Shown: positions 1-53,475 of the stretch, piece after piece
How positions within the stretch are numbered: position 1 is the stretch's first letter
Layout of the letters: every line of letters begins with the position of its first letter
Translations under genes and position numbers: made by a program
Assembly (NCBI GenBank): GCA_009695275.1
Contig: SIBF01000004.1
Span: forward strand, 1 to 53,475
Source of the DNA: Pedosphaera sp.
GTDB lineage: Bacteria; Verrucomicrobiota; Verrucomicrobiia; Limisphaerales; F1-12-MAGs170
Length of the DNA: 53,475 nt
Direction of reading: 5' to 3'
Notes under the pieces: generated by a model
Seen by the model: the letters and a program-made list of their open reading frames with translations, nothing else
Told to the model about the DNA's origin: nothing
Databases searched by the model: none

Positions 1-602
1 CCAAGGTCAGGAAAAAGGAGTGGGTCGTTTGAACAGTCTGTCATGCTCGAAATGAAAGCCAGTGCAGTGCCAATCCCTTTGATAAACCTAGCGCAATTGC
101 ACTTTTCTCTCTCCGTTTTCCGCCAGGCTATGATCGATCCGGGCTAGAGACAAGAAATCCGCAGAAAGTGCCGATGAACTCATAGTCGAAACCCAGGGTA
201 ACGCTAGAGCCGCCACCGATTGGCAAGTCTCAAGATGCAAACAACCACTGACGACTGAACTCATCGGACTTTCTGTGGACGAACTACGCACCGACCCGCT
301 TTAAGCAATGTGCGTACCACCAGAGCTTCGGAATTGCGCGCCGCTGAAGTTGTTCTTATGCAATGCAAAGAGAGGCTCACTCCATTCCAAGCAACTCAAC
401 GAGTTTTCAGATTGTAAGAGATACCGACACTTATCGATTGCGGATCAGAAGCTCGAGTTGCCGCAAATGTTGCATTGGCCATGGCTCTTTAGATGCCTTT
501 CGGGGTGGAAAGCATGGTTTGATTCAACACTTTGCTGAGTGCTGAACACCTCGGACACCTTTCTTTTGTCGTCCCATGCAGAGCGAACGAATCCGGGACC
601 AC

Positions 603-2879
603 TCACTCTCTCGTGATCGTCTCGTCGAGATTCAACAACACGCGCGCGACCGTCAGCCATGCCATTGCTCCGTTCGCTTCAGTCTTCTCCTCTTCCGAAA
701 GCAATTGAGCCAGACGCTCGCGCTCGGCCGGAGTGGGCTTGCGCGCCACGCAACATTGAAAGGCGAATTCGATCCTGGCCGCATTATCGCCACCGCGCGC
801 TTGAATCCGCGAGGCCAGACCTTGCGCGAGTTCGACGAACTGCTGGTCGTTCAACAGCGTGAGCGCCTGGAGCGGAGTGTTACTGCGCAGACGCCGGGTG
901 CAGGTGACGTAAGTGTCGGCTGAATCGAACACGGCGAGTGCGGGATGAAGCGTCGTTCGTTGTAGGTGCGTGTAGAGGGCCCGGCGATAGCGGTCGCCGC
1001 CGGTGCTGGGTTTCCATTCGCGCTTGTTCTGAGTGAAGGCATCAATGCCCAGGGGCTGCGGCGGAAAAACGGGCGGACCACCGAGGCGCGGATCCAGGAG
1101 TCCGCTGGCAACAAGGTGGACGTCGCGGATCAATTCAGCGTCGAGACGGAGCCGGTTCTGTCGTGTGAGAAGTTTATTGGAAGAGTCGGCCATTGCCAGT
1201 TCCGGGCGGGATTTGGAAGATTGGCGGTACGTTGTGCTTGTCACGATCAGCCGATGCATCGCCTTCAAACTCCAGCCTCTGGAAACGAACTCGGTCGCAA
1301 GCCAGTCGAGCAACTCAGGATGCGATGGGGGCGTGCCCATGCGTCCGAAATCATTTTCGGTTTCGACCAGGCCCTTGCCAAAATAGACCTGCCACACGCG
1401 GTTCATGATCACGCGTGCTGTGAGTGGATTGTTTTGAGAAACTAACCATTGAGCGAGATCGAGACGGGTGGGCGCGCGGCCTTCAGGCGGCTTCGATCCG
1501 GTCTCGGAACGGGGACCAGTAGAAGCACCCGCGTCCTTCTGCGATTCAGCCTGAAGCGGGCTGCCTCCCCCGCTCCGAAACTCACCGAGCACCACTGGCG
1601 TTCCAGCTTCGACCTTGTCAATCAGGCGCGTGAAATCGCCCTTGACCATCACATGTGTCTCGCGCCGTTTGGAATGTTCTTTCATCACGAGGGCCGTCGG
1701 AACCTTGGGACGTTGCTTCCGCAATTCATCGATCCCTTTGCGCCGCTCTCGGTGGTCTGCGTCTTGATCGCGGAATGCGTTGAATGCGGTCGCAATCTGA
1801 AACTCGTTCCTATCCTTCGCCGGCGCGGCAATGGCGGCGAGCACCTCGGGTTTCAATTTCTTTTTTGCTTCGTCGTCCAGCGCACTTTCCCACGCGGCTT
1901 GCCGGGGCTTGAGTTCCTTTTCGAGCCAGTCGTTGAGTTCCTTTTCGCGGGCTTTCAACTCTTCGCGGTGTTTGGCGAGCGCAGCAAGCTCTTCGGGCGT
2001 GCCCAGATCAAGCGTGTTCTCCGCTTCGAGCGCCGGGCTGCCGTGACCATCGTTCTCCTGTTGATTGAAGAAGGCGAAGAAGCGGTAGTAATCCTTTTGA
2101 GTGAAAGGATCGTACTTGTGATCGTGGCACTGGGCGCAACCGAGTGTGATGCCCAGCCAGACCGTCGCCGTGGTGTTGACGCGATCCATGGCGGATTCGA
2201 TGCGGAACTGCTCGGTGTCGATGCCGCCCTCGTGGTTCACCTGCGTGTTCCGATGGAAACCGGTGGCGACGATGGGATCTGAAGTTTGCGGTTTTGCATC
2301 AGGAGATTCAGATGTGGGCAACAGGTCGCCAGCAAGCTGCCAGATGGTGAACTGATCGAAAGGAAGGTCGGAATTGAGCGCGCGAACAACCCAATCGCGG
2401 TAGGGCCACATGCTGCGCAAGCTGTCTATGCTGTATCCATTCGAATCAGCGTAGCGCGCGGCGTCGAGCCACCAGCGGCCCCACCTCTCCCCGTAATGCG
2501 GCGATCCAAGCAACCGCTCAACAAGACGTTCGTATGCATCCGGCGCGGTGTCCTTCAGGAATAAGTCCACTTCTTCAGGTGAAGGCGGCAAACCCTTCAG
2601 ATCCAGGCAGACACGGCGGAGCAGAGTGAATCGATCCGCTTCTGGCGCTGGAGCAAGGCCGTCGCGTTGCAAGCGTGCATGAATGAAAGCATCAATCGGA
2701 TGACGCGCCGCGCCGGAGCCGGGCCGTGATTCGGGAACCACAGGCTGGACGGGTTTCTGAAACGCCCAGTGGTTGGGCTGGCCGGCGCCAAATTTTTCCA
2801 CCGCAGCATTTGTCACTTCCTGGAGCAACACTGCGATGAGGAGGAAAGTCCACGTCAGGTTCATTTGGATGGTCCTCAT
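603..2879 (-). CDS. DUF1549/DUF1553 (PSCyt2/PSD1) domain protein, secreted
   Basis: Track ORF is 603..2939. Likely start is ATG 2879 (or 2864), giving the signal-like N-terminus MNLTWTFLLIAVLL. CxxCH-type motif CAQCHDHKYDP. Same architecture as the two paralogs at 10242 and 39739. Confidence 0.85.
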   Translation of the reverse strand: MRTIQMNLTWTFLLIAVLLQEVTNAAVEKFGAGQPNHWAFQKPVQPVVPESRPGSGAARHPIDAFIHARLQRDGLAPAPEADRFTLLRRVCLDLKGLPPSPEEVDLFLKDTAPDAYERLVERLLGSPHYGERWGRWWLDAARYADSNGYSIDSLRSMWPYRDWVVRALNSDLPFDQFTIWQLAGDLLPTSESPDAKPQTSDPIVATGFHRNTQVNHEGGIDTEQFRIESAMDRVNTTATVWLGITLGCAQCHDHKYDPFTQKDYYRFFAFFNQQENDGHGSPALEAENTLDLGTPEELAALAKHREELKAREKELNDWLEKELKPRQAAWESALDDEAKKKLKPEVLAAIAAPAKDRNEFQIATAFNAFRDQDADHRERRKGIDELRKQRPKVPTALVMKEHSKRRETHVMVKGDFTRLIDKVEAGTPVVLGEFRSGGGSPLQAESQKDAGASTGPRSETGSKPPEGRAPTRLDLAQWLVSQNNPLTARVIMNRVWQVYFGKGLVETENDFGRMGTPPSHPELLDWLATEFVSRGWSLKAMHRLIVTSTTYRQSSKSRPELAMADSSNKLLTRQNRLRLDAELIRDVHLVASGLLDPRLGGPPVFPPQPLGIDAFTQNKREWKPSTGGDRYRRALYTHLQRTTLHPALAVFDSADTYVTCTRRLRSNTPLQALTLLNDQQFVELAQGLASRIQARGGDNAARIEFAFQCCVARKPTPAERERLAQLLSEEEKTEANGAMAWLTVARVLLNLDETITRE

Positions 2880-3072
2880 GTTAGCACGGCGGAAATTGAA
2901 ACAACAGCGGAATGTCGGAACTTGCAGAGGGGCAAACACTCCACAGCCTTTTTTCCTTGAGGATCAAATGAACGAAGCTTCGGCATATCGAACCACAGTG
3001 TGAGAATCATGTCGGCAACCGTTTTGAGTTCTGCTGCTTTCTTTCAGCGCGATGGGTCCAACATTTTGAAGT

Positions 3073-4569
3073 TCAAACTTCACCGAACTTCCTGCGCAAG
3101 TAATCCAGGTGATACCTCGCCTGCGTAGCCTCGCCAGTTGCCGAGTGCATGAGCTGCGGTGGTTCGAAGCGTTGTCCGTGCTGGTGGACTTTGTTCCGGA
3201 GCCAGCCAAGGAGGCTTGAGTAGTCGCCGTTACCGAGTTGACTCTGAAGGTCCGGGAGGTTGGCGCTGGCACAGTGGAAGAGCTGGGAGGCGTTCAAATT
3301 GCCGAGCGTATAGGTCGGGAAGTAGCCGAAGTTTCCAAAGCTCCAGTGGATGTCCTGCAAACAACCGAGTGCGTCATTCGGCACCTTGAGCCCCATCAGT
3401 TTCTCGAACTCTTCATTCCAGACGTGCGGGACGTCCGCAACTTTGAGGGCGCCTTCAATCAAGCGTGTTTCAATCTCGAAGCGCAGGATGATATGGAGGT
3501 CGTAGGTCACTTCATCCGCTTCGACACGAATGAAAGAAGGTTCAACCCGGTTGACAGCAGCGTGCATCGCCTCGGGAGTGAACCTGGTCAATGAAGGAAA
3601 GTGTTTCGCGGCTCGCGGGAGCCAGTGTTCCCAAAAGGTGCGACTTCGGCCGACGTGGTTTTCCCAGAGGCGCGATTGTGATTCGTGAATGCCGAGCGAG
3701 GCGGCAGATCCGAGCGGCGTGCCGTGGGCCTCACGGCGAATGCCCTGCTCATACATTCCATGTCCCGCCTCGTGGAGGACGCCGTAGAGGGATTCAGTAA
3801 AGTCGGCTTCGTTGTAACGGGTCGTCAGCCGGCAATCGCCGGGACTGATGCCCGAGCAAAAGGGATGGGCCGTGGTGTCGATTCTTCCAGCCTTGAAGTC
3901 GAAGCCGAGTGCTTCGGCCACTTCACGATTGAAGGCTTGTTGAGCGGCGATGAGGTACTGGCCTCGAAGCATATCCGCAGGCAATCGGGCGCTGCGCTCG
4001 CCTGCGATCCGTCCGAGTTCCGCGATGACCGGGCGAAGTTCGCTGAAGAGTTTCTTCAATGCCGCGGCGCGGGCACCGGGTTCATAGGATTCGAGCAACG
4101 CGTCGTAACGGCTTTGTTCGTAACCCCAGCAATCCGCCATCCGGAGGCTCAGTTGCAGAAGTTTTTCGAGATGGGGTTGAAAGATGGGAAACTCGGACTT
4201 CTGTCGTGCCTCAATCCAGGCTTCGCGAGCAAAAGACTGCGCGCGTTGCAGCTCTTCGACGAGTTCAGCGGGCACTTTGGTTTTGCGGTCATAGGCACGG
4301 CGCCATTCACGGACGTTCGCCGCCTCATCAGAGTCGGGTGTGAATCCGTGATCTTCGCAGGCCTTGATCCAATCACCCACTTCCGGCTTCGTGAAAAGGC
4401 GGTGGGTCCATCCACCGAGATGCGCCAGTTGTTCCGCGCGGAACGGCAGGCACTCCGGTGGCATGCAGGTCTCCTGATCCCAGCTCAGGAGCTGGCAGGC
4501 GCTGTCGATAAGACCTATCTCGCGACTTCGGTGAAGGAGGTTTGAATAGGGTTGGGAGGGTTCGGTCAT
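3073..4569 (-). CDS. M32 family carboxypeptidase (carboxypeptidase Taq-like metallopeptidase)
   Basis: HEAGHGMYEQG (HExxH) followed by IHESQSRLWEN, plus an LLSWDQETCMP N-terminal motif typical of M32. Start ATG 4569 avoids overlap with the helicase stop; the track start is 4599. Confidence 0.9.
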   Translation of the reverse strand: MTEPSQPYSNLLHRSREIGLIDSACQLLSWDQETCMPPECLPFRAEQLAHLGGWTHRLFTKPEVGDWIKACEDHGFTPDSDEAANVREWRRAYDRKTKVPAELVEELQRAQSFAREAWIEARQKSEFPIFQPHLEKLLQLSLRMADCWGYEQSRYDALLESYEPGARAAALKKLFSELRPVIAELGRIAGERSARLPADMLRGQYLIAAQQAFNREVAEALGFDFKAGRIDTTAHPFCSGISPGDCRLTTRYNEADFTESLYGVLHEAGHGMYEQGIRREAHGTPLGSAASLGIHESQSRLWENHVGRSRTFWEHWLPRAAKHFPSLTRFTPEAMHAAVNRVEPSFIRVEADEVTYDLHIILRFEIETRLIEGALKVADVPHVWNEEFEKLMGLKVPNDALGCLQDIHWSFGNFGYFPTYTLGNLNASQLFHCASANLPDLQSQLGNGDYSSLLGWLRNKVHQHGQRFEPPQLMHSATGEATQARYHLDYLRRKFGEV

Positions 4570-4577
4570 GGTTGCTT

Positions 4578-6731
4578 TCAATAGCTTCGCAGGTTCCATT
4601 CGTTGAGCAGCTCGGTCGGGAGCTCGCGGAGGAAGCGGGAGGGTTGTTGCATCATGTCACCACCGTAACCCGCTGAGGCACGAATCAGCGGATAGCTCAG
4701 GTAAAGTTCATTCTTCGCCCGTGTCACCGCGACGTAGAACAGCCGCCGTTCCTCCTCTTCGTTTTCGATCCGCTCCAACGAACGCGCAGAGGGAAACATT
4801 CCGTCGCACAGCATGATGAGGAATACGACGGAGAACTCGAGCCCCTTCGCCTGGTGAATCGTCGAGAGCTTGAGTTCTTCGTCATCTTTATTCTTCGGAC
4901 GTTCATCATCGGCTTCGATGTTCGAAAGAAGGGCAAGTTGCGTGAGGAATTCTCCGGCGGTTTTGAATTGCCGCGCAAAGGTCGCGAGTTGATCCAGATC
5001 TTCAAGGCGATTGCGGTAATTGGGAAAGTTCTCCTTGAGGTAATCCTCGTAGTTGGCTTCAACAGCGAGACGAATCACCTCGGCTGCGTTGGAGAAGACT
5101 GGCTCGGAGTCGAGTTGCGCCATGGTGATCGCGAACTGCGCCCACGCGACCGCGGTTTTCTTGCCCACGGCCGAAGAACAACCTTGCAGCGCGGTGCCGA
5201 GAATCGGGCGATGGGGCGGAGGCACTCCTTCCACCGAAGAGGGACGGGCCGGACTCGCCGCTTCAACTTTTGTCAGCTCGCCCAGAAATCTATGCCAGAG
5301 TTTATCCGCGCCCTTGCCGCCGACGCCCGGCAAAAGTCGGACGAGACGTTTGAACGAAAGTTCGTCGCGAGGGTTGTTGACCAGTTTGAGGTAGGCCGCC
5401 ACGTCCTTGACGTGGGCTTGCTCGAAGAACCGGATGCCGCTCGTGATGCTGAAGGGAATGTTGCGGCGGGTAAGTTCCAACTGAAGTTCGAGCGCGTGAA
5501 AGTGAGAGCGATAGAGGACCGCCATGTCGTTCAGACTGGCTCCCTCGTCGCGGAGTTCGAGCGCTCGTTGAGCGACGAAGGCAGCCTGCTCCGCTGCATC
5601 ACCGCAGACAACGAGCGCCGGAACCGGCCCTGTCTTGCGCGCGGGAACGAGCAGCTTGGCGAACTGTTGAACATTGGGCGCGATGGCGGCGTTGGCGAGC
5701 GAGAGGATCTCCGGCGTGCTGCGGTAATTCGTCTCGATCTTATAGACCTTCGCGGTCGGGTAGCGCTTTGGAAACTCAAAGATGTTTTGAAAGTTGGCGC
5801 CGCGCCACGAGTAGATGCTTTGCGAGTCGTCGCCGACAACCATGACGTTATGATGCCGCGCGCCAAGCAGATCAATGATGTCGCTCTGGAGTTTGTTGGT
5901 GTCCTGATACTCATCAACGAGGATGAATTGGAAGCGACGCTGGTAAAGTTCCAGCACGTCAGGAAAATCGTTGAGGAGCTTGAGCCAAAATACAAGAAGG
6001 TCATCGAAGTCCATCACGTTGGTCGATTGCTTTCGCTTTCGGTACTGTGCGTCGATCTGAATGATTTGTTCTGCGATCGGCTGGAAGCTCGAGTAATCCC
6101 CGGCGAGAATTTGCGGGATTGTCCGTTGCGTGTTCACCGCCATTGAAAAGACATCGTTCAACACTTCGGCCTTCGGAAATCGCGTCGCCTTCACATCAAT
6201 CCCGGCGTCATCCATGCAAGCTTTCAAAAGATCCTTGCTGTCCTCTCGATCCAGAATTGTGAAATCGGGCTTGTAACCGAGCTGGTCCGCGTGACGACGG
6301 AGGATTCGGTTGCCGATCGAGTGGAATGTTCCACCCCAGAGCGCCGTGATGTCGTTCCCCAGAATGTCCGTTATTCGTCGCATCATCTCCTTGGCCGCCT
6401 TGTTGGTGAACGTCAGGAGAAGAATACGTTCCGGGGGAATGCCCTGTTCCAGCAGATAGGCAACCCGGTAGGTGAGAGTGCGGGTCTTGCCGGAGCCGGC
6501 GCCGGCGATGACAAGCGATGGCCCCGGAAGAGCGGTGACGGCGGCGTGCTGTTGTGCGTTCAGCTCGCGGGCGTAATCGATTTGCAATTCGACCGGCGCG
6601 CTGAACGGTTGCAGCACATAATCACGAGACATGCCGTTGAAGTTACCGGCACGCGGGGAGAAGGGAAAAGATGAAAAGGCAACTCGATCAGTAATTTCTG
6701 GAGAACTCCGCCATTGACGCTCCGTGATCAT
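4578..6731 (-). CDS. UvrD/PcrA/Rep-type ATP-dependent DNA helicase (SF1)
   Basis: Walker A AGAGSGKTRTLTYRVAYL, DEYQDTN motif II, TNYRSTPEIL and TIHQAKGLEF motifs. Alternative start at ATG 6632 (MSRDYVLQ). Confidence 0.9.
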   Translation of the reverse strand: MITERQWRSSPEITDRVAFSSFPFSPRAGNFNGMSRDYVLQPFSAPVELQIDYARELNAQQHAAVTALPGPSLVIAGAGSGKTRTLTYRVAYLLEQGIPPERILLLTFTNKAAKEMMRRITDILGNDITALWGGTFHSIGNRILRRHADQLGYKPDFTILDREDSKDLLKACMDDAGIDVKATRFPKAEVLNDVFSMAVNTQRTIPQILAGDYSSFQPIAEQIIQIDAQYRKRKQSTNVMDFDDLLVFWLKLLNDFPDVLELYQRRFQFILVDEYQDTNKLQSDIIDLLGARHHNVMVVGDDSQSIYSWRGANFQNIFEFPKRYPTAKVYKIETNYRSTPEILSLANAAIAPNVQQFAKLLVPARKTGPVPALVVCGDAAEQAAFVAQRALELRDEGASLNDMAVLYRSHFHALELQLELTRRNIPFSITSGIRFFEQAHVKDVAAYLKLVNNPRDELSFKRLVRLLPGVGGKGADKLWHRFLGELTKVEAASPARPSSVEGVPPPHRPILGTALQGCSSAVGKKTAVAWAQFAITMAQLDSEPVFSNAAEVIRLAVEANYEDYLKENFPNYRNRLEDLDQLATFARQFKTAGEFLTQLALLSNIEADDERPKNKDDEELKLSTIHQAKGLEFSVVFLIMLCDGMFPSARSLERIENEEEERRLFYVAVTRAKNELYLSYPLIRASAGYGGDMMQQPSRFLRELPTELLNEWNLRSY

Positions 6732-6928
6732 TCGGCTTAAGTTCCGCGACGTGATCGTCAGCAGCCATCGATTTACCGGCCTGTTCGTGAACTGGTGCTA
6801 TTACTTTAGCTCCCGTCTCCTGCGCGCCGGGCTTGTCTGACCAAAACAATCTGACCCGTGCCGCAGGTGAACCGCCTGCGGCATTTTTTGTTGAGCGCAG
6901 CGCGATTCAAGTAAACCAGAAAAAAGTT

Positions 6929-7942
6929 ATGATCGTAGTTCTCAAACCCAAAATTAGCGCGAAGGAAGAAAAAGCTGTGCTCTCGGAAATCAAAAAACTC
7001 GGGTACAAACCGCACGTCATGCGGGGCGTCGAACGCACGGTGGTCGGTGCCATCGGAGACGAGCGGAAGCACAAGTCTCTCGAAACCCTGACCACATGGT
7101 CCCAGGTCGAGCAGGTCATGCCGGTCCAGAAGCGTTACAAACTCGTCAGCCGCGAGGCGCATAAGGCTAATTCCACCATCAACGTCCGGGGGAATATCGT
7201 GGGCGGGAAGAAATTCCAGGTCATGGCCGGCCCTTGCTCGGTTGAAAGCGAGCAGCAACTTCTGAAGACAGCTCACGCCGTCAAGAAAGCGGGCGCCACA
7301 ATTCTGCGCGGGGGAGCCTTCAAGCCACGCACTTCGCCCTACGAATTCCAGGGCCTCGGCCTCAAGGGACTCAAGTTGCTCGCCAAAGCCAGGAAAGAAA
7401 CGGGCCTCCCGGTCATCACGGAGCTGCTTTCCGAAGACCACGCCGAACTCGTCGCCGAGTACGCGGACATCCTCCAAATCGGCGCCCGCAATGCGCAGAA
7501 CTTTCAATTGCTCATCGCCGCTGCGAAGACAGGCAAGCCAGTGCTGCTCAAGCGCGGCCTCTCGATGAAAATCGAGGAATGGCTGCTCGCCGGCGAATAC
7601 ATCCTCGCCAATGAGAATCCCAACTTGTTCTTCTGCGAGCGCGGCATCCGCACATTCGAGACTTACACTCGCAACACTCTCGATCTCTCGACGATCCCGA
7701 TCATAAAGAAAGAATCCCATTGCCCGATCGTGATCGATCCGAGCCAGGGTGCTGGCCGTGCTGATCTCGTGGTCGCCATGTGCAAGGGCGCCGTTGCAAT
7801 GGGAGCTGACGCACTGCTGATCGAGGTTCATCCGAATCCAGCGGAAGCCTGGAGTGACGGAGCACAGCAGGTGACGCTGGAAGGCTTCGCCAAACTCATG
7901 GAAGAGCTCCAGCCATTCATCACAGCAGCGGGGAGAGAATAG
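6929..7942 (+). CDS. aroF: 3-deoxy-7-phosphoheptulonate (DAHP) synthase, type I-beta, with N-terminal ferredoxin-like regulatory domain
   Basis: MIVVLKPK N-terminus, then GPCSVES, GGAFKPRTSPYEFQGLG, IGARNAQNF and CERGIRTF. From memory it aligns along its whole length with Thermotoga-type DAHPS. The track start 6833 is a TTG; ATG 6929 is preferred. Confidence 0.9.
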   Translation: MIVVLKPKISAKEEKAVLSEIKKLGYKPHVMRGVERTVVGAIGDERKHKSLETLTTWSQVEQVMPVQKRYKLVSREAHKANSTINVRGNIVGGKKFQVMAGPCSVESEQQLLKTAHAVKKAGATILRGGAFKPRTSPYEFQGLGLKGLKLLAKARKETGLPVITELLSEDHAELVAEYADILQIGARNAQNFQLLIAAAKTGKPVLLKRGLSMKIEEWLLAGEYILANENPNLFFCERGIRTFETYTRNTLDLSTIPIIKKESHCPIVIDPSQGAGRADLVVAMCKGAVAMGADALLIEVHPNPAEAWSDGAQQVTLEGFAKLMEELQPFITAAGRE

Positions 7943-8293
7943 ACAGGCGTGAGCCGTGACGGTATTTGACTTCAATCTGGAACGTAGAACTTTTCAGAGC
8001 AGTTGGAATGCAGGCCCGGACGAGACTCGCCGACAATTTGTGAATGGCGTGCCTGGGCTCTCCTTCTGAAGTGTCGAGGTTATGCGATGCGAGGAACTCC
8101 CTCTTGCCGCCTGCACGAAGCAAGCTCACCTGCGATCCGGGCATCCTTGCCGGCGGATTCCGATCCCATGCTCAGGCAAGATCCAAGCCTGTGCTGCCAT
8201 ACGAGTTCGGAGGCAATGCCGGGATACACCTGAGTTCAGCCCACGACATGAATGCGTCTTGCGTGCGAACGATGACCAATTAGCCTTCGACGC

Positions 8294-9091
8294 ATGAAAT
8301 CCTTTCTTGCCTGCAACCGGTTGCGCTCAATTTTTCCAACACTTGTTTGTTTGCTCGTGTGCCTGTGGATCAGTGTCGGCAGGCTACCGGGCGCGGATTC
8401 GCCGGTGAATCCCGGCCACCAGCCACAACCCAGGCGGATCGTTGTTCCAAAGTTCAAAAGCAAAATCACCATTGATGGAAATCTCGATGAACGCGTCTGG
8501 AGCAGAGCAGCGGTGCTCAAGCCTTTTGTTCCGAACGATGGTTCCGGAGCGGAGCGGGAAGGCACCGAGGTCCGGCTGTGGTATGACGATCGTGCTCTTT
8601 ATATCGGCTGGATTTGCACCGACCGCGATATTCAGGCCACGTTCACCGCGCGCGACAGCAAGTTTTGGGAGGAGGAAGTGGCCGAGTTTTTCATCACAGC
8701 GGGCGGCCTCGACAAGTATTTCGAGCTGCAATGGAACCCTCTCGGCGGCGTGTTCGACGCCATCATTACCAACGAACTCGACACGCTGGGAGTCTCAAAG
8801 AAATTCACTGGCGACTGGAATTTCACGGCGAAGGGAATGAAGAGCGCAGTGCAGGTGAAAGGCACCGTCGGCAACTCATCCGACATCGACAAATACTGGC
8901 GAGTGGAGGTGATGCTCCCTTTCGCGGATCTGAATCAATCCACGCCGAAGCGCGGTGACGTGTGGCGGGCCAATTTTTACCGGTTTAATCGTGGCAAGGA
9001 TCAGGCCGCCGAATTATTGAGCTGGTCGCCGACGCTGCTGCCGGGTTTCCACCAGCCCAGCCGGTTTGGGTACATCCAGTTCGGAAAGTAA
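8294..9091 (+). CDS. Secreted carbohydrate-binding family 9 (CBM9/DOMON-like) domain protein
   Basis: Signal peptide MKSFLACNRLRSIFPTLVCLLVCLW. ITIDGNLDERVW, WYDDRALYIGW, WEEEVAEFFI and YFELQWNPLGG resemble the CBM9-like family. Confidence 0.6.
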   Translation: MKSFLACNRLRSIFPTLVCLLVCLWISVGRLPGADSPVNPGHQPQPRRIVVPKFKSKITIDGNLDERVWSRAAVLKPFVPNDGSGAEREGTEVRLWYDDRALYIGWICTDRDIQATFTARDSKFWEEEVAEFFITAGGLDKYFELQWNPLGGVFDAIITNELDTLGVSKKFTGDWNFTAKGMKSAVQVKGTVGNSSDIDKYWRVEVMLPFADLNQSTPKRGDVWRANFYRFNRGKDQAAELLSWSPTLLPGFHQPSRFGYIQFGK

Positions 9092-9174
9092 TCCACTCCT
9101 GACAGTCCACGGAGCATGCCTGAACACGCCTGAAAGGTTTCAAGTGCATGGTTTTCCCGGTGGCTTGCTGATCC

Positions 9175-10110
9175 TCACTTCGCTCGTAGAGGACGGACAA
9201 TTTCCACCGTGCAATGCGCTCGGGCCGAGACCGCCGAGGCGAGCGTTCCCAGGAAGTGTCGATCGCCGTGGTGCAATCCCCGCGCTCCGAGAAACAAGCA
9301 ATCAGCGTTCATCTGCTCGATTTTCTTCAGCAGAACGTGCTTCGGGTCACCCTCGAAAACGTGCGATTCAGCGGGCCAGCCCGCAGCCGAGAGCCGCGCA
9401 GTAAACTTCTTCGCCATGTCGCAGACCCAGTCATCTGAATCACGGAAATGGTCGCTGACCCACTGATCCGCGTCCGGGCTGGGCCAGGCGCCGGCGGCTT
9501 GCAAGCGCGGATCTTTTATGGCTGCCACCATGAACTGAGTGTGGGCGGACCACGCCCGGGACGCAGCCTCCTCGACCGCAATTGCGCTGTCGGTGGATCC
9601 ATCCACCGCCACCATGATCCGCAGCGGCTTGATCACCGCATCTTTTCTGGCCCTCACAACACGGACGCTGCAGGCGGCTTCCGCCACGACACGCTGGCCC
9701 ACGCTTCCAAGAAAGAACCGCTCAAGCACCGATCGTCCATGTGACCCGACGCTGACCAGATCAGCATTCCAATCGACGGCTTTTCCAACAATCGCCCAGC
9801 CCGGTGAATCCGCGCAGATGAAGGGCCTGACAGTCCATGTGGGAAACCTGGCTTGCAACCGCACGCATGCTTCGTCAGCAATTTGACGCATGGACTCGAC
9901 CGCGGTGTTCGCTTGCGCGCGAGCCGCCTTGATGGCGGGAGTTAATGGGATTTTGTCCGCCGGATTACCAGCCTTATCCGATGGCAGCCAAACGTCCGCC
10001 ACGCTGATGACACAGACTTCCAATCGTGCCGGTAATCCCGCCACTGGCAGGTCTTCGAGCACGGATTCGGCACCCGGGGAACCATCATAAGCAATCAAGA
10101 GTCGTTTCAT
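9175..10110 (-). CDS. Universal stress protein, tandem UspA domains
   Basis: Two Usp-like halves: MKRLLIAYDGSPGAE...GSHGRSVLERFFLGSVGQRVV and RIMVAVDGSTDS...GARGLHHGDRHFLGTLASAVS. Confidence 0.8.
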   Translation of the reverse strand: MKRLLIAYDGSPGAESVLEDLPVAGLPARLEVCVISVADVWLPSDKAGNPADKIPLTPAIKAARAQANTAVESMRQIADEACVRLQARFPTWTVRPFICADSPGWAIVGKAVDWNADLVSVGSHGRSVLERFFLGSVGQRVVAEAACSVRVVRARKDAVIKPLRIMVAVDGSTDSAIAVEEAASRAWSAHTQFMVAAIKDPRLQAAGAWPSPDADQWVSDHFRDSDDWVCDMAKKFTARLSAAGWPAESHVFEGDPKHVLLKKIEQMNADCLFLGARGLHHGDRHFLGTLASAVSARAHCTVEIVRPLRAK

Positions 10111-10241
10111 GGTAGATGATTGATCGGTTCACGTTACGCAAACTCAACTCCACTTGCAATTCCATGGGCGTCTCTTGTTGGGCTCATCCGCAGAGATTGA
10201 TTGCCTATCCTGGCGTCTGATCAGTAACTTCGTGCCATCGC

Positions 10242-12575
10242 ATGACTCTTCACCTTGTGTCCTTTGTTCATGCTCTCGCATTTGTTCGAGGATGCCACAG
10301 ATTTCTAATTTGCCTGGCGCTTCTCAAAGGCGTTTGGGGAAATGCCGGAACCGAGACTGCAAAGCACTGGGCCTTTCAACCAATCGTGCGGCCGGCGCTC
10401 CCCGCCGGAAACAGCACCAACGCCATCGACCGGTTTGTCCTCGCAAGGTTATTGAAGAGCGGTGGTCCGGTTTTTTCAGAAGCCAACAGGCGAACGTTGG
10501 TCCGCCGCCTCAGCTTCAATCTGCGCGGTTTGCCTCCATCACCGGCGGAAGTGTCGGAGTTCCTCGCGGATGTGGCACAGGACGCGTACGAACGGTTGGT
10601 GGAACGTTTCCTCGCCTCTCCGCAATACGGCGAGCGGTGGGGACGGCACTGGCTGGACATTGTGGGTTACGCCGACTCGAATGGTTATTTCAACGCGGAC
10701 ACGGATCGACCTCTGGCTTGGAAGTATCGAGATTACGTCGTCCGCTCGATTGCCGCGGACAAACCGGTGAATCGTTTCATCACAGAGCAAATTGCAGGCG
10801 ACGAGTTGGCCGGTTACATCGCGGGAGGTGACGTGACTCCGGAGATGACAGAGGCCCTGATCGCAACGCATTTCTGGCGCAACGCACCTGACGGCAGCGG
10901 TGAGAGCGACGGGAATCCGCTTGAAGTCAAAGTGGATAATTACGCGGTGCTCGAAGGAAACGTCCATCTGCTCGGCTCGGCGTTCCTCGGGCTGACACTT
11001 CAATGCGCACGGTGCCACGATCACAAGTTCGAGCCGCTAACTCAGGACGATTATTACGCTCTGCAAGCGATCATTCGTCCAGTGTTCGACCCAAGCCGCT
11101 GGATCAAGCCAGACGAGCGCGTGATCGAAGCTGGCACCCGCGCCGCGCGCGATGGCAACCATAAACTCACGGCTGAAGTGGAGCGCGACCTCAAGACCTT
11201 GAACGCAAGCCTCGAGGGGTTGATCGGGCCATTCCGCAGACAAATGATCGAGGAAAACCTGGCGAAGTTCGTGGAGCCGTTTCGCAAAGATCTCTTGAAG
11301 GCGATCGACACGAAGGAAAAGGACCGCACCGAGTTGATGAAGTCGCTCCTGAAAACCAACGCGACGTTGGTTGATCTGAGTGAGGATACCGTGTTCAAGC
11401 GGTTTCCCACGGCAGCAACCGCGGCTCAACCGCTCAAGGTCGAGCTTCAATCCAGGCAGGCGGCGAAGCCGGTGCCGTTGGAACGTATCTCGGCAACGTT
11501 CGAGTCCACGAATTCACCTCCCGCGCATCATCTGCTCGTGCGAGGGAATCACGCGAGCGAAGGGAAGGAAGTGGCTCCGGGATTACCTCTGGCATTGCGC
11601 GGAACTGCTCTGCCTGGCGAAGGCCCGGCAAGCCTCGCGTCCACGATTTCTTCAGGACGCCGACTCTCACTGGCGCGGTGGCTGACATCAGCGGAAAATC
11701 CGGTTGTCGCCCGCGTGCTGGTGAATCGCGTGTGGCATTACCATTTCGGGCGGGGAATCGTGAGCACGATTGAGAATCTTGGGCAGGCCGGTGCAAAGCC
11801 GGCCAACCCCGGGCTGCTGGACTGGCTGGCGAGCGAGTTTGTCCGCTCAGGCTGGAGTTTGAAACATCTCCATCGGCTGATCGTGACGAGCGCCGCCTAT
11901 CGACAGGCGAGTCAGGAAACATCAGGCGAACGTGAGTCAAGCATTGCTGTACCCGGCACTGACTCGCTGAACACTCCACCTCTGAACTCTGTGTCGGCAG
12001 GACTGCGCCGCCTCGACGCTGAATCGCTCCGCGACGCAATGCTCGCTGTGACCGGGGAACTCGACTTGAAGCAAGGTGGACCATACGTGCCTACAAAAGT
12101 TGATGGCGAGGGTCAGATCATCATTGATGAAGCCCTGCCTGGCGCGCATCGGCGCTCCGTTTACCTCCAGCAGCGCCGGACGCATCCGGTGGACTTCCTG
12201 GCCACGTTCGACGGCCCGGCGCACAACCCGGTTTGTGTCCAGCGCGTTCCCTCGACCGTGGCTCAACAGTCACTATCGCTGCTGAATTCGGAATTCATCC
12301 GGACTCGTGCCAGGGCTTTCGCCAAACGCCTTCTGAGCGGCACGAGCACCGACTCGATCAAAGATGTTGCGCAGAGCGAGGAGCATAGCCTCATCGAAAA
12401 TGCCTTCGATATTGCCTACAACCGTCCGCCAGGCCAGGAAGAACTGGCAGCGGCGGAGAGCTTTCTTCGCGCCCAAGCAGCGGTTTATCCCGATCACAAA
12501 ACTCCCCGCGAGCAGGTTTGGTCCGACTTTTGCCAGATGCTGCTGGCGAGCAATGCATTCATGTATGTCGATTGA
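10242..12575 (+). CDS. DUF1549/DUF1553 (PSCyt2/PSD1) domain protein
   Basis: CARCHDHKFEP motif and the shared blocks RWGRHWLD, ARVLVNRVWHYHFGRGIV and LHRLIVTSAAYRQ. Overlaps the downstream DUF1501 gene. Confidence 0.85.
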   Translation: MTLHLVSFVHALAFVRGCHRFLICLALLKGVWGNAGTETAKHWAFQPIVRPALPAGNSTNAIDRFVLARLLKSGGPVFSEANRRTLVRRLSFNLRGLPPSPAEVSEFLADVAQDAYERLVERFLASPQYGERWGRHWLDIVGYADSNGYFNADTDRPLAWKYRDYVVRSIAADKPVNRFITEQIAGDELAGYIAGGDVTPEMTEALIATHFWRNAPDGSGESDGNPLEVKVDNYAVLEGNVHLLGSAFLGLTLQCARCHDHKFEPLTQDDYYALQAIIRPVFDPSRWIKPDERVIEAGTRAARDGNHKLTAEVERDLKTLNASLEGLIGPFRRQMIEENLAKFVEPFRKDLLKAIDTKEKDRTELMKSLLKTNATLVDLSEDTVFKRFPTAATAAQPLKVELQSRQAAKPVPLERISATFESTNSPPAHHLLVRGNHASEGKEVAPGLPLALRGTALPGEGPASLASTISSGRRLSLARWLTSAENPVVARVLVNRVWHYHFGRGIVSTIENLGQAGAKPANPGLLDWLASEFVRSGWSLKHLHRLIVTSAAYRQASQETSGERESSIAVPGTDSLNTPPLNSVSAGLRRLDAESLRDAMLAVTGELDLKQGGPYVPTKVDGEGQIIIDEALPGAHRRSVYLQQRRTHPVDFLATFDGPAHNPVCVQRVPSTVAQQSLSLLNSEFIRTRARAFAKRLLSGTSTDSIKDVAQSEEHSLIENAFDIAYNRPPGQEELAAAESFLRAQAAVYPDHKTPREQVWSDFCQMLLASNAFMYVD

Positions 12576-14019
12576 TTCTCCGTTTCACTGCAATCGCCGC
12601 GCGTTTCTCCGGGCGTCCGCTGGAGGACTCGGTTCACTGGCGCTGTCCCATCTGTTCTCGCTCGATTCGACGGGTCAATCGATCTCATCCCACGCGATGT
12701 CAGGAGCACTGGACGCAGCCCTGCCTTTGGCCCCGAAACCGCCGCATCATTGTCCGCGCGCGAAGGCGGTGATTTGCCTTTTCCAGCATGGCGGGCCGAG
12801 CCAGATGGATTTGTTCGACGTCAAGCCGGAGCTGAACAAGCGTGATGGGCAGGATCATCCGGGCGAGCTGGAAATACATTTCGACAAACAGGCTGGTAAG
12901 CTTCTCAAGTCGCCCTTCGGATTCCGGCGGGCGGGCCAGTGCGGGATGGAGTTGTCCGAGTTGCTGCCACACACGGCAGGAATCGCCGACGAGATCACCC
13001 TGGTGCGTTCGATGAAGACCGATTCAGTGGATCACGAATCAGCGCTGCGCATCATTCATAGCGGAAAATTTCAAGCAGGCCGGCCCACATGGGGATCGTG
13101 GGTTCTTTACGGCCTCGGAACCGAACGGCAGGATCTGCCTGCGTACGTGGTGTTGAGCGATCCAGGCGGGCTGCCGGTGGATGGATTGAAGAACTGGACT
13201 TCCGGCTGGCTGCCGGCGGCTTACCAGGGAACTCAACTTCGCAGCGAAGGAACGCCGGTTTTCAACCTCGCTCCGCCGTCCGATGTGCCTGCCGAGGCTC
13301 GCGCCAATCAGCTCCGGTTGTTGGATTCATTGAATCATTCTCATGCCGGCTCCCATCCTGGAAATTCCGAGCTGACCGCACGCATCCGCAATTTCGAGAT
13401 CGCCGCTCGAATGCAGAGCGCCGTGACAGACGTGATGGATCTGTCGAAGGAGCCCGGGCACGTGAAACGTCTTTACGGCATGGATCACGCGAACAAGGCC
13501 ACGGCCAACTACGCCAGGCGTTGTCTGATGGCGCGACGGTTGGTGGAGCAAGGCGTCCGGTTTGTCCAAGTTTATCTGAGCGGTCAGCCGTGGGACACGC
13601 ACGACAAGAACGCCGAGAAACTGCGCGGTTTGTGTGAAATGACCGACCAGCCCAGCGCAGCCCTCGTGCTCGATCTGAAGCAACGCGGCCTGCTGGAAGA
13701 TACGATCGTGCTTTGGACCGGCGAATTTGGGCGGTTGCCCGTCTCACAAGGCAAGGATGGCCGCGATCATAATCGCCACGGCTTTTCATTGTGGCTCGCT
13801 GGCGGTGGCTTCAAGAAGGGCTACATCCATGGTGCCACCGATGACTTCGGATACCGCTCTGTGCAGGATGTGGTTCGTGTTTATGACCTCCACGCCACAC
13901 TTCTGCATGCACTGGGATTGGATCATCGCAAGTTGACCTGCCCGCACGAGGGACGGGACGACAGCCTGACAGACACGGTCGTGACGAACGCCGAAATTGT
14001 GAATCAACTGCTCGTGTGA
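12565..14019 (+). CDS. DUF1501 domain protein (sulfatase-fold), Tat signal
   Basis: Twin-arginine N-terminus NRRAFLRASAGGLGSLAL and GRDHNRHGFSLWLAGGG near the C-terminus. ATG 12565 overlaps the upstream stop by 11 nt; ATG 12553 is an alternative. The track ORF's 5' part (from 12364) is read-through inside the upstream gene. Confidence 0.85.
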   Translation: MSIDSPFHCNRRAFLRASAGGLGSLALSHLFSLDSTGQSISSHAMSGALDAALPLAPKPPHHCPRAKAVICLFQHGGPSQMDLFDVKPELNKRDGQDHPGELEIHFDKQAGKLLKSPFGFRRAGQCGMELSELLPHTAGIADEITLVRSMKTDSVDHESALRIIHSGKFQAGRPTWGSWVLYGLGTERQDLPAYVVLSDPGGLPVDGLKNWTSGWLPAAYQGTQLRSEGTPVFNLAPPSDVPAEARANQLRLLDSLNHSHAGSHPGNSELTARIRNFEIAARMQSAVTDVMDLSKEPGHVKRLYGMDHANKATANYARRCLMARRLVEQGVRFVQVYLSGQPWDTHDKNAEKLRGLCEMTDQPSAALVLDLKQRGLLEDTIVLWTGEFGRLPVSQGKDGRDHNRHGFSLWLAGGGFKKGYIHGATDDFGYRSVQDVVRVYDLHATLLHALGLDHRKLTCPHEGRDDSLTDTVVTNAEIVNQLLV

Positions 14020-14104
14020 GGCCGGTTAAAATCAGGATTCCCGTTTGACGGGTGCGTTCAGCGGGAGTTAAGTTGCCCCGCCATCCAACTCAACCCGATA
14101 CCTT

Positions 14105-14986
14105 ATGAGTAATCAAATGTCCCGCCGTTCCGCTTTGCGCAATCTCACCACTGGAGCCGCTGTCGCCGCCACCGCCACTTCACTTTCCCAACGACTGGGC
14201 GCTGCCGAAACGGCTCTGACCGGGATGAAGGGGCGCATTAACCATTCAGTCTGCAAGTGGTGCTACCCGAAGATCGAACTCAATGATCTCTGTGTGGCCG
14301 GAAAGAAGATGGGGCTGCAATCGGTCGAGCTGCTCGAAACCAAGGATTTTCCCACGCTCAAAAAGCACGGCCTCATCTGCGCGATGGTCAGCGGCGTGCC
14401 CGGTGGAATCGAGAACGGCCTCAATCGTTTGGCAAACCACGACAAAATCGTCGCATTCTATGAAGACGTGGCACCGAAGGTTGCGTCCGCTGGTTTCAAG
14501 AACATCATTTGTTTCTCCGGTAACCGCGGTGGGATGTCCGATGAGCAGGGCTTGGAAAACTGCGCCGTCGGCCTCAAGCGCATTACCGCCATTTGCGAAA
14601 AACATAACGTTGTCTCCGTCATGGAACTGCTGAACAGCAAGGTCAATCACAAGGATTACATGTGCGACCACACCAAATGGGGCGCGGAACTTTGCAAGCG
14701 CGTCGGCTCGGAACGCTTCAAACTGCTCTACGACATTTACCACATGCAGATCATGGAAGGTGACGTCATCCGCACCATTCGGGAAAGCCACCAGTACATC
14801 GCTCATTACCACACGGGCGGTGTCCCGGGCCGCAATGAGATTGATGAAACACAGGAACTCAATTACGCGACGATCATGAAAGCCATCACGGAAACCGGCT
14901 TCAAAGGGCACGTGGCTCAGGAGTTCATTCCCAAGCGCGATCCGCTCGCCTCGCTGGAACAGGGCGTCCGCATCTGCGATGTGTGA
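14105..14986 (+). CDS. Xylose-isomerase-like TIM-barrel protein (hydroxypyruvate isomerase / sugar phosphate isomerase-epimerase family), Tat signal
   Basis: MSRRSALRNLTTGAAVAATA signal. ELLN...NHKDY, LYDIYHMQIMEGD and HYHTGGVPGRNE are typical of the family. Confidence 0.75.
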   Translation: MSNQMSRRSALRNLTTGAAVAATATSLSQRLGAAETALTGMKGRINHSVCKWCYPKIELNDLCVAGKKMGLQSVELLETKDFPTLKKHGLICAMVSGVPGGIENGLNRLANHDKIVAFYEDVAPKVASAGFKNIICFSGNRGGMSDEQGLENCAVGLKRITAICEKHNVVSVMELLNSKVNHKDYMCDHTKWGAELCKRVGSERFKLLYDIYHMQIMEGDVIRTIRESHQYIAHYHTGGVPGRNEIDETQELNYATIMKAITETGFKGHVAQEFIPKRDPLASLEQGVRICDV

Positions 14987-15068
14987 CAATCCGGGAAGGC
15001 GGCCCTCATGTCATTTGTCAGCGGGTTTGCCCGTTGACGGTTCCTTACCCCTCCAGTTAACTCCGCAC

Positions 15069-15482
15069 ATGCGTCTGCTGTTCATTTTTGCGTTGGGAGC
15101 ATTGGCTCTCGCTGGATGTCGAAGTCCAAATTCAGCCGGGGATTCTTCCGCTCAATTTCAAGCGAAGCCTGAGCGCGTCTCGCCCAGGCGGGGCGATAAG
15201 CCAGCCGCCAACAGTCCTGCTCCACGCCCTCAGCCGCTGCCTCGAGTCACGCCGCTGAATGAATACTCCGGACGGATTGTCTCTGTGAATCCAAGCCTGA
15301 AAATTGTCGTTTTGGAATTTCCACTCGGCGGCTTCCCGCCATTGGACATGAAGATGAGCGCCTATCGACAGGGACAGAAAATGGCTGAGGTGAAAGTAAC
15401 GGGGCCTTCCCGCGATCAAAACATCGCCGGGGACATTCTGGCAGGCGAGGCGCAGGTGGGAGACGAAGTTCGTGGAAACTAG
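15069..15482 (+). CDS. Hypothetical lipoprotein
   Basis: MRLLFIFALGALALAGC lipobox at ATG 15069. Pro-rich linker. No recognisable domain. Confidence 0.5.
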   Translation: MRLLFIFALGALALAGCRSPNSAGDSSAQFQAKPERVSPRRGDKPAANSPAPRPQPLPRVTPLNEYSGRIVSVNPSLKIVVLEFPLGGFPPLDMKMSAYRQGQKMAEVKVTGPSRDQNIAGDILAGEAQVGDEVRGN

Positions 15483-15506
15483 CCTGCTTCGCCTCGTGCC
15501 CGTTCA

Positions 15507-16295
15507 TCAACGCTTCTTGCTCCGTCCGTCAGGCGCGACGTTCGGGTTCTGATGCTGCATGAACCACTCGTAGAGCGCCGGATTATTGTAGGATTCGGTC
15601 CAGGAGTCATGACCGGCATCAGGGTAAATGGTGAGTTTCGCGTCGTTTCCGATTTTGCGCAGTGAACTTACCATTTTCTCGGATTGCTCCAGTTTGACTG
15701 TGGAATCCTTTGCTCCGTGAAACGCCCAGACAGGAAGCTCCTTGAGCAGGCGCAGTCTCTTGCCTTCGGCCAGCAGGATGCCGAGATTGTCACCGCCGCC
15801 GCAGATCGGGGCAATCGCCGCGAACTTCTCCGGATACTTCAAACTCAGGCTCCATGAGCCGTATCCGCCCATGCTCAAACCCGTGAGATAAATCCGGCTT
15901 TGATCCACCTTATACTTGCGCGTCACTTCATCAAGCAACGTCAGCAAAACATCGATCGACCATGATTCACCCGGAGGGCACTGGGGGCTCACGACGATGA
16001 ACGGAAACTCGGGCTTCGATTGGACAATCTTGGGAGGTCCGTGAACAGCGACAATACTCAGGTTGGTGCCGCGCTCTCCGGCACCATGGAGAAACAGAAT
16101 CAGCGGCCAGCGTGTGGAGCCTCGAGGTTTGTAATCGTTCGGCAGATACAAGAGGTAGTCCGCCTCCACATTTTTGGTGATTCGTCGCTGAAAGTTTCGG
16201 GCTTGTTGGTTCTTCGGCATGGTATCCGCGCCTTGCAACGCGGAGAAAGTGAACCCAGCGACAGTGAGCAAAGCAAGTGTGGTTCGAATTCTCAT
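15507..16295 (-). CDS. Secreted alpha/beta hydrolase (esterase / PHB-depolymerase-like, dienelactone hydrolase fold)
   Basis: Signal MRIRTTLALLTVAGFTFSALQG (ATG 16295), nucleophile elbow GLSMGGYG, and FHGAKD...GHDSW. Confidence 0.75.
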   Translation of the reverse strand: MRIRTTLALLTVAGFTFSALQGADTMPKNQQARNFQRRITKNVEADYLLYLPNDYKPRGSTRWPLILFLHGAGERGTNLSIVAVHGPPKIVQSKPEFPFIVVSPQCPPGESWSIDVLLTLLDEVTRKYKVDQSRIYLTGLSMGGYGSWSLSLKYPEKFAAIAPICGGGDNLGILLAEGKRLRLLKELPVWAFHGAKDSTVKLEQSEKMVSSLRKIGNDAKLTIYPDAGHDSWTESYNNPALYEWFMQHQNPNVAPDGRSKKR

Positions 16296-16333
16296 GTTGT
16301 GTGACAGACTGAGGAAACCGAAAACGCGCCCTA

Positions 16334-17557
16334 ATGACAAGCATTCAAAACATTGTCAGCAAAGTGTGTTCTCTCACGGGCTTCTGTGCTTGTTTCCATC
16401 AAGGTCAATTGTTACCCGTAATCCATTCAAACAATCTGAAGACTGATCCTTCAAATCAACCGCCCCGCATCCCCGCGGTAATCTTCTGTGACGCAGCAGC
16501 CAGCGGTCTGAAAATCGCGGCGCTGACATTGCTCGACCGGCTGGTGGTGGCGGTGCATCGGGCGGGCGTTGATTCAATCGCGATTGTAACGCGCAGGGAA
16601 ACGCCGGCATTGAAGCGCGCCGCCGCACTCGGAATTGCTGTGCGAATTGTTTCTGAGTCGCCGGCTTTGGACAGCCCGGCACTCCTGGTTTATGGCAATG
16701 TCCTCGTTCAGGCTGTCGATATTCGGGCGTTGCTTCGGCAGGGTGGCCGCCTCACATCCGCCGATGGCACGCCGCTCCCCATTGGCATACTTCCGACGGG
16801 AGATCCGCCTGATGAAGCCGCTTTGGATCGTCTGCCGGAATGTTCGGCCACAGGAGTGGCCTTGCGCGTCAGCGATAGCGCCGGAGCTCGTCAAGCCGAG
16901 GCCGCGCTTTGGACATCGCTCACCAGTTCATCCGATGGACTCGTGGACAAAGTGTTCAATCGCCCGTGCGGCCGTTATTTTTCAAAACTCCTGATTCACA
17001 CGGCAATCAGTCCCAATGCCGTGTCGCTGACGTCCATTGGCATCGGCTTGGTGGCGGCGTGGTTCTTTGCAATGGGCAGCCACCAGGCCATGCTCCTGGC
17101 GGCAATTCTTTTTCAGTTTTCCGCCATAGTGGATTGCGTGGATGGCGACATCGCCCGGGTGTTGTTCAAGGAATCTCCTTTCGGCAAGTGGCTGGACCTG
17201 GCGGGTGACCAGGTCGTGCATGTCGCGGTGTTTGCGGCCATTGCCATCGGGTTGGCACGGACGGGTGAGTCGCCTTGGACACTCTGGCTGGGGATCAGCG
17301 CGGTGCTCGGGGCGGTACTGTCGTTCGTCGTAGTTGTTCGCGGCATGCGCCAGCCGGCGAATGACCGCAACCGGCTCCTTCAAAAATTGATCGATGCCGC
17401 CACAAACCGCGACTTCTCCGTGCTGGTTCTCGCACTGGCCTTCTTCAACCGGCTTGAATGGTTTCTCTGGATGTCAGCCATCGGCAGTCATCTGTTTTGG
17501 ATGACGGCGTTCATGATGCAATTCGGCTCACGGACAAGGGAACACCGGGCGCAATGA
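16334..17557 (+). CDS. CDP-alcohol phosphatidyltransferase with N-terminal nucleotidyltransferase-like (degenerate) domain
   Basis: Perfect CDP-OH transferase signature D-CV-DG-DI-AR-VLFKESPF-G-KWL-D-LAG-D in a multi-TM C-terminal half. The N-terminal ~190 aa is soluble (AVIFCDAAASGLKIAALTLLDRL) and resembles an NTP-transferase fold but lacks GxGxR. Start is uncertain. Confidence 0.75.
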   Translation: MTSIQNIVSKVCSLTGFCACFHQGQLLPVIHSNNLKTDPSNQPPRIPAVIFCDAAASGLKIAALTLLDRLVVAVHRAGVDSIAIVTRRETPALKRAAALGIAVRIVSESPALDSPALLVYGNVLVQAVDIRALLRQGGRLTSADGTPLPIGILPTGDPPDEAALDRLPECSATGVALRVSDSAGARQAEAALWTSLTSSSDGLVDKVFNRPCGRYFSKLLIHTAISPNAVSLTSIGIGLVAAWFFAMGSHQAMLLAAILFQFSAIVDCVDGDIARVLFKESPFGKWLDLAGDQVVHVAVFAAIAIGLARTGESPWTLWLGISAVLGAVLSFVVVVRGMRQPANDRNRLLQKLIDAATNRDFSVLVLALAFFNRLEWFLWMSAIGSHLFWMTAFMMQFGSRTREHRAQ

Positions 17558-18573
17558 AACTATTCTGGAAGGCCGCGGTTCTGCTGGCTGGGCTCGCTCT
17601 GTTTGGCTGGTACCTGACGAGCGCCGATTTACGATCGGTCGCCGAAGTGCTGGTTCGCCTCGGCTGGCTCGCACCGTTGATCCTCGTTCCTTACTTCGTT
17701 GTTTATGTGGTGGATTGTCTGGGTTGGAAGTTTTGCCTTCCGGCCGGACTGAAAGTTTCGTTTCCGACGCTCTTCCGCATTCGTTGGTCCGGTGAAGCGG
17801 TGAGTAATACCCTGCCATCCGCTTACGTCGGAGGTGAGTCGGTGAAAATTTATCTACTGCGAAAATACGGCGTTGCCTCCTCATTGGGTGCCACAAGCGC
17901 CGTCGTTTCAAAGACCGCGCAAACGGTGGCGCAAATGTTTTTCATTCTTCTGGCTGCCATTGCCTTCCTCAAACTCGCCGGCGAGAAGCCCGGACTTCGC
18001 GCCGGCATGATGATGGTGCTGGCCGGTGGTGTGGCTGTGCTGGCGGGACTTTTCTGGATTCAACGGCGCGGGTTGTTTGCCTCGCTGCTGACTCTCGTCA
18101 ATGCGCTCCATCTTAAGATTGCCTGGCTCGAAACCCGTCGGGCAAAGATCCTCGAGGTGGACGACACAATCACCTGCTTTTACCGGAATCATCGTTCTCG
18201 ATTCTGCGCTTCAACGGGCTTCTACTTTTGCGGCTGGATGCTGGACACGACGGAAATTTACCTTGTGTCGCAACTGCTCGGAATGCCCATCCTTTGGACG
18301 CAGGCCCTGGCAGTCGAAGCGTTCACCGGCGTGGCGAAAATGCTTGGCATGTGGGTGCCAGGATCATTTGGTATCCAGGAATCAGGCATAGTCATGCTAG
18401 GACGCCTCGCGGGATTGCCGGACACATTGAGCGTGGGCTATGCGCTCCTTCGCCGGGGCCGTGAAATTGTTTTTACGCTAGTCGGCTGGCTTTTGCTCTA
18501 TGGCAATCATGTCAGCCTGCGGGCGATCCGAAGCGGAGCCGTTTCCGCTGATAAACAATTGCCAGTTTATTGA
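17554..18573 (+). CDS. Flippase-like / lysylphosphatidylglycerol-synthase-TM-region (UPF0104) family membrane protein
   Basis: ATGA overlap with the upstream stop. About 8 TM segments. RIRWSGEAVSNTLPSAYVGGESVKIYLLRK is typical of the family. Confidence 0.7.
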   Translation: MKLFWKAAVLLAGLALFGWYLTSADLRSVAEVLVRLGWLAPLILVPYFVVYVVDCLGWKFCLPAGLKVSFPTLFRIRWSGEAVSNTLPSAYVGGESVKIYLLRKYGVASSLGATSAVVSKTAQTVAQMFFILLAAIAFLKLAGEKPGLRAGMMMVLAGGVAVLAGLFWIQRRGLFASLLTLVNALHLKIAWLETRRAKILEVDDTITCFYRNHRSRFCASTGFYFCGWMLDTTEIYLVSQLLGMPILWTQALAVEAFTGVAKMLGMWVPGSFGIQESGIVMLGRLAGLPDTLSVGYALLRRGREIVFTLVGWLLLYGNHVSLRAIRSGAVSADKQLPVY

Positions 18574-18593
18574 TCACAATTATCAAACAATTC

Positions 18594-19343
18594 ATGAACG
18601 CCATACTCTACGCCGCCGGACGAGCTCAACGATTGGGAAAGCTGGGGGAAGAACGCCCCAAGATCCTGATTGAAATCGGCGGCAAAAGCCTGCTGGAGCG
18701 TCATGTGGAAATCCTCGCCAAATGTCGCCTGCCGAAGCTGTTCGTCGTCACAGGCTACATGAGGGAACGATTTCAGCCGATCTTTCGAGATCTCCAATCC
18801 CGCTACGGCGTGGAGATCGCCGAATTGTTCAATGCCGACTTCACCGAAGGGAGCGCGTTGAGCATGCATGCCTCGCTGCTGGTGCTGGAGCAGGTCGAGA
18901 AAGACATTCTGCTCATGGACGGTGACGTGCTTTACGACGTGCGAATGTTGGAACGGTTGATTCATTCACCCCATCGCACAGCGCTCCTGGTGGACCGCGG
19001 CTACGCCACCACCGATGACGATCCGGTGCTGGTTCCGATGCGCAATGGGAAGCCATTCGACTTCGTCAAGAAATGGAGCGGAACCGCCGACAGCATCGGT
19101 GAATCCATTGGTTTCTTCAAAGTGTCCGCCTCTGACCTCCCGCTGTTGATTTCCGAAACCAAGGCTCGGAGCGTTGGTCTGGGGCGCGCCGATTCTTATG
19201 ACGCGATCCTTCAGATCCTTGTGAAGGCGGGCCTCTTCAGTGCCGAAGACGTCACTGGCCTTCCGTGGACGGAAATCGATTTTCCAGAAGATCTGGAGTA
19301 TGCAAATCGCGTTGTTCTGCCGGCATTGAAGCGGGCTGGCTGA
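18594..19343 (+). CDS. Nucleotidyltransferase (sugar-/alcohol-phosphate cytidylyl- or uridylyltransferase family)
   Basis: N-terminal AILYAAGRAQRLG...PKILIEIGGKSLLERH (GxGxRL-type signature). LMDGDVLYD and WTEIDFPEDLEYA are typical of the NTP_transferase fold. Confidence 0.75.
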   Translation: MNAILYAAGRAQRLGKLGEERPKILIEIGGKSLLERHVEILAKCRLPKLFVVTGYMRERFQPIFRDLQSRYGVEIAELFNADFTEGSALSMHASLLVLEQVEKDILLMDGDVLYDVRMLERLIHSPHRTALLVDRGYATTDDDPVLVPMRNGKPFDFVKKWSGTADSIGESIGFFKVSASDLPLLISETKARSVGLGRADSYDAILQILVKAGLFSAEDVTGLPWTEIDFPEDLEYANRVVLPALKRAG

Positions 19344-19371
19344 AGATTCGTGGTGAGGAGGACCAAGCCTG

Positions 19372-20049
19372 TCACTGGGAAATCTTCGACACGTGCAAAT
19401 CATCAAAGCGGATCGGCGTGCCGGCGAATGGGCTCCCCCAGATCCCGGACCTGCCGTTCGACGCTTCCTGCGCATCATCGAATTTAATGGCCCATTTCTC
19501 GGGCTCCTTGTCGCCCTGCATCCACACTTTTCCTTCGGCCGTCCACGCTCCGTCTTTGACTTTCCGGACCTGCAATTTGAGTTGAGTCCACTTGCTTGAT
19601 TGCCACTCGAAAGGGATTGTCGCTTTCAAAGATTCTCCACGGTAAAGCTCGACCGCCTTTTTCGCGGGAGCGACCTGGAGTCGGTATCCGCCCTGTCCGC
19701 CAGCACCGATACCGAAAGTCGGAAACCGTCGTCCCTTGCCTGTGCCAAAGATTCGGGCACTTACGCGAATATTCTCTTTCTCTGCCGGGCCAAATAATAC
19801 TCCGAATGTCTCCAACGGCGCGCCCGGCAGCTCGATGAACTTGTTCCCTTCCTCCGTTCGTATTTCAAATCCCCCTTCAAGCACGAGGAAATCCTCCGGC
19901 AGGGGGCCGGGCGCGGTTTTTTCAAAATTGTTTTCGTAAAGCGGCTTGCCGTCTTGAGCCTGCAGTCCCCATGCGAGCAGCGCGCTCAATCCCGCCGCCA
20001 TTCCGAATGTCCTCAATCTCATGTTCATCGTTCGCCTCATTTGCTTCAT
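19372..20049 (-). CDS. Secreted hypothetical protein (possible LamG/DUF1080-like jelly-roll)
   Basis: Signal MRLRTFGMAAGLSALLAWGLQA. Several candidate ATGs (20049, 20040, 20028, 20022). Lies directly downstream of the FtsX permease. Domain assignment is only by general resemblance. Confidence 0.45.
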   Translation of the reverse strand: MKQMRRTMNMRLRTFGMAAGLSALLAWGLQAQDGKPLYENNFEKTAPGPLPEDFLVLEGGFEIRTEEGNKFIELPGAPLETFGVLFGPAEKENIRVSARIFGTGKGRRFPTFGIGAGGQGGYRLQVAPAKKAVELYRGESLKATIPFEWQSSKWTQLKLQVRKVKDGAWTAEGKVWMQGDKEPEKWAIKFDDAQEASNGRSGIWGSPFAGTPIRFDDLHVSKISQ

Positions 20050-20116
20050 AACTTTCAACTTCTTGCTTGTGACTTTTTTCTCCTGACTCCCGTTACTTGA
20101 CTCCTGCTTTTCCACA

Positions 20117-23100
20117 TCATTCGCTCCTCAGAGCCTCAATCAACTTCCCACGCAAGGCCAGTGCTGCCGCAACCCACGTCCACACCGCCCCGCTCACAAG
20201 CACCCCGCCCAGCGTGAGCGCCAGCGACATCACTGGAAACTCGCCGCGTGGCGAGAGCAAAGCAGGCAACACCGCCACCAGAGCCGCCAGCACACCGACT
20301 CCCAGGCCCATCAAGAGCAGCGCTCCATGCTCGGTCACCACGAGCCGCTGGACAGCACGACGTCTGAAACCCACCGCCAGCAACACCGCCAGTTCGCTCC
20401 GGCGCTCCAGAACATTGCGCAGAACCACGACACCCAATCCCACGCTGCCCAGCAACAAGCCCAAACCACCCAACACTTGAAACGTGTTCAGATACGTGTT
20501 TTGCACCGCGTTCAGGGATGCCAACCTTGTTGTTGTGGCCGTCAACTCGAAGCCTACGTCCTGCATGGCGCGTGTCAGATTCGGCACAAACGTGTCCTTC
20601 GACGGAGCATCAATGAGGAACATTCGATAGCCGGTTTCGCTGGGGAAGCGTTCCTTGAATGAATCCTCGGAAATGAGCAGGCTGCCCTGGAGAATGGAAC
20701 TGGCCACCGCCCCGACGAGGCGCACTTTGAACTCACGCCCGCGCTCGTCGGTGTATTCAAGCGTGTCGCCGAGTTTCTTGCCCAGTGCCCATTGGATGGA
20801 AGCCGCGTCGCCAATCGCCGGAATGGCGCCGTCCTGATGTGACTCAGCCAGCAAACCCCAGGGATCTGCCCGCTCGAAACCCTTGGCAAAGCCAGCGAAG
20901 CTGAATGCATTCAATCGTTGCAGTTCCACCGGCTCCACTCCAAGGAGACGCGGCCTTTGCGCTCGGTTCAGATTCAAACAGCTCGCGTCATCTCCGTCGC
21001 GCACCCGCATCTGAACAAAGTTGACCCCGGCCAAATCTTTCTCATCCAGCCCAAACTCCTCCCGGCCCGACTTGGTGTTCAAGCTCACCACCACAGGCAG
21101 GCTCGATTCGCCGATGTAGCGAAATCCGCCCGTCCCGGAGGAACGTTTCGTCGCATCCTTGTCCGAATCCAGCCTGAACGCCCCGATCGATGTGATCAGA
21201 AAACTTCCGCAGGCCAGCAGCGCGATGACCGCCAGGCTTCGCTTCCGCCGTCGGGCAGCGTTGCGCAACGCAAGTTCACCCAGCGACGGCACCGCACCCG
21301 CGTGTCGGAGCAACCGGCGTAAGAATACTGATGAGAACGCCAGTCCGCCCATCAACAGCAGCGCCCCTACACCAAAGAACAAACCAGCGTGGGAAGTCCG
21401 GTTCGTGGCGAAGGCGAACGCGATTAGGCCCAGTGCTGCTGCGACGCTTAACAAGCCAGCCCAGCCAATCCTCCCAATCGCTGCGAAGGACCATCGGGCT
21501 CCAGCCTTTTCTCGAGCCGTGTGGATTGGTAAATCAACCTTCTGCTCTCGATCTGTTGTGTCCGATTTGCCATCTCCATCCTGGACCTCACCACCCGCCA
21601 GCAGCACTCGCGCCGGCTGGCGCGCCTGCCTCCGCAGCGCGAACCAGATGACCAACGCCGCCACAGCCGTGCCCGCCACCGCACCGATCACCAGTGTCAT
21701 CGGCTCCGCATGATAGCGCAAAGGCGAGGTGCCCACCGCGCTCCGCCAGATCGTCGAGAGGCCCCACAACATTCCCTTTGCGTAGGCGATTCCGCCTGCC
21801 ACGCCCATTACCGCGCCCAACGCCGAAAGCACCACGCCCTCGGCCAGCAGCAGCCGCCGCACTTGTTTGGGCTGAAACCCAAGCGCCAGGAGCGTCCCGA
21901 TTTCCGGCGCGCGTTGCTCGACGCCGAACTGAAAGAGCATTGCCATCAGGATCAACGCCGCACCGATCAGGAAAAAACTGAACCCGAGAAACAGTTGCCC
22001 GAAGTCCTGCCCTTGATTCGCCGCCGCCAACGCTCGCTCGCGCACTGGCTCCAATTTCAATCCTACATCCTCTGGGTTCAGATTCGCGCGAGTGTTCGAC
22101 TCGATGGATGCGCGTAAAACTTCCGGAGACGTGTTCGTCGGCACCAGCCAACGGATCGCCGTCAAGTTCCCGAAGCGGTTTGACCACATCTTCTGCCCCG
22201 CAGCCAGCGTGATGAAGGCCTTGGGTGTACCGCGATGATTTTTCCAATAGGCTTCGTCCTGATCGCGAATCTTGTGAGTGAGCTTGAAGCCCGCATCCCA
22301 ATCATGCGTGCTCTCCGCCTTCGCGATGCCCGGGAACTCCGGCATCAAGGTTCGGTCCGCGTGCAAGCCTTTCAGCGGCACCACGCCACGGACGCGAAAC
22401 GAATTCGTCCGCTCGATCAACTGGCTGCCCGAGTCCGCGAGGTAATAACTCAACTCGACCCGATCTCCTGCCCGCACTTTCAAATCTTCGGCTAACCACT
22501 CGTTAACCAGAATCTCGTCGTCCGCCATGTCCACCGGCACCCACGGCGCACCCGTGGCCGTGATCATCGAGTAAGGTGCTGCCCGCTCGCCTACACGGAT
22601 GAGGTTCACAAGGTAGGTGAGGACGCCGATGCCGTTGGTTGTAGCTCCCGGAGTCGAAGGCGCGCTGGCTCCTGATGCCAGAAGCGCGGGTGACCCGCCT
22701 TGCGGAATGGGAGCGGACCCTTGCTGTGACCCTGGGGTGGCGATGATTGAGGACGCCACTCCCGTTCCGTCCGGCAGGTTTCCCGCGCCACCCTTGCTGT
22801 AACCAAGCGCGGCAGCAATGACGGGTGGCTCGAGGAAAATGCGGCGAGTGTTGAGCTCGACCATTGTCAGGTTCGTTTCGGCATTAATCCCTGAAATGCT
22901 GGATTGAGTCATCCGTACGGTTAGCTCGGCATCAGAAAGCTTCCAAGCTTCCGCCAATCGCGGCTCAATCGCATCGACGGTTTCCCTGGATGTGACGGGA
23001 ACGCTGTATGGGATTTGAGGAGCTGCTCTCGGACTGATCCAGCGTCTTTGGGAGATCACCTCTCGCATCGTTTTCCACCAGTGTTGTGCCGGAGAGGGCT

Positions 23101-23848
23101 CATGCAAGCGGTAGGCCGAGAAAGGGAGAAACAAGTTAGCACGTCCATCCACACCAGCCGCTTTGGCCAGTTCATCCAAATTCATGAAAGCATTGAACGA
23201 TGCAACGTGGCTGTTTCTCAGGCCGAAATTCTCAAGAAATTGCCGGCCCGGTGGCTGAACCATTCTTCCTACGGTCATTCGCAATGCCACGGAAGAATCA
23301 TTGCGAGAACTGATCACAGCATCCCTCGAAAGCGCTGCTGGTTTGGATATGCGGATGATGATGGAGTCTCCCGCACGTACATCCAAGTGGCGCGTGAGGG
23401 TGCCATTCAGCCAGACGGTTCCTGGGAGGAGTAGATTCCCCGTTGGAAAGAAAGTACAGTTTGTGATGCCGTAGAGATGAACGCGATTGGCCCGTGCCGC
23501 CGCGTCCTGTCGCACAGCCGTCGCAGGCAAGTCCAGCAGCACAGCACCAGACATCGGAACCCCCCACGCCAGATCATCGGACATGTTCCGCTTTGGCAAA
23601 GCCGCTACAACGCTATTTTCCAAACGAGCGGGCAAGTCCTGTTCAAAAAAGCGATCACCGGAATCGATTATCGCATCTGCGCTCCCCAGCCTTTCCAACG
23701 CCTGCTCACGCAAGCTGCCGCGCACCGAGTCGCCCACCACGAGCGCGCCCACAAGCACCGCGCTGCCCACCGCCGCGCCAAGCAACGCGCCGAGGTGCGA
23801 CCGTGCATGGAACCGCAAACTCCGCAGGATGAGCGTCCGGGTAGTCAT
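20117..23848 (-). CDS. ABC transporter permease, double FtsX/MacB-like domain (1243 aa)
   Basis: N-terminus MTTRTLILRSLRFHARSHLGALLGAAVGSAVLVG. Two FtsX 4-TM modules (LLALGFQPKQVRRLLLAEG and LLAVGFRRRAVQRLVVTEHG) separated by large periplasmic regions. ATGA overlap with the ATPase stop. Confidence 0.85.
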   Translation of the reverse strand: MTTRTLILRSLRFHARSHLGALLGAAVGSAVLVGALVVGDSVRGSLREQALERLGSADAIIDSGDRFFEQDLPARLENSVVAALPKRNMSDDLAWGVPMSGAVLLDLPATAVRQDAAARANRVHLYGITNCTFFPTGNLLLPGTVWLNGTLTRHLDVRAGDSIIIRISKPAALSRDAVISSRNDSSVALRMTVGRMVQPPGRQFLENFGLRNSHVASFNAFMNLDELAKAAGVDGRANLFLPFSAYRLHEPSPAQHWWKTMREVISQRRWISPRAAPQIPYSVPVTSRETVDAIEPRLAEAWKLSDAELTVRMTQSSISGINAETNLTMVELNTRRIFLEPPVIAAALGYSKGGAGNLPDGTGVASSIIATPGSQQGSAPIPQGGSPALLASGASAPSTPGATTNGIGVLTYLVNLIRVGERAAPYSMITATGAPWVPVDMADDEILVNEWLAEDLKVRAGDRVELSYYLADSGSQLIERTNSFRVRGVVPLKGLHADRTLMPEFPGIAKAESTHDWDAGFKLTHKIRDQDEAYWKNHRGTPKAFITLAAGQKMWSNRFGNLTAIRWLVPTNTSPEVLRASIESNTRANLNPEDVGLKLEPVRERALAAANQGQDFGQLFLGFSFFLIGAALILMAMLFQFGVEQRAPEIGTLLALGFQPKQVRRLLLAEGVVLSALGAVMGVAGGIAYAKGMLWGLSTIWRSAVGTSPLRYHAEPMTLVIGAVAGTAVAALVIWFALRRQARQPARVLLAGGEVQDGDGKSDTTDREQKVDLPIHTAREKAGARWSFAAIGRIGWAGLLSVAAALGLIAFAFATNRTSHAGLFFGVGALLLMGGLAFSSVFLRRLLRHAGAVPSLGELALRNAARRRKRSLAVIALLACGSFLITSIGAFRLDSDKDATKRSSGTGGFRYIGESSLPVVVSLNTKSGREEFGLDEKDLAGVNFVQMRVRDGDDASCLNLNRAQRPRLLGVEPVELQRLNAFSFAGFAKGFERADPWGLLAESHQDGAIPAIGDAASIQWALGKKLGDTLEYTDERGREFKVRLVGAVASSILQGSLLISEDSFKERFPSETGYRMFLIDAPSKDTFVPNLTRAMQDVGFELTATTTRLASLNAVQNTYLNTFQVLGGLGLLLGSVGLGVVVLRNVLERRSELAVLLAVGFRRRAVQRLVVTEHGALLLMGLGVGVLAALVAVLPALLSPRGEFPVMSLALTLGGVLVSGAVWTWVAAALALRGKLIEALRSE

Positions 23849-24537
23849 TCAAGCTTTCCATCCCGCAGTTCAAAGACTCGTTTCATCCGGCGCGCAAGAT
23901 CGGGCGCATGCGTCACCACGATCAATGTCACCCCTTCCTCGCGATTCAGCTCCACCAGCAGGTCGCTGAGTTTCTCCGCGGAAGCGCGATCCAGGGCACC
24001 GGTCGGTTCGTCAGCCAGCAAGAGTTTGGGCTGGTTGATCAGCGCGCGAACCACGGCCACACGCTGGCGTTCACCGCCGGACAGTTGACCTGGCCGATGC
24101 GTCAACCGCTCGCCAAGGCCGACCCGGGCGAGCAGCCGTCGCGCGCGCGCTTCGGCACCACTGCGGAGACTTGCTTCTTTCGTGGCCAGCACGGGCACAA
24201 GGACGTTCTCCAGCACGGTGCATTGCGGCAGGAGGTGATGCCCCTGGAAGATGAAACCGATGCGCCGATTGCGGACGGCGGCGAGCTGATTTTCGTCGAG
24301 CCGGCTCAAGTCCTCATTGTCCAGAAGTACTTGACCGGAGCTGGGTCGATCCAGCGTGCCGATGATGTTGAGCAAAGTGCTCTTGCCCGATCCCGATGGT
24401 CCAACGATGGACGCTGATTCGCCGCTTTGCAGATCAAGGCTGATCTCTTGAAGCACCGCCAGTTCGCCACCTCCGTCCGTCGAAGAATACCGCTTGCTGA
24501 CCTTGGTCAATCTGAGAACGGGAGGCGCGTCTGGCAT
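23845..24537 (-). CDS. ABC transporter ATP-binding protein (LolD/MacB-type)
   Basis: Walker A GPSGSGKSTLLN, signature LSGGERQRVAVVRAL, Walker B LLLADEPTGALD. Confidence 0.92.
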   Translation of the reverse strand: MPDAPPVLRLTKVSKRYSSTDGGGELAVLQEISLDLQSGESASIVGPSGSGKSTLLNIIGTLDRPSSGQVLLDNEDLSRLDENQLAAVRNRRIGFIFQGHHLLPQCTVLENVLVPVLATKEASLRSGAEARARRLLARVGLGERLTHRPGQLSGGERQRVAVVRALINQPKLLLADEPTGALDRASAEKLSDLLVELNREEGVTLIVVTHAPDLARRMKRVFELRDGKLE

Positions 24538-24669
24538 GGACGTAAGTTAGGCGTGGATGCCACAGTGACAAATATAAATTCATTATTCATCGATTTCATG
24601 TAACACGGTTCTTTTGACTTCAATTCCTCCGGCTCTTAACCTTTCTCAAACGAAGAGCCGAAGCTCCTG

Positions 24670-25101
24670 ATGACAACCATGACAACAGAAAAACAGCCCA
24701 GTTCTGCAATCCTACTTCCAAAGCATCTCCAAATGCTCCTGCTTGGTGCCTCGCTGCTGGCCGCCACCGGTTGCGCGGCAGTGCTGGTCGGCGGTGTTGC
24801 TGCGGGTGCCGGTGCCGTAGCCTATGTGCGCGGTGAATTGAAATCGGTCGAAGCCGCCCCTCTGGAAAAGACATGGACCGCGACCCTCGCCGCCGTGAAG
24901 CAGCTTGAATTCGCAATCACGGATCGGTCGAAGGATGGACTCTCTGCCAAACTCAGCGCACGCGGCTCGGGCGATCGCCGCATTCAGGTGGAACTTGCAA
25001 AATCAGGGGAGAAAATGACGGAAGTTCGCATTCGTGTGGGTGTCTTTGGGAACGAGACCTTGTCCCGCCAGATTCTCGAGAAGATCAAGTCGCGGCTTTG
25101 A
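24670..25101 (+). CDS. Small lipoprotein (DUF3568-like)
   Basis: Lipobox LLAATGC. Gly/Ala-rich anchor followed by a ~90-aa domain resembling DUF3568. Confidence 0.5.
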   Translation: MTTMTTEKQPSSAILLPKHLQMLLLGASLLAATGCAAVLVGGVAAGAGAVAYVRGELKSVEAAPLEKTWTATLAAVKQLEFAITDRSKDGLSAKLSARGSGDRRIQVELAKSGEKMTEVRIRVGVFGNETLSRQILEKIKSRL

Positions 25102-25121
25102 GCCGCGTTCAATCTCATCTG

Positions 25122-26048
25122 TCATCTGGTGAGCCACGAACGAATGCTGCGTGTGACCAGATCCGCCGCATCCTGCTGAACAAAGTGCCCCGCATCGGGA
25201 ATCGTCACCAGCGTCAGATCGCGCTCCACGAACTCCCAGTTTCCGTTCAAGGCCGGGTGCAAGAGTGCCGTGTCCTTCAAACCATGAATCATGAGCACCG
25301 GGGACTTCACTTTCACAACTGGCGATGTGTCCTCCTTGTAGGGCTCGCGAGGATAATTCCGTTTGTAATAGTTCAGCATGGACTCGAAGTCCGAACGTTC
25401 AAAAGCCTCCACATAACGTGGGCGCGCTTCCAAGTCAGTCACCCAGAAAGTCAGCCCTTGCGCGGTCAGGTTGGTGTGGGCGCCGGGCTGTTGAAAGGTT
25501 CGCGCATACGCGCTGTTCTTCCGTTGCTCAGGATTGTTTGCCAGTTCACGCAGGATCCCACGAAAATGAGGAAGATTGAGGATGATCAACTTCTCCGTCA
25601 GCTCGGGATGCGCCATCGCAAAATTCCATGCCACCGCGCCACCCCAGTCGTGTCCGACGACAATCGCCGTCTTGCGTCCGCACGCGCCCACGACCGCAGC
25701 CACATCCTGCACCAACAGGCTCATGTCATAATTCTCCACGCCTTTGGGACGGTCACTGAGGTTGTAGCCACGCTGGTCGAGCGCCACGACTTGATGATCC
25801 TTCGACAGCTCCCGCATCTGGTGCCGCCACGTCAGCCAGTAATCTGGAAAACCGTGGATCATGATCATCAAAGGACCGGAGCCGAGACTCACGTAGTGAA
25901 TGCGCACGCCATTGTTCGTCGCGTAGGCGTGGGTGACGAGGCGTTCGATGTCGAGCACACCAGTCTCAGCTGCGTGCAGTGCGCGGAAGTCTGCGAGGAC
26001 GAGCCCGAACAGGATCGGGAGAAGCCGTGGGATAAATCGATGTGACAT
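25122..26048 (-). CDS. Alpha/beta hydrolase (epoxide hydrolase / haloalkane dehalogenase-like)
   Basis: Start ATG 26048 ([18 protein letters not shown] signal). [23 protein letters not shown] and [10 protein letters not shown]. The longer track ORF (to 26657) runs antisense through folA and is rejected. Confidence 0.85.
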
Positions 26049-26116
26049 GTTGACGAAGAGTAGTGGAGTTTGGAGCGCTGAAAAGAAACTTTCGCCCACT
26101 GAGGCCAGCTTGCTGC

Positions 26117-26725
26117 CTATCTGGTGATCGCATTCGTGTTTAGAGATCGATGGCGATAATGAATGATCTGAAATTCCGGGCGGTCGTCGATCACATCCAC
26201 TTTCGTGAACATGTCTTCGAAAGGAGGGAAGAACGCGTCCCCTTCGACGGTGCGTTTGACCACGGTGAGGTACAGGTCTGAGCACTTGGGAAGTGCCTGG
26301 GCATAAATCTGAGCGCCGCCGCAAATGAAAATGTCGTTGGGGAATTCCGCCGGATCGAGCTTGTCTAAAGAATTGAAAATCAGGATGTCCGTGGCACTGC
26401 CCCGAGCCAACGGCGTGAATCTCAGCTGGTACTCCCTCTTGATCTGCTTCCCAATTTCTTTGCCACCACGCCATTCCTTGTATTGGCCGAAGATTTCCGG
26501 ATGGCTTCTGATCAATTGCTGCGGATGACGGGTCAGGATCAGGTTCGTCCGGTTCGGGAGTGGTTTGCCCAGACTTTCGAAGGTCTTTCTTCCCATCACA
26601 ACAATGTTCCCAAGGGTCGTCTTCTTGAACCACTTGAAGTCTTCGGGCAGATGCCACGGAATCTGGTTGCCGACGCCGATCACTCGGTTCAACGACATGG
26701 CGGCGATGGCTTTGAAATGTTTCAC
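26117..26725 (-). CDS. folA: Dihydrofolate reductase
   Basis: [60 protein letters not shown] and [12 protein letters not shown]. The DHFR core needs a start upstream of ATG 26698, so GTG 26725 is proposed. There is an extra ~35-aa loop after LILTRHP. Confidence 0.85.
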
Positions 26726-26759
26726 AGCGAAGCGGCTTGAATAGTTCTCGGAGCGCTGA

Positions 26760-27122
26760 TCAAGCGAGCAGTCGCACGAAAGGCGCGTACTCGTCGGGCA
26801 CACGGATCTTCCTGCCCAGGGCAAATTGAGACAATACTGTGGTCATCCATTCCCGCGACGCCGACGCGTCGCGGATGACCAAGCAAGTGCCCGAGTCGTC
26901 CGTCGTCAGTTCATACTTGTTAATCGATATCTGGATGGGCGTGGCTTCGCCCTTGAGCAGAATTTCGCAGTGGATGGAATTATTCTTCGAATCGATGCGC
27001 AGGTTCAGCATACGTCCGTAATTGTTGATGAGTTTCTGGGCGGCGCGCTCGACAAGCATCGAGCCGGCGGCATCCCGTGTCCGGCCCAACCAGCCTCCAA
27101 CCTTCTCAAGAGCGCCCTTCAT
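26760..27122 (-). CDS. Hypothetical protein
   Basis: 120-aa ORF with coding-like composition. No recognisable motif. Confidence 0.4.
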   Translation of the reverse strand: MKGALEKVGGWLGRTRDAAGSMLVERAAQKLINNYGRMLNLRIDSKNNSIHCEILLKGEATPIQISINKYELTTDDSGTCLVIRDASASREWMTTVLSQFALGRKIRVPDEYAPFVRLLA

Positions 27123-27140
27123 CCTAAATCCGGCAGTTCA

Positions 27141-27266
27141 AACCGCGAAACACGCGAATTACGCGAAAGGAAAAGGAGTTGAATCGAAGAGCGTGTTCTC
27201 CCGTGGGTGAATCCGTCTTTTTCTCCAATCCGTTCTGTTTTCGCGTGGTTCGCGTATTTCGCGGTT
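27141..27266. repeat. Imperfect inverted repeat; each arm has three helically phased CGCGAA motifs
   Basis: Left arm aaccgcgaaacacgcgaattacgcgaaa (27141..27168). Right arm tttcgcgtggttcgcgtatttcgcggtt (27239..27266). 25/28 complementary positions, ~70-nt spacer. Confidence 0.7.
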
Positions 27267-27343
27267 CCAACTGTTTTTTCAAGTTCATCGGAAGTGTTCA
27301 TCGGCCATTCAGTCGAGCAGGCCTCAAGGATCAAGGGAACAAG

Positions 27344-27826
27344 TTACAACGGTTTGGTGCGGGACAAGTCGTCCTTTACTGCCACGAAGTTGCCATCCTC
27401 GCAATGCTTGACAAAACCTTCCGTCACGGATTTCAAATCCTCCCAACGCGCGCGGATGGTCTTGGATTCCTCCTTTGAAATCGAGTTGTCGAACGCCGCT
27501 GTCGCGATCACGGCCAGCAAGTCGGCGAACTCCTGCACAATCTGGTTCGTAGCGGGGATGACCAGGTGTGGATGCGGCCAGTGCGCCTTGGGATTCTTGA
27601 TGAAGAATCCGCCCGCCCGCTCGGATACCCACTGCGCCAGCCGGGTGTCGCCTGTCAGGCGGATGAGAGCGTCGATGCGATCGAGGGGATTCGTGGAGCC
27701 GCTGCCGTTTTCTTCCGGCGGTTCAGCCCACTTGTAAATCATCGAGAGAGACAACCCGAGTTCGGCGGCGATCTGCTTGGGACTGGACTCATGGAAGACT
27801 TCGCGCAACAGCTCGTGGGATTGCAT
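27344..27826 (-). CDS. Hypothetical HTH DNA-binding protein (phage CII-like regulator resemblance)
   Basis: N-terminal SPKQIAAELGLSLSMIYKWAEP looks like a helix-turn-helix. The rest is unassigned. Confidence 0.45.
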   Translation of the reverse strand: MQSHELLREVFHESSPKQIAAELGLSLSMIYKWAEPPEENGSGSTNPLDRIDALIRLTGDTRLAQWVSERAGGFFIKNPKAHWPHPHLVIPATNQIVQEFADLLAVIATAAFDNSISKEESKTIRARWEDLKSVTEGFVKHCEDGNFVAVKDDLSRTKPL

Positions 27827-28220
27827 GGCGGAAGGTTAGGAAGCAGCGCGCACGTGGCAAGCTTCAGTTTGCGACAACGGATCGGTTCTGACCAATTCCT
27901 CAACACCCGGTGCTTCGTCTCGTGGAAAGACGGCCTCCGCGTGCCGAGTCCTTCAAAGTTCCCGCTGAAGCTGCTTATGCAAGGTCATCCCTACAAACTG
28001 CGGAGGAACTTGTAGCAGACACTCAGCTCAAAATCGGTTTCCTTGCCAACGGTCAGAGACAGAATGAACACGACCACCCAACAAAGGCATGACTTCACGG
28101 AAGGCGTCCTCACTTCCAGCGCCGATCTGGCGGGGCTATCCCTTTCCTCCTTGCTGAAAGCGCCGTCGGAGAATCTACTGTGACCAACACTCAAACCAGC
28201 ACTCAAGAAAGCGAGGGCTT

Positions 28221-28790
28221 ATGGACCTGTTTCTAGTTTATCTCATTTGTTTCGGCGTCGGGCTGTTGTTCACCCTCGCCAGTGCGCTCATGTCGCACGA
28301 CTTCGGCCACGACGTCACAGGCCACGACACTGGCGGCGGAGCGGACGGCCATGCCGAGGCGGGCTTCGGTTCGCATGATATGCCAGGCTTCGCCGCGCTC
28401 AGCCCCACAACCATCGCATCCTTCGTTACGGCGTTCGGTGGGTTCGGGATGATTCTTTCCAAGATCGAGGCGACGCAATCGCCGTGGTTGAGCGCACCCA
28501 TCGCGTCGCTCGGCGGCTTCGCCATCGCGGCGTCCGTGCTTTGGCTGTTCCGCGCAGTGTTCCGCAAGACGCAAGGCTCCAGCGAATCACGCGTGGCCAC
28601 GCTGGTCGGAATGAGCGCCAGCGTGATCACTCCGATCACAGCGGAAGGCGTCGGCGAAATTGCTTACGTGCAAAGCGGCACGCGCTACAGCGCCCCGGCG
28701 CGCGCCGAGAACTCCGTGGCCATCGCCAGCGGTGCCACGGTAAAGATCACGCGCATCGTGGGAACGCAGTTTTATGTCAGCAATCAATAG
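28221..28790 (+). CDS. NfeD-like membrane protein
   Basis: TM N-terminal half plus a C-terminal OB-like segment (GVGEIAYVQSGTRYSAPARA...GATVKITRIVGTQFYV). Sits immediately upstream of flotillin, the classic NfeD-SPFH pairing. Confidence 0.7.
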   Translation: MDLFLVYLICFGVGLLFTLASALMSHDFGHDVTGHDTGGGADGHAEAGFGSHDMPGFAALSPTTIASFVTAFGGFGMILSKIEATQSPWLSAPIASLGGFAIAASVLWLFRAVFRKTQGSSESRVATLVGMSASVITPITAEGVGEIAYVQSGTRYSAPARAENSVAIASGATVKITRIVGTQFYVSNQ

Positions 28791-28805
28791 TCCGATCCCA
28801 GCACT

Positions 28806-28840
28806 GATTACGGATTACGAATTACGGATTACTCGTTACT
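28806..28840. repeat. Tandem heptamer array (GATTACG x5, last two degenerate)
   Basis: gattacg gattacg aattacg gattact cgttact, lying between the NfeD stop and the flotillin start. Confidence 0.8.
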
Positions 28841-28885
28841 AACCACCGACGACTGGCAAACTCTCACATCAACTCCACAACACCC

Positions 28886-30415
28886 ATGCAAACCCTCCCA
28901 CTCCTCGCCCAACTCAACATCCCCGGCGGCTTCGGCCTTGCGGCTCTTGCGGTCGTCGGCATCGTCATTGTCATCGTCATTTTTGGCGCTGTGTGGGCCA
29001 GCCGTTACACCAAGGTCGGCCCGAACGAAGTCCTCGTGGTTTCCGGCCGCCAGTACCGCGTCACCGATCCCGACGGCACGGTGCGCACACGTGGGTTCCG
29101 CATCGTCAAGGGCGGCGGCTCGTTCATCGTCCCGGTGCTGGAAAAGGTGGACATCCTCTCGCTGGAGCTGCTCACCATTGATGTGCAGACGCCCGAGGTT
29201 TACACCAGCAAGGGCGTACCGGTGAAGGTGGACGGCGTGGCGCAGATCAAGGTCAAGGGCGACGACATATCCATCGCCACCGCCTCTGAGCAGTTCCTCA
29301 GCAAGGACACCGCCGCGATCATGAACATTGCCACGCAGACGCTCGAAGGCCATCTGCGCGCGATCCTCGGCACGATGACCGTCGAGGAGATTTATCAGAA
29401 TCGCGACGCCTTCGCGCAGCAGGTGCAGGAGGTCGCTGCGGGCGACATGGCGAACATGGGCCTGGGCATCGTGAGCTTCACCATCCGCGATATCCGAGAC
29501 ACGCAGGGCTACCTTGACGCGCTCGGCAAGCCACGCATTGCGCAGGTCAAGCGTGACGCCGTCATCGCCCAGGCCGAGGCCGATCGCGACGCGATGATCA
29601 AGTCCTCGCAAGCCACGCAAGCCGGACAGGAGGCGAAGTTCGCCGCCGACTCGAAGATTGCCGAGGCGCAACGCGATTATCAGTCGAACGTCGCACAGTA
29701 CCAGGCCGCGGTGAACCAGAAGAAAGCCGAGGCCGACCTGGCGTATGATTTGCAAAAATTCAAGACTGGCCAGCTGGTGAAGGCCGAGGAAGTGCAGGTA
29801 CAGATCATCGAGAAACAGAAGATGATCGAGTTGCAGCAACAGGAAATCCTCCGCAAACAGCGCGAACTCGAGGCGATGGTGCAGAAGCCGGCCGACGCCG
29901 AGCGTTACAAGGTCGAGACCCTCGCCAACGCACGGAAGTTCCAGCTCGAAACCGAGGCTGCGGGCGCCGCCTCCGCCACGAAGGCGACCGGCTTCGCACA
30001 GGCCGACGTCAACAAAGCCACCGGCATCGCCGAGGCCGAGGCAAACAAGGCCAAGGGTCTCGCCCAGGCCGACATCATCATGGCGCAGGGCAAGGCGACC
30101 GCCGAAGCCACGCGCCTCAAAGCCGAAGCCTTCCAGCAATACAACCAGGCGGCCGTGATCGAACTGCTCGTCAAGGTGCTGCCGGAAATCGCAGGCCGCA
30201 TCAGCGAGCCGCTGGCGAAAATGGAAAAGATGATCATCATCAACTCCGGCAGCGGCCCCGGCGGCGGCGCAAGCAAGCTGACTGGTGACATCACGCAAAT
30301 CATCGCGCAGCTACCACCCGTCCTGGAGAGCCTGACCGGCGTGAAGTTCGAGAAGCTTCTCGAACAAGTGCCAGCGCTGAAGAAGGCGATGGGGAAAGAC
30401 GAGCCGAAAGCTTAA
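28886..30415 (+). CDS. Flotillin (SPFH/Band 7 domain protein)
   Basis: N-terminal TM, SPFH core (GPNEVLVVSG...IDVQTPEVYTSKGVPVKVDGVAQIKV), and a long Ala/Glu/Gln-rich coiled-coil flotillin region. Confidence 0.9.
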   Translation: MQTLPLLAQLNIPGGFGLAALAVVGIVIVIVIFGAVWASRYTKVGPNEVLVVSGRQYRVTDPDGTVRTRGFRIVKGGGSFIVPVLEKVDILSLELLTIDVQTPEVYTSKGVPVKVDGVAQIKVKGDDISIATASEQFLSKDTAAIMNIATQTLEGHLRAILGTMTVEEIYQNRDAFAQQVQEVAAGDMANMGLGIVSFTIRDIRDTQGYLDALGKPRIAQVKRDAVIAQAEADRDAMIKSSQATQAGQEAKFAADSKIAEAQRDYQSNVAQYQAAVNQKKAEADLAYDLQKFKTGQLVKAEEVQVQIIEKQKMIELQQQEILRKQRELEAMVQKPADAERYKVETLANARKFQLETEAAGAASATKATGFAQADVNKATGIAEAEANKAKGLAQADIIMAQGKATAEATRLKAEAFQQYNQAAVIELLVKVLPEIAGRISEPLAKMEKMIIINSGSGPGGGASKLTGDITQIIAQLPPVLESLTGVKFEKLLEQVPALKKAMGKDEPKA

Positions 30416-30460
30416 CACGATTGACGCGCCAAGGTTCTGAATCCCAATTCACAAAGCAGT

Positions 30461-30862
30461 ATGGCGAAACAATGGCTGATCTCCCCGCAACACGCGAAGG
30501 TTCGGCGCGTGCTGAGAACCGCCGGCCCGATTGTCCTCGTGATTGGAATTCTTTTCACGGCGACGGCGTTCGTCAGCTTCCTCGGCGCGATGGGCGGTCA
30601 AAGTGGACCTCCAAAGCTGTTCGGGTGCGGCTTTGTTGGTCTGCCGCTGATGTTCGTCGGCTCGGTGCTGTGCATGTTTGGATTCATGGGCTCAGTCACA
30701 CGGTATGCCGCCGCCGAGCAAGCGCCGGTTGCGGCAGACACCTTGAACTACCTCTCGGACCACACTCAGGAAGGCGTCAAGACGTTTTCCAAAGCCGTCG
30801 CCCAAGGCGTTGTCGAGGGAATGCGTAACACACAAGGCCGGAAGCCAGCATCTGAGAAGTGA
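30461..30862 (+). CDS. Hypothetical membrane protein (2 TM)
   Basis: Two hydrophobic segments (IVLVIGILFTATAFVSFL and FVGLPLMFVGSVLCMFGF). No known motif. Confidence 0.5.
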   Translation: MAKQWLISPQHAKVRRVLRTAGPIVLVIGILFTATAFVSFLGAMGGQSGPPKLFGCGFVGLPLMFVGSVLCMFGFMGSVTRYAAAEQAPVAADTLNYLSDHTQEGVKTFSKAVAQGVVEGMRNTQGRKPASEK

Positions 30863-30913
30863 CCGCTCTCGAACTTGCCGCAACTCAAAATCTCGAACGA
30901 AAGGATTGAACTT

Positions 30914-31135
30914 ATGTTTGCAGCAATGCTGGGCGGCTTGAAAATCCTGATGGTACTGTTTCTCCTGCCTCTGTGCCTGGCCTTCTTCGCTTTCTGGGTC
31001 TGGATGCTCATTGATTGCATTCGCAGCAAAGCGTTGAGCGATGGTGAGAAAATCGCGTGGACGCTTGTCATCGTGTTCACCCATGCAATCGGGGCATTGA
31101 TCTACCTCGTCGCAGGCCGCAAGAGGGCGTCTTGA
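30914..31135 (+). CDS. Small membrane protein, PLD-nuclease N-terminal (PLDc_N)-like
   Basis: FWVWMLIDCIRSK...KIAWTLVIVFTHAIGALIYLVAGRK matches the PLDc_N pattern. ATG 30914 is preferred over the TTG at 30875. Confidence 0.6.
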   Translation: MFAAMLGGLKILMVLFLLPLCLAFFAFWVWMLIDCIRSKALSDGEKIAWTLVIVFTHAIGALIYLVAGRKRAS

Positions 31136-31149
31136 CCACCTCATGCGTC

Positions 31150-32022
31150 ATGCGCCTTCTCGAAGCCATCATCGCCGCCAATCACCGCGCCGCTGCCGGT
31201 GACACAACCGCCGGGGTGAATCCCGGCGAGTTCGGCATTGCGTTGCCGATCGTGGCTTTGACGTGCATTGATCCACGGCTCAATCCACTCCTGCCCGAAG
31301 TGCTCGGCGTGCCGGAAGAGTCGTTCATCTGGTTGCGGAATGCGGGCAACATCATCACCGGACCGATGAGCAGCACGATGCGTTCGCTTGCGCTGGCATG
31401 CGCGGTCAAGGGCGGCAAGGAGATCGTCATCATTGGCCACACGGATTGCCTGGTGTGCAAGACGACGATGATGCAGCTCACCGACCGTTTTCGCGCCTTG
31501 GGCGTCGAGCGCGCAAGCCTGCCAGCGAATCTCAACGAATACTTCGGCCTGTTCGCCAGCGAACGGCAGAACGTGATGAAGGCCGTGGATCACGTGCGAA
31601 GCAGCCCGCTCATCGGCCCGCGTGTGCCAGTGCATGGATTGCTCGTGGAGATCACGACTGGGAAGTTGGAATGGATTGTTAACGGTTACCAGGCGCTCGA
31701 AAACGCTACGAGCACGTCGCCCTCGCCAATGCAGACCGCCGGCCCCATGCCCGGGATGAAACTTCCCGAATTCAAACTTGGTGAATTGAAGTTCCCCGAA
31801 GGCAAGATCGGCGGCGATGTGCTTCAAACCCAGAAGTGGCTTTCGCAAGTCGAAGTGGTAACGGCCGAATCCGAACAGTTGAAATTGAAAACGACTGAGC
31901 TGGAAACCAAGCCACCGCCGGTGAAACGCGGGCATGAGCCGCGCCCACCCTCACTTCCGCAGCTCCAAAAAGGGCAGGCGCCGCCGAAATTACACCAGCC
32001 TTTCACGAAGCCGAAGGAGTAG
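31150..32022 (+). CDS. Beta-carbonic-anhydrase-like protein with Pro/Lys-rich C-terminal extension
   Basis: CxDxR (LTCIDPRLNP) and HxxC (GHTDCLVC) zinc-ligand motifs. The C-terminal ~100 aa is low-complexity (KPPPVKRGHEPRPPSLPQLQKGQAPPKL). Confidence 0.7.
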   Translation: MRLLEAIIAANHRAAAGDTTAGVNPGEFGIALPIVALTCIDPRLNPLLPEVLGVPEESFIWLRNAGNIITGPMSSTMRSLALACAVKGGKEIVIIGHTDCLVCKTTMMQLTDRFRALGVERASLPANLNEYFGLFASERQNVMKAVDHVRSSPLIGPRVPVHGLLVEITTGKLEWIVNGYQALENATSTSPSPMQTAGPMPGMKLPEFKLGELKFPEGKIGGDVLQTQKWLSQVEVVTAESEQLKLKTTELETKPPPVKRGHEPRPPSLPQLQKGQAPPKLHQPFTKPKE

Positions 32023-32120
32023 TAAACTGCGGGCGCATTGCTCTTTTCCAGCCTCGAGAGCATTCCATTTCGGGATTGCAGCTTGTGTGCCGGGCAAATC
32101 TGTGCTTCTATCCTGTTCAG

Positions 32121-32447
32121 ATGACGGAAAACTGGCGCAACCAAATGCTGGGTTCTGGCACTGGTTACAAAGCCGTGCTGGCGGGGGTTCAGTTGCTCGT
32201 CTTCCTATCGCTGCTCTTTCTGGTTGCCTCGCGCGATCTCCACCTGACGTTCCACCCGAATGCGAAAGATGCCGATCACAATTGCGGCGTGACCTTGCTG
32301 GCCTCGGGCGGCCTCGAACCGGCTTCCAGCAATGTTGTGCTGCCGCGGCCACTCGGAGCCCCCCCTGCGCTGGTCGAATTTTCCTTTTCCCTGCCGTCAT
32401 CGTTCCTTCGACTGCTTCCTCACGGTCGAGCCCCTCCGGTGGTTTGA
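32121..32447 (+). CDS. Hypothetical small membrane protein (His/Cys-containing)
   Basis: One TM (AVLAGVQLLVFLSLLFLVA) followed by HLTFHPNAKDADHNCGV. Lies upstream of the metal-uptake cluster. Weak coding evidence. Confidence 0.35.
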   Translation: MTENWRNQMLGSGTGYKAVLAGVQLLVFLSLLFLVASRDLHLTFHPNAKDADHNCGVTLLASGGLEPASSNVVLPRPLGAPPALVEFSFSLPSSFLRLLPHGRAPPVV

Positions 32448-32518
32448 TCCGATCCTTTCGCCTTGGCTGAGATGGATCCCGTGTTAGGATTCTCGAGCAG
32501 TTCAAACCATTGACCTTT

Positions 32519-32543
32519 AACCCGCCTGCCGCGCGGGCGGGTT
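32519..32543 (+). terminator. GC-rich hairpin between the small ORF and the porin-like gene (terminator or regulatory)
   Basis: aacccgcc-tgccgcgcg-ggcgggtt, an 8-bp stem. The downstream T-tract is weak. Confidence 0.3.
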
Positions 32544-32556
32544 CAGATTGAAGCAT

Positions 32557-34059
32557 ATGAAGTCAAATTTCCTTTGGGCCTCGTCCCTCGCCTTGGGACT
32601 GGGTGCCCTGACGTGCTATGCCGATGATCCGGCAACCGTCGAAAAGTTACAGCAGCAATTGCAGCAGATGCAGGAGAACTTCAACCGCACCGTTCGCGAA
32701 CAACAGACGCAAATCGAGGCGCTGAAGAAACAGTTGGATCAGATCCAACGGAAGGAATCGATCCAACCGAAGGGGACGATTCCATCCTCGCCGCCCAGTG
32801 TCGCGGTCCCATCGGCGCCAGCATCGGGATCCGAGACCAAGCCCTGGTCCCCCACGGATCCCATCCGAGTCGGAGGTCGCTCCGCTTACGTTGACCTGAG
32901 CATGGTGGGAACCTTCGCGGCCGGGACTTCGACGGCGCACGATATTGAGGGCGGCACACAGATGGGGGGGCACGACCCGAATCAGCGTGGGTTCACGACC
33001 CAAGGCGTGGAACTGAACCTGCAAGGCGCGGTGGACCCCTATTTCCGCGGCAACGCAAACATCCTTTTCCAGCTCGATTCCGGCGGGGAATCGTTCGTGG
33101 AACTGGAAGAAGCATGGCTCGAGACCGTCTCCTTGCCCGCTAATTTGCAGCTTCGCGCCGGGCAATATCTGACAGAGTTCGGGCGGCTCAATACGCAACA
33201 TCCCCACAGCTGGGGCTTCGTGGATGCGCCCCTCGTCAACGGCCGATTGCTGGGCGAGGACGGCGTGCGCAATCCCGGCATCCGGCTCTCCTGGCTGGTG
33301 CCGACTCCGTTTTACTCCGAGTTGTTCGTCGGCGTGCAGAACAGCCAGGGCGGCACGTCGGACAGTTTTCGCAGCGATCATGCGGGCGAACCGTTCCTCG
33401 GGCGCATCTGGGAAGAACGCGGCGTCGGCAGTCTCGGCGATATGCTTTATTCCACGCGCTACGCGATGTCCTTTGACCTTTCGGACACGCAAACGTTGCT
33501 CGGCGGAGTTTCGGCCATCTTCGGACCGAACAGCACCGGCGGGAATACGGACACTCAAATTTATGGCGCGGATGTTTACTGGAAATGGAAGCCCGCGACG
33601 GCTCATGCCGGCTTTCCGTTCGTTTCCTGGCAGACAGAGGCGATCTTGCGGCGTCTCCAAGCGGGCGCGTTCCGCAACGACTTCAACGGCAGCGGAACGT
33701 TGGACGCCGGCGAGGATGTGTTTGGCGACGGACTGATCCACACGGCCCCGCGGGAAGGGCTCACAAACTGGGGCCTCTACTCACAATTGCTTTATGGATT
33801 CCGCGAAGGCTGGGTTGGTGGATTGCGCGGCGATTACGTGGGACGAACCAGGCGGGCGAGCTATGAGCTGGCGTATGGCGACGATTCAGACCGTCTCAGC
33901 CGCTGGCGCATTTCTCCGAACCTGACGTGGTATCCCAGCGAATTCTCCAAAATTCGCCTGCAATACAACTACGATGACCGGGACAAGATCGGCGTCGATC
34001 ACTCGGTCTGGCTTCAATTCGAGCTATTGCTCGGCGCCCATGCGGCGCACAAGTTCTGA
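32557..34059 (+). CDS. Outer-membrane beta-barrel (porin-like) protein with N-terminal coiled coil
   Basis: Signal MKSNFLWASSLALGLGALTCYA, coiled coil VEKLQQQLQQMQENFNRTVREQQTQIEALKKQL, alternating beta-strand pattern, and a C-terminal aromatic residue (...AHKF). Confidence 0.55.
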   Translation: MKSNFLWASSLALGLGALTCYADDPATVEKLQQQLQQMQENFNRTVREQQTQIEALKKQLDQIQRKESIQPKGTIPSSPPSVAVPSAPASGSETKPWSPTDPIRVGGRSAYVDLSMVGTFAAGTSTAHDIEGGTQMGGHDPNQRGFTTQGVELNLQGAVDPYFRGNANILFQLDSGGESFVELEEAWLETVSLPANLQLRAGQYLTEFGRLNTQHPHSWGFVDAPLVNGRLLGEDGVRNPGIRLSWLVPTPFYSELFVGVQNSQGGTSDSFRSDHAGEPFLGRIWEERGVGSLGDMLYSTRYAMSFDLSDTQTLLGGVSAIFGPNSTGGNTDTQIYGADVYWKWKPATAHAGFPFVSWQTEAILRRLQAGAFRNDFNGSGTLDAGEDVFGDGLIHTAPREGLTNWGLYSQLLYGFREGWVGGLRGDYVGRTRRASYELAYGDDSDRLSRWRISPNLTWYPSEFSKIRLQYNYDDRDKIGVDHSVWLQFELLLGAHAAHKF

Positions 34060-34095
34060 ATCTGAAACGAACATGAACTCGCCCGGACCGATTTT

Positions 34096-35004
34096 ATGAA
34101 AACATTTCTCGCAACAGTTTTCGCCACGTTGATCGCGACGTCGGCGCAAGCAAAGCTCAATATCGTCGTCACGACTCCCGACCTCGCCGCAATCGCCAGG
34201 GTGGTCGGCGGCGACCAGGTCGAAATCACCACGCTCGCGCGACCTACTGAAGATCCGCACTTCGTGGACGCGAAGCCGAGTTTTATCGTCAGACTTAACA
34301 AGGCGAGCGTGCTCATCGAGGGTGGGGCGGAGTTGGAGATCGGCTGGCTGCCGCCGTTGCTCGCGGGGGCGCGCAATCCGAAAATCCAATCAGGCCAGCC
34401 TGGGCGTGTTCTCTGTAGCGATGGCATATCCATGCGGGAAGTCCCGACCACTCTGGATCGCTCGAAGGGAGACTTGCATGCCAGCGGTAATCCACACTTC
34501 ATGGTTGATCCGATGAACGCCCGCATCGTGGCGCAGCATCTCGCGGATGCATTCGGCAAGCTGGAAGCGTCATCCGCAGGCATCTTCAGCGCAAACGCGA
34601 GTAAGTTCGGGGACTTGCTCGATGCAAAGATGCTCGAATGGGAGAAAACACTGGCACCTTTCAAAGGGCGCGAGATCGTGGCGTATCACAATTCGTGGCT
34701 TTACTTCGCGGAACGGTTTGGACTGAAGATTGAACTATTTCTTGAGCCAAAGCCGGGCATCCCGCCCTCACCCTCACATCTGGCGGAGGTGATTTCAAAG
34801 ATGAAGGAGATGAACGCGCGCGTGGTCATCGTGGATCCTTACCTGAACCGCAAGACTGCGGAAACCGTGGCGCGCGGTACGGACGCCACCGTTCTTGACG
34901 TGGCACAATTCCCGGGCGGCGTGAAGGGAACGGAAGGCGGCTACATCGCGTTGATGGATTATCTGGTGAACTCGCTGGCGAAGGCTCTGGGAGACAAGAA
35001 GTGA
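34096..35004 (+). CDS. Metal ABC transporter substrate-binding protein (ZnuA/TroA family)
   Basis: Signal peptide, EDPHFVDAKPS, GNPHFMVDP and YHNSWLYFAERFGL motifs of cluster A-I SBPs. Confidence 0.85.
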   Translation: MKTFLATVFATLIATSAQAKLNIVVTTPDLAAIARVVGGDQVEITTLARPTEDPHFVDAKPSFIVRLNKASVLIEGGAELEIGWLPPLLAGARNPKIQSGQPGRVLCSDGISMREVPTTLDRSKGDLHASGNPHFMVDPMNARIVAQHLADAFGKLEASSAGIFSANASKFGDLLDAKMLEWEKTLAPFKGREIVAYHNSWLYFAERFGLKIELFLEPKPGIPPSPSHLAEVISKMKEMNARVVIVDPYLNRKTAETVARGTDATVLDVAQFPGGVKGTEGGYIALMDYLVNSLAKALGDKK

Positions 35005-35005
35005 T

Positions 35006-35872
35006 ATGGATGCGAATGATCCAACGACTTGGTGGCAGGTGCTGGCCGTAATGAAATGGCCTCTGGTTGCGTGCCTGATTCTACCGCCGCTGCTGGTTTA
35101 CTTCGGCCTGCACATCATCCGGCGGGGAGTGATCTTCGTTGACCTTGCACTCGCGCAAGTGGCCACCCTGGGCGCGTGCGTGGCGATCCTGTTCCAATTT
35201 GACCCGCACGACTGGCAAAGCTACGCATTCTCTTTTGCGTTCACGCTCATCGGCGCGGCAATCTTCACGCTCACGCGCACGAAGGAACATCATCAAGTGC
35301 CCCAGGAGGCATTGATTGGCATCGTCTATGTGGTCGCGGCCGCGGGCGGGATTTTACTGCTCAACAACAGTCCGCACGGCAACGAGGAACTGAAGCAGAC
35401 GCTCGTCGGCGAATTGCTCTACCTGCAAACGCCGGCGCAAGTGCTCCTGCCCTTTGCGCTTTTCATGGCGATCGGCGTCGTACACTTCATCTTTCGCAAA
35501 AAGTTTCTCACCATCTCATTCGAACCGGCGCTCGCCAGGAAGGAAAAGCTCTCGATCCGGGGTTGGGATTTTCTTTTCTACGCGCTGTTCGGAATCGTGG
35601 TTACGACGTTCGTTCACATTGGCGGTGTGCTGCTGGTATTTTCCTATCTGATCATCCCGGCGGTTTGCGCAAATCTTCTGGCGCGAGGCCTGATTCCGCT
35701 GCTCGCCATCGGGTGCGGGATTTCCACTCTGGGAAGTGTGCTTGGAGTGTACTGCTCTGGTGCATTCAACTGGCCTGTTGGAGCGGCGATTGTCTGCGTG
35801 CTCGGAGTTGTCCTTCTCGGTGTAGCAGTCGTCGCCAGTTTGCGTCGGATCAACCCGGATCCTCATGACTGA
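35006..35872 (+). CDS. Metal ABC transporter permease (ZnuB/ABC-3 family)
   Basis: About 8 TM segments. Starts 1 nt after the SBP stop codon. Typical ABC-3 pattern (FVDLALAQVATLGA...IVYVVAAAGGILLL). Confidence 0.85.
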   Translation: MDANDPTTWWQVLAVMKWPLVACLILPPLLVYFGLHIIRRGVIFVDLALAQVATLGACVAILFQFDPHDWQSYAFSFAFTLIGAAIFTLTRTKEHHQVPQEALIGIVYVVAAAGGILLLNNSPHGNEELKQTLVGELLYLQTPAQVLLPFALFMAIGVVHFIFRKKFLTISFEPALARKEKLSIRGWDFLFYALFGIVVTTFVHIGGVLLVFSYLIIPAVCANLLARGLIPLLAIGCGISTLGSVLGVYCSGAFNWPVGAAIVCVLGVVLLGVAVVASLRRINPDPHD

Positions 35873-36001
35873 TACTCGGAGTCGCAATTCCCATCAGTTG
35901 GTTTGATTTCCCTAATCTGATGATTCTCTCATCAATCAGCCGCGCGCTGGCAGCGCTCAAAAGTCAATTGTGCCTCCAATAAACGCTGCTACCTTGCCGC
36001 C

Positions 36002-37054
36002 GTGAATGTTTTAGTTATCGCGATTCTTATCGTGGCCGCCTTGGGCAATTCCGCCTCCTTGACGAAAGCGGCCCAAACAAAGGAACGTCAGAAAAGCTCC
36101 CAAAAGCCAGTTGCCAGCACCACGTACATAGACCCCATCGAGCACGAGTATGAGAAGCTTCTCGAACTCGACGACGCGGCTCAAGAGGAAGTGGACAAGT
36201 GGATTCGCGACGCAAAGGCCTTCGAAGTGAAAGGCTCTTCCCTGCCGGAAGCCATGCTGAACTCTAAAATCGAGCAGCGTTTCGGTGAGGTGAAGAAATC
36301 ATACGAAACGTTTCTTCAGTTACACCCAAAACATGCGAAAGCGCGCCTGGCTTATGGAAGTTTTCTAAATGACATCCAGGAGGACGGAGCAGCCGTCACG
36401 CACTGGGAGAAAGCACGTGAACTGGACCCGTCAAATCCGGCAGCCTGGAATAACCTCGCCAATCACTACGGTCATCGCGGCCCGATAAAGAAGTCGTTCG
36501 AGTATTATGACAAAGCCATCGAACTCAATCCGAAGGAACCCGTGTATCTCCAAAACCTCGCGACGACCGTTTATCTGTTTCGGGATGACGCCATGGGACA
36601 TTACCACATCACCGAGGATCAGGTGTTCGCCAAAGCCCTCGACCTTTATCGTCAGGCGTTGAAGCTCGACCCGAAAAATTTCCCGCTCGCGACCGACCTT
36701 GCACAGTCGTATTACGGCATCAAACCCCTGCGAACCAAGGAAGCCCTCGAAGCTTGGGAATACGCCGTCAAAGTGGCCAACGACAACATCGAGCGCGAAG
36801 GCGTGTACCTGCACATGGCCCGGGTGGAACTCAACTCAGGAATGTTTATTGCCGCCCGCCAGCATATCAACATTGTCACCAATCAAATGTATGATGTGTT
36901 AAAGGGCCGCCTCATCCGCAATCTTGCTGAGAAGGAAGCAAAAGCGAAGAAAGGCGATTCCGCAGGAGCCGCAAACACGCTCGGAACTTTAAGCTCTGGC
37001 GCCTCGAAGCCTTCCGCGTCCGCAATCGGCACCAGTCGCGAGCCTGCAAAGTAG
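36002..37054 (+). CDS. TPR repeat protein, secreted or membrane-anchored
   Basis: GTG start, hydrophobic N-terminus, and several TPR units (AWNNLANHYGHRGPIKKSFEYYDKAIELNP and VYLQNLATTVY). Confidence 0.7.
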   Translation: MNVLVIAILIVAALGNSASLTKAAQTKERQKSSQKPVASTTYIDPIEHEYEKLLELDDAAQEEVDKWIRDAKAFEVKGSSLPEAMLNSKIEQRFGEVKKSYETFLQLHPKHAKARLAYGSFLNDIQEDGAAVTHWEKARELDPSNPAAWNNLANHYGHRGPIKKSFEYYDKAIELNPKEPVYLQNLATTVYLFRDDAMGHYHITEDQVFAKALDLYRQALKLDPKNFPLATDLAQSYYGIKPLRTKEALEAWEYAVKVANDNIEREGVYLHMARVELNSGMFIAARQHINIVTNQMYDVLKGRLIRNLAEKEAKAKKGDSAGAANTLGTLSSGASKPSASAIGTSREPAK

Positions 37055-37133
37055 CTCCACTGCGTCAATGACGGCAGTGACTCTCCACGGCAGAGCCGAA
37101 AGGATTGTCCTCAATCCCTCTCCGATTTCCGCG

Positions 37134-37613
37134 CTACGGCGAAACCGCCAGCCGTTCCTCATTCGCTTCATGCTTCATCAGGACGCCGTGCTCCTTGTAA
37201 GGCTTCAGCAGGAAGTGGGTGGCCGTGGAGATGACACCTTGAATCGTCGCCAGTTTTTCAGAAACAAACGTCGCCACTTCGCGCAGACTGTTTCCTTCGA
37301 CGATGACCAGCAGATCGTAGCCTCCGGACATCAGATAGCATGACTCCACCTCGGGATACTTGGCGATCCTCTCCGCCAGCCGGTCGAATCCGCCTCCGCG
37401 TTCGGGGGTGATCTTCACCTCGATCACGGCGCGCACGCTTTCCATGCCGAGCTTTTCCTCGTTCAAAATCGTTCGGTAGCCGAGAATGACGTGATCCTGT
37501 TCGTAGGACTTGATCTTCGCCACCACTTCGCTCTCGGATTGATTGAGCATGGCGGCAAGTTGATTTGGTTTGAGCGCGGCGTTCTCCCGCAAAAGTTTCA
37601 GCAACGGTTCCAT
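37134..37613 (-). CDS. Lrp/AsnC family transcriptional regulator
   Basis: N-terminal HTH (LLKLLRENAALKPNQLAAMLNQSESEVVAKIKSYE) plus a C-terminal RAM/ASNC domain (AVIEVKITPE...YDLLVIVEG). Confidence 0.85.
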   Translation of the reverse strand: MEPLLKLLRENAALKPNQLAAMLNQSESEVVAKIKSYEQDHVILGYRTILNEEKLGMESVRAVIEVKITPERGGGFDRLAERIAKYPEVESCYLMSGGYDLLVIVEGNSLREVATFVSEKLATIQGVISTATHFLLKPYKEHGVLMKHEANEERLAVSP

Positions 37614-37813
37614 GCGTCAAAGCTACACACATTGAAGCCCGGCCGCCAAGAGCGCATTCATGTATTCCAAACACCGCAAGGGCTCTAAAACCCATCATCA
37701 CCGACTTCCTGAGACCTCGACCGCCGCGTTCAAGCTCTTTGCGAAAATCGAACTTTCGTGAATCGACAACCAAAGAAGGCTGCGATCCAATCTCGCCGCT
37801 GAAAAACCATCCC

Positions 37814-39256
37814 TCACGCAAGCAATTCACGGACGACCTGCCCATGGACATCCGTCAGCCGGCGGTTCGCGCCGCTGTGACGGATCGTGAGGCGTTCGTG
37901 GTCGAGGCCGAGCAGGTGAAGCACGGTGGCGTGGAAGTCGTGGTTGGTGGTCACGTCCCGGGCAGCGCGCCAGGACCACTCATCGCTTTCACCGCAGGCC
38001 GCACCTGGACGCACGCCGGCACCGGCCATCCACCCAACGAAAGTTCCGCCGTTGTGATCACGGCCTTCGCTTCCTTGCGAGAACGGCATCCGCCCGAACT
38101 CGGTGTTCCAGAGCACCAGCGTGTCTTCCAACATGCCGCGCGCCTTGAGGTCTCGGAGCAGGGCGGCCACCGGCTTGTCCGTCGCGGCGCACATGGGCGG
38201 GAGTTCCTTCTGGATGTTCCCATGGTTGTCCCAATTGTTCGTCGGGCCACCCGCGCCGCTCCACACCTGCACGAAACGCACCCCCCGCTCGATCAACCGC
38301 CGTGCGATCAAGCAACGCCGGCCAAAGTCTTCGGTCACCTTGTCATCGAGCCCATAAAGCTGGCGCGTCAGCTCCGTTTCGCCGGTGAGATCGAACACTT
38401 TGGGCGCGCTGAGTTGCATCCGGGCGGCGAGTTCGTAGGAGCGAATGCGGCCATCCAGACGCGTGTCTCCGTCGTTCGCTTCGAGATGGCGGGTGTTCAA
38501 TTTTCCCAGCAACGCGAGGCCGTCCGTGCTGGCGTCAGGCGTGAGGTACTTCGCCGTCGCAGGCGGACGCAGGTGCGCCATTGGTTCGGCGAGCGCGGTG
38601 TTGATGATTGTCCCCTGATGCTGCACCGGGAGGAAGCCGCTGCTAAAATTTCCCTTTTGGTTGTAGGGCAGTCCGCGGGCATCCGGCAGGACGACGAACG
38701 ACGGCAGATCATCGCTCACCCGGCCCAGCGCGTAACTCACCCACGATCCGAAACACGGGAAGCCGGGAATCAGAAAGCCGGTGTTCATCAGGTAACTGGC
38801 CGGCCCATGCACGTTGGTGCGCGAAGTCATCGCCATGAAGAACGCGAGATCATCGACACACGTCGAGAGATGCGGCAACAGGCTGCTGACCCAACGACCA
38901 CTCTGGCCGTGTCGTCGAAGCTCGAACTGCGGCTTCAACACCTTGCCTGGCTCGCTCGTCGGGGCCTCGACGCGCTGGCCGCCGCCCGGATCGAACTTCT
39001 CTCCCGCGCGTTTGAACAATTCCGGCTTGTGATCGAACAAATCCATCTGGCTCGCGCCGCCGTTCATGAACAACTGGATGACGAATTTCGCGCGCGGCGG
39101 ATGATGCGGGATGAGCGGATGGCTGACGGCTCCTTCAGCGAGCAGTTTCTCGGTGCCGAGCAATTGAGCCAGCGCGACACCGCCAAGTCCGCCTCCGAAA
39201 CGCCACAAGAATTCGCGGCGGTTCAAGGCCTGGGAAGTAAGTTGGCCAGCGTTCAT
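37814..39256 (-). CDS. DUF1501 domain protein, Tat signal
   Basis: ATG 39256 gives MNAGQLTSQALNRREFLWRFGGGLGGVAL. GRDHNGGTFVGWMAGAG. Paralog of 12565..14019. Confidence 0.85.
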   Translation of the reverse strand: MNAGQLTSQALNRREFLWRFGGGLGGVALAQLLGTEKLLAEGAVSHPLIPHHPPRAKFVIQLFMNGGASQMDLFDHKPELFKRAGEKFDPGGGQRVEAPTSEPGKVLKPQFELRRHGQSGRWVSSLLPHLSTCVDDLAFFMAMTSRTNVHGPASYLMNTGFLIPGFPCFGSWVSYALGRVSDDLPSFVVLPDARGLPYNQKGNFSSGFLPVQHQGTIINTALAEPMAHLRPPATAKYLTPDASTDGLALLGKLNTRHLEANDGDTRLDGRIRSYELAARMQLSAPKVFDLTGETELTRQLYGLDDKVTEDFGRRCLIARRLIERGVRFVQVWSGAGGPTNNWDNHGNIQKELPPMCAATDKPVAALLRDLKARGMLEDTLVLWNTEFGRMPFSQGSEGRDHNGGTFVGWMAGAGVRPGAACGESDEWSWRAARDVTTNHDFHATVLHLLGLDHERLTIRHSGANRRLTDVHGQVVRELLA

Positions 39257-39260
39257 TGTT

Positions 39261-39734
39261 TCATTTTGTTTCCGCCACAGAGGTGTGGTCATGGATGATC
39301 CGCCAGCCTTCGGGCATTTTAAGCAGGATGAGCGTGAAGACTCCGGAGCCTTCACCATTCGCACCTTTTTGGTGCCAGCGGCCAAAGGCCATCGCGGTGT
39401 CCGGCGAAAGAATTTTAATCTCCACGTTGGAAAAAGTTGTGGTACCCATCGCCGCCGGATCGGCGTAGCGCTTCCGATAGCGATCAAATACCTGCTGCCA
39501 CCCAAGCATGACGTTACCACCGGACGCGAAGCGCGTTGTGTCCGATTTCGCGTAGCCTTCCATGAACCCGGCCAGATTGCCCACGTTCCAGTCGCGGACC
39601 TGTTGAGCCAGCATCCCACGGATGGCGGCTTCTCTGGACGCTACATTCGTCTGTGCCTGGGGCGTTCGGCAGCCGTTGACTGCCAATGCTGCTGCCAGCA
39701 TTGCGATGGCGAGGAACAGGAATGAAAGTCTCAT
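39261..39734 (-). CDS. DUF4440/SnoaL-like (NTF2 fold) lipoprotein
   Basis: Lipobox LAVNGC. WNVGNLAGFMEGYAKSD...GWRIIHDHTS is typical of the YybH/DUF4440 group. Sits between the PSCyt/PSD and DUF1501 genes with 4-nt gaps. Confidence 0.6.
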   Translation of the reverse strand: MRLSFLFLAIAMLAAALAVNGCRTPQAQTNVASREAAIRGMLAQQVRDWNVGNLAGFMEGYAKSDTTRFASGGNVMLGWQQVFDRYRKRYADPAAMGTTTFSNVEIKILSPDTAMAFGRWHQKGANGEGSGVFTLILLKMPEGWRIIHDHTSVAETK

Positions 39735-39738
39735 GGCA

Positions 39739-42480
39739 TCAATTCACAAACACGAATTCATTGCTGTTGAACAGGAGCCGGCACAGGTTGGCCAGTCCAT
39801 GTTGCTTTGCGTAGGCCGACAATTCGCGCGCTTCATCGGCATCCGGTAAACGCCCCCAGGTCCACTCGCAAGCTTCGTTGATGCTATGTTCCAGACCGGT
39901 TGCCCCACGGTCGAGCTGCGAGGCAAAGTGTTCGGCATAGCGGACCGTGAAGGCACTGTTCCAAAGCGCGAGCGCTTGTTGCACAGTCACGGAGTTGTTG
40001 CGCACCGGGGCGAGTTGATCACCCGCCGGGCAGTCGAGCGCGTCCATCATCGGATCCGGCAAGGTGCGGAAAAGGAAACGATACACGCTGCGCCGGCGGG
40101 CCATGTCGCTATCCACGTCGAACTTTGTGTAATCGACTTTTGGCGTGACATGAATGCCTGGCTGCAGATCGAATTGCTGATCGCTCGGCCCACCCATGCG
40201 CAGCTCCAGCCGGCCGGACATGAGCAGAATGGCGTCACGCACCTCCTCGGCATCGAGCCGTGTGCGGTTCATGCGCGAGAGGTAGCGGTTGTCGGGATCA
40301 GTCGTGTCCAGTTTTCCAGCCGCCTGCCGGTAACTCGCGCTGGTAACGATCAATCGATGAAGCTTCTTCAACGAGCCCCCGGCGTCGTCACGGAACCAGA
40401 CTGCCAGCCAGTCCAACAACTCGGGATGAGTGGGTGCCGATCCCATGCGTCCGAAATCGTTGACTGTCTCGACAATTCCGCGCCCGAAATGAAGGTGCCA
40501 GATGCGATTGACGATGGAGCGCCACACAAATGGATTCTCGGGATGCGTGAGCCAGCGAGCCAGGGCCGCACGGCGGGGACCTTCGACCTTCGCATCAGCG
40601 ATTGCGAATTGACTCGGCAGCGCGCGCGCACAGGAGAGAGTGCCTGGAGATGCGAGTTCGAGAGGCTTCGTGATTTCGCCGCGCCGCAGCATTCGCACTT
40701 CTCGTGGAGCACCGGCAGGCTTGTGACTGGCGTCCGGGGGGAAATCACTCGCTCCGGCAAAGACCAGCGCAGGCTTTGGAAGCCGGGAGAGGTCGCGCGT
40801 GATCCGTTCGCGTGCGACGAACGTGGCGAGCTGCAAGCGCTGCTCTTCGGTGCGTTCGCGTGGGGCGATCTTCACGAGCTTGTCGATCGTCTCGGGAACG
40901 ATTCTTACGGGCACTGGCGCATCAGTGATTGCCAGCCGCAGGCGTCCGATCAGATGCCCTGCGCCATGAAGTTGTTTCAGCGTGATGACAAGCTTCGAGC
41001 CGTCCGGCACGGACGCGGCTTGAGCAAGTTCGAAAACAGCCTGGTGCGACTCACCTTCACGCGGATGAACTCCCCACGCGGTCTTCTCGTCGCTGTCCAG
41101 CGCGTGACGGATCGTCCATCCGTCCTGATCGAAATCCGAACTGGCGTTGGTGAGGGAGAGCACGCGCGGAACTTCCGCCCCGCGCTCAAACAGGAACGCC
41201 TGAAATTCGCTGAGGTGCAGGTTGCCATTTTCATTCCTGCCCGGCCCGCTCTTTGGCAGGCGCTCATCCGCCAGTAATTCGAGACGAATTGCCGTCAGTT
41301 TTGGCAGGCCAACGCTCGTGGTGATCGTGTAGGTGTCCCGCTCCGGACGCGTGCCACTGGCGAACAACGACGCGTCCGATTGCCGCTTCAACGTGGTCCC
41401 GTTGGCCGAGAGGAACGTCTCCGGTTCCAGGACTTGCCATGCCGGCGGGTGGTGCTGTTGTTCCTCCCAGTCGGCGACGTCGCGCGCCGCCGCATCACTC
41501 AACAGAAGCGCGCGGTCACCCTGAGCGGCGCGCTTCAAGAACTCCTGCAACTCGCGCCTGCGCTGGTGAACCGTCTGATCGGGATCGTAAAAGCGATTAG
41601 CCTTGTCGGTGCCGGCGAACACGGCTTGGAGCGCGTAATAATCCCGCTGCGGGATTGGATCAAACTTGTGATCGTGGCAGCGGGCGCATTGAACAGTCGT
41701 GCTGGTGAACGTCTGCATCACCGTCGTCACGATGTCATCCCGATCAATATAGCGGGCACTCTGGCGATCCAGGGTATCTTCGCGAATGTCACGCAACGAA
41801 CTTTCATCCCACGGGCCTGAGGCCAGCAGTCCCATCGCCACGATCCCTTGCGGGTCTTCAGGGAACAGCACATCCCCCGCGACCTGCTCCTGCACGAAGC
41901 GTGGGTAGGGTTTGTCCGCGTTGAACGCGCTGATCAGGTAATCGCGGTAAGGCCACGCGTTCGTGCGGATGCGATCCTGATCATGGCCGTGGGTCTCGGC
42001 GAAATGAACCGCATCCATCCAGAGCCGCGCCCAGCGTTCGCCAAAGCGCGGGCTTTCGAGCAGGCGGTCCACCAGCCGCTCGTAAGCGTTCGTTGAGGTG
42101 TCGTTGAGAAACGTGCTGATTTCTCCCGGCGAGGGTGGAAGACCCGTGAGGTCAAAAGAGACGCGGCGAATGAGTGTCCTCCCATCCGCTTCGCCTGCCG
42201 GCTTGAACCCCTTTTGGTCCAGCCTGGCCAGGATGAACTCATCAACCGGATTGCGTGCGGGGTTTCCCCCGGAACTTGCGAAAGAATGATTTTGAACCGC
42301 TGGTCTGACCAGCGGGCGAATGGCCCACCACTCATTGGTTTCAGTCGCACCGAGCCTTACCGCCAGCGAAAGGACGAGCCCGCAAAGAACCGGACTCCGT
42401 CGTTTGCGAATCACATGGCAAAGAAGCAAGCCAAGACCGTTCAACAACGAACGGAAGTTCAACCTGGCTGTCTGGGTCAT
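39739..42480 (-). CDS. DUF1549/DUF1553 (PSCyt2/PSD1) domain protein, long form
   Basis: CARCHDHKFDP, RWARLWMD, WRSIVNRIWHLHFGRGIV and LHRLIVTSASYRQ. ATG 42480 is chosen because the track start 42663 would overlap the divergent Gfo/Idh/MocA gene. Confidence 0.85.
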   Translation of the reverse strand: MTQTARLNFRSLLNGLGLLLCHVIRKRRSPVLCGLVLSLAVRLGATETNEWWAIRPLVRPAVQNHSFASSGGNPARNPVDEFILARLDQKGFKPAGEADGRTLIRRVSFDLTGLPPSPGEISTFLNDTSTNAYERLVDRLLESPRFGERWARLWMDAVHFAETHGHDQDRIRTNAWPYRDYLISAFNADKPYPRFVQEQVAGDVLFPEDPQGIVAMGLLASGPWDESSLRDIREDTLDRQSARYIDRDDIVTTVMQTFTSTTVQCARCHDHKFDPIPQRDYYALQAVFAGTDKANRFYDPDQTVHQRRRELQEFLKRAAQGDRALLLSDAAARDVADWEEQQHHPPAWQVLEPETFLSANGTTLKRQSDASLFASGTRPERDTYTITTSVGLPKLTAIRLELLADERLPKSGPGRNENGNLHLSEFQAFLFERGAEVPRVLSLTNASSDFDQDGWTIRHALDSDEKTAWGVHPREGESHQAVFELAQAASVPDGSKLVITLKQLHGAGHLIGRLRLAITDAPVPVRIVPETIDKLVKIAPRERTEEQRLQLATFVARERITRDLSRLPKPALVFAGASDFPPDASHKPAGAPREVRMLRRGEITKPLELASPGTLSCARALPSQFAIADAKVEGPRRAALARWLTHPENPFVWRSIVNRIWHLHFGRGIVETVNDFGRMGSAPTHPELLDWLAVWFRDDAGGSLKKLHRLIVTSASYRQAAGKLDTTDPDNRYLSRMNRTRLDAEEVRDAILLMSGRLELRMGGPSDQQFDLQPGIHVTPKVDYTKFDVDSDMARRRSVYRFLFRTLPDPMMDALDCPAGDQLAPVRNNSVTVQQALALWNSAFTVRYAEHFASQLDRGATGLEHSINEACEWTWGRLPDADEARELSAYAKQHGLANLCRLLFNSNEFVFVN

Positions 42481-42628
42481 GGTCGGGAGAATAGTCGCCA
42501 CACTTCCGCACGCAAGCACAGGCAATAGTCCTCGGCGACGGTCGAATGCTGCGGAGAACTCAATTTCTGATTGGTTCAGTTTAGAATTCCGCTTGCCAGA
42601 CACGCGTCCGGTGCCTACCAGAGACGGC

Positions 42629-44014
42629 ATGAACCGCCGTAAATTCCTCAAGCAAAGCTCCACCGTAATCGCCGCCGCTGCCGTCGCTTCCTATGTTCCC
42701 ACCACTTTCGCCGCCGGGAAGTCGATCCGCGTCGGCCTCATCGGCACGGGCTGGTACGGCAAGAGCAGTTTGCTTCGCGCCATTCAGGTAGCGCCGATCG
42801 AAGTCGTTTCGTTGTGCGACGTGGATAGCAAGATGGCTGGTGCCGCCGCCGACCTGGTGGCCACCCGCCAGCTTTCCAAGAAGAAGCCGCGCATCTACTC
42901 GGACTTCCGCAAAGCAATCGCCGAGAAGGATGTGGACATCATGATGGTCTCGACGCCAGACCACTGGCATGCCATTCCGGCCATCACCGCGATGCAGGCA
43001 GGGTTCGACGTGTATTGTGAGAAGCCGACCGGCGTGGATGTGGTTGAGAGCCAGTCGATGGTGGCCGCCGCACGGAAGTACAACCGCGTGATGCAGGTCA
43101 ACACTCAGCGCCGCAGCACGCCGCACCTGATCGAGGCAAAGGAGGAGATCATCAAGGCCGGTCTGCTCGGCAAAGTGCAGAAGGTCGAGATCGGGGTCTG
43201 GTGGCACATGCGCAACAACATGCCCGTTTCGGAGGCCCCGGACATCGCGCCACCGGAAGGATTCGATTACGAGATGTGGACCGGTCCGGCGCCAAAGCAG
43301 CCCTTCAACAAGATCATTCACTCGCGCGGCTGGCGGGCCTACATGGAATACGGCAACGGCATCGTCGGCGACATGTGTGTTCACATGTACGACATGACCC
43401 GCTGGTTGCTCGACCTCGGCTGGCCGAAGAGCATCACATCCTGGGGCGGCATCCTCAACGACCGCAATTCGCGCGCAAACATCACCGACACGCAGACGGC
43501 GATCTACCAGCACGACGACTTCGACGTGACGTGGAACCATCGCACCTGGGGCAAGTCGCCCGAGCCCGACCCTGACTTTCAATGGTTCGGCACGATCTAT
43601 GGCGAAAAAGGCGTCCTCAAGTGCAGCGTGTTCCGCTACGACTGGATTCCATATTCGTCCGGCAAGGTCGAGCGCACGCGCAAGGCGTTGTTCGAATACG
43701 ACAAGCACCCCGAGGACAAGGCGGAGGAGAAGGAATGGAATCTCGAAGGCCACGTGGCCTCCGCGATGCGCCGGCATTGGCTGAATTATCTCAACGCGAG
43801 AGAGAACCGCGGCAAGATTCTGCCCGTCGCCGACATCGAGCAGGCGCACATCTCCAGCTCGTCGTGCTTCCTGGCCAACCTTTCGCAGAAGCTGGGCCGC
43901 ACGCTCGAGTTCGATCCCGCCACGCATACGGTGAAAGGCGATGCCGAGGCGAACCGGCTGCTGGCCCGGCCTTACCGCACACCTTGGGTCCACCCGACCC
44001 CGGACAAAGTCTGA
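42629..44014 (+). CDS. Gfo/Idh/MocA family oxidoreductase, Tat signal
   Basis: MNRRKFLKQSSTVIAAAAVA Tat signal, then a Rossmann motif IRVGLIGTGWYG and EKP motif (VYCEKPT). Confidence 0.85.
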   Translation: MNRRKFLKQSSTVIAAAAVASYVPTTFAAGKSIRVGLIGTGWYGKSSLLRAIQVAPIEVVSLCDVDSKMAGAAADLVATRQLSKKKPRIYSDFRKAIAEKDVDIMMVSTPDHWHAIPAITAMQAGFDVYCEKPTGVDVVESQSMVAAARKYNRVMQVNTQRRSTPHLIEAKEEIIKAGLLGKVQKVEIGVWWHMRNNMPVSEAPDIAPPEGFDYEMWTGPAPKQPFNKIIHSRGWRAYMEYGNGIVGDMCVHMYDMTRWLLDLGWPKSITSWGGILNDRNSRANITDTQTAIYQHDDFDVTWNHRTWGKSPEPDPDFQWFGTIYGEKGVLKCSVFRYDWIPYSSGKVERTRKALFEYDKHPEDKAEEKEWNLEGHVASAMRRHWLNYLNARENRGKILPVADIEQAHISSSSCFLANLSQKLGRTLEFDPATHTVKGDAEANRLLARPYRTPWVHPTPDKV

Positions 44015-44048
44015 TCAAACACCAGAGCTCCTCTTAGCCGTAATTACC

Positions 44049-44193
44049 CAGTTGAAATGGAGAGCGCGGTCGTCTCGACCGCTGTTCTCGGCGTCTCGCC
44101 GAGAACTCAGTGGGCGTGACCAGTCACCAGAGGGTGGGTTTCCGGAGCGGACGAGCTGGTCAGCGAGACGCTGACCAGGGCGTGCGAGACGCA
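44049..44193. repeat. REP-like palindromic doublet (REPIN-like), intergenic
   Basis: Ends are ggagagcgcggtcgtctcgaccgc and gcgtgcgagacgcacgcgctcccc. Internal hairpins are gttctcggcg-tctc-gccgagaac and ctggtcagcg-agac-gctgaccag. Lies between convergent genes. Confidence 0.75.
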
Positions 44194-44219
44194 CGCGCTC
44201 CCCAATTGCGACTGAATAG

Positions 44220-45362
44220 TTACGGTTTAGTCGCTGAATTGCTGAAGCGGGGATTCCAAAATCGGCGTTCTATGAACCGGTGAAACAAACTGCCAAGCAG
44301 GATCGTTACGCCCACGCAGCAAGGAATCCGTAGTAGCAGAATCCCCATCGGGGTGTCGGCACCAGACGAATCAAAGGCATGCCCCACGAGCCGCACCACC
44401 GGCCAATGCACCAGATAAAGGCTGTAGCACATTAGTCCCAGAAAACGCAGTGGAGATAGAATCTGAAGGTTATACGCGGTGCCGTCCCATCGCTTCAGTC
44501 CGAGGATCAGCAGGGCGTAGGAAAATGCCGCCAGGTACGCTTGATTGAGTGGAAGCCGGAGTTGTCGCAAGTCTGGCACTGCCCACAGGATGCCGACCAC
44601 AAGCGGGAGACAAAACCAACCCCATCTTCGCAAGGGGACGTAATTCGAAACGTAATAGACCAGAACTCCCGAAGCGAACATCAGCCATTGACCATCGAGA
44701 AACAGGCCCTCCGTGCGCAACGTTCGCAGTGGAAACAGAACCAGGACGGTTACGATCAGCGTCACCAAACTCAGTGCATGAAAGAAAAATCGGCGCGTGA
44801 CGACCAACGCCAAACCTACCAGGAAATAGAACTGCTCTTCGAAACACAGCGTCCACGAAGGCGGCAGCAGGGGGTTTTCAGAGCCGCCAGTCAGATGCCA
44901 TCGCCAGGTTTCGGTCAGACTCAAATTCCCAAGCCACTGCCATCTCTTCAGTGATTGTGGCGGCGGGACGCCAAGAGCTTCAAAATAGCTCGCAGGAAGA
45001 AACCCCTCAGACAGCCATGCGAACAAGGCTGTCATAGCAAGCGCAGCCCAGAATGGCGGGTAAATCCGCCGGAAGCGTCGCCAGAAGAAAAACTTTGCCG
45101 CGCCAGGTTCCGATCGTAATAGGTCCGCCGATGCCGTGACGCAGTAGCCGCTGATCACAAAGAAGAGTGGAACTCCAATCCAGCACTTTCCCAGGATCGC
45201 AAAGATGCCAGCAGTCACGCCGCTGGTCTCCTGGAGCGGACTTCGCGCGGAATGATAAACGACGACGAGAAGGCAAGCAAAGCCCCGCCACAACGTCAGT
45301 GAGTCATAGCGAACTCGTGAGTGTGTTTCTCCGGCATTCTGCCTTTGGTCTTCCAGCTGCAA
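44220..45362 (-). CDS. Acyltransferase family 3 (OafA/YrhL-like) membrane protein
   Basis: RYDSLTLWRGFACLLVVVYH N-terminal motif, ~10 TM segments. The start is TTG 45362, since there is no upstream ATG. Confidence 0.8.
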   Translation of the reverse strand: MQLEDQRQNAGETHSRVRYDSLTLWRGFACLLVVVYHSARSPLQETSGVTAGIFAILGKCWIGVPLFFVISGYCVTASADLLRSEPGAAKFFFWRRFRRIYPPFWAALAMTALFAWLSEGFLPASYFEALGVPPPQSLKRWQWLGNLSLTETWRWHLTGGSENPLLPPSWTLCFEEQFYFLVGLALVVTRRFFFHALSLVTLIVTVLVLFPLRTLRTEGLFLDGQWLMFASGVLVYYVSNYVPLRRWGWFCLPLVVGILWAVPDLRQLRLPLNQAYLAAFSYALLILGLKRWDGTAYNLQILSPLRFLGLMCYSLYLVHWPVVRLVGHAFDSSGADTPMGILLLRIPCCVGVTILLGSLFHRFIERRFWNPRFSNSATKP

Positions 45363-45454
45363 ATCGTTTCACTCCACACACCGTGCGATAATCGGGCGAA
45401 AAGCCTTGCCAGCGGGGCCGTTTCTGACGCTCAACAGTGCCCGGTGAGAGAAAC

Positions 45455-48400
45455 TCACGCCAGGAGTGCTTTGGCCTTTGCCAACGCCTCGTCCAGCTTG
45501 CCCGGATCCTTGCCGCCACCGCGTGCGTTGTCGGGTTTGCCGCCGCCTTTGCCACCGACGATGGGGGCGATCTGCTGGATGATCTTTCCGGCCTGCACCT
45601 TCGCGGTGAAGTCCGGTGAGACGGAGGCGACCAGTGAGACGGCGTTGTTCGCTGCCCCACCGAGGACGATAACACCCTTGAACCGGCTCTTAAGCGCATC
45701 CACCACGGCTTGGAGATAATCCGCGTCGCCATCGGGGAAACCCTGCGTGATGAGCGGGATGCCGTTGACCGTCTCCGACCGGGTGAGCAACCAGGCCGCG
45801 GTCTGCGCCGCGTTTCGGGCGATGGACGTCTTGAGCGCCTTCTCCGACTCCTTCTGCTGCGCGAGCAGGCTCTCGACTTTCTTCTCCAACTCGGCGACGG
45901 GGGAATTCAACTTTCCCGCGACGGTGCGAAGGAGGTGAAGTTGCTGGTTCGCGAGTTCGTAAGCGGTGAGGCCGGCAACGGCTTCGATACGGCGCACGCC
46001 GGCAGCAATGGCGTTCTCGCTCACGATGCGGAACAGGCCAATCTCGCCTGTCGCACGGGTGTGGGTGCCGCCGCAGAGTTCCATTGAGTAACCATCCAGT
46101 TTGTTCGCCGCGCCGCCGATCTGGACGACGCGTACGGTGTCGCCGTATTTGTCGCCGAAGAATTGCATCACGTCCTTGCGCGATTTCACGTCGGCGTAGG
46201 GGACTTCGGTCCACGAGACGCCGGTGTTTTCAAGAATGCGTTCGTTGACGAGTTTCTCGATGTCGGCAACCTGCGCGGGTGTAAGCGGCGCGCTGTTGAA
46301 GTCGAAAGTCAGCTTGTCCGGGCCGACGAATGAACCTTTTTGCGACGCTTCCTGGCTTACGACTTCGTGCAGCGCCCAGTGGAGCAAGTGCGTGACGGTG
46401 TGGTGACGTTGGATGGCACTGCGGCGTTCGTGATCGACGGTGAGAAGGACTTCCGAACCGACAATTGGCAGCGCGTCGCCAGACGCGCTGGGAGCGCGAC
46501 CGTCCCGGTCGCCCTGCTGCGCGTCTCGCGCAGCAGATCGGTGGGGGTGGAAAACGAGAAACGTTGAGGAACTCGCGGCACCCTCGCGCGGGGAATCGGT
46601 CGGCGAGACGCCGACCGATGCGACCGGGACGGTCGCGCTCCCCTCTTCGATGAAATGGAGCCAGGTGTTGCCGGATTTTTGCGTGTTGGTGATGCGCCAG
46701 AGCTGGCCGCCGCCATTCAATTCGCCGGTGTCACCGACCTGGCCGCCCATCTCGGCGTAGCAGGCGGAAGCATCGAGGATGACAGCGGTCTTGTCCTTGA
46801 GCGAGACGACCTCCAGGACTTTGGCTTGGACGGCGAGGTGCTCGAAGCCGACGAACTTCGTGGGTGTCGTGGTCTCGATTTTCGAAAGTGAAATGACTTC
46901 CTTCTTCTGCGCGGCACGGGCGCGGGCGCGCTGCTCTTTCATCAGCTCTTCAAAGCCCTCCACGTCCACCGTCAGGCCACGTTCGCGCGCCATCAACTCG
47001 GTGAGGTCGAGCGGGAAGCCCTGCTCGTCATAAAGCCGGAACGCGAACGCACCTGAGATTTGGGCAGGGATGGCTTGGGGAGCGCGCCCGCCCCGGGCGC
47101 TGTTTCCCGCGCCCTCGCGGGAAACGGTCGGGCGTGGGACGTCACCGGACGCCGAGATTTCATTGTGCGTTCCCGAGCCGCCCGGGGCGGGCGCGCTCCC
47201 TGGCGCATCGGGAGTCCACAGCCAGCGATAATTCTCCGACGAGGGAACCACGGCGTTGTCCCAGGGATTGCGGCAGATGTAATGAAACTTCTCTTCCAAG
47301 TCCGAGTCGCCTCGCATCAGGCGGTCAAAAAAATCTTCCTCCCAAATATGAACTCCAGAGACCTTGGCCGCTTTGTTGATCTTGTGTGCGGTCGTGGACT
47401 TGATTCCGTGGAGGATTTCTCCGAGCGGATAAAAGACCGGTTTGCCGTCTTTGTCTTGCTCCTTGATTTGGGGTTCGAACAGCAGGTGAACATGGTCGGG
47501 CATCACGCGCGCGGCAAAAAGTTGATACTGCCGATGGGTGTGAGCATAGAGAACGCTCTCCAGCACGATGTCGCGCTCGGCCGGAGTGAGTTGCCGTTTC
47601 TCTCGCGTGGAGAAGGTCACCATGTATTTGCCCCAGGGTCGTTCGAAATGCGGCAGGCGTCTTTTGGAATAGGTAGCACCGGGGTTGTCGGACGCTCTGG
47701 GGCCGACCGCGAGGGCGCGGTCGGCTGCGCCCGGGGCGGGCGCGCTCCCCATCACCAATGGAAGCGGCGATCCCGCAGTCATGTGTGTCTTGTTTCCAAG
47801 TGTAATTCGAGCGGGACCACCCTGAATCAGACTCGCTTCCTCGTTGAAGAGCGCGATACCTTTGTCGAGCGTCTTGTTAAACGCCTCCTCCTCACGCTGG
47901 ATGACCTCCTGCACATGGGCTTTCCGGGCGCGAATTTCAGGGAAGACATCGCCCATTGTGTCGGCGAGCACGTCCACGAGCTTGTAGAAGAACGGTTGGT
48001 GGAAGCCGAGCGTGCGGCCGTAGCGCACGGCGCGGCGCAGGATGCGGCGGAGGACGTAGTTGCGGTCGGTGTTGCCGGGTTGGATGCCGTCGGCAATCGC
48101 AAACGAGAGCGTGCGGATGTGATCGGCAATAACCCGGAAGGCGATATCGAGCGCGATTTGCTCCGCACCATGGGCAGCGCGACCGTCCCGGTCGCTCTGT
48201 TGCGCGTCTCGCGCAACAGCCCCGGGGGTGTGGGAAGCGAGAGATGTTGAGGAACTCGCGGCACCCTCGCGCGCGGAATCGGTCGGCGGGACGCCGACCG
48301 ATGCGACCGGGACGGTCGCGCTCCCCGTCGCTTCGCGACGTAGCTTTTCCTCGGTCGCAGCGTCGGGTGTCCAGAGCCATCGATAGTTTTCCGTGGATGG

Positions 48401-49867
48401 CGCGACGCCGGAATCCCACGGGTTGCGGCAGATGTAGTGGAACTTCTCTTCGAGATCGGCGTCGCCACGAATCATGCGGTCGAACGATTCGTTCTCCCAC
48501 ACTTGGCCCGTGGTGTTTTCCGCCTTGTTGATCTCGTGGGCGGTGAACGATTTGATTGAGTGCATCAACTCGGACAGCGGCCAGAACACGGGCTTGCCTT
48601 CCTTGTCCTCCTCTTTGATCTGCGGCTCGAACAGGAAATGAACGTGATCGGGCATGACGCAGGCGGCATACATCTGATAGCGGCGCTGATCGTGTCCGAA
48701 AAGGAGGCTCTTGAGCACGATGTCCTGCGCTTGCGGCGAAAGCTGACGACGCTCGCGCGTTGTGAAACTAACCATGTATTTCGCCCACGGATGCTCGAAG
48801 TGCGGAAGGCGGCGCTTGTAGTAGGTAGCTTGAGGAGCGCGACCGTCACGGTCGCTCTGCTGCGCGTCCCGCGCGGCAGATCCGGGAGCGTGGGAAGCAG
48901 ATGATGCCGTTGGACTCGTCGCGCGCGTGGGATCGGGCGGCGGGACGCCGACCGGGGCGACCGGGACGGTCGCGCTCCCCGCTCCCTGCGGGAGTGTGCT
49001 GCCATAGCGTTTTCCACTCATTGCTTCCAGCGCGTCGAAGATCGGCCGAAAGATGTCGGTTTCATAGTTGGAGATTCTGGCGTTGGCGAAATCGGTCAGA
49101 CCCTTTGTGCCCTGCATGATGCTCGTGACGCGCTCGAAGCCCATGCCCGTATCCACGTGCTGGGCAGGCAACGGGGAGAATGTGCCGTCCGGGTTCGCGT
49201 TGAACTGGATGAAGACCAGGTTCCAGATCTCGATGCAGCGGGCGTCGCCTTTGTTGACAAGTGAACCCTTGGTGTCGCCAGCGGGCGTCAAATCAACGTG
49301 CAGTTCGGAGCAGGGACCGCATGGCCCGGTCTCACCCATCATCCAGAAGTTGTCTTTCTTGTTGCCGTTGACAATGTGGGCGGCGGGATCGAGGCCGACG
49401 CTGCGGAACTTTTCGGCCCAGAAGTTCCATGCTTCCTCGTCGCGCTCGGCAGGATCACCAATGGATTTGTCCGGATTGTAAATCGTGGCATAGAGCCGTT
49501 GGGGCGGAAATTTCCAGACACCGATAACCAATTCCCACGCCCACTCAATAGCCTCTTTCTTGAAGTAATCGCCGAAGGACCAGTTGCCGAGCATTTCGAA
49601 GAACGTGTGGTGGTAGGTATCAAGGCCGACGTCGTCGAGGTCGTTGTGCTTGCCGCCGGCGCGGATGCACTTCTGGGTGTCGGCGGCGCGGCCGGGTGTG
49701 TAGGGGCACCTGGTCTGGCCGAGGAAGATGGGCACGAACTGGTTCATGCCGGCGTTCGTGAACAGGAGGTTCGGCGAATCGGGCATTAGCGAGGACGATG
49801 GGACGATGGAGTGCTGCTTCGACTTGAAGAAGTCGAGAAACGACTGGCGGATTTGCGAACTCGTCAT
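45455..49867 (-). CDS. alaS: Alanine--tRNA ligase with three in-frame REP/RAYT insertions (1470 aa)
   Basis: ATG 49867 (MTSSQIRQSFLDFF). FTNAGMNQF, RAGGKHNDLDDVG, HHTFFEMLGNWSFGDYFK, WMMGETGPCGPCSE, VDTGMGFERV; FRVIADHIRTL; FRLYDEQGFPLDLT; editing HTVTHLLHWAL and CGGTHT; C-terminal GGGGKPDNARGGG. A single ORF with no internal stops. Confidence 0.9.
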   Translation of the reverse strand: MTSSQIRQSFLDFFKSKQHSIVPSSSLMPDSPNLLFTNAGMNQFVPIFLGQTRCPYTPGRAADTQKCIRAGGKHNDLDDVGLDTYHHTFFEMLGNWSFGDYFKKEAIEWAWELVIGVWKFPPQRLYATIYNPDKSIGDPAERDEEAWNFWAEKFRSVGLDPAAHIVNGNKKDNFWMMGETGPCGPCSELHVDLTPAGDTKGSLVNKGDARCIEIWNLVFIQFNANPDGTFSPLPAQHVDTGMGFERVTSIMQGTKGLTDFANARISNYETDIFRPIFDALEAMSGKRYGSTLPQGAGSATVPVAPVGVPPPDPTRATSPTASSASHAPGSAARDAQQSDRDGRAPQATYYKRRLPHFEHPWAKYMVSFTTRERRQLSPQAQDIVLKSLLFGHDQRRYQMYAACVMPDHVHFLFEPQIKEEDKEGKPVFWPLSELMHSIKSFTAHEINKAENTTGQVWENESFDRMIRGDADLEEKFHYICRNPWDSGVAPSTENYRWLWTPDAATEEKLRREATGSATVPVASVGVPPTDSAREGAASSSTSLASHTPGAVARDAQQSDRDGRAAHGAEQIALDIAFRVIADHIRTLSFAIADGIQPGNTDRNYVLRRILRRAVRYGRTLGFHQPFFYKLVDVLADTMGDVFPEIRARKAHVQEVIQREEEAFNKTLDKGIALFNEEASLIQGGPARITLGNKTHMTAGSPLPLVMGSAPAPGAADRALAVGPRASDNPGATYSKRRLPHFERPWGKYMVTFSTREKRQLTPAERDIVLESVLYAHTHRQYQLFAARVMPDHVHLLFEPQIKEQDKDGKPVFYPLGEILHGIKSTTAHKINKAAKVSGVHIWEEDFFDRLMRGDSDLEEKFHYICRNPWDNAVVPSSENYRWLWTPDAPGSAPAPGGSGTHNEISASGDVPRPTVSREGAGNSARGGRAPQAIPAQISGAFAFRLYDEQGFPLDLTELMARERGLTVDVEGFEELMKEQRARARAAQKKEVISLSKIETTTPTKFVGFEHLAVQAKVLEVVSLKDKTAVILDASACYAEMGGQVGDTGELNGGGQLWRITNTQKSGNTWLHFIEEGSATVPVASVGVSPTDSPREGAASSSTFLVFHPHRSAARDAQQGDRDGRAPSASGDALPIVGSEVLLTVDHERRSAIQRHHTVTHLLHWALHEVVSQEASQKGSFVGPDKLTFDFNSAPLTPAQVADIEKLVNERILENTGVSWTEVPYADVKSRKDVMQFFGDKYGDTVRVVQIGGAANKLDGYSMELCGGTHTRATGEIGLFRIVSENAIAAGVRRIEAVAGLTAYELANQQLHLLRTVAGKLNSPVAELEKKVESLLAQQKESEKALKTSIARNAAQTAAWLLTRSETVNGIPLITQGFPDGDADYLQAVVDALKSRFKGVIVLGGAANNAVSLVASVSPDFTAKVQAGKIIQQIAPIVGGKGGGKPDNARGGGKDPGKLDEALAKAKALLA
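46490..46642. repeat. REP doublet family A (insertion 3 in alaS), 153 bp
   Basis: Exact 23-nt inverted termini gggagcgcgaccgtcccggtcgc / gcgaccgggacggtcgcgctccc, plus inner hairpins with tctc/gaga loops. Translated as 51 codons, GSATVPVASVGVSPTDS...DRDGRAP. Confidence 0.85.
47078..47200. repeat. REP doublet family B (C-terminal flank of insertion 2), 123 bp
   Basis: Exact 22-nt inverted termini gggagcgcgcccgccccgggcg / cgcccggggcgggcgcgctccc. Inner hairpin tttcccgcg-ccct-cgcgggaaa. Translated as 41 codons. Confidence 0.85.
47201..47727 (-). mobile_element. RAYT-type (IS200-like Y1/HUH) transposase module 2, fused in-frame inside alaS
   Basis: YSKRRLPHFERPWGKYMVTF..., HUH motif PDHVHLLF, and catalytic-Tyr motif KFHYICRNPW. 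No start or stop of its own; same frame as alaS. Confidence 0.8.
47728..47749. repeat. Single family-B REP (N-terminal flank of insertion 2)
   Basis: cgcccggggcgggcgcgctccc, identical to the right arm at 47179..47200. Preceded by the hairpin gccgaccgc-gaggg-gcggtcggc. Confidence 0.75.
48173..48325. repeat. REP doublet family A (C-terminal flank of insertion 1), 153 bp
   Basis: Left arm ggcagcgcgaccgtcccggtcgc (1 substitution), right arm gcgaccgggacggtcgcgctccc. Same internal layout as 46490..46642. Confidence 0.85.
48326..48832 (-). mobile_element. RAYT-type (IS200-like Y1/HUH) transposase module 1, fused in-frame inside alaS
   Basis: YYKRRLPHFEHPWAKYMVSF..., HUH motif PDHVHFLF, and KFHYICRNPW. 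169 codons, no stop, same frame as alaS. Confidence 0.8.
48833..48979. repeat. REP doublet family A (N-terminal flank of insertion 1), 147 bp
   Basis: Left arm aggagcgcgaccgtcacggtcgc (2 substitutions), right arm gcgaccgggacggtcgcgctccc. Translated as 49 codons, GSATVPVAPVGVPPPD...DRDGRAP. Confidence 0.85.
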
Positions 49868-50077
49868 TCGTTGAAATGTTAAATCGTTAAATTGTGAACC
49901 GTAAAATCTTTGCCGCGAAAGAACGCAGAGAACACAAAGAATTCTTCCGCAACAAGGCGGGGAAACTAGCCGAAACCGTCCACGAGAGGCGAGTGGAAGT
50001 TTTGGCCCTTTTGGAGGTTCCACTGAAGAGGCAAGCGTGCCCGGCAGCCTTTTCCGACAAAACAGCCGGAAGAGTAT

Positions 50078-50740
50078 TCAGGGCATGAAACGGGGGGGAG
50101 GTGCTTTCACGAACGTCGTCGCGCGGAGATAGATGGGTTCAAGCAGCTCTCCTGGCAGGAAGTTGCTTCGCGTAACCGCGAGCTGACCGATGGCAGATGC
50201 GGCTGGCTCAACGTCGTGTGCTGATTGGAATTTTGCGGATAACCCCGGTCCGAAAAGACCACATTGATCACCGAGCAGAGAGTCGAGTTGTTCACGAGAC
50301 TTGAGGTTCATGGCTTCGATAATCGCGATGGTATTCGGGAAAATGTTCAACAAGGTCACGTAGAATTCACCTCGCTGCGCATCAATGGCGATTCGCACTT
50401 TGTCCCGGAGGCCTCTTTGCTGGAGTTGAAATGCGATGGCGTCAGCGCTGCCAACGCCTTGGAGTTTCAGACCTGTCGCCAGTTGCCAGCCCTGGGCGAT
50501 GGAGATGGCTGCCCGGATGCCGGTGTAGGAACCAGGTCCGAGTCCAACCACGATCTCACTTATCTCGCCGCGTTTGAGCCCGGCAACTCCAAGCGCGTTT
50601 TGTATCAACGCCAGCGGACGCACATTGCGATCCCCGGCATCGGCGGCTTCTCCCAGGATCTTCGCGGCACTGTCGCCATTGGCGGAAAGGATCGCCGCGC
50701 TCCGGATATTTCCTGAGAATTCGAGCGCCAATGTGATCAT
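50078..50740 (-). CDS. tsaB: tRNA t6A37 biosynthesis protein TsaB (YeaZ)
   Basis: MITLALEFSG N-terminus and the GPGSYTGIRAAISIAQG motif. ATGA overlap with the tsaE stop. Confidence 0.8.
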   Translation of the reverse strand: MITLALEFSGNIRSAAILSANGDSAAKILGEAADAGDRNVRPLALIQNALGVAGLKRGEISEIVVGLGPGSYTGIRAAISIAQGWQLATGLKLQGVGSADAIAFQLQQRGLRDKVRIAIDAQRGEFYVTLLNIFPNTIAIIEAMNLKSREQLDSLLGDQCGLFGPGLSAKFQSAHDVEPAASAIGQLAVTRSNFLPGELLEPIYLRATTFVKAPPPRFMP

Positions 50741-51192
50741 GCTTTTCCTGGTTTGATGCCCGTCTCGTCCGGCGTTGTAACGGTGATCCTGCGTTCTGTT
50801 TCGCCCAGAGTTTCGAGCACGACACGCACGAAATCTCCGGGCAATGGACCATTCCAGCGTTCGATCCATTCGATCAAGGCAATACCGTCCGGTTCGAGAT
50901 ATTCGACAAGTCCCGCGCCTATGATTTGAGCATCCGAATCCAGCCGGTAGAAATCAATATGGTGGAGCGGCAGACGTCCGCTGAAGTAGGTATTCAGCAG
51001 GGCGAATGTCGGAGATTGAACACGTTCCTTAACGCCAAGTCCGCGGGCAAAACCTCGTGCAAATTGCGTCTTGCCGGCTCCAAGATCGCCGCTCAGACCG
51101 ATCACGGTGCCCGCTGGCAATATTCCAGCAAGATCGTGCGCGATCGCTTCCGTCTCGGAAGGGCTACGAGAAATGTGTGTAACCGCTGACAT
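50737..51192 (-). CDS. tsaE: tRNA t6A37 biosynthesis ATPase TsaE (YjeE)
   Basis: GDLGAGKTQFARGFARGLG, SPTFALLNTY and HHIDFYRL. Confidence 0.85.
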   Translation of the reverse strand: MSAVTHISRSPSETEAIAHDLAGILPAGTVIGLSGDLGAGKTQFARGFARGLGVKERVQSPTFALLNTYFSGRLPLHHIDFYRLDSDAQIIGAGLVEYLEPDGIALIEWIERWNGPLPGDFVRVVLETLGETERRITVTTPDETGIKPGKA

Positions 51193-52129
51193 TCAGTGGA
51201 CGCAGGCCGAACTTGTCCTGGAGGCGCAAGCCTGGTTTGACGGTGATCTTGCCTACGCACGAGATTTTGAGCGTCGAAAATCTTTGCTTCCAAGCGTCAA
51301 GCAGTGGAACAGCATCAGCGCTCCCGACGGTGAAGAGCAACTCGAAGTCCTCGCCGTCGGTTAATGCGGCGAGCAGCGCCTGGCCGGATGTGTCCACTTC
51401 GATCTCCAGGTTTCCTTTGCCAGGCAGTGCGGTGCGCGCTTTTTGCCGGGCTGCGCGGCTGACCGGAATGGCGCGGCCAAGCAGTTCGGCACCGACACCG
51501 CTACTCTGAAGAATATGGCGCAGATCCCCGGCGATGCCGTCGCTCAGATCCATCATGCTGTGGATGGAGAAGTTTTCCGCCAGCCACCGCGCCTCGGTAA
51601 GGCGCGGCTCGAAGTCGAGATGTTTGCCAAGAATCGAACCGCCCAACTCGCCTGTAACGAAAATGACGTCGCCTGGTTTGGCACCTGCCCGGAGAATCAT
51701 ACGATTCTTTGGCAGCACTCCCGTGACAGTCACGGAAATGAAGATGCGTTCCGGATTGCAGGTGGTTTCTCCGCCGACGATCGCGATGCCGTGTCGTTCG
51801 GCGAGAAGGCGCATCCCGGCGTACAGACCATCGATCCACTCAGGGTCGAAGCCTGGAGGCAAGCCCAGTGTGACCATCGCGTGTCTCGGAGTGCCGGCCA
51901 TGGCGGCAAAATCGCTGAGGCATCGACCGAGCGCTTTGTGCCCGACGCGCGGGGCTTCTGTTTCCGCGGTGAAATGGACGCCCTCGACCACGGCATCTGT
52001 TTTCAACAGCAGAAATTCGCCGGCCAGGCCGATATCCACGACCGCGCAATCGTGGCCTGCGCCGGCAATGACCGAGGAGTTGGTCGGGAGATTGGGAATC
52101 AGCCGTTGGATCAGATCAAACTCGGTCAT
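51164..52129 (-). CDS. thiL: Thiamine-monophosphate kinase
   Basis: MTEFDLIQRL, GHDCAVVD, GGETT and MDLSDGIAGDL motifs of the AIR-synthase-related ThiL family. Confidence 0.85.
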   Translation of the reverse strand: MTEFDLIQRLIPNLPTNSSVIAGAGHDCAVVDIGLAGEFLLLKTDAVVEGVHFTAETEAPRVGHKALGRCLSDFAAMAGTPRHAMVTLGLPPGFDPEWIDGLYAGMRLLAERHGIAIVGGETTCNPERIFISVTVTGVLPKNRMILRAGAKPGDVIFVTGELGGSILGKHLDFEPRLTEARWLAENFSIHSMMDLSDGIAGDLRHILQSSGVGAELLGRAIPVSRAARQKARTALPGKGNLEIEVDTSGQALLAALTDGEDFELLFTVGSADAVPLLDAWKQRFSTLKISCVGKITVKPGLRLQDKFGLRPLNVSGYTHFS

Positions 52130-52149
52130 TGTGAGAGATTCCTGGAGGC

Positions 52150-52866
52150 TCAGGCTCCGGGTGAAAGTGCCACCCGCAGAAAGTTCACAAGGTTGAAGAA
52201 GGCGTGCATGACGATTGAACTTAGCAGGTTGTTGGTGCGCTCGTAAACAAAGGTGAGCATCAGAGCCAGCACGGTGAATGGAAGGATGGTCATTCGATTA
52301 CTATGGATCACCGCGAACAATAGCGACGTGCCCCAAAGCGCCATGCGCGGAAAACCCAACTGCTTGACCGATGGATAGAGGATGCCGCGAAAGACAATCT
52401 CCTCCGCGACCGGTGCCAGGATGACAGCCGCAAAAAAGATCGTGACACTCAAAGGCCAGCCCGGCTGTTTTTGAAGCATTTGCACGGGAGCCTGCAGCTC
52501 CGTCTTCATGCCCAGCAATTGGAAAATAATTGCGGAGAGTTCGCCCAGTCCAATGATCAGCGGGAGAGTGATGACACCGATCAATATTCCGAAGCCCGCC
52601 GCCCGCCACATTCGCGGCGTTGAGAAACCGAAGGCCAGCCCGCTGCCTGTTCCGTGCTCGCGCAGCAGCCATGGTAAAAGCGCAAGGACCACTCCATGAA
52701 AACTCAATGTGCCGCCGATGATCGTGGCATAGTCCTCCGGCACCCGGATCGGCGCATGTTCTGAGGTGAACCACGCCACAAGCAACATGCCGCCGCAAAA
52801 GCCCGCCATCACCAGAAGCAGATACTGCAAGACGATGTCCATCCGCCATGGTTTCTCCGATAACAT
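52150..52866 (-). CDS. CPBP family intramembrane glutamic endopeptidase (CAAX protease-like)
   Basis: APVAEEIVFRGILY, LLFAVIHSN and MHAFFNLVNF signature motifs; multi-TM. Confidence 0.85.
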   Translation of the reverse strand: MLSEKPWRMDIVLQYLLLVMAGFCGGMLLVAWFTSEHAPIRVPEDYATIIGGTLSFHGVVLALLPWLLREHGTGSGLAFGFSTPRMWRAAGFGILIGVITLPLIIGLGELSAIIFQLLGMKTELQAPVQMLQKQPGWPLSVTIFFAAVILAPVAEEIVFRGILYPSVKQLGFPRMALWGTSLLFAVIHSNRMTILPFTVLALMLTFVYERTNNLLSSIVMHAFFNLVNFLRVALSPGA

Positions 52867-52958
52867 CCGGCGGAAACTAAGCAGCGGCTTCGTGAGTTAC
52901 GATGGAAAAATGAGGTTGGCGCTGATTGCCGAAGGCTCTTATCCGAATCCATGCAACA

Positions 52959-53140
52959 GGAGCGCGGAATTCATTCCGCGTGGATCCTGCAAGGCCCCAA
53001 GGGCTGTAGGCTCGACGACATGCCAAGTGATCAAAAACCAGGTCATAGGAAAGTGACCAACGCGAAAAGCAATTTGCCGCGGCCGAAATCTCCGGCCAAA
53101 GTGGGAATTCCACGCGGCTGCGGAATAAATTCCGCGCTCC
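52959..53140. repeat. REP-like doublet, third family (GGAGCGCGGAAT..ATTCCGC)
   Basis: Left arm ggagcgcggaattcattccgcgtgga. Right arm (reverse complement) ggagcgcggaatttattccgcagccgcgtgga. Accounts for the spurious 138-aa ORF at 52877..53293. Confidence 0.7.
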
Positions 53141-53319
53141 TATTGAATTGTTCCGCATGTCCGCTGCGAGGCCTCCCCCAATTGACTTACACTCGGTGAA
53201 GTAATGAAAGACAAGCTGTTTTGACTGGCTGTCCCTTCGAACGATGCTTTCGCCACCGTAAAGCCCATCGTTGATGGAATGAAGGACTCTCACCGCTTTT
53301 CCATTGAGGGCGCGCTCCC

Positions 53320-53347
53320 AACCTTGAACCTTGAACCTTGAACCTTG
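53320..53347. repeat. Tandem heptamer array (AACCTTG x4)
   Basis: Four perfect copies of aaccttg, directly after a gggcgcgctccc REP-head remnant. Confidence 0.85.
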
Positions 53348-53348
53348 A

Positions 53349-53416
53349 GTCGAGTAGGTCTCCGCGCGGAGAGGCGTCAGGTGGGAAAGAGAGCTGACCG
53401 CGGAGACTTACTCGAC
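53349..53416. other. Long hairpin (18-bp stem, 32-nt loop) of unknown function
   Basis: gtcgagtaggtctccgcg ... cgcggagacttactcgac, with one G-T (G-U) position. Adjacent to the heptamer array at the window edge. Confidence 0.6.
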
Positions 53417-53475
53417 TGTTGGACGAAGCCTAGTCGCGGCTCCCTTATGGGAAAAGTAACGTCCGAGGCCGACTG

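Follow-up and report, generated by a model that had tools for sequence, protein, structure and literature searches.

In-frame REP/RAYT elements within a verrucomicrobial alanyl-tRNA synthetase gene: probable mobile DNA in a working housekeeping gene

In the window (the whole 53,475-nucleotide stretch of Pedosphaera sp. DNA that was analysed), the alanyl-tRNA synthetase (AlaRS) gene alaS is quite probably a working gene that houses REP/RAYT mobile DNA, with two units of autonomous type and one non-autonomous REPIN co-translated with the enzyme. On the reading that best fits our data, a REP/RAYT lineage lives as co-translated inserts in housekeeping genes, in a niche resembling that of inteins, and shows no sign of splicing. 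The preliminary description of this DNA had regarded whole REP-RAYT units co-translated within an essential enzyme as undescribed, and our search of the searchable literature likewise found no description of nested RAYTs. In-frame REPs alone have already been documented in Verrucomicrobia (PMC3733652).

The alaS reading frame and its three inserts

A single unbroken ORF spans 45455..50023 on the minus strand, and 1470 codons are counted from the ATG at 49867, where the Met is the shared start of the homologues (MTSSQIRQSF). The catalytic, tRNA-recognition, beta-barrel, editing and C-Ala domains of AlaRS are all present. Pfam returned tRNA-synt_2c (3 stretches), tRNA_SAD and DHHA1 in canonical order on the 1470-aa protein, together with Y1_Tnp (2 stretches), and the NCBIfam model alaS TIGR00344 scored 811.4 bits against a cut-off of 457, in 4 stretches broken only at the three inserts. 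Catalytic AlaRS fragments from human, E. coli and A. aeolicus aligned to the ORF with E <=1e-110. The ORF list, the TIGR00344 match and the Pfam order thus bear out the earlier claims of one uninterrupted 1470-codon AlaRS frame from ATG 49867 and of inserts that bring in no stop or frameshift, and the AlaRS domains and two Y1_Tnp/RAYT matches anticipated there were found by both Pfam and NCBIfam. Insert borders were set by alignment to solved AlaRS structures and to insert-free relatives. The features are as follows.

45455..49867, minus strand: alaS coding sequence, 1470 codons plus stop; complete AlaRS with three in-frame inserts
48983..49867, minus strand: AlaRS core segment A (aa 1-295), the domain for aminoacylation, with conserved YGSTLP as its last residues; dN/dS 0.08-0.11
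48173..48982, minus strand: insert 1 (aa 296-565, site 1), 270 codons; REPIN, RAYT1, REPIN
48834..48979, minus strand: 5' REPIN of insert 1, 147 nt including the last base; encodes GSATVPVAPVGV...RDGRAP
48353..48829, minus strand: RAYT1 module (aa 347-505), HUH (DHVHF) and catalytic Tyr (FHYICRNPW) intact
48173..48325, minus strand: 3' REPIN of insert 1, 153 nt
47819..48172, minus strand: AlaRS core segment B (aa 566-683), helical tRNA-recognition region (FRVIADHIR...)
47075..47818, minus strand: insert 2 (aa 684-931, site 2), 248 codons; ~22 codons of other sequence, single REP, RAYT2, REPIN
47707..47751, minus strand: 5' REP of insert 2, left arm of the inverted repeat around RAYT2
47204..47677, minus strand: RAYT2 module (aa 731-888), 70% identical to RAYT1; HUH and Tyr intact
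47078..47200, minus strand: 3' REPIN of insert 2, 123 nt
46643..47074, minus strand: AlaRS core segment C (aa 932-1075), FRLYDEQGFPLDLT through the beta-barrel
46490..46642, minus strand: insert 3 (aa 1076-1126, site 3), 51 codons; solo REPIN of RAYT1 type, 153 nt
45455..46489, minus strand: AlaRS core segment D (aa 1127-1470), editing domain (HxxxH, CGGTH) and C-Ala/DHHA1 domain
44058..44203, plus strand: intergenic REPIN-like palindrome between convergent ORFs; -52 kcal/mol, z = -6.1

The blocks had been put at 269, 224 and 51 codons; the last figure is exact and the first is close to our 270, but insert 2 comes to 248 codons, made up of ~226 codons of REP/RAYT and ~22 codons of other sequence. 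No common target sequence was found for the three sites, and comparison of filled with empty site 3 placed the borders within a few bases. Junction residues read ...LPQGA/GSATV... and ...GRAAH/GAEQI..., and YGSTLPQGAGSATVPVAPVGV and RDGRAAHGAEQIALDIAF are examples of junction peptides of the predicted fusion. Sites 1, 2 and 3 all fall between AlaRS secondary-structure elements in the alignment to solved structures. In the AlphaFold model, for which the input alignment covered aa 1-1200, the RAYT modules reached pLDDT 85-95 overall (RAYT1 >90, RAYT2 ~85-90), and the linkers, the 5' REPIN of insert 1 among them, were below 50. The site positions and the disordered linkers agree with the earlier proposal that the inserts occupy loops or linkers.

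The RAYT modules and the REP DNA around them

Both modules belong to the RAYT family by profile: NCBIfam REP_Tyr_transpos (NF047646) matched in 2 stretches with 136.5 bits against a cut-off of 80, and Pfam Y1_Tnp (PF01797) in 2 stretches with 50 bits against a cut-off of 23. With the REP arms described below, these matches uphold the assignment of REP doublets and RAYT modules to two of the blocks. Each copy carries DHVH and FHYICRNPW. A phmmer search of RAYT against the PDB gave no match; Foldseek placed 4er8_A as the top non-AlaRS match (E = 1.7e-4, TM 0.57 over the target), ahead of ISDra2, IS200 and IS608 TnpA, and the predicted structures thus indicate that the modules share the TnpA_REP fold. 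RAYT1 and RAYT2 are each bracketed by inverted repeats, in the case of RAYT2 a 45-nt repeat with 89% complementarity. Described RAYTs are typically free-standing single-copy genes. In the window, RAYT1 and RAYT2 lie inside alaS and lack a start and a stop of their own, and among the homologues no conserved Met was found at the RAYT start.

In order to compare selection on the inserts and on their host, we used the trio formed by the window and two other carriers, L001 and L002. RAYT1 gave a dN/dS of 0.083-0.091 and RAYT2 of 0.067, with 0.08-0.11 for the AlaRS catalytic core; dS was 0.83-1.10 for RAYT versus 0.70-0.98 for the host AlaRS, which we took as equal. Across embedded RAYT domains the HUH motif was intact in 128/130 and the catalytic Tyr in 129/130. 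Judged from these sequences, the embedded RAYTs appear to be functional as proteins. The REP linkers behaved differently, with dS of 0.24-0.38 and dN/dS of 0.4-0.5; in the 5' REPIN of insert 1, dS was 0.24-0.30 versus 0.8-1.0 in the adjoining regions. The 22-nt REP arm recurred unchanged, in four copies, in another species whose AlaRS core is ~83-85% identical. These values point to REP linkers that are constrained as DNA.

The REP arm GGAGCGCGACCGTCCCGGTCGC and its variant occurred in 8 copies in the window, all within alaS, against 0.00 expected from shuffles. The gene contains four REP doublets and one singlet. REPIN layout was measured at one doublet (40-nt arms, 85% complementary, with a 73-nt spacer), and the solo REPIN of insert 3 folds at -68 kcal/mol (z = -9.5). 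REPIN lengths of 147, 153, 153 and 123 nt are all multiples of 3 and nearly every frame is stop-free; insert 3 is open in 5/6 frames. Every REP unit starts with GGGAGCGCG, directly followed by the hairpin, and the GTAG tetranucleotide that marks group 2/3 RAYTs was absent from the foot of all REP hairpins in alaS. The modules' own REPs include GGGAGCGCGACCGTCCCGGTCGC... (RAYT1) and GGGAGCGCGCCCGCCCCGGGCG... (RAYT2), and the 3' REPIN of insert 2 is of a second REP type with the hairpin GCGCCCGCCCCGGGCGC.

The inserts are not alone in the window as REPIN-like elements: the intergenic palindrome at 44058-44203 has the terminal tag of the alaS REPINs (GGAGAGCGCG...CGCGCTCCCC) and the double-hairpin layout, although its hairpin sequences differ. 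The exact REP arm was also found in at least 120 metagenome loci, with 113/120 having no AlaRS or RAYT nearby, and one ValRS carried three in-frame REPINs. An intergenic REPIN was present in L002 as well. The 8/8 copies in the window and the mere ~4-7 16-mer matches across 576 kb of flanking DNA would suggest that these REPs are essentially confined to alaS. This idea was rejected on the 113/120 loci, and the divergent intergenic REPIN at 44058-44203 contradicts it as well. From these sequence matches we infer that the alaS-borne RAYTs are tied to dispersed REPs.

Distribution in relatives and in other host genes

A RAYT is present at these loops in over 120 separate AlaRS clusters from Verrucomicrobiota. 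The best 120 homologues measured 1084-1408 aa and contained a RAYT in 120/120 cases, assigned by segment-wise BLAST mapping to site 1 (57), site 2 (55), both (8) or sites 2 and 3 (1). Carriers came from independent assemblies at JGI, ENA and NCBI, and some of the loci lie on contigs of 1.1-2.3 Mb. Reading junction frames by tblastn on the raw, ungene-called DNA of species-representative genomes, we found that in 80/81 RAYT/AlaRS-core junctions the two parts share one frame and the linker has no stop (P = 3.7e-37 versus a 1/3 expectation). The conserved frame, together with the RAYT dN/dS of 0.07-0.09 in the frame of alaS, strongly implies that the inserts are co-translated with AlaRS.

It is highly improbable that the locus is an assembly chimera of misjoined repeats, or a decaying pseudogene or redundant alaS. 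REP repeats do break assemblies, as seen for L014 and L067, which are one alaS split across two contigs of the same MAG. However, the same architecture in more than 120 independent assemblies, megabase contigs included, and the 80/81 in-frame junctions show that misassembly is not the cause. Purifying selection acts on the AlaRS core of carriers; the core dN/dS of 0.08-0.28 in carrier lineages (versus the two other carriers) indicates that the window alaS is not a decaying duplicate, and a TIGR00344 score far over the cut-off also speaks against a pseudogene. Among the best 80 loci in GTDB species representatives, the closest of which was 76% identical, no two were duplicate alaS copies from one genome, and no second alaS was found within the 53-kb window. 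One locus (L038) that looked like a 5.7-kb nested alaS was rejected, being a normal 1005-aa alaS behind a sensor-kinase gene plus a short AlaRS-like fragment.

When relatives were instead ranked by core similarity, a RAYT was found in 12/120 of the nearest AlaRS and no insert in 41/120, and so the presence/absence polymorphism that the preliminary description had suggested looking for does exist among related Verrucomicrobiota. The core tree calls for at least 35-46 state changes; it was built by neighbour joining from sequences that lie close together, and such counts may be inflated. The site-1 RAYT of P0036 was 94% identical to the site-2 RAYT of P0003, and the site-3 RAYT of P0016 was 88% identical to the site-1 RAYT of P0103, which shows that RAYT lineages switch loops. 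At least 6-8 different REP families were found in the same loops, where unrelated REP-only, tandem-repeat and helical inserts also sit. In-alaS RAYTs are hence a lineage-wide, dynamic phenomenon rather than a one-genome peculiarity, and the sequence comparisons favour mobile elements over a fixed domain.

This pattern bears on the possibility that RAYT was exapted as a permanent accessory domain of AlaRS, for example in nucleic-acid binding or regulation, with the REPs as mere linkers. Strong purifying selection on RAYT would be expected in that case, and the RAYT dS, equal to that of the host core, indicates long vertical co-inheritance in the trio; RAYTs are also generally seen as domesticated single-copy genes (PMC5581495). 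Nevertheless, exaptation is unlikely. A permanent domain would hardly be found in only ~10% of the closest AlaRS relatives, at three alternative loops with switching among them, with two different RAYT lineages together in one protein and the same RAYT clade embedded in many unrelated enzymes. Moreover, the conserved parts are the catalytic HUH/Tyr and the REP DNA, not the linker peptide, and matching REPs are dispersed genome-wide.

Outside alaS, internal RAYTs were bracketed by a 70-nt inverted repeat (93% complementary) in RecG and by a 27-nt inverted repeat in ValRS. Close relatives were also found inside PriA, PurH, BirA, AroK, a ThrRS-like fragment, a glycyl-radical enzyme and methylases. 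RAYT relatives of free-standing size were at most 42% identical, and every relative at 50% identity or more was nested or fragmentary. One methylase-nested relative is labelled Actinomycetota.

The inserts occupy the classical niche of inteins, namely conserved loops in essential proteins for replication, repair and translation. Another possibility is that they are no part of the mature enzyme, having been removed or split off earlier by protein splicing, by linker proteolysis to give a split AlaRS and a free RAYT, by RNA processing or by internal initiation. Protein splicing or linker cleavage would equally demand in-frame conservation, and the long linkers, disordered in the model, are likely to be protease-accessible. 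However, Pfam shows AlaRS and Y1_Tnp only, with no Hint/intein domain at E <=0.01, and junction residues vary across homologues and REP families with no conserved Cys/Ser/Thr...His-Asn pattern; an intein was rejected on the missing Hint domain and junction motif. A self-splicing RNA or IStron was rejected as well, since the Rfam scan of 44500-50500 gave 0 matches at E <=1 and hence no group I/II intron. RAYT starts without a conserved Met speak against internal initiation, and the many unrelated kinds of insert in the same loops argue for plain tolerance. Taken together, removal of the inserts is quite unlikely.

Proposed mechanism and comparison with known systems

For the co-translated elements we propose the following course. 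Each unit lies in sense orientation and in frame in a short AlaRS loop, and the ribosome would translate straight across it. The RAYT would form a self-folding domain on ~50-residue disordered linkers encoded by the REP palindromes, and since it is tethered in this way the AlaRS core should still be able to assemble. Having no promoter, start or stop of its own, the RAYT would be expressed via alaS, and it would be shielded from loss because imprecise deletion would destroy an essential gene. The embedded RAYTs would be the enzymes that recognise and mobilise the matching REP/REPIN family, copies of which also lie scattered beyond alaS. In the course of evolution, units would be gained and lost, loss presumably occurring by precise excision as in the IS200/IS605 family, and would shift from one permissive loop to another among the three or into further housekeeping genes. 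Translation of the fusion, enzymatic activity of both partners within it and a selective advantage of nesting are all predicted on this account. The suggestion in the preliminary description that an essential gene may serve as a deletion-proof expression platform fits the presence of the same RAYT clade inside many other housekeeping genes.

In its broader form, which we somewhat favour, the reading is that a Y1 transposase clade of Verrucomicrobiota/Planctomycetota is obligately intragenic, is active within essential enzymes and maintains genome-wide REPIN populations. The palindromic DNA ends would double as disordered peptide linkers, and the hosts would be AlaRS above all, with ValRS, a ThrRS-like protein, RecG, PriA, PurH, BirA and AroK besides.

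The alaS units share much with the REPtrons (REP/REPIN-RAYT, TnpA_REP) of E. coli, Pseudomonas and Stenotrophomonas. Both have a Y1 HUH transposase with a single catalytic Tyr, bracketed by inverted palindromic REPs as in the Proteobacteria, with cognate REPINs dispersed; both are passed on mostly by vertical descent, the transposase being under selection, and the fold predicted here matches 4er8. A further likeness is that in some REPtron systems REPs cluster around the RAYT gene (PMC8266576). In contrast to REPtrons, the alaS RAYTs are internal in-frame segments of a housekeeping ORF with no gene of their own, two lineages share one gene, the REPs are tagged by GGGAGCGCG and not by GTAG, and the REPINs are stop-free multiples of three. 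Classical RAYTs are considered to be immobile single-copy genes, whereas the units here change both their loop and their host.

Palindromic repeats in frame inside genes are known from the Rickettsia RPEs and from the intragenic GTAG/CGTC REPs of Opitutus terrae and others (PMC3733652). Their hosts are functional proteins, often in replication or repair, in which the repeats are presumably tolerated in loops, and the highest intragenic GTAG repeat count belongs to a verrucomicrobium (PMC3733652). Those are small non-coding repeats only (20-80 aa), whereas the alaS units encode a transposase in ~225-270 codons, are under protein-level selection and recur at the same loops across hundreds of lineages. 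Like inteins, the units are selfish, lie in frame at conserved positions in essential proteins (synthetases, helicases, replication proteins), are apparently translated together with their host, occur sporadically among close relatives and sometimes more than once per host protein, and are protected from deletion by nesting. Unlike inteins, they have no Hint domain and no splice-junction residues, and so there is no evidence of protein splicing; in place of a homing endonuclease they carry an ssDNA transposase, and the flanking DNA palindromes are apparently translated too. Resemblance to IStrons and other IS200/IS605 derivatives (CdISt1) lies in a Y1-transposase element that survives in genes without destroying the product. 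IStrons escape at the RNA level through a group I ribozyme. With no ribozyme detected and the frame conserved, the alaS units would escape by read-through translation.

RAYTs are the textbook case of a domesticated, immobile, single-copy transposase gene. Our data point to a RAYT clade that has no gene of its own and rides in essential ORFs, changing from loop to loop and from host to host, under selection as strong as that on the host enzyme. If true, this would be a third solution beside inteins and self-splicing introns, in which the element does not splice and is harmless when translated. If the fusion is made and active, ~570 extra residues can be accommodated by a class II synthetase in three defined loops, a tolerance of use in domain-insertion engineering, and a REPIN system would have its transposase dosage hard-wired to a housekeeping gene. 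Previous surveys discarded 'unexpectedly long' transposase matches as fusions or annotation errors (PMC6006769). Should the fusion prove to be made and active, such discards, and automatic dual names like 'alanyl-tRNA synthetase/RayT', would have hidden real biology.

Anatomy of the alaS reading frame

The preliminary description had reported one uninterrupted ORF of 1470 codons from the ATG at 49867, and the ORF list agrees: a single unbroken frame on the minus strand covers 45455..50023, and 1470 codons are counted from that ATG. The start Met is common to homologues (MTSSQIRQSF). The open frame runs 52 codons further upstream, to a GTG (49868-50023, minus strand), and because homologues start at ATG 49867, this extension is probably an untranslated leader. 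The AlaRS hallmarks are in place, with Pfam matches to tRNA-synt_2c (three stretches), tRNA_SAD and DHHA1, and with 811 bits for the NCBIfam alaS equivalog TIGR00344 (cut-off 457). The two claimed RAYT (REP-associated tyrosine transposase) modules were recovered as two stretches of Y1_Tnp in Pfam and two of the NCBIfam RAYT equivalog NF047646 (136.5 bits, cut-off 80). An Rfam scan of the alaS region gave no match at E = 1 or below.

The three non-AlaRS blocks had been estimated at 269, 224 and 51 codons. With insert-free relatives as guide, we set their borders as follows.

Insert 1 (site 1, with RAYT1): aa 296-565, 270 codons; predicted by AlphaFold between helices 274-284 and 568-592
Insert 2 (site 2, with RAYT2): aa 684-931, 248 codons, ~226 being REP/RAYT; predicted by AlphaFold between helices 649-681 and 939-949
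Insert 3 (site 3, a solo REPIN): aa 1076-1126, 51 codons; predicted by AlphaFold between strands 1068-1073 and 1139-1144

When the protein is aligned to solved catalytic fragments of AlaRS, the match is interrupted exactly at the insertion points claimed before, human residues 297/304 corresponding to query 287/567, and human 415/426 to query 676/937. At the 5' edge of insert 2, ~22 codons (aa 684-705; window 47753-47818, minus strand; GPARITLGNKTHMTAGSPLPLV) are neither AlaRS, REP nor RAYT, and are missing from the closest homologue, P0001.

The AlphaFold model (residues 1-1200, 138-sequence alignment) places all three inserts between secondary-structure elements, as had been proposed, in predicted loops that measure 12-13, 6-10 and 6-7 residues at sites 1, 2 and 3 of insert-free relatives. 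Both RAYT modules were modelled confidently (pLDDT ~85-95), and the REP-encoded segments (291-357, 504-565, 686-741, 886-932 and 1081-1129) showed pLDDT < 50 and no secondary structure. In a Foldseek search of the PDB, the best entry after AlaRS was 4er8, the structure of the E. coli RAYT in complex with a REP hairpin, followed by IS200/IS608/ISDra2 transposases.

The blocks are indeed built from REP-like palindromic doublets. The REP arm GGAGCGCGACCGTCCCGGTCGC and its variant GGGAGCGCGCCCGCCCCGGGCG occur eight times in the 53-kb window, against 0.00-0.02 expected, and all eight copies fall within alaS. Apart from one single REP, they are paired in inverted doublets, the REPINs, which measure 147, 153, 153 and 123 nt. 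Every REPIN length is divisible by three, five of the six frames are free of stops, and all five REP units share the codon phase GGG-AGC-GCG at their start. For the solo REPIN of insert 3, the folding energy was -68 kcal/mol (z = -9.5). RAYT1 and RAYT2 are 70% identical, each is ~90% identical to same-site RAYTs elsewhere, and their REP hairpins differ. This alaS therefore houses two distinct REP/RAYT systems, along with a solo REPIN that belongs to the first.

One further palindrome lies outside the gene.

44058-44203, plus strand: intergenic REPIN-like palindrome between convergent ORFs, ~1.3 kb past the alaS stop

It shares its terminal tag (GGAGAGCGCG...CGCGCTCCCC) and its layout of paired hairpins with the alaS REPINs, and differs from them in the hairpin sequences; no cognate RAYT was found for it in the window.

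Frame conservation and selection

With the whole protein as query against 5.8 billion protein clusters, the best 120 matches were all AlaRS, of 1084-1408 aa, from JGI, ENA and NCBI assemblies labelled Verrucomicrobiota, and many had been auto-named 'alanyl-tRNA synthetase/REP element-mobilizing transposase RayT'. Segment-wise mapping of these best matches located the RAYT at site 1 alone in 57, at site 2 alone in 55, at both in 8, and at sites 2 and 3 in 1. We also scanned one genome per GTDB species by tblastn. The best 80 loci carry labels including Limisphaerales, Chthoniobacterales, Verrucomicrobiales and one Kiritimatiellaeota MAG, an outer range to be read cautiously, as several MAG labels are plainly binning errors. 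Some of them come from long contigs (1-2.3 Mb). At 80 of 81 RAYT/AlaRS junctions both parts share the same frame, with linkers free of stops (P = 3.7e-37 against an expectation of 1/3), and this test is unbiased because tblastn works on raw DNA. The sole exception is locus L035, where a frameshift precedes the RAYT by 29 nt. An assembly artefact or a redundant pseudogene is effectively excluded. Removal of the inserts before maturity, by splicing, proteolysis or RNA processing, would be compatible with frame conservation taken alone; no positive evidence favours it.

Frameshifts in or beside alaS were seen at four loci, at the RAYT junction in L035 (5409-5439) and elsewhere in the gene in L028, L029 and L050; of these four MAGs, two bear MFD isolate names. 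The frameshifts could stem from sequencing indels or mark truly inactivated copies. In the MAG F1F2.bin.388, alaS is divided over two contigs (L014 and L067) between the beta-barrel and editing domain (site 3), probably by assembler failure at a REPIN. At L038, the alaS gene is normal (1005 aa) and is preceded, at a distance of 2.6 kb, by a 51-codon AlaRS N-terminal-like fragment (10001-10153), with a sensor histidine kinase gene in between.

In order to compare selection on the parts, we aligned the window with two carriers, L001 (an NCBI MAG, 1.1-Mb contig) and L002.

Table. Selection on alaS segments, window versus L001 and L002
Segment; dN/dS; dS
AlaRS core segments; 0.08-0.28; 0.70-0.98
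RAYT1; 0.083 and 0.091; 0.83 and 1.08
RAYT2; 0.067; 1.10
REPIN-encoded segments; 0.4-0.5; 0.24-0.38

The RAYT modules are under constraint equal to that of the host catalytic domain. RAYT and host co-diverge, the RAYT divergence being as old as the host's, and the modules were therefore inherited in place. Of 130 embedded RAYT domains, 128 retain the HUH motif and 129 retain the catalytic Tyr. The REPIN segments show the conservation pattern of a nucleic acid, not of a peptide, and the 22-nt REP arm is unchanged in all four L001 copies.

Turnover, other hosts and dispersed REPs

Relatives were re-ranked by AlaRS alone, using an artificial insert-free core of 901 aa, and compared for presence or absence of the inserts as the preliminary description had suggested. 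Among the nearest 120 (75-83% identical), 12 carry a RAYT and 41 no insert at any site; the others have smaller non-RAYT inserts in the same loops. On the core tree, RAYT state changes at least 35 times at site 1 and at least 46 times at site 2, against a random expectation of ~57, all rough counts from a neighbour-joining tree of closely spaced sequences. RAYT and core distances correlate weakly (Spearman 0.18-0.21, two large groups). RAYTs also switch site: the members of one cluster are divided between site 2 (57 proteins), site 1 (16) and site 3 (1). P0036 has a site-1 RAYT with 94% identity to the one at site 2 in P0003, and P0016 has a site-3 RAYT with 88% identity to the one at site 1 in P0103.

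Loop contents vary by homologue, from REP-derived peptides of at least six to eight families and REP-only inserts to tandem low-complexity repeats and unrelated helical inserts. At site 1, many RAYT-less or site-2-only homologues (e.g. P0006, P0014, P0032, P0068) have a conserved PLKTSGEAPSNIIEV-like motif followed by an acidic stretch, not REP-like. In P0027, P0035, P0013, P0019, P0025 and P0009, site 1 is filled by low-complexity tandem repeats such as HGRPVDA x n or SPNVGTP x n. Almost any insert seems to be acceptable in this loop. At site 2, the loop that holds RAYT2 in the window, site-1-only homologues (e.g. P0005, P0015, P0017, P0024, P0097) carry helix-rich inserts of 20-146 aa that are highly variable and non-homologous and are encoded by AT-richer DNA.

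A profile built from both RAYT modules was run with HMMER, exhaustively, over 1.84 billion representative proteins and gave 6373 matches. The best 150 include 25 that are AlaRS, whole or in fragments, and 18 long proteins of other kinds in which the RAYT is internal, these latter hosts being RecG, PriA, ValRS, PurH, a glycyl-radical enzyme, shikimate kinase, BirA, a ThrRS-like fragment and DNA methylases. Representatives of free-standing size reach no more than 42% identity to the window RAYT, and matches at 50% or above are all nested or fragmentary. Source names assign the ValRS to Phycisphaeraceae, PriA to Verrucomicrobiota (48 contigs) and one methylase to Rubrobacteraceae. DNA of the RecG and ValRS hosts showed full-length genes in ordinary neighbourhoods, with inverted repeats around the RAYT of 70 nt (93% complementary) and 27 nt (96%), respectively. 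Such diverse hosts, together with patchy presence and site switching, disfavour the view that the RAYT is an exapted host domain. Nesting is also seen for a more distant type of RAYT (YLPHFD...HVHVLIET...YIHxNPV), in a 1192-aa methylase-like ORF (L187). In L168 (6918-7631), this type forms a free-standing gene of 237 aa whose tail is REP-encoded; both adjoin a REP arm identical to the window's.

Confinement of the REPs to alaS, suggested by the window and flanks, was overturned by a metagenome scan with the exact 22-mer: at 113 of the 120 loci listed, neither AlaRS nor RAYT was seen within 1.5 kb. Exact linker 16-mers had given only ~4-7 matches in 576 kb of DNA flanking 43 loci. Judged by the metagenome loci, the REPs form a dispersed family, whose copies are partly in frame within genes, e.g. 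ValRS. The metagenome contig Ga0181531_10001087 (L111) encodes a 1100-aa ValRS ORF with three separate in-frame REPINs of related families; another ValRS (L150) has a REPIN at one matching position and a different repeat-derived insert.

REP/RAYT units within reading frames

In-frame palindromic repeats are known from Rickettsia, and in-frame GTAG/CGTC REPs are most numerous in the verrucomicrobium Opitutus terrae, many in replication/repair genes (PMC3733652). RAYTs have been described as free-standing, single-copy, vertically inherited genes with flanking REPs (PMC5581495, PMC8266576), whereas those reported here lie in frame within host genes. We found no description of such nesting in the full-text-searchable literature, a scope that leaves out most subscription journals, and absence there is not proof. 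The parts (REP, REPIN, RAYT, intragenic REPs) are known; their intein-like arrangement is undescribed.

Collectively, the initial observation was confirmed in every particular and its interpretation is supported. Nested RAYTs would be expressed via read-through translation of the host gene, and a 160-kDa fusion protein would exist and be active. Landing sites in surface loops, and flexible, stop-free linkers encoded by the palindromic ends, would explain why the inserts are tolerated. The inserts would be protected because only precise excision could remove them from an essential gene. The nested RAYT may mobilise the dispersed REPs, and nesting may have adaptive value. Our results fit a REP/RAYT lineage with autonomous units living within reading frames.

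Follow-up and report, generated by a model that had tools for sequence, protein, structure and literature searches.

An in-frame REP–RAYT–REP insertion in the alanyl-tRNA synthetase gene of a Pedosphaera species

The window analysed here is a 53,475-nucleotide stretch of a Pedosphaera sp. contig (SIBF01000004.1). Its alaS gene (alanine–tRNA ligase, AlaRS; 45455..49867, minus strand) is an unbroken open reading frame of 1470 codons plus a stop codon, which houses three in-frame insertions. The start is placed at the ATG at 49867, which fits the homologue consensus MTSxQIRQSF, while the mechanical open reading frame reaches to a GTG at 50023. The product is an equivalog of the TIGR00344 alaS family, with a profile score of 811 bits (cutoff 457) split over four stretches, and the Pfam domains tRNA-synt_2c, tRNA_SAD and DHHA1 are all found. 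When it is aligned with the human, E. coli and A. aeolicus AlaRS structures, the alignment is interrupted exactly where the inserts sit. The three inserts (807, 672 and 153 bp) are stop-free and host homology resumes on both sides of each, as in in-frame intragenic insertions of the REP or RPE type. An exact look-up of the 1470-residue product gave no match on record; in the public annotation of the contig, only the carboxy-terminal 431 amino acids of alaS are called, as a "hypothetical protein".

Insertion 1 (site S1; 48173..48979, minus strand) is 807 bp, or 269 codons, long. In the direction of translation it is made up of a REPIN-A doublet (48833..48979, 147 nt, encoding GSATVPVAPVGVPPPDPTRATSPTASSASHAPGSAARDAQQSDRDGRAPQ), the RAYT-A module (48326..48832, 169 codons) and a second REPIN-A doublet (48173..48325, 153 nt), all on the minus strand. 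The initial annotation had described the module as bracketed by two family-A doublets, whose outer arms are a 23-mer or its exact complement, with one or two substitutions in the left arms. Both doublets are present and each is an inverted-repeat pair: the 23-mer GGGAGCGCGACCGTCCCGGTCGC is found on the plus strand at 48173-48195 (one mismatch) and 48833-48855 (two mismatches), and without mismatches on the minus strand at 48303-48325 and 48957-48979; by chance, no match at all would be expected. The insertion has neither a start nor a stop codon of its own and follows the alaS frame.

Around insertion 1, the AlaRS sequence reads ...GKRYGSTLPQGA, followed by the insert and then HGAEQIALDIAFRVIADHIR. 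In homologues without an insert at S1 the sequence is ...GSTLPKAGSTGDTEQEKVDVA...; this fixes the boundaries with a precision of a few residues and agrees with the earlier observation that native AlaRS resumes on both sides. The junctions, QGA/GSATV and DGRAA/HGAEQ, yielded no target-site motif. The site corresponds to a position between residues 297 and 304 of human AlaRS, in a loop that joins the helix following motif 3 to the RVIADH helix, which belongs to the tRNA-recognition domain. The original placement, in a linker between catalytic and tRNA-recognition parts, was therefore approximately right.

The 169-residue translation of RAYT-A bears the three motifs first noticed in it, RRLPHFE, MPDHVHFLF and KFHYICRNPW. 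It scores 32.9 bits against Pfam Y1_Tnp (PF01797, cutoff 23) and 80.4 bits against NCBIfam REP_Tyr_transpos (NF047646), over positions 4-145 of 146; the latter score, with a cutoff of 80, makes it a borderline member of this RAYT model. In the AlphaFold2 (AF2) model, the core of the domain has a pLDDT of 92-97, with MPDHVH on a beta-strand (residues 112-119) and KFHY on a helix (residues 172-189), the arrangement of a Y1 HUH enzyme. The best Foldseek matches are IS200 (PDB entry 2f4f), E. coli TnpA-REP (4er8) and the TnpA proteins of IS608 and ISDra2, with E-values of 5e-7 to 1e-5 and target-normalised TM-scores of 0.57-0.64 for 2f4f, 4er8, 2vic and 2xma. All of the top 30 PDB matches are IS200, IS608, ISDra2 or TnpA-REP structures (probability 1.00, target-normalised TM-score 0.55-0.67). 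Judged by profile scores and modelled structure, one of the checks proposed in the initial annotation, the RAYT module is a Y1 HUH transposase domain with a predicted IS200/IS608 TnpA-like fold.

Its putative catalytic residues are nearly invariant in other copies. Each histidine of the HUH motif (H-V-H of MPDHVH, codons 48638..48646, minus strand) is present in 129 of 130 aligned modules, and the catalytic tyrosine (Y of KFHYICRNPW, codon 48434..48436, minus strand), in the predicted carboxy-terminal helix, in all 130. The same holds, in 129-130 of the 130 copies, for L, P, H and F of RLPHF and for C, N and P of KFHYICRNPW.

Insertion 2 (site S2; 47078..47749, minus strand, 672 bp or 224 codons) contains a single REP-B (about 47707-47749), a RAYT-B paralogue (about 47219-47689) and a REPIN-B doublet (47078-47200), all on the minus strand. 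RAYT-B is 67% identical to RAYT-A and scores 31.4 bits against Y1_Tnp and 74.1 against NF047646, the latter under the cutoff of 80. Insertion 3 (site S3; 46490..46642, minus strand) is a solo REPIN-A of 153 bp, or 51 codons, again in-frame, located between the beta-barrel and editing domains and 90% identical to 48173-48326; in homologues, S3 is either empty or contains other REPIN families. Both RAYT-A and RAYT-B are flanked on each side by cognate inverted REPs, as are their counterparts in the related loci L001, L002, L003 and L104. A RAYT gene flanked by inverted cognate REPs is the canonical REP–RAYT locus. Here the RAYT is not a free-standing single-copy gene, since it has no stop codon and two paralogues lie within one host reading frame. 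The initial proposal of a complete REP–RAYT locus without its own start or stop is supported by the family scores, the fold and the inverted REP doublets.

Each REP is a two-hairpin unit with a GGGAGC head, followed by GCGACCG-TCC-CGGTCGC. The GTAG tetranucleotide is absent from the 5' foot of the hairpin, where the head is GGGAGC; degenerate GTAG variants have been reported, including GTGG in Opitutus terrae (PMC3733652). Folded as single-stranded DNA, the REPIN-A on the C-terminal side reaches -68.5 kcal/mol (z = -9.9 versus shuffles) and the one on the N-terminal side -51.7 kcal/mol (z = -4.8). Among 45 REP-A units 97.8% of the cells are paired, and compensatory changes occur in 8 of the 10 pairs of hairpin 2. 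Covariation there scores 0.46, whereas shuffles give 0.11 and slid partners no more than 0.15. Compared with orthologues, dS is 0.26-0.34 in the REPIN flank on the N-terminal side and 0.28-0.38 in that on the C-terminal side, about 3-fold lower than in neighbouring coding DNA (0.7-1.0), so the flanking REPs are constrained as nucleotides. In the comparison with L003, where changes in the AlaRS core have reached saturation (pS 0.75-0.82), the pS of the REP-B flanks is 0.19-0.21. What is kept in the flanking REPs is the nucleotide sequence and the hairpin rather than the peptide.

All eight REP-A and REP-B copies of the window lie within alaS; its extragenic repeats, at 44055-44207 and 52941-53158, belong to related REPIN families only. 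A dispersed population of cognate REPs is seen in related genomes: among the matches listed, REP-A and REP-B occur at several separate loci per genome in metagenome-assembled genomes (MAGs) of Verrucomicrobiota, one MAG with REP-A in alaS also having extragenic copies, in a genome-wide scan into which chance matches from high-GC Actinomycetota are mixed.

The 120 best-ranked AlaRS homologues, taken from independent JGI, ENA and NCBI assemblies of Verrucomicrobiota MAGs, all carry one or two full-length in-frame RAYTs, mostly in the two loops S1 and S2; the RAYT-containing query used biases the search towards sense, in-frame cases. A query with the insert-free carboxy-terminal 344 amino acids gave, for the most part, short fragments and genes called in pieces, but also one close relative that has no RAYT (L124). 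Against L001 and L002, the dN/dS of RAYT-A is 0.087-0.089 at a dS of 0.80-1.09, that of RAYT-B is 0.062 (against L002), and that of the AlaRS core is 0.08-0.18 at a dS of 0.72-0.98. The RAYT fold and catalytic residues are intact, under purifying selection as strong as that on the AlaRS core. In the closest relatives RAYT-A has diverged in step with alaS. This was judged from dS in the closest loci because a correlation of pairwise identities was uninformative: between RAYT and AlaRS core the Spearman coefficient is about 0-0.4, and between the AlaRS halves themselves it is only 0.11-0.61.

These comparisons bear on whether the insert is a dead transposon remnant tolerated in a loop, or the product of a chimeric assembly. 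The truncated public annotation and the alaS frameshifts in some long-read relatives would fit such an origin. The frameshifts in L123 and L125, the source of "split" alaS calls, fall in the conserved AlaRS core, outside the insert, and resemble long-read errors; the same architecture recurs in 120 independent assemblies, with an omega of 0.09 and invariant catalytic residues, by which this explanation is effectively refuted. On comparison of the available sequences, at least 120 AlaRS clusters have conserved this arrangement under purifying selection, and it is met again in other host genes.

In the window copy and in its two closest S1 orthologues (L001 and L002), the 70 codons before LPHFE contain no in-frame ATG, GTG or TTG, so the RAYT would be translated only as part of AlaRS. 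Ribosomes starting at the alaS ATG would read through the insert, giving an AlaRS of roughly 160 kDa that would have to fold with 600 additional residues. In an AF2 model of 700 residues, the pLDDT is below 30 at residues 295-357 and 514-565 and 86-94 in the RAYT domain, and the peptide encoded by the N-terminal-side REPIN-A stays below 50. The RAYT domains would therefore hang from AlaRS loops on disordered, REPIN-encoded linkers of roughly 50 residues. Two further ideas about these linkers fared less well. That the REPINs are unusually free of stop codons is only partly upheld: REPIN-A is open in five of six frames, but its GC content is 73%, and by the stricter criterion tested 0.4% of shuffled REPIN-A sequences are open in all six. 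That REP peptides are always read in the GSA frame was rejected, other families being read as GAHAPSRV..., VGQASSLS... and VEQATSLS....

The initial annotation had allowed for internal initiation, for instance at the ATG of AKYMVSF. With such a start, or with proteolysis of the linkers, AlaRS and a free RAYT would exist as separate proteins; gene callers do begin open reading frames at that methionine (P0339 and P0376 start with MVTFSTRER), and long disordered linkers would be accessible to proteases. A protein starting there would however lack RLPHFE, which lies upstream and is invariant in the 130 copies, and the methionine itself is replaced in other subfamilies (AIYHV, AIYAV, KYTV). To this is added the lack of an in-frame start codon in the 70 codons before LPHFE at S1, and cutting both linkers would split the catalytic domain of AlaRS from the tRNA-recognition and editing domains. 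The internal ATG is thus unlikely to matter, and we regard release of a free RAYT as improbable.

Removal of the insert, by RNA or protein splicing directed by the REPIN hairpins or by unknown motifs, would restore an uninterrupted AlaRS. The niche, a conserved loop of an essential gene with a nuclease at the centre of the insert, matches that of inteins and group I introns, and the flanking inverted repeats could join both ends in RNA. Yet a Pfam search up to an E-value of 0.01 revealed only AlaRS families and Y1_Tnp and no Hint, intein or LAGLIDADG domain, the junctions (G...A/H) contain neither Cys, Ser or Thr nucleophiles nor a His-Asn motif, and Rfam gave no match up to an E-value of 1 on both strands of 45300-50200, where no group I or II ribozyme was found. 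Under selection the unit has stayed free of stops, divisible by three in length and in the host frame, none of which an RNA intron would require, and the same sites also retain solo REPINs and degenerate REP peptides, again in-frame. Splicing is accordingly very improbable, somewhat more so than a free RAYT.

Each RAYT subfamily keeps largely to one site, 37 of 38 A-type copies being at S1 and 53 of 58 B-type copies at S2. P0036, however, has at S1 a RAYT-B with REP-B peptides, 93% identical to S2 copies elsewhere, and in P0016, P0339 and P0376 a RAYT occupies S3; the whole REP–RAYT–REP cassette appears able to relocate. Close relatives of this RAYT are also embedded in RecG, PriA, ValRS, ThrRS and PurH, and also in a glycyl-radical enzyme, shikimate kinase, BirA, Ham1 and DNA methyltransferases; in all, the module was found in at least ten unrelated host proteins. 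REPIN peptides were also seen within ValRS and PurL.

The strong purifying selection, the long residence at S1 and S2 of largely site-specific subfamilies, and the general view of RAYTs as domesticated (PMC5581495) would also suit a RAYT fold recruited for a function other than REP processing, such as nucleic-acid binding or regulation, as a lineage-specific AlaRS domain. An AlaRS-specific role is argued against by the range of unrelated hosts; besides, the catalytic HUH and Tyr residues are invariant, and the flanking REPs show conservation of synonymous sites and move together with the RAYT that they belong to. Close relatives do without a RAYT: in L124 (GCA_026125285.1) an intact AlaRS lacks it, which shows the domain to be dispensable for AlaRS function. 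We consider such exaptation unlikely, although less so than either release or splicing.

We favour, with a probability of about 0.7, the reading that insertion 1 is a functional REP–RAYT unit that resides, as a domain inserted in-frame, in a surface loop of the essential AlaRS. The tethered RAYT would act like E. coli TnpA-REP, binding and cleaving its REP hairpins on single-stranded DNA, and this activity may maintain or mobilise the genomic REPIN population; occasionally, RAYT activity would move a whole REP–RAYT–REP cassette. Transcription and translation would be provided by the essential, constitutively expressed host gene, and residence there would leave precise deletion as the only way to lose the element, a niche like that of inteins but with no splicing. 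To the broader claim that throughout the Verrucomicrobiota REP–RAYT–REP cassettes without translation signals persist only as translated domain insertions in permissive loops of essential housekeeping proteins, we would give even odds.

With canonical REP–RAYT systems (E. coli TnpA-REP, 4er8, and the Pseudomonas RAYTs), the unit shares the Y1 HUH fold, the HUH motif and single tyrosine, the bracketing by inverted cognate REPs or REPINs, paralogues with their own REP variant (A and B), dispersed REPs of the same family, here in related genomes, and largely vertical inheritance. It differs in that the alaS RAYT lacks a promoter, start and stop of its own and follows the frame of an essential gene that contains two RAYT paralogues, in that the REPINs are translated as linkers, and in its two-hairpin REP units headed by GGGAGC instead of GTAG. 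Intragenic REPs were catalogued by Di Nocera et al. in 2013, most of them in the verrucomicrobium Opitutus terrae (PMC3733652). Like these and the Rickettsia RPEs, palindromic repeats are here found in-frame in housekeeping genes, including those for DNA repair and tRNA synthetases, and add 20-80 residues at permissive positions; insertion 3 and the ValRS and PurL REPIN peptides are exactly of this kind. Those elements are non-autonomous repeats only, whereas here the insert includes a transposase gene that depends on the host reading frame.

Inteins with homing endonucleases are likewise selfish nuclease elements that sit in-frame in conserved essential proteins (aminoacyl-tRNA synthetases, helicases), are expressed only via the host gene and are guarded against imprecise deletion. 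The alaS insert, in contrast, has no Hint domain or splice-junction residues and most likely stays in the mature protein, and its nuclease is a single-stranded-DNA HUH transposase instead of a homing endonuclease. The Y1 transposase, the subterminal hairpins and the apparent relocation of the cassette (P0036) are shared with IS200/IS605 elements and IStrons, and IStrons also neutralise the cost of insertion into genes. Unlike those elements, the insert has no tnpB, no high transposase copy number, no ribozyme and no open-reading-frame signals of its own; the host gene is spared harm at the protein level and not, as in IStrons, by RNA splicing.

The maintenance of RAYTs, single-copy, vertically inherited "domesticated" transposases, is unexplained (PMC5581495), and the main survey of the family dropped unexpectedly long proteins as fusions or errors (PMC6006769). 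In the literature searched we found no description of RAYTs embedded in host reading frames, and as far as our search showed this in-frame lifestyle is new for the transposase family. A RAYT without gene autonomy in essential genes offers a mechanism of persistence, namely obligatory co-expression together with protection from deletion. The prediction is an AlaRS of about 160 kDa that bears two HUH nuclease domains. On the broader reading given even odds above, the host enzyme would physically be a bifunctional synthetase and single-stranded-DNA transposase, and the essential gene would be both expression vehicle and deletion shield. The insertions also form a natural collection of permissive loops in aminoacyl-tRNA synthetases and helicases, and a second, splicing-free case of selfish nuclease genes colonising conserved proteins.

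The gene that carries the unit, alaS, lies in a single continuous open reading frame, 45455..50023 on the minus strand. Translation from the ATG at 49867 gives a product of 1470 amino acids, the N-terminus of which (MTSSQIRQSFLDFF) agrees with the homologue consensus. The frame matches the alanine--tRNA ligase profile TIGR00344 with 811 bits (cutoff 457) and contains the Pfam domains tRNA-synt_2c, tRNA_SAD and DHHA1. Alignment to solved AlaRS structures is fragmented: residues 1–287 correspond to residues 25–297 of human AlaRS, residues 567–676 to 304–415 and residues 937–980 to 426–469. The gaps are due to three insertions, in-frame and stop-free, located in three loops (S1, S2 and S3). Just ahead of the second insertion, an extra segment of about 26 amino acids is present (GGPARITLGNKTHMTAGSPLPLVM; residues ~680–705, window ~47752–47830), which is without counterpart in canonical AlaRS and not obviously REP-derived. 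The NCBI annotation of the contig contains only the C-terminal 431 amino acids of alaS (45458–46750; P0271), as 'hypothetical protein EXS31_00665', and the continuous 1470-residue product is absent from the public record, indicating that gene callers split alaS at the inserts.

The first insertion, the REP-RAYT unit under study, is located in loop S1 (48173..48979, minus strand) and measures 807 bp, or 269 codons. AlaRS sequence resumes on either side, with GSTLPQGA before the 269 amino acids and HGAEQIALDIA after them; as homologues with an empty S1 read GSTLPKAGSTGDTEQEKVDVA, the boundaries are accurate to a few residues. Copies of the 23-mer GGGAGCGCGACCGTCCCGGTCGC or of its complement lie at 48173, 48303, 48833 and 48957, with 1, 0, 2 and 0 mismatches (chance expectation zero), and two more are present in the third insertion. 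Both pairs are REP doublets (REPINs), their arms being inverted repeats, and as single-stranded DNA they form long hairpins (-68.5 kcal/mol, z = -9.9, for one and -51.7 kcal/mol, z = -4.8, for the other). The stretch that separates them, 48326..48832, encodes 169 amino acids, including RRLPHFE, MPDHVHFLF and KFHYICRNPW. The initial annotation, which had described a REP doublet, a RAYT and a second REP doublet inside AlaRS, is confirmed as a whole.

The encoded module, RAYT-A, scores as the Y1 transposase it had been taken for, with 32.9 bits against Pfam Y1_Tnp (cutoff 23) and 80.4 bits against NCBIfam REP_Tyr_transpos (cutoff 80; positions 4–145 of 146). In an AlphaFold2 model of the 269-residue insert, the core (residues 61–190) is predicted with a pLDDT of 92–97, its strands and helices ordered as in TnpA, the HUH motif on a strand and the tyrosine on the C-terminal helix. 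The best 30 Foldseek matches in the PDB are all IS200, IS608, ISDra2 or E. coli TnpA-REP structures (e.g. 2f4f, E 5.5e-7, and 4er8, E 3.4e-6, these two with target-normalised TM-scores of 0.62–0.64). In a 700-residue model of the N-terminal half of AlaRS, the REPIN-encoded flanks are predicted to be disordered (pLDDT below 30 at residues 295–357 and 514–565), while the RAYT domain reaches 86–94 and the tRNA-recognition helices 78–93.

The second insertion (S2; 47078..47749, minus strand) is another REP-RAYT unit, made up of a single REP-B, the paralogue RAYT-B and a REPIN-B doublet. RAYT-B is 67% identical to RAYT-A, with a dN/dS of 0.062 against the comparison locus L002, and its REP variant, REP-B, is a type of its own (GGGAGCGCGCCCGCCCCGGGCGC). 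The third insertion (S3; 46490..46642, minus strand) is a solo in-frame REPIN-A of 153 bp, 90% identical to 48173–48326; in homologues, S3 is empty, contains other REPIN families or, in a few (P0016, P0339, P0376), a RAYT.

The arrangement is widespread. A whole-protein search gave 120 best matches, every one of 1084–1408 amino acids, from independent JGI, ENA and NCBI metagenome assemblies of Verrucomicrobiota (Pedosphaera, Limisphaerales, 'subdivision 3'), many labelled by JGI 'alanyl-tRNA synthetase/REP element-mobilizing transposase RayT'. An HMM derived from both modules of the window, run on these and on the window's own AlaRS, detected a single full-length RAYT in 112 of 121 proteins and a pair in the remaining nine: 64 copies at S1, 59 at S2 (ahead of the LYDTYGFP helix) and a few at S3. 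Such protein-based searches cover sense, in-frame insertions, antisense or out-of-frame ones being invisible to them. A close relative (L124, 4636–7587; GCA_026125285.1) has an intact AlaRS of 984 amino acids with S1 empty and no RAYT, so that RAYT presence is polymorphic among relatives; at S2 it contains an insertion of about 80 amino acids that does not appear REP-derived. In two long-read-derived contigs (L123, 5445–5929, and L125, ~5920), alaS is called as two genes; the breaks are frameshifts within the conserved AlaRS core, e.g. EIRARKKQVQETIRTRKRRLI, and are most likely assembly errors, not true split genes.

Among 130 modules, each HUH histidine is conserved in 129 and the tyrosine in all; within RLPHF, the L, P, H and F are each found in 129–130, and KFHYICRNPW keeps its C, N and P in every copy. 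Compared codon by codon with the closest fetched loci (L001 and L002), RAYT-A of the window has a dN/dS of 0.087–0.089 at dS 0.80–1.09, and the AlaRS core one of 0.08–0.18 at dS 0.72–0.98. In these lineages, RAYT-A has thus kept pace with alaS in its divergence, under a constraint equal to that on the synthetase catalytic domain. A relic or an artefact is excluded.

The unit contains no stop codon, and no in-frame ATG, GTG or TTG is present in the 70 codons before LPHFE in the S1 copy (window, L001 and L002), which upholds the proposal that the transposase is made only as part of AlaRS. The ATG in AKYMVSF, put forward as a possible internal start, is an unlikely one: its methionine lies downstream of the invariant N-terminal motif and is replaced in other subfamilies (AIYHV, AIYAV, KYTV). 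Release of the RAYT by internal initiation or by proteolysis is disfavoured, and so is removal of the insert by splicing: Pfam gives no intein or Hint match, the residues at the junctions do not resemble those of inteins and Rfam yields no family up to E = 1. Judged from its reading frame, RAYT has no route to translation other than alaS.

The REPIN segments diverge less at synonymous sites, with dS 0.26–0.38 and omega around 0.4 against L001 and L002. Against L003, core synonymous sites are saturated (pS 0.75–0.82), while the REP-B flanks are at pS 0.19–0.21, and the REP of L003 contains a compensatory stem change. By these substitution patterns, the REPs are constrained as nucleic acid. A gap-free alignment of 45 REP-A units from the window and related genomes consists of GGGAGC, hairpin 1 (GCGACCG-TCC-CGGTCGC) and hairpin 2, with 97.8% of cells paired. 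Since hairpin 1 served as the search pattern, its invariance carries no evidence; in hairpin 2, eight of ten pairs show changes on both sides, and the covariation score is 0.46, versus 0.11 for shuffles and at most 0.15 for slid partners. Other loci are alike in having REP-A beside S1 and REP-B beside S2. That RAYT-A has been exapted as a host domain is disfavoured.

REP-A and REP-B are absent from the window outside alaS. A scan of species-representative genomes with GGAGCGCGNCCGNCCCGGNCGC listed many loci of Verrucomicrobiota and Planctomycetota, mixed with chance hits in high-GC Actinomycetota; among the matches listed, the same two-hairpin unit, REP-A or REP-B, is present at 2–4 or more separate loci in each of several MAGs, the extragenic copies often alongside A/T-rich DNA, and in one MAG REP-A is found in alaS (L112) as well as on a separate contig (L118). 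The window does contain two extragenic REPIN doublets of related families, 44055–44207, between convergent genes, and 52941–53158, downstream of a CPBP-type membrane protease frame; they share a GGAGCGCG head and differ in their hairpins (GTGCGTCTCGCAC / GGTCGTCTCGACC, and GGAATTCATTCC). Many REP doublets of Planctomycetota (Isosphaera, Gemmataceae; L005, L007, L010, L013, L018, L030, L035, L036, L115) combine the same GGAGCGCG head with a GGCCG-TCC-CGGCC hairpin, which makes this a REP type common to the PVC superphylum. At 53318–53417, an AACCTTG tandem of 3–4 copies precedes a 19-nt inverted repeat with GTAG (AGTCGAGTAGGTCTCCGCG / CGCGGAGACTTACTCGACT), which may be a separate GTAG-type REP family.

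Other proteins host such elements too. Across homologues, the REPIN peptides read in-frame at the three AlaRS sites represent several REP families, and in-frame peptides of the GSA(T/P)(V/A)P type are found in other Verrucomicrobiota in ValRS (L058 ~6453, L098 ~4646), PurL (L089 ~4118) and a long coiled-coil protein (L107 5169–5330). Exhaustive searching with the RAYT module, without a profile, brought up 5277 representatives at E <=1e-3, of which 77 reach E <=1e-30; in 45 of the best 150, the module is internal to a protein of at least 300 amino acids. In addition to AlaRS, hosts are RecG (P0129, P0138, P0157, P0164, P0264), PriA, ValRS, ThrRS (P0149), PurH, a glycyl-radical enzyme, shikimate kinase, BirA, Ham1 and DNA methyltransferases; proteins with embedded close relatives also include P0185, P0198, P0251, P0222, P0128, P0141, P0213, P0249, P0193 and P0217. 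In L104 (~6270–6905, a Chthoniobacteraceae MAG), the RecG-embedded module lies between 62-nt inverted repeats. Free-standing RAYTs of about 160 amino acids are seen only at around 40% identity, and some frames of 230–270 amino acids (52–62% identity, e.g. P0132) begin ahead of the left REP and continue across both REPs. The subfamilies are largely site-specific, 37 of 38 A-type modules being at S1 and 53 of 58 B-type at S2. An exception, P0036, with RAYT-B and REP-B peptides at S1 (residues ~300–500) that are 93% identical to S2 copies elsewhere, indicates that the whole REP-RAYT-REP cassette can relocate with its own REPs.

Insertion 1 is an intact, selected REP-RAYT unit without translation signals, which sits in the frame of an essential gene, in a permissive loop, and whose REP flanks are constrained at the nucleotide level. 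The RAYT would be made within AlaRS, tethered by disordered linkers, and, by analogy with characterised RAYT and IS200 enzymes, would act on single-stranded REP hairpins; the element may persist because the host gene provides expression and imprecise loss would be lethal. In-frame intragenic REPs are documented as the RPEs of Rickettsia, and intragenic GTAG-type REPs are most numerous in Opitutus terrae, some tRNA synthetases being affected (PMC3733652); REP-RAYT systems are known, with vertical inheritance and in single copy (PMC5581495). In the literature searched, no account was found of RAYT genes lying in-frame within host frames. In-frame intragenic REPs and REP-RAYT systems being known, what appears new against that literature is that the RAYT gene itself lies in-frame within a host open reading frame.

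Follow-up and report, generated by a model that had tools for sequence, protein, structure and literature searches.

Among transposase-like genes, RAYTs form an unusual class, reported to be single-copy and vertically inherited. The locus described here is an insert in the alanyl-tRNA synthetase gene (alaS) of a window that comprises the whole 53,475-nucleotide stretch of DNA analysed. With the known REP/RAYT systems (REPtrons, REPIN-RAYT; E. coli TnpA_REP, 4er8, and the Pseudomonas RAYTs), it shares a Y1 HUH transposase of the RAYT family, inverted REP hairpins of its own flanking the RAYT, co-variation of RAYT type with REP family, long hairpins formed by REP doublets, cognate REPs that are dispersed (here in related genomes), and an old age with a dN/dS of ~0.05. 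Unlike in those systems, the RAYT in alaS is not free-standing: it lies in-frame in an essential gene without a start or stop codon inside its ends, its REPs would themselves be translated, a single alaS can accommodate a pair of RAYTs with different specificities as well as a solo REPIN, and its presence is patchy among close relatives. The analysis documents the anatomy of the insert, its family and predicted fold, the selection on it, its co-variation with REPs and its distribution among relatives. The interval is probably a complete, long-lived REP/RAYT unit (type T2, with cognate REP-B terminal inverted repeats) that would be translated as part of AlaRS.

Three other kinds of element invite comparison. 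Intragenic REPs have been described earlier, in greatest abundance in the verrucomicrobium Opitutus terrae (PMC3733652). As with these and other intragenic REPs and MITEs, and with the Rickettsia palindromic elements (RPEs) (PMC3733652, PMC10969869), in-frame palindromic repeats are tolerated as extra surface peptides, here in AlaRS and, in related genomes, in ValRS, PurL and an FG-GAP protein; unlike these short repeats of non-coding type (20-150 bp), the alaS insert carries a whole repeat-recognising transposase domain. Elements of the IS200/IS605 group (TnpA; IS608, ISDra2) have what models suggest is the same catalytic fold, HUH/Tyr chemistry and recognition of subterminal single-stranded DNA hairpins, whereas at their ends the left and the right hairpin differ and lie on one strand; the alaS unit ends in inverted REP repeats, has no tnpB and does not recur as a set of identical copies. 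Inteins and homing endonuclease genes likewise place the enzyme of a selfish element in-frame in a conserved essential gene, with a patchy distribution and a host function that must survive. Unlike inteins, which sit in conserved active-site motifs, the alaS insert sits in variable loops, has no Hint domain or splice-junction residues, and presumably stays in the mature protein. A literature search for a RAYT or IS200 transposase inside alaS or another synthetase found nothing relevant.

The alaS gene and its three in-frame inserts

The features of the gene and its surroundings are as follows.

45455-49867, minus strand: alaS (alanyl-tRNA synthetase), from the ORF list and Pfam, with inserts mapped against an insert-free core
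48173-48979, minus strand: REP-A/RAYT unit of type T1 at site S1 (module 1), consisting of a REP-A doublet, the RAYT core (48359-48829) and a REP-A doublet
47750-47821, minus strand: 24 lineage-specific loop residues, GGPARITLGNKTHMTAGSPLPLVM, directly upstream of the T2 unit
47076-47751, minus strand: REP-B/RAYT unit of type T2 at site S2 (module 2), with 45-nt terminal inverted repeats; equivalent unit and ends in relatives L002 and L003
46490-46642, minus strand: solo REP-A doublet (REPIN) at site S3, in-frame in a loop of the editing-domain beta-barrel, adding 51 aa
44059-44203, no strand assigned: intergenic REP doublet of a third variant (GAGAGCGCGGTCGTCTCGACCGC / GGGAGCGCGTGCGTCTCGCACGC) that shares the two-hairpin architecture; DNA fold z = -7.1

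The alaS ORF encodes 1470 aa, of which ~897 aa belong to the AlaRS core and the rest to the three inserts, and its frame is unbroken through all 1470 codons. Pfam recovered tRNA-synt_2c, tRNA_SAD and DHHA1 together with two Y1_Tnp stretches (50.1 bits for the whole alaS protein; cut-off 23); Rfam and tRNA scans of the window gave no matches. The insertion points S1, S2 and S3 are hypervariable AlaRS loops in which relatives hold many unrelated inserts, and this fits selection at permissive sites; selection or a targeting preference had been proposed originally. S2 is an insertion-tolerant surface loop in the tRNA-recognition domain, immediately ahead of the conserved QISGAFAFRLYD segment. The 24 residues upstream of the T2 unit had been suspected to be a decayed remnant of an older insertion; this found no support, as GGPARITLGNKTHMTAGSPLPLVM has no similarity to REPs, to the loci or to the inserts of relatives, and the loop is hypervariable anyway.

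Anatomy of the REP-B/RAYT unit at S2

The unit has the following parts, listed in the direction of translation.

47727-47749, minus strand: REP-B copy at the N-terminal (5') end, an exact pattern match, with the conceptual translation GSAPAPGA
47702-47725, minus strand: second hairpin beside the 5' REP-B, with a 10-bp stem and a conserved inner stem and loop (CGCG/CCCT/CGCG); DNA fold z = -4.1
47204-47677, minus strand: RAYT catalytic core of module 2, 158 aa, from tblastn, NF047646, AF2 and the 4er8 fold match
47477-47500, minus strand: HUH motif PDHVHLLF, from a motif search
47261-47290, minus strand: Tyr motif KFHYICRNPW, from a motif search
47078-47200, minus strand: REP-B doublet (REPIN-like) at the C-terminal (3') end, consisting of REP-B (47078-47100), a hairpin (47103-47124), a spacer and an inverted REP-B (47178-47200)

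A second HUH/Tyr module had been predicted at 47078-47749, flanked by a REP variant of its own that forms a doublet on the C-terminal side and a single REP with an extra hairpin on the N-terminal side, and all of these elements were recovered at those coordinates to within 1 nt. The insert measures 672 bp, i.e., 224 codons, and is in-frame within alaS: that frame contains no stop, and each of the other two minus-strand frames contains 3. Its ends are inverted repeats of 45 nt (47076-47120 and 47707-47751) that are 89% complementary. Inside these ends the unit lacks both a start and a stop codon, so it would be read through within the alaS mRNA; its junctions in the window are ...VM/GSAP and RAPQ/AIPAQISG. 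The REP-B pattern, GGGAGCGCGCCCGCCCCGGGCGC, matched at 47078-47100 (plus strand), 47178-47200 (minus strand, 1 mismatch) and 47727-47749 (minus strand), whereas the REP in module 1 and at S3 is GGGAGCGCGACCGTCCCGGTCGC (REP-A). The arms of the doublet (47078-47099 and 47179-47200) are 100% complementary, and as single-stranded DNA the doublet forms one long hairpin (-57.4 kcal/mol, z = -7.6); it is a REPIN in having inverted REPs, a long hairpin and a family that recurs at other loci. GC3 of the RAYT core of module 2 is 0.665, below the 0.78-0.80 of alaS. The C-terminal end in relatives, e.g., L002, consists of the outer REP and the hairpin only.

Module 2 is a RAYT by motifs and predicted fold

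Module 2 has the two marks of a RAYT, an HUH metal-binding motif and a catalytic Tyr in a Y-x-x-x-N-P helix, and its PDHVHLL and FHYICRNPW segments align to PEHMH and YIYINP of 4er8. Across the alaS-embedded modules, the HUH histidines are kept in 129 of 130 and the catalytic Tyr in 130 of 130. The profile NF047646 (REP_Tyr_transpos) matched module 2 at positions 4-145 of 146 with 74.1 bits, below the equivalog cut-off of 80; module 1 (T1) scored 80.7 bits, above that cut-off of 80. The RAYT model gave module 2 74 bits, versus 22 bits for the IS200 model. In an AF2 model of module 2, the RAYT core reached a pLDDT of 82-95, and the best Foldseek match in the PDB was the complex of TnpA_REP with a REP hairpin, 4er8_A (E = 7.3e-7, target TM 0.60), with further matches to TnpA structures of IS200/IS605. 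Module 2 is thus predicted to have the RAYT/IS200-type fold. In both AF2 models, pLDDT was < 50 in the REP-coded flanks and 79-95 in the RAYT core; the full-length model of P0048, the confidence of which is low overall (pLDDT 69.9, pTM 0.41), was used for this pattern of a domain between disordered linkers and not for domain placement.

Two other identities were considered and rejected. An IS200/IS605 insertion sequence is contradicted by the score of NF033573 (transpos_IS200), 22.3 bits against a cut-off of 55, by ends that are 45-nt inverted repeats, and by the mere 70% identity of the two RAYT copies in the window. As for an intein, no Hint or intein Pfam family was present in the 1522-aa ORF, and there were no splice-junction residues (M/G...Q/A in the window, L/G...Q/I in relatives).

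Modules 1 and 2 belong to different RAYT lineages with cognate REPs

The identity of modules 1 and 2, estimated beforehand at about 70%, came to 70.1% in an alignment of 154 codons and to 70.25% in a tblastn comparison across 158 aa. The prediction of two separate lineages had left room for the two being recent duplicates. A recent duplication of module 1 as the origin of module 2 was ruled out by the saturated dS between them. Types T1 and T2 were sisters in 0 of 300 NJ bootstraps, and the deepest split with support in the family, {T2, T4, free} versus {T1, T5, T3} (80% NJ bootstrap support), separates them, so they are not recent duplicates. UPGMA placed all alaS-embedded RAYTs in one cluster apart from the free ones; the corresponding split received 53% in the NJ bootstrap, which does not cleanly confirm that cluster, and monophyly of the embedded RAYTs is therefore not claimed. 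P0124 and P0238, taken for ‘free’ close relatives, proved to lie within alaS genes fragmented by assembly frameshifts.

At least 130 alaS-embedded RAYT modules, of five types (T1-T5) in loops S1-S3, were found in Verrucomicrobiota, and each type has its own flank signature. REP-B peptide signatures accompany 54 of the 58 T2 modules upstream and 51 of 58 downstream, and REP-A signatures accompany T1 modules in 30/38 and 34/38, respectively; cross-associations between T1 or T2 and the other REP were absent among the 130 modules. The pairing of RAYT type with REP is strict for T1 and T2, which bears out the prediction that each lineage has its own REP.

Whether REP-B occurs elsewhere had been raised as a check on that prediction. 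At least ~30 copies outside alaS were found among the matches listed in Verrucomicrobiota genomes, in which REP-A is also dispersed outside alaS; REP-B was absent outside alaS in the 53 kb window and in ~50 kb flanks in three relatives. A degenerate REP pattern had 10 matches in the window, versus 0.02 expected by chance. After each REP lies a second hairpin, the stem of which varies by compensatory changes: this module adjoins 28 of the 38 REP-B copies, and its stem arms come in 18 versions. It was scored by direct stem search; RNAalifold did not detect it among the REP-B copies, owing to unequal loop lengths and slippage in the alignment.

The T2 unit is old and maintained

Among four sequences compared, the T2 module has a dN/dS of 0.04-0.07 and a dS of 1.1-1.9, equal to the dS of alaS; dN/dS of the AlaRS parts, compared with relatives, is 0.05-0.2. 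Purifying selection acts on the RAYT domain as strongly as it does on the catalytic domain of AlaRS. With dS equal to that of alaS and dN/dS at ~0.05, the insertion is as old as the divergence of its carriers. The termini of the unit (49 nt on the left, 48 nt on the right) are identical in the window, L002 and L003, while identity at third codon positions in the RAYT core beside them is only 0.47-0.61; the ends are thus nucleotide-identical between lineages in which synonymous sites are near saturation. The right junction RAPQ/ISG is common to many lineages. The T2 unit is a maintained resident of long standing rather than a recent arrival, and fresh colonisation of alaS is not supported.

Distribution and alternative explanations

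All 120 of the best full-length matches to the window protein have a RAYT in alaS, and among the 120 AlaRS nearest in core sequence only ~10 have one. On an NJ host tree, T2 at S2 requires 37 state changes for 55 carriers, and RAYT and host distances correlate weakly (r = 0.20); this test of co-divergence is not decisive because the AlaRS tree is star-like. Patchiness and weak correlation are easier to reconcile with turnover or horizontal exchange than with simple, stable inheritance. One rather unlikely explanation takes this further, and sees the REP-RAYT-REP cassette as a selfish element that homes between alaS alleles and loops, using REPs as landing pads for recombination or for strand exchange catalysed by the RAYT, and is lost by precise excision, as inteins and homing endonucleases do in conserved essential genes, though without splicing. 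In its favour, the nearest relatives of the window AlaRS hold different RAYT types at different sites, REP-only doublets occupy the same loops (e.g., S3 in the window), and a T2 unit is found at S1 in L003 with its nucleotide-identical ends intact. However, dS of the RAYT core in the four sequences is not below that of alaS, giving no sign of recent horizontal spread, and the patchiness may be overestimated on a star-like, NJ-based AlaRS tree.

It is unlikely that two different REP/RAYT elements entered alaS independently by ordinary transposition and were kept only because they were in-frame. Such entries would suit the deep divergence of T1 and T2, never sisters and separated by the 80% split, and the existence of relatives with T1 only, T2 only or both in alaS. 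They would also suit permissive loops as target sites, and the occurrence of types at more than one loop: T2, besides S2, at S1 in P0036/L003 and at S3 in P0094 and P0107, and T3 and T5 at both S1 and S2. Yet the insertion is as old as the divergence of its carriers, with a right junction that is identical in many lineages, and T1-T5 modules were recovered in alaS only and in no other host gene, the ‘free’ members being alaS fragments. Moreover, a single ancestral entry followed by diversification costs no more steps than two entries.

Very unlikely, too, is an exapted RAYT, domesticated for a synthetase-related or regulatory role such as the binding of nucleic-acid hairpins, with REPs that merely code for linkers. 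The strong purifying selection, the conserved catalytic residues and the long persistence within an essential gene would be expected of such a domain, but ~90% of equally close AlaRS are without it, and it occurs as five types in three different loops. The hairpin ends are conserved as DNA, third codon positions included, beyond what linker coding needs, and the cognate REPs are dispersed genome-wide in relatives. Finally, although the protein of the window is absent from the public protein collections searched and the genome was viewed through 53 kb, a misassembly across repeats or a decaying alaS with an intact copy elsewhere is scarcely credible: over 120 independent assemblies, drawn from several sources, share this architecture, its recurrence in the best 120 matches rules out an assembly artefact, the frame is intact over 1470 codons, and the AlaRS parts evolve at a dN/dS of 0.05-0.2.

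A REP/RAYT unit probably expressed through alaS

We prefer the reading in which AlaRS is translated together with a long-lived REP/RAYT unit inside it, and this suggests the following mechanism. Upon translation, the GC-rich REP hairpins would give Gly/Ser/Ala/Pro-rich disordered linkers, between which the RAYT could fold as an independent domain, so that the product would be an AlaRS-RAYT chimera. The role of this domain is most likely the usual one of a RAYT, i.e., to bind and cut single-stranded REP hairpins, and a nuclease activity on REP-B would maintain a putative dispersed REP-B (REPIN) population of the genome. The location in alaS may benefit the unit, in that alaS would supply constitutive expression and make it safe from loss by imprecise deletion. 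We extend this only tentatively to the whole gene family: at least five RAYT types, each with its REP family, may live as cassettes without start or stop codons in alaS loops, expressed only as domains of AlaRS. The chimera would then be an active enzyme that maintains REPIN populations, and the cassettes might move between the three loops and between alaS alleles via REP-doublet landing pads, in an intein-like ‘safe harbour’ without protein splicing.

Were RAYTs routinely produced as domains within an essential aminoacyl-tRNA synthetase, this would be a new route to expression and permanence for the enzyme of a mobile element, with loss only by precise removal, and a natural case of whole-domain insertion tolerated by an aaRS. 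The specificity of RAYTs for REPs becomes testable with two cognate pairs in one polypeptide and at least five in one gene family. For annotation, calls of ‘AlaRS/RayT’ fusions in Verrucomicrobiota are real gene structures, not errors, and caution is needed. The phenomenon of repeats translated inside proteins, known from the Rickettsia RPEs, would be widened beyond short palindromes to include the enzyme recognising them; in free-standing relatives, both REPs are likewise read through.

Anatomy of the REP/RAYT unit in alaS

The stretch 47078-47749 lies within alaS, and the product of this ORF (AlaRS) contains the Pfam domains tRNA-synt_2c, tRNA_SAD and DHHA1 together with two separate IS200-like Y1 transposase stretches; a Pfam search of the ORF found no intein or Hint domain. 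Mapping against the insert-free AlaRS core (897 aa) located three in-frame inserts, in loops designated S1, S2 and S3. The S2 insert is the unit under study, and its REP-associated tyrosine transposase (RAYT) is referred to as module 2, with module 1 being the RAYT at S1.

45455-49867, minus strand: alaS (AlaRS) ORF, start at the first plausible ATG, containing 47078-47749
Core position 294: S1 insert, 273 aa
Core position 408: S2 insert (unit under study), 249 aa
Core position 553: S3 insert, 51 aa
47477-47500: HUH motif PDHVHLLF
47261-47290: Tyr motif KFHYICRNPW
47078, 47178 (one mismatch) and 47727: REP-B, GGGAGCGCGCCCGCCCCGGGCGC

The 672 bp of 47078-47749 form 224 codons that are open in the alaS frame, as originally predicted, with three stops in each other minus-strand frame. 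The predicted HUH and Tyr motifs could be placed, and the identity between modules 2 and 1, previously estimated by eye at about 70%, is 70.1-70.3%. The flanking variant, REP-B, is distinct, as had been proposed, from GGGAGCGCGACCGTCCCGGTCGC, the variant of module 1 and of the S3 doublet (REP-A); a degenerate REP pattern gave 10 matches in the window vs 0.02 expected. The arrangement described from sequence also held on folding: the full doublet on the C-terminal side (47078-47200) forms one long hairpin (z = -7.6), and the N-terminal side carries one REP followed by a second hairpin (z = -4.1). The whole unit is bounded by 45-nt inverted repeats. The suggestion that the 24 residues upstream, GGPARITLGNKTHMTAGSPLPLVM (47750-47821), are an older decayed remnant was not upheld, as they matched nothing among the REPs, loci and relatives' inserts, and the loop that holds them varies freely across relatives anyway.

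GC3 of the module 2 core (47204-47677) is 0.665, lower than in module 1 (0.77) and in the AlaRS parts (0.78-0.80). An antisense open frame of 396 aa (47060-48250, plus strand) covers all of the S2 insert and has no family match; it has most likely arisen as a by-product of GC-rich coding on the opposite strand.

The 158-aa core of module 2 aligned end-to-end to the NCBIfam REP-associated tyrosine transposase model at 74.1 bits (equivalog cut-off 80), module 1 reaching 80.7 bits; the IS200 model gave module 2 a far lower score of 22 bits. In the AlphaFold model of the 249-aa insert, the core has a pLDDT of 82-95 and the REP-encoded flanks are disordered (<50). The top solved-structure match is E. 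coli TnpA_REP with bound REP hairpin (4er8, E = 7e-7), followed by IS200/IS605 TnpA.

Age and selection

We compared the window with three relatives for which DNA was fetched (L001, L002 and L003). The module 2 core showed dN of 0.06-0.08, dS of 1.1-1.9 and dN/dS of about 0.04-0.07, a constraint as strong as that on the AlaRS catalytic domain. Since its dS is similar to that of the AlaRS N- and C-terminal parts (0.9-2.0), the module is as old as the divergence of the genes compared. The window, L002 and L003 share identical left (49 nt) and right (48 nt) termini, each composed of REP-B and the second hairpin, while third-codon-position identity in the adjacent RAYT core is just 0.47-0.61. Thus, the hairpin ends are kept as nucleic acid and not as linker peptide.

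RAYT-bearing AlaRS in Verrucomicrobiota

A search with the full protein returned at least 120 Verrucomicrobiota AlaRS of 1084-1408 aa (62-83% identity); all 120 listed carry a RAYT, and the automatic annotation of several reads 'alanyl-tRNA synthetase/REP element-mobilizing transposase RayT'. This list is skewed to carriers because the RAYT raises the bit score. The insert-free core query gives an unbiased view of carrier frequency: about 10 of the 120 best AlaRS matches (about 75-83% identity, most 896-1000 aa) carry a RAYT.

At least 130 embedded modules were mapped, 65 at S1, 62 at S2 and 3 at S3; all of the 130 retain the catalytic Tyr, and 129 retain the HUH histidines. They sort into five types, T1-T5, module 1 belonging to T1 and module 2 to T2. 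REP-B accompanies T2 upstream in 54 and downstream in 51 of 58 cases, and REP-A accompanies T1 in 30 and 34 of 38, respectively. With zero cross-associations, T1 and T2 each pair strictly with one REP family, in line with the prediction of distinct RAYT lineages with cognate REPs. Example sequences of T3, T4 and T5 show flank signatures of their own, counted for T3 only (9/11 downstream, 1/11 upstream). Type is not fixed to site: T2 occurs at S1 in P0036/L003 and at S3 in P0094 and P0107, and T3 and T5 were each found at S1 and S2.

Across the clade S1-S3 are hypervariable, holding tandem peptide repeats, low-complexity sequence, other REP-like doublets and unrelated helical inserts; these positions are evidently insertion-tolerant. 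S1 is a general hotspot of length variation. In RAYT-less proteins (P0243, P0248, P0250, P0254, P0326 and others) it holds tandem peptide repeats of 70-100 aa, such as PKSGCEEPQSG..., GSTDKPxGS... and THQKHEST....

Relationships to free-standing RAYTs

The nearest truly free-standing relatives show 60-69% identity. Two that were examined (L125:5001-5654 and L126:5001-5621), from two genomes, occupy the same pilus-operon slot, in the order PilM (upstream), Amuc_1100, RAYT, a hypothetical gene and, further downstream, a secretin gene. Both ORFs extend across both flanking REPs (GSARASRA...TAREARALP) from a start codon 12-20 codons upstream of the REP, and the stop of L126 overlaps the ATG of the next gene (ATGA). 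In-frame RAYTs may have a second host gene in MetH: in a 265-aa fragment from a 1.3-kb contig (P0236), a MetH homocysteine-binding domain, a REP-coded linker and a free-clade RAYT follow one another in one frame. Sequences of the alaS types that looked 'free' were rejected, being pieces of frameshifted alaS genes. Gene calling on some long-read assemblies (L123, L124) breaks RAYT-bearing alaS into 3-5 genes, probably through frameshift error that yields spurious 'free-standing' RAYT entries in databases.

NJ bootstrap support was 97% for T2, 100% for T3, 96% for T4, 100% for T5, 90% for the free clade and 75% for T1; a split of all embedded from free modules received 53% only. T1 and T2 were never sisters, and the split {T2, T4, free}|{T1, T5, T3} had 80% support; the window's two modules are therefore anciently separated lineages and, with dS between them saturated, not the recent duplicates that the original prediction had set against its reading.

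On an NJ host tree of 232 AlaRS cores, T2 at S2 (55 carriers) required 37 state changes (shuffled-label mean 49.6) and T1 at S1 (38 carriers) 26, and RAYT-host distances correlated weakly (r = 0.20 for T2, 0.47 for T1). This evidence is soft because the AlaRS tree is star-like; it still points to turnover by loss, loop-to-loop relocation or allele exchange, and a fixed ancestral domain would look different.

Dispersed REPs and the proposed role of the unit

REPs were scanned in one genome per species, over at least 119 stretches. The matches listed, three alaS loci included, comprise at least 43 REP-A, 37 REP-B and 34 of a Gemmataceae variant, the great majority of them remote from alaS and any RAYT; REP-B thus occurs elsewhere, as the prediction required. 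MFD05942.bin.1.375, with T1 in its alaS (L071), has REP-A-type sequences on three further contigs, of which those in L058 and L082 are exact REP-A and that in L060 differs by one base. The REP is adjoined by a second hairpin (REP-B, 28/38, 18 arms; REP-A, 35/47, 25 arms) with conserved inner stem and loop and a differing outer stem, the differences being compensatory variation. Several dispersed REP-A or REP-B copies lie in-frame in genes:

L037:3929-7129(-): ValRS
L052:2506-5586(+): ValRS
L048:2677-5181(+): PurL
L101:100-3453(-): FG-GAP/TPR protein

The ValRS insertions occupy homologous sites in the two genomes. The REP is read in the alaS frame (GSATVPVA / GSAPAPGA) in ValRS and PurL, and as GERDRPGRT in the FG-GAP/TPR protein. 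Intragenic REPs are known, and Opitutus terrae, a verrucomicrobium, has the largest number reported (PMC3733652); in-frame RPE and MITE cases have been reviewed (PMC10969869). Our literature search turned up no RAYT described within another gene.

On the reading that the data support best, this is a genuine REP/RAYT unit, long resident in a permissive AlaRS loop and translated with AlaRS. The REP hairpins would double as disordered linkers of an AlaRS-RAYT protein, in which the RAYT is predicted to be a self-folding domain with intact catalytic residues. Its job would likely be the usual RAYT action on dispersed cognate REPs, and the alaS site could provide constitutive expression and shelter from imprecise deletion. 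A homing-like cassette is compatible with the data and overlaps this reading in part. The patchiness, the several sites and the conservation of the ends as DNA speak against pure exaptation into AlaRS function. The original prediction had two lineages colonising the gene independently, and took their staying in frame as a sign of selection or of a targeting preference. Selection at permissive sites stands. The dS values and the shared junctions argue against fresh independent entry; the units are old and maintained, and belong to a pattern seen across the clade. In practical terms, the data rule out an artefact or a pseudogene. A resident unit of this kind is of interest for REP/RAYT biology, mobile elements in essential genes and synthetase architecture.

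Within the 53-kb window, REP-A and REP-B are confined to alaS. Other REP-like elements were also seen:

44059-44203: doublet of a third REP variant, intergenic; heads GAGAGCGCG / GGGAGCGCG; stems GTCGTCTCGAC and TGCGTCTCGCA; two-hairpin architecture as in the alaS REPs (fold z = -7.1); no cognate RAYT in the window
52958-53141: REP-like inverted doublet, head GGAGCGCG then hairpin GGAATTCATTCC, inverted partner ~180 bp off; downstream of the ORF ending at 52150-52866
53321-53350: AACCTTG x4 tandem repeat, directly after a lone GGGAGCGCG head

The Gemmataceae variant is GGGAGCGCGGCCGTCCCGGCCGC, in most cases with CCCT or CCT before it. It is abundant in Planctomycetota (at least 34 matches; L005, L008, L020, L062 and other Gemmataceae MAG loci) and often forms tight doublets.

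Follow-up and report, generated by a model that had tools for sequence, protein, structure and literature searches.

The window analysed here, the whole 53,475-nt stretch of Pedosphaera sp. contig SIBF01000004.1, carries on its minus strand an alanyl-tRNA synthetase gene (alaS) that probably starts at the ATG at 49867 and in which two RAYT modules, RAYT-1 and RAYT-2, are embedded in frame (Table 1). RAYT-1 lies between two directly repeated family-A doublets of the same phase, one on its C-terminal side and one on its N-terminal side (the C-side and N-side doublets). A further doublet occupies the AlaRS beta-barrel loop that holds insertion 3; this loop is called site 3 below, and the element in it the site-3 doublet.

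Table 1. Features of the alaS locus and of the site-3 doublet (5′ and 3′ refer to the coding orientation)
Feature	Position	Strand	Description	Basis
alaS	45455..50023	-	host ORF, 1522 codons	Pfam tRNA-synt_2c, tRNA_SAD, DHHA1, plus two Y1_Tnp
RAYT-1	48326..48832	-	in-frame REP-associated tyrosine transposase domain with HVH and YICRNP motifs	profile match
C-side doublet	48173..48325	-	family A, C-terminal side of RAYT-1; closest relative (90%) and presumed source of the site-3 doublet	doublet alignment
N-side doublet	48833..48979	-	family A, 147 nt, N-terminal side of RAYT-1; 80% identical to the site-3 doublet	doublet alignment
RAYT-2	47078..47749	-	second in-frame RAYT module, family-B termini GGGAGCGCGCCCGCCCCGGGCGC	profile and terminus matches
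Intergenic doublet	44059..44204	+	same four-hairpin architecture and tag, between convergent ORFs	hairpin/tag comparison
Site-3 doublet	46490..46642	-	153-nt inverted REP doublet, REPIN-like, 51 alaS codons	sequence, 23-mer match, folding, ortholog DNA alignment
5′ terminal unit	46620..46642	-	tag GGGAGC and 7-bp hairpin GCGACCG-TCC-CGGTCGC	pairs invariant or compensated in 13 copies
5′ inner hairpin	46595..46619	-	11-bp stem, 3-nt loop, ATCGGTCGGCG-TCT-CGCCGACCGAT on the coding strand	folding and pair covariation
Central spacer	46537..46594	-	58 nt, most variable part of the doublet	doublet comparison
3′ inner hairpin	46514..46536	-	10-bp stem, 3-nt loop, CTGCTGCGCG-AGA-CGCGCAGCAG on the coding strand	C-G/T-A compensatory variants among copies
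3′ terminal unit	46490..46512	-	perfect inverted copy of the 23-mer	23-mer match
Extra GAG codon	46643..46645	-	5′ junction, missing at empty orthologous sites	ortholog DNA alignment
Adjoining hairpin	46469..46490	-	perfect 9-bp hairpin CAGCGCGTC-TGGC-GACGCGCTG next to the doublet	junction comparison and folding

An earlier sequence-only reading had described a doublet of 153 nt whose 23-nt inverted termini are perfect, and both the sequence and shuffled controls bear this out: the 23-mer GGGAGCGCGACCGTCCCGGTCGC on the plus strand faces its perfect reverse complement at the other end, and with up to three mismatches it occurs eight times in the 53-kb window, always inside alaS, against no match in 100 shuffles. 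Each 23-mer holds its own 7-bp hairpin, the inner arms are 85% complementary over 40 nt, and the calculated fold reaches -71.6 kcal/mol as single-stranded DNA (z = -10.5) and -110.3 kcal/mol for the mRNA strand (z = -10.4). Both inner hairpins named in that reading are present, the trivial difference being loops of 3 nt instead of 4 nt, and it was exact on the codon-boundary placement, the translation (GSATVPVASVGV...DRDGRAP, with the peptide stretch GSATVPVASVGVSPTDSPREGAASSSTFLVFHPHR...) and the flanks (NTWLHFIEE before the insert and SASGDALPIVGSEV after it). The claim of an exact 51-codon insertion has to be amended, as the element itself spans 51 codons but the net gain over empty orthologous sites is 165 nt, or 55 codons (153 + 3 + 9). 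Besides the GAG codon at the 5′ junction, this gain includes 9 nt at 46481-46489 (codons AGC GCG TCT, encoding SAS), which are the reverse complement of the adjacent host codons GAC GCG CTG, an inverted duplication at the 3′ junction from which the adjoining 9-bp hairpin is built. Because the doublet is free of stops in five of its six reading frames, only its length, a multiple of three, is informative about its coding state. The Rfam scan returned no credible family, its sole match (E = 0.81) being a plant miRNA model on the intergenic doublet; promoter-like sites were found on neither strand of 44000-50100, and terminator-like sites neither within the site-3 doublet nor on the coding strand. 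A protein search with the 51-aa insert peptide for host proteins gave only two candidates.

Comparison with orthologous alaS genes uncovered empty sites: 47 of 120 Verrucomicrobiota AlaRS have at site 3 an empty loop of 25-26 aa (empty loop sequence GAAGGCGACGCGCTGCCA), and around the insert the empty-site DNA of two of them (L120 and L121) can be aligned codon by codon. The orthologue comparison thus shows that the site-3 segment is an insertion and not an ancestral AlaRS loop. The 121 AlaRS cores give a star-like NJ tree, which does not resolve the order of gains and losses at the three sites.

The site-3 doublet had also been taken for a copy of the family-A element flanking RAYT-1, and here the relationship proved specific. 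It is 90% identical to the C-side doublet, with which it has the 6-nt indel state and the central spacer of C-side type (GAGGGTGCCGCGAGTTCCTCAAC) in common, as against 82-88% to the orthologous C-side doublets and 76-77% to the site-3 doublets of L122 and L157, so that it is nearer to its neighbour in the same gene than to any orthologous or same-site doublet elsewhere. Therefore, it is a local paralogue. Beyond this gene, the 23-mer is not restricted to alaS, since at least 119 loci in public genomes match it and 114 of the 119 matches listed lie outside alaS; a second batch of long ORFs over the 23-mer was mostly ambiguous, with the element near the ORF start and maybe upstream of the true start, and was left out of the intragenic count. 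However, all 16 complete family-A doublets (147 or 153 nt) were found inside alaS, as was a further 150-nt relative, and a dispersed REPIN population is therefore not demonstrated. The intergenic doublet shows that the doublet superfamily as such is not confined to alaS in the source genome.

The substitution patterns show that constraint is on the nucleic-acid hairpins and not on the encoded peptide. Among 13 copies, 96% of cells in the hairpin alignment are paired and 15 pairs have compensatory changes, a level matched by none of 500 shuffles and compared with 28-44% in slid controls. Synonymous divergence in the doublet is half that of the AlaRS core (pS 0.21-0.30 versus about 0.5), its pN/pS is 0.41-0.48, and between the site-3 doublet and its paralogue 12 non-synonymous differences stand against 3 synonymous ones (pN/pS 1.6). 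The AlaRS core flanking the doublet is under purifying selection. In line with the loop placement suggested earlier, the AlphaFold model gives residues 144-194 a pLDDT of 32-42 and no secondary structure, and sets them between strands 136-141 and 207-212 of the barrel (pLDDT 87-94); the insert is thus predicted to be a disordered loop that joins the last two beta-strands in the beta-barrel subdomain of AlaRS. From the intact ORF, the constrained core, the loop inserts of 57 of the 120 orthologues and the disordered model loop, we infer that the doublet is tolerated as a peptide; it is probably translated and near neutral.

RAYT-1 offers a candidate enzyme for its mobilisation. It matches NCBIfam NF047646 over model positions 4-145 of 146 with 80.4 bits (equivalog cut-off 80), and with this full-length match, the HVH motif and HYICRNPW it has the attributes of a REP-associated tyrosine transposase; RAYT-2 scores 74.1 bits, just under the cut-off, and a sequence search of RAYT-1 against PDB chains gave no match. 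RAYT-1 is under purifying selection (pN/pS 0.13-0.16), with a pS equal to that of the AlaRS core. Together with the agreement, in six to seven of nine alaS genes, between the hairpin type at site 3 and the type flanking the RAYT of the same gene, these features make mobilisation by the resident RAYT-1 plausible.

We propose, with a probability of roughly 0.65, that the site-3 doublet is a non-autonomous REPIN-like doublet that was copied from the C-side doublet of RAYT-1 and is read through as a loop. First, each REP unit consists of the tag (K)GGGAGCGCG, the conserved 7-bp hairpin and a second hairpin of 10-11 bp, and the conserved hairpins would be RAYT substrates. Second, once the lineage had parted from relatives whose site is still empty, the C-side doublet would have been copied about 1.5 kb downstream into the site-3 loop, most likely through RAYT-catalysed cleavage and strand transfer on folded single-stranded DNA; both activities have been shown in vitro for the E. 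coli TnpA-REP (PMC8266576). Finally, the 165-nt gain would be read through as a disordered surface loop of about 55 residues, and since alaS is essential, only in-frame, stop-free insertions in a permissive loop would survive. Against this proposal, the gain is not a clean 153-nt unit, and the 9-nt inverted host duplication lies at the 3′ junction. Moreover, intragenic recombination or gene conversion could yield the same 90% identity.

The latter leads to an alternative that we regard as unlikely, namely that an older site-3 doublet was homogenised by gene conversion from the C-side doublet, so that the identity records concerted evolution. Family-A doublets of 153 nt do sit in the same loop of L122, P0042 and L157, L122 with the same phase and the same left junction (ATTGAAGA followed by GGGGAGC), and the three direct repeats, all within 2.5 kb, are well suited to conversion; the site-3 copy is moreover a mosaic, in which the 3′ inner hairpin has the N-side-type stem CTGCTGCGCG and the remainder is of C-side type. 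However, these three orthologues are distant, their 3′ remnant CAATCCGAGxCGCCCGCGCTCCCC is missing from the window, and the left junction of L157 differs by five codons, while the closest AlaRS relatives by core distance are empty at site 3 or have inserts of the GSARVPRA, VEQA or GARPSRS family there.

It is rather improbable that the doublet is the solo relic of a former site-3 RAYT module whose RAYT was deleted by recombination between flanking direct doublets, an outcome for which solo LTRs are the known model. The flanks of RAYT-1 have the orientation and phase needed for a deletion of this kind to leave behind a doublet of about 150 nt that is in frame, and in one orthologue (P0016/L123) a whole RAYT module is found at exactly the site-3 loop. 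But that module belongs to the REP family CACACGCG, and no family-A RAYT module occurs at site 3 among the 120 orthologues. A simple crossover between N-side and C-side doublets should also give a 5′ part of N type and a 3′ part of C type, the opposite of the C-type 5′ part and centre and N-type 3′ inner stem observed, and the nearest relative is the extant C-side doublet and not a diverged third lineage.

We give very little weight to the idea that the doublet is untranslated, being removed by RNA processing at the long stem or skipped through translational bypassing of the kind found in T4 gene 60 and the mitochondrial byps, even though the -110 kcal/mol structure of the mRNA strand can include a perfect terminal stem of 23 bp and, with five of six frames open, missing stops prove little. 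In the 120 orthologues every loop insert keeps the frame, across at least six families and three phases of the same 23-mer, a count from called ORFs and thus biased towards in-frame inserts. The doublet has no Rfam match, to our knowledge there are no splicing or bypass signals for REPs, and whole RAYT domains similarly embedded are under protein-level purifying selection, which implies that read-through of in-frame modules occurs. An ancestral, lineage-specific AlaRS loop, palindromic by appearance only and favoured by nothing but its in-frame state, has a probability close to nil and is refuted by the empty orthologous sites and their codon-level alignment, the 90% nucleotide identity with a different stretch of alaS itself, a 23-mer common to more than 100 unrelated loci among the matches listed, and the pN/pS of 1.6 against the paralogue.

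The orthologues further show that in many Verrucomicrobiota cognate REPs have repeatedly landed in the site-3 loop or been replaced there, as the 57 REP-derived inserts there belong to at least six families. This insertion hotspot had gone unseen in the sequence-only reading. The terminal tag (G/T)GGGAGCGCG, also written (K)GGGAGCGCG, is found in 145 copies, and the logo of the flanks of these 145 REP termini contains (G/T) at -1 and a pyrimidine at -2 relative to GGGAGCGCG and nothing else; it is an extension of the tag only, and no target-site signature was definable from the 145 flanks. A GCTCC-like motif located 10-13 nt upstream of all three alaS inserts was rejected as a candidate, for it was not enriched upstream of 122 other copies.

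More tentatively, and at somewhat less than even odds for the proposal as a whole, this system could be a gene-resident REPtron. A RAYT clade would live in frame in housekeeping genes (AlaRS above all, but also RecG and a glycyl-radical enzyme), be made as a domain within the host protein and be kept by purifying selection, and it would seed its cognate REP doublets wherever loops are permissive, in the host gene itself and in other essential genes (ValRS, PurL, NuoL). If so, the loop in the AlaRS beta-barrel would truly be a hotspot for targeting, which may work because the host A-L-P codons (GCGCTCCCC) mimic the REP tag, and a Y1 transposase system would here persist in the manner of an intein but without splicing.

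The site-3 doublet resembles REPINs and REP-BIMEs, such as the P. fluorescens REPINs and E. coli REPtrons, in that an inverted REP pair with its spacer makes one long hairpin (Ton-Hoang 2012, PMC3333891; Corneloup 2021, PMC8266576; here with 23-nt termini and a fold z of -10.5), a GC-rich stem-loop follows a conserved 5′ tag, a RAYT gene is flanked by the same REP units (RAYT-1, by doublets 80% and 90% identical to the site-3 doublet), and the hairpins are kept by compensatory change. It differs in its tag, (K)GGGAGCGCG instead of GTAG or CGTC, in having two hairpins in each half, in lying with its RAYT inside a protein-coding gene and being read in frame, and in that complete family-A doublets were found only in alaS, with no dispersed extragenic population seen. 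GTAG is absent from the doublet, which sets it apart from the GTAG- and CGTC-tagged REP superfamilies (PMC3733652); CGTC spans the stem-loop junction in family A, its only occurrence there, and family B (GCGCCCGCCCCGGGCGC) lacks it.

In-frame REP inserts as such are already known. The Rickettsia palindromic elements (RPEs) are palindromes of about 100-150 bp lying in frame in functional, often essential genes, where they encode about 30-50 extra residues thought to be surface-located (Ogata et al., 2000, cited in PMC3733652). The site-3 doublet likewise lies in frame in a constrained host core and in a loop modelled as disordered. However, its sequence is very probably unrelated and its host is of another phylum, RPEs have no identified cognate transposase whereas an apparently active RAYT is located in the same alaS ORF, and one alaS loop has been struck repeatedly by several families. 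From phylum and tag, membership in the families RPE-1 to RPE-8 is very unlikely, and the likeness would be a functional analogy only. Closer in kind, intragenic GTAG/CGTC REPs, as monomers or dimers, leave the frame of their ORF unbroken, in a survey that includes the verrucomicrobium Opitutus terrae and hosts such as GlyRS beta and IleRS (Di Nocera et al., 2013; PMC3733652, Additional file 3), and REPs also lie in frame inside tnpA-REP subclass 2.4 (Quentin et al., 2018; PMC6006769). But these inserts are mostly of 20-30 aa and of GTAG/CGTC families, AlaRS is not among the listed hosts (PMC3733652), and neither study describes a RAYT in frame in a housekeeping gene or a single recurrent loop (PMC3733652, PMC6006769). 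While the inserts have precedents, the gene-resident REPtron context appears to be undescribed. With inteins the doublet may be compared by niche only, as a selfish element in frame in an essential conserved gene from which imprecise loss is lethal; inteins with homing endonucleases sit in a conserved active-site motif, whereas the doublet sits in a variable loop and presumably stays in the mature protein. An intein proper was rejected, as the insert starts with Gly-Ser, ends with Arg-Ala-Pro, and has neither an HN motif nor a Pfam Hint domain.

In-frame palindromic inserts tend to be regarded as rare oddities, for which the Rickettsia RPEs are the usual example. Here, one essential gene shows both the presumed source of the insert, a RAYT with flanking doublets, and its product, a solo doublet 1.5 kb away, and the selective filter, a disordered loop between two beta-strands, is visible in the same gene. 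The locus could thus serve as a natural system for RAYT target choice, for whether REP hairpins are kept for the element or for the host, for the tolerance of a tRNA synthetase to foreign peptides, and for a Y1 transposase as an internal domain of a host enzyme. At the level of annotation, it accounts for the widespread "alanyl-tRNA synthetase/RayT" fusion calls in Verrucomicrobiota metagenomes.

The insert in the beta-barrel loop of alanyl-tRNA synthetase (AlaRS), here site 3, has the composition that the sequence-only reading had described, namely a 153-bp doublet with perfect 23-nt inverted termini and two inner hairpins. Each 23-mer also contains a 7-bp hairpin, GCGACCG-TCC-CGGTCGC, and each half of the doublet has two hairpins and a tag of neither type, which distinguishes it from the GTAG and CGTC REPs. 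The doublet folds at -71.6 kcal/mol as ssDNA (z = -10.5) and at -110.3 kcal/mol as the mRNA strand (z = -10.4). Allowing up to 3 mismatches, the 23-mer occurs eight times over the 53 kb of the window, where 0 would be expected, and every copy lies within 46490-48979.

Coordinates of the site-3 doublet, its host gene and related elements in the window
Feature	Position	Strand	Remarks
Site-3 doublet	46490-46642	-	153 nt; read from sequence
23-mer GGGAGCGCGACCGTCCCGGTCGC	46490-46512		read from sequence
Perfect reverse complement of GGGAGCGCGACCGTCCCGGTCGC	46620-46642		read from sequence
Inner hairpin	46514-46536		10 bp + 3-nt loop
Inner hairpin	46595-46619		11 bp + 3-nt loop
3'-junction hairpin of site-3 doublet	46469-46490		perfect, 9 bp; 9 inserted nt + host codons GAC GCG CTG
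Host ORF alaS	45455-50023	-	1522 codons; Pfam tRNA-synt_2c, tRNA_SAD, DHHA1, two Y1_Tnp matches
RAYT module 1	48173-48979	-	RAYT between 147-nt and 153-nt doublets in direct orientation
RAYT-1 C-side doublet	48173-48325		90% identity to site-3 doublet
RAYT-1 domain	48326-48832	-	in frame within alaS
RAYT-1 N-side doublet	48833-48979		80% identity to site-3 doublet
RAYT module 2	47078-47749	-	family-B termini
RAYT-2 domain	47201-47650	-	in frame within alaS
Intergenic doublet	44059-44204		146 nt; same four-hairpin plan; termini GGAGAGCGCG...CGCGCTCCCC
Inverted doublet	~52956-53141		related termini GGAGCGCG; different hairpin, GCGGAAT-TCA-TTCCGC

AlaRS chains from the PDB align to the window ORF as three blocks with the inserts between them. 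RAYT-1 scores 80.4 bits over its full length with the NCBIfam REP-associated tyrosine transposase equivalog model (cut-off 80), and RAYT-2 scores 74.1 bits with the same model. The best 120 AlaRS homologues are all from Verrucomicrobiota and all long (1084-1408 aa), and every one has an insert the size of a RAYT at either of two sites; many bear alanyl-tRNA synthetase/RayT fusion names in their source annotation. AlaRS site 2 (KTLDKG to YDxxGFP) is hypervariable where it has no RAYT (22-155 aa, e.g. in the homologues P0005, P0015, P0017 and P0024), its sequence there being ordinary-looking, not REP-like and variable among close relatives.

When pS and pN/pS were computed for the window against the alaS loci of two close relatives, L121 and L120, the AlaRS core gave a pS of ~0.5 and pN/pS of 0.14-0.28, and RAYT-1 the same pS and pN/pS of 0.13-0.16; therefore, RAYT-1 is a constrained protein domain that has co-diverged with alaS and been vertically co-inherited. 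The doublets flanking RAYT-1 had a pS of just 0.21-0.30, with pN/pS of 0.41-0.48. Across 13 doublets the four local hairpins and the tag pairing are 96% paired, with compensatory changes in 15 pairs, a level reached by 0 of 500 shuffles, slid controls being 28-44% paired. For the doublets, constraint acts at the nucleic-acid level and is only weak on the peptide.

The doublet had been proposed to be a copy of the family-A element flanking RAYT-1, and an alignment of 17 family-A doublets, taken from 10 alaS genes, bears this out. Its identity is highest to the C-side doublet of its own gene, compared with 78-83% to six C-side doublets of other alaS genes and 76-77% to the same-loop doublets of the loci L122 and L157, and it shares the 6-nt indel state and spacer sequence of the C-side type; it is therefore a paralogue of that C-side doublet. 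The two differ at 15 positions, 12 non-synonymous and 3 synonymous (pN/pS 1.6). The doublet probably arose about when, or somewhat after, the empty-site L121 lineage split off. The observation is real and the interpretation first given to it holds. We consider it probable (roughly 0.65) that the resident RAYT inserted a copy of the C-side doublet in a loop that tolerates it. Ribosomes would read through the copy to give a disordered peptide, and it would persist because it has almost no effect on fitness and any imprecise loss is barred.

The site-3 state was scored between the anchors NTWLHFI and RHHTVTHLL. Loops of 37-92 aa occur in 57 of the 120 orthologues and represent at least six insert families (GSATVPVA, GARPSRS, GSARVPRA, GEHTRPRV/GAHAPSRV, VEQA(T/S)SL and GSAGVPPA), of which GARPSRS is the phase +1 reading of the same 23-mer; the state differs in each of the window's nearest AlaRS relatives. 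The left junction, ATYGAAGA/GGGGAGC, is identical in the window, L122 and L159, the insert of L159 belonging to another hairpin family (GCACGCG), and lies within 1-2 nt in L068, L103, L161 and L162; the usual right junction is ...GCTCCCC/ATTCCCGG. The site-3 hairpin type matches that flanking the same gene's RAYT in 6-7 of 9 genes. These shared junctions, varied families and matching types point to a resident REPtron that repeatedly seeds site 3, or replaces the sequence there by conversion, with loop tolerance as the filter. That the present copy is an older doublet of site 3 altered by gene conversion is clearly less probable. A solo-LTR-like remnant of a former RAYT module is unlikely, since the mosaic polarity of the doublet is wrong for it and no family-A RAYT module occupies site 3 among the 120 orthologues; a whole RAYT module was found there in one (P0016, 251 aa). 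That the doublet is not translated is very improbable. It reads in the alaS frame as GSATVPVASVGVSPTDSPREGAASSSTFLVFHPHRSAARDAQQGDRDGRAP, and its ends coincide, as claimed, with codon boundaries of the minus-strand ORF, the absence of stops being unremarkable by itself since five of six frames are open. An ancestral AlaRS loop is refuted by the empty sites of 25-26 aa (EGGDAPAVGAxVTLxVxKxRRxAIQ) in 47 of the 120 orthologues, which uphold the claimed insertion; a further 12 have loops of 27-36 aa, and the anchors were not found in 3.

The empty-site DNA of L120 and L121 aligns codon for codon around the insert, the net gain in the window being 165 nt, made up of one GAG codon, the 153-nt doublet and the 9 nt AGC GCG TCT. 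This 9-nt stretch is the reverse complement of the adjoining host codons, and the resulting hairpin may be a footprint left by repair or by insertion, or else an older element that has collapsed. In an AlphaFold2 model of residues 985-1522 (36 sequences; mean pLDDT 69.6), the beta-barrel is confident (pLDDT 87-94), and the insert (model residues 144-194; pLDDT 32-42) has no secondary structure; as the proposed modelling of the loop was to examine, it forms an unstructured loop between the confident strands 136-141 (...WLHFIE) and 207-212 (LLTVDH), just ahead of the editing-domain helix.

In-frame palindromic inserts are already established as Rickettsia RPEs and intragenic REPs, with hosts including GlyRS and IleRS and also Opitutus terrae (PMC3733652), and in-frame REPs occur inside tnpA-REP itself (PMC6006769); TnpA-REP processes REPs on folded ssDNA in vitro (PMC8266576). 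The site-3 doublet alone is a variant of this known phenomenon. It differs in being a satellite of a REPtron, itself read in frame, and in lying in a loop that receives inserts recurrently. In full-text literature searches no publication was found that connects RAYT or TnpA-REP to alanyl-tRNA synthetase or describes inserts of REP or RAYT in that gene, and related searches yielded nothing relevant either. The surrounding system merits follow-up. In an exhaustive protein search many of the closest RAYT-1 relatives were embedded in long proteins, and ten tested comprised 7 AlaRS, 2 RecG and 1 glycyl-radical enzyme. In the RecG helicase of a Chthoniobacteraceae MAG (L052:6276-6900), and likewise in P0130 and P0139, a complete RAYT module bordered by single same-tag REP units lies in frame between DEAD and Helicase_C; the PFL-like glycyl-radical enzyme P0129 embeds a close RAYT relative.

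At least 119 loci with GGGAGCGCGNCCGNCCCGGNCGC were found in species-representative genomes, mostly, among the matches listed, in Verrucomicrobiota (Limisphaerales, Pedosphaera) and Gemmataceae MAGs; just 5 of the 119 listed are alaS, and the 23-mer is thus not unique to that gene. Hosts with Pfam domains on either side of the REP are ValRS (three MAGs: L034, L049, L077), PurL (L045), NuoL (L014) and the RecG that has a RAYT in frame. Of the 11 clearly intragenic REPs among the 119 listed loci, 8 are in aminoacyl-tRNA synthetases, a count without correction for shared ancestry. A metagenome scan gave 35 loci with the family-A half-unit, 7 of them alaS. The others are mostly single REP units, and the complete 153-nt doublets were all in alaS; one of the others, L134, has a 138-nt doublet in which the spacer and right inner hairpin differ. 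The REP unit is therefore dispersed, but the 147/153-nt doublet appears tied to the alaS REPtron.

Within the window, the 146-nt doublet lies between the convergent ORFs 42320-44014 (+) and 44220-45362 (-), the classical REP position, and the inverted doublet at ~52956-53141, whose AT-richer interior spans about 140 nt, is probably intergenic. In about 11 peat metagenome loci (L125, L131, L143, L148, L151, L154 and others) a single family-A REP unit is followed by the same AT-rich CATCTTCTCGGTTCCATATAAATCATATAGATTG, a shared flank which suggests that the unit is also the end of another repeated element.
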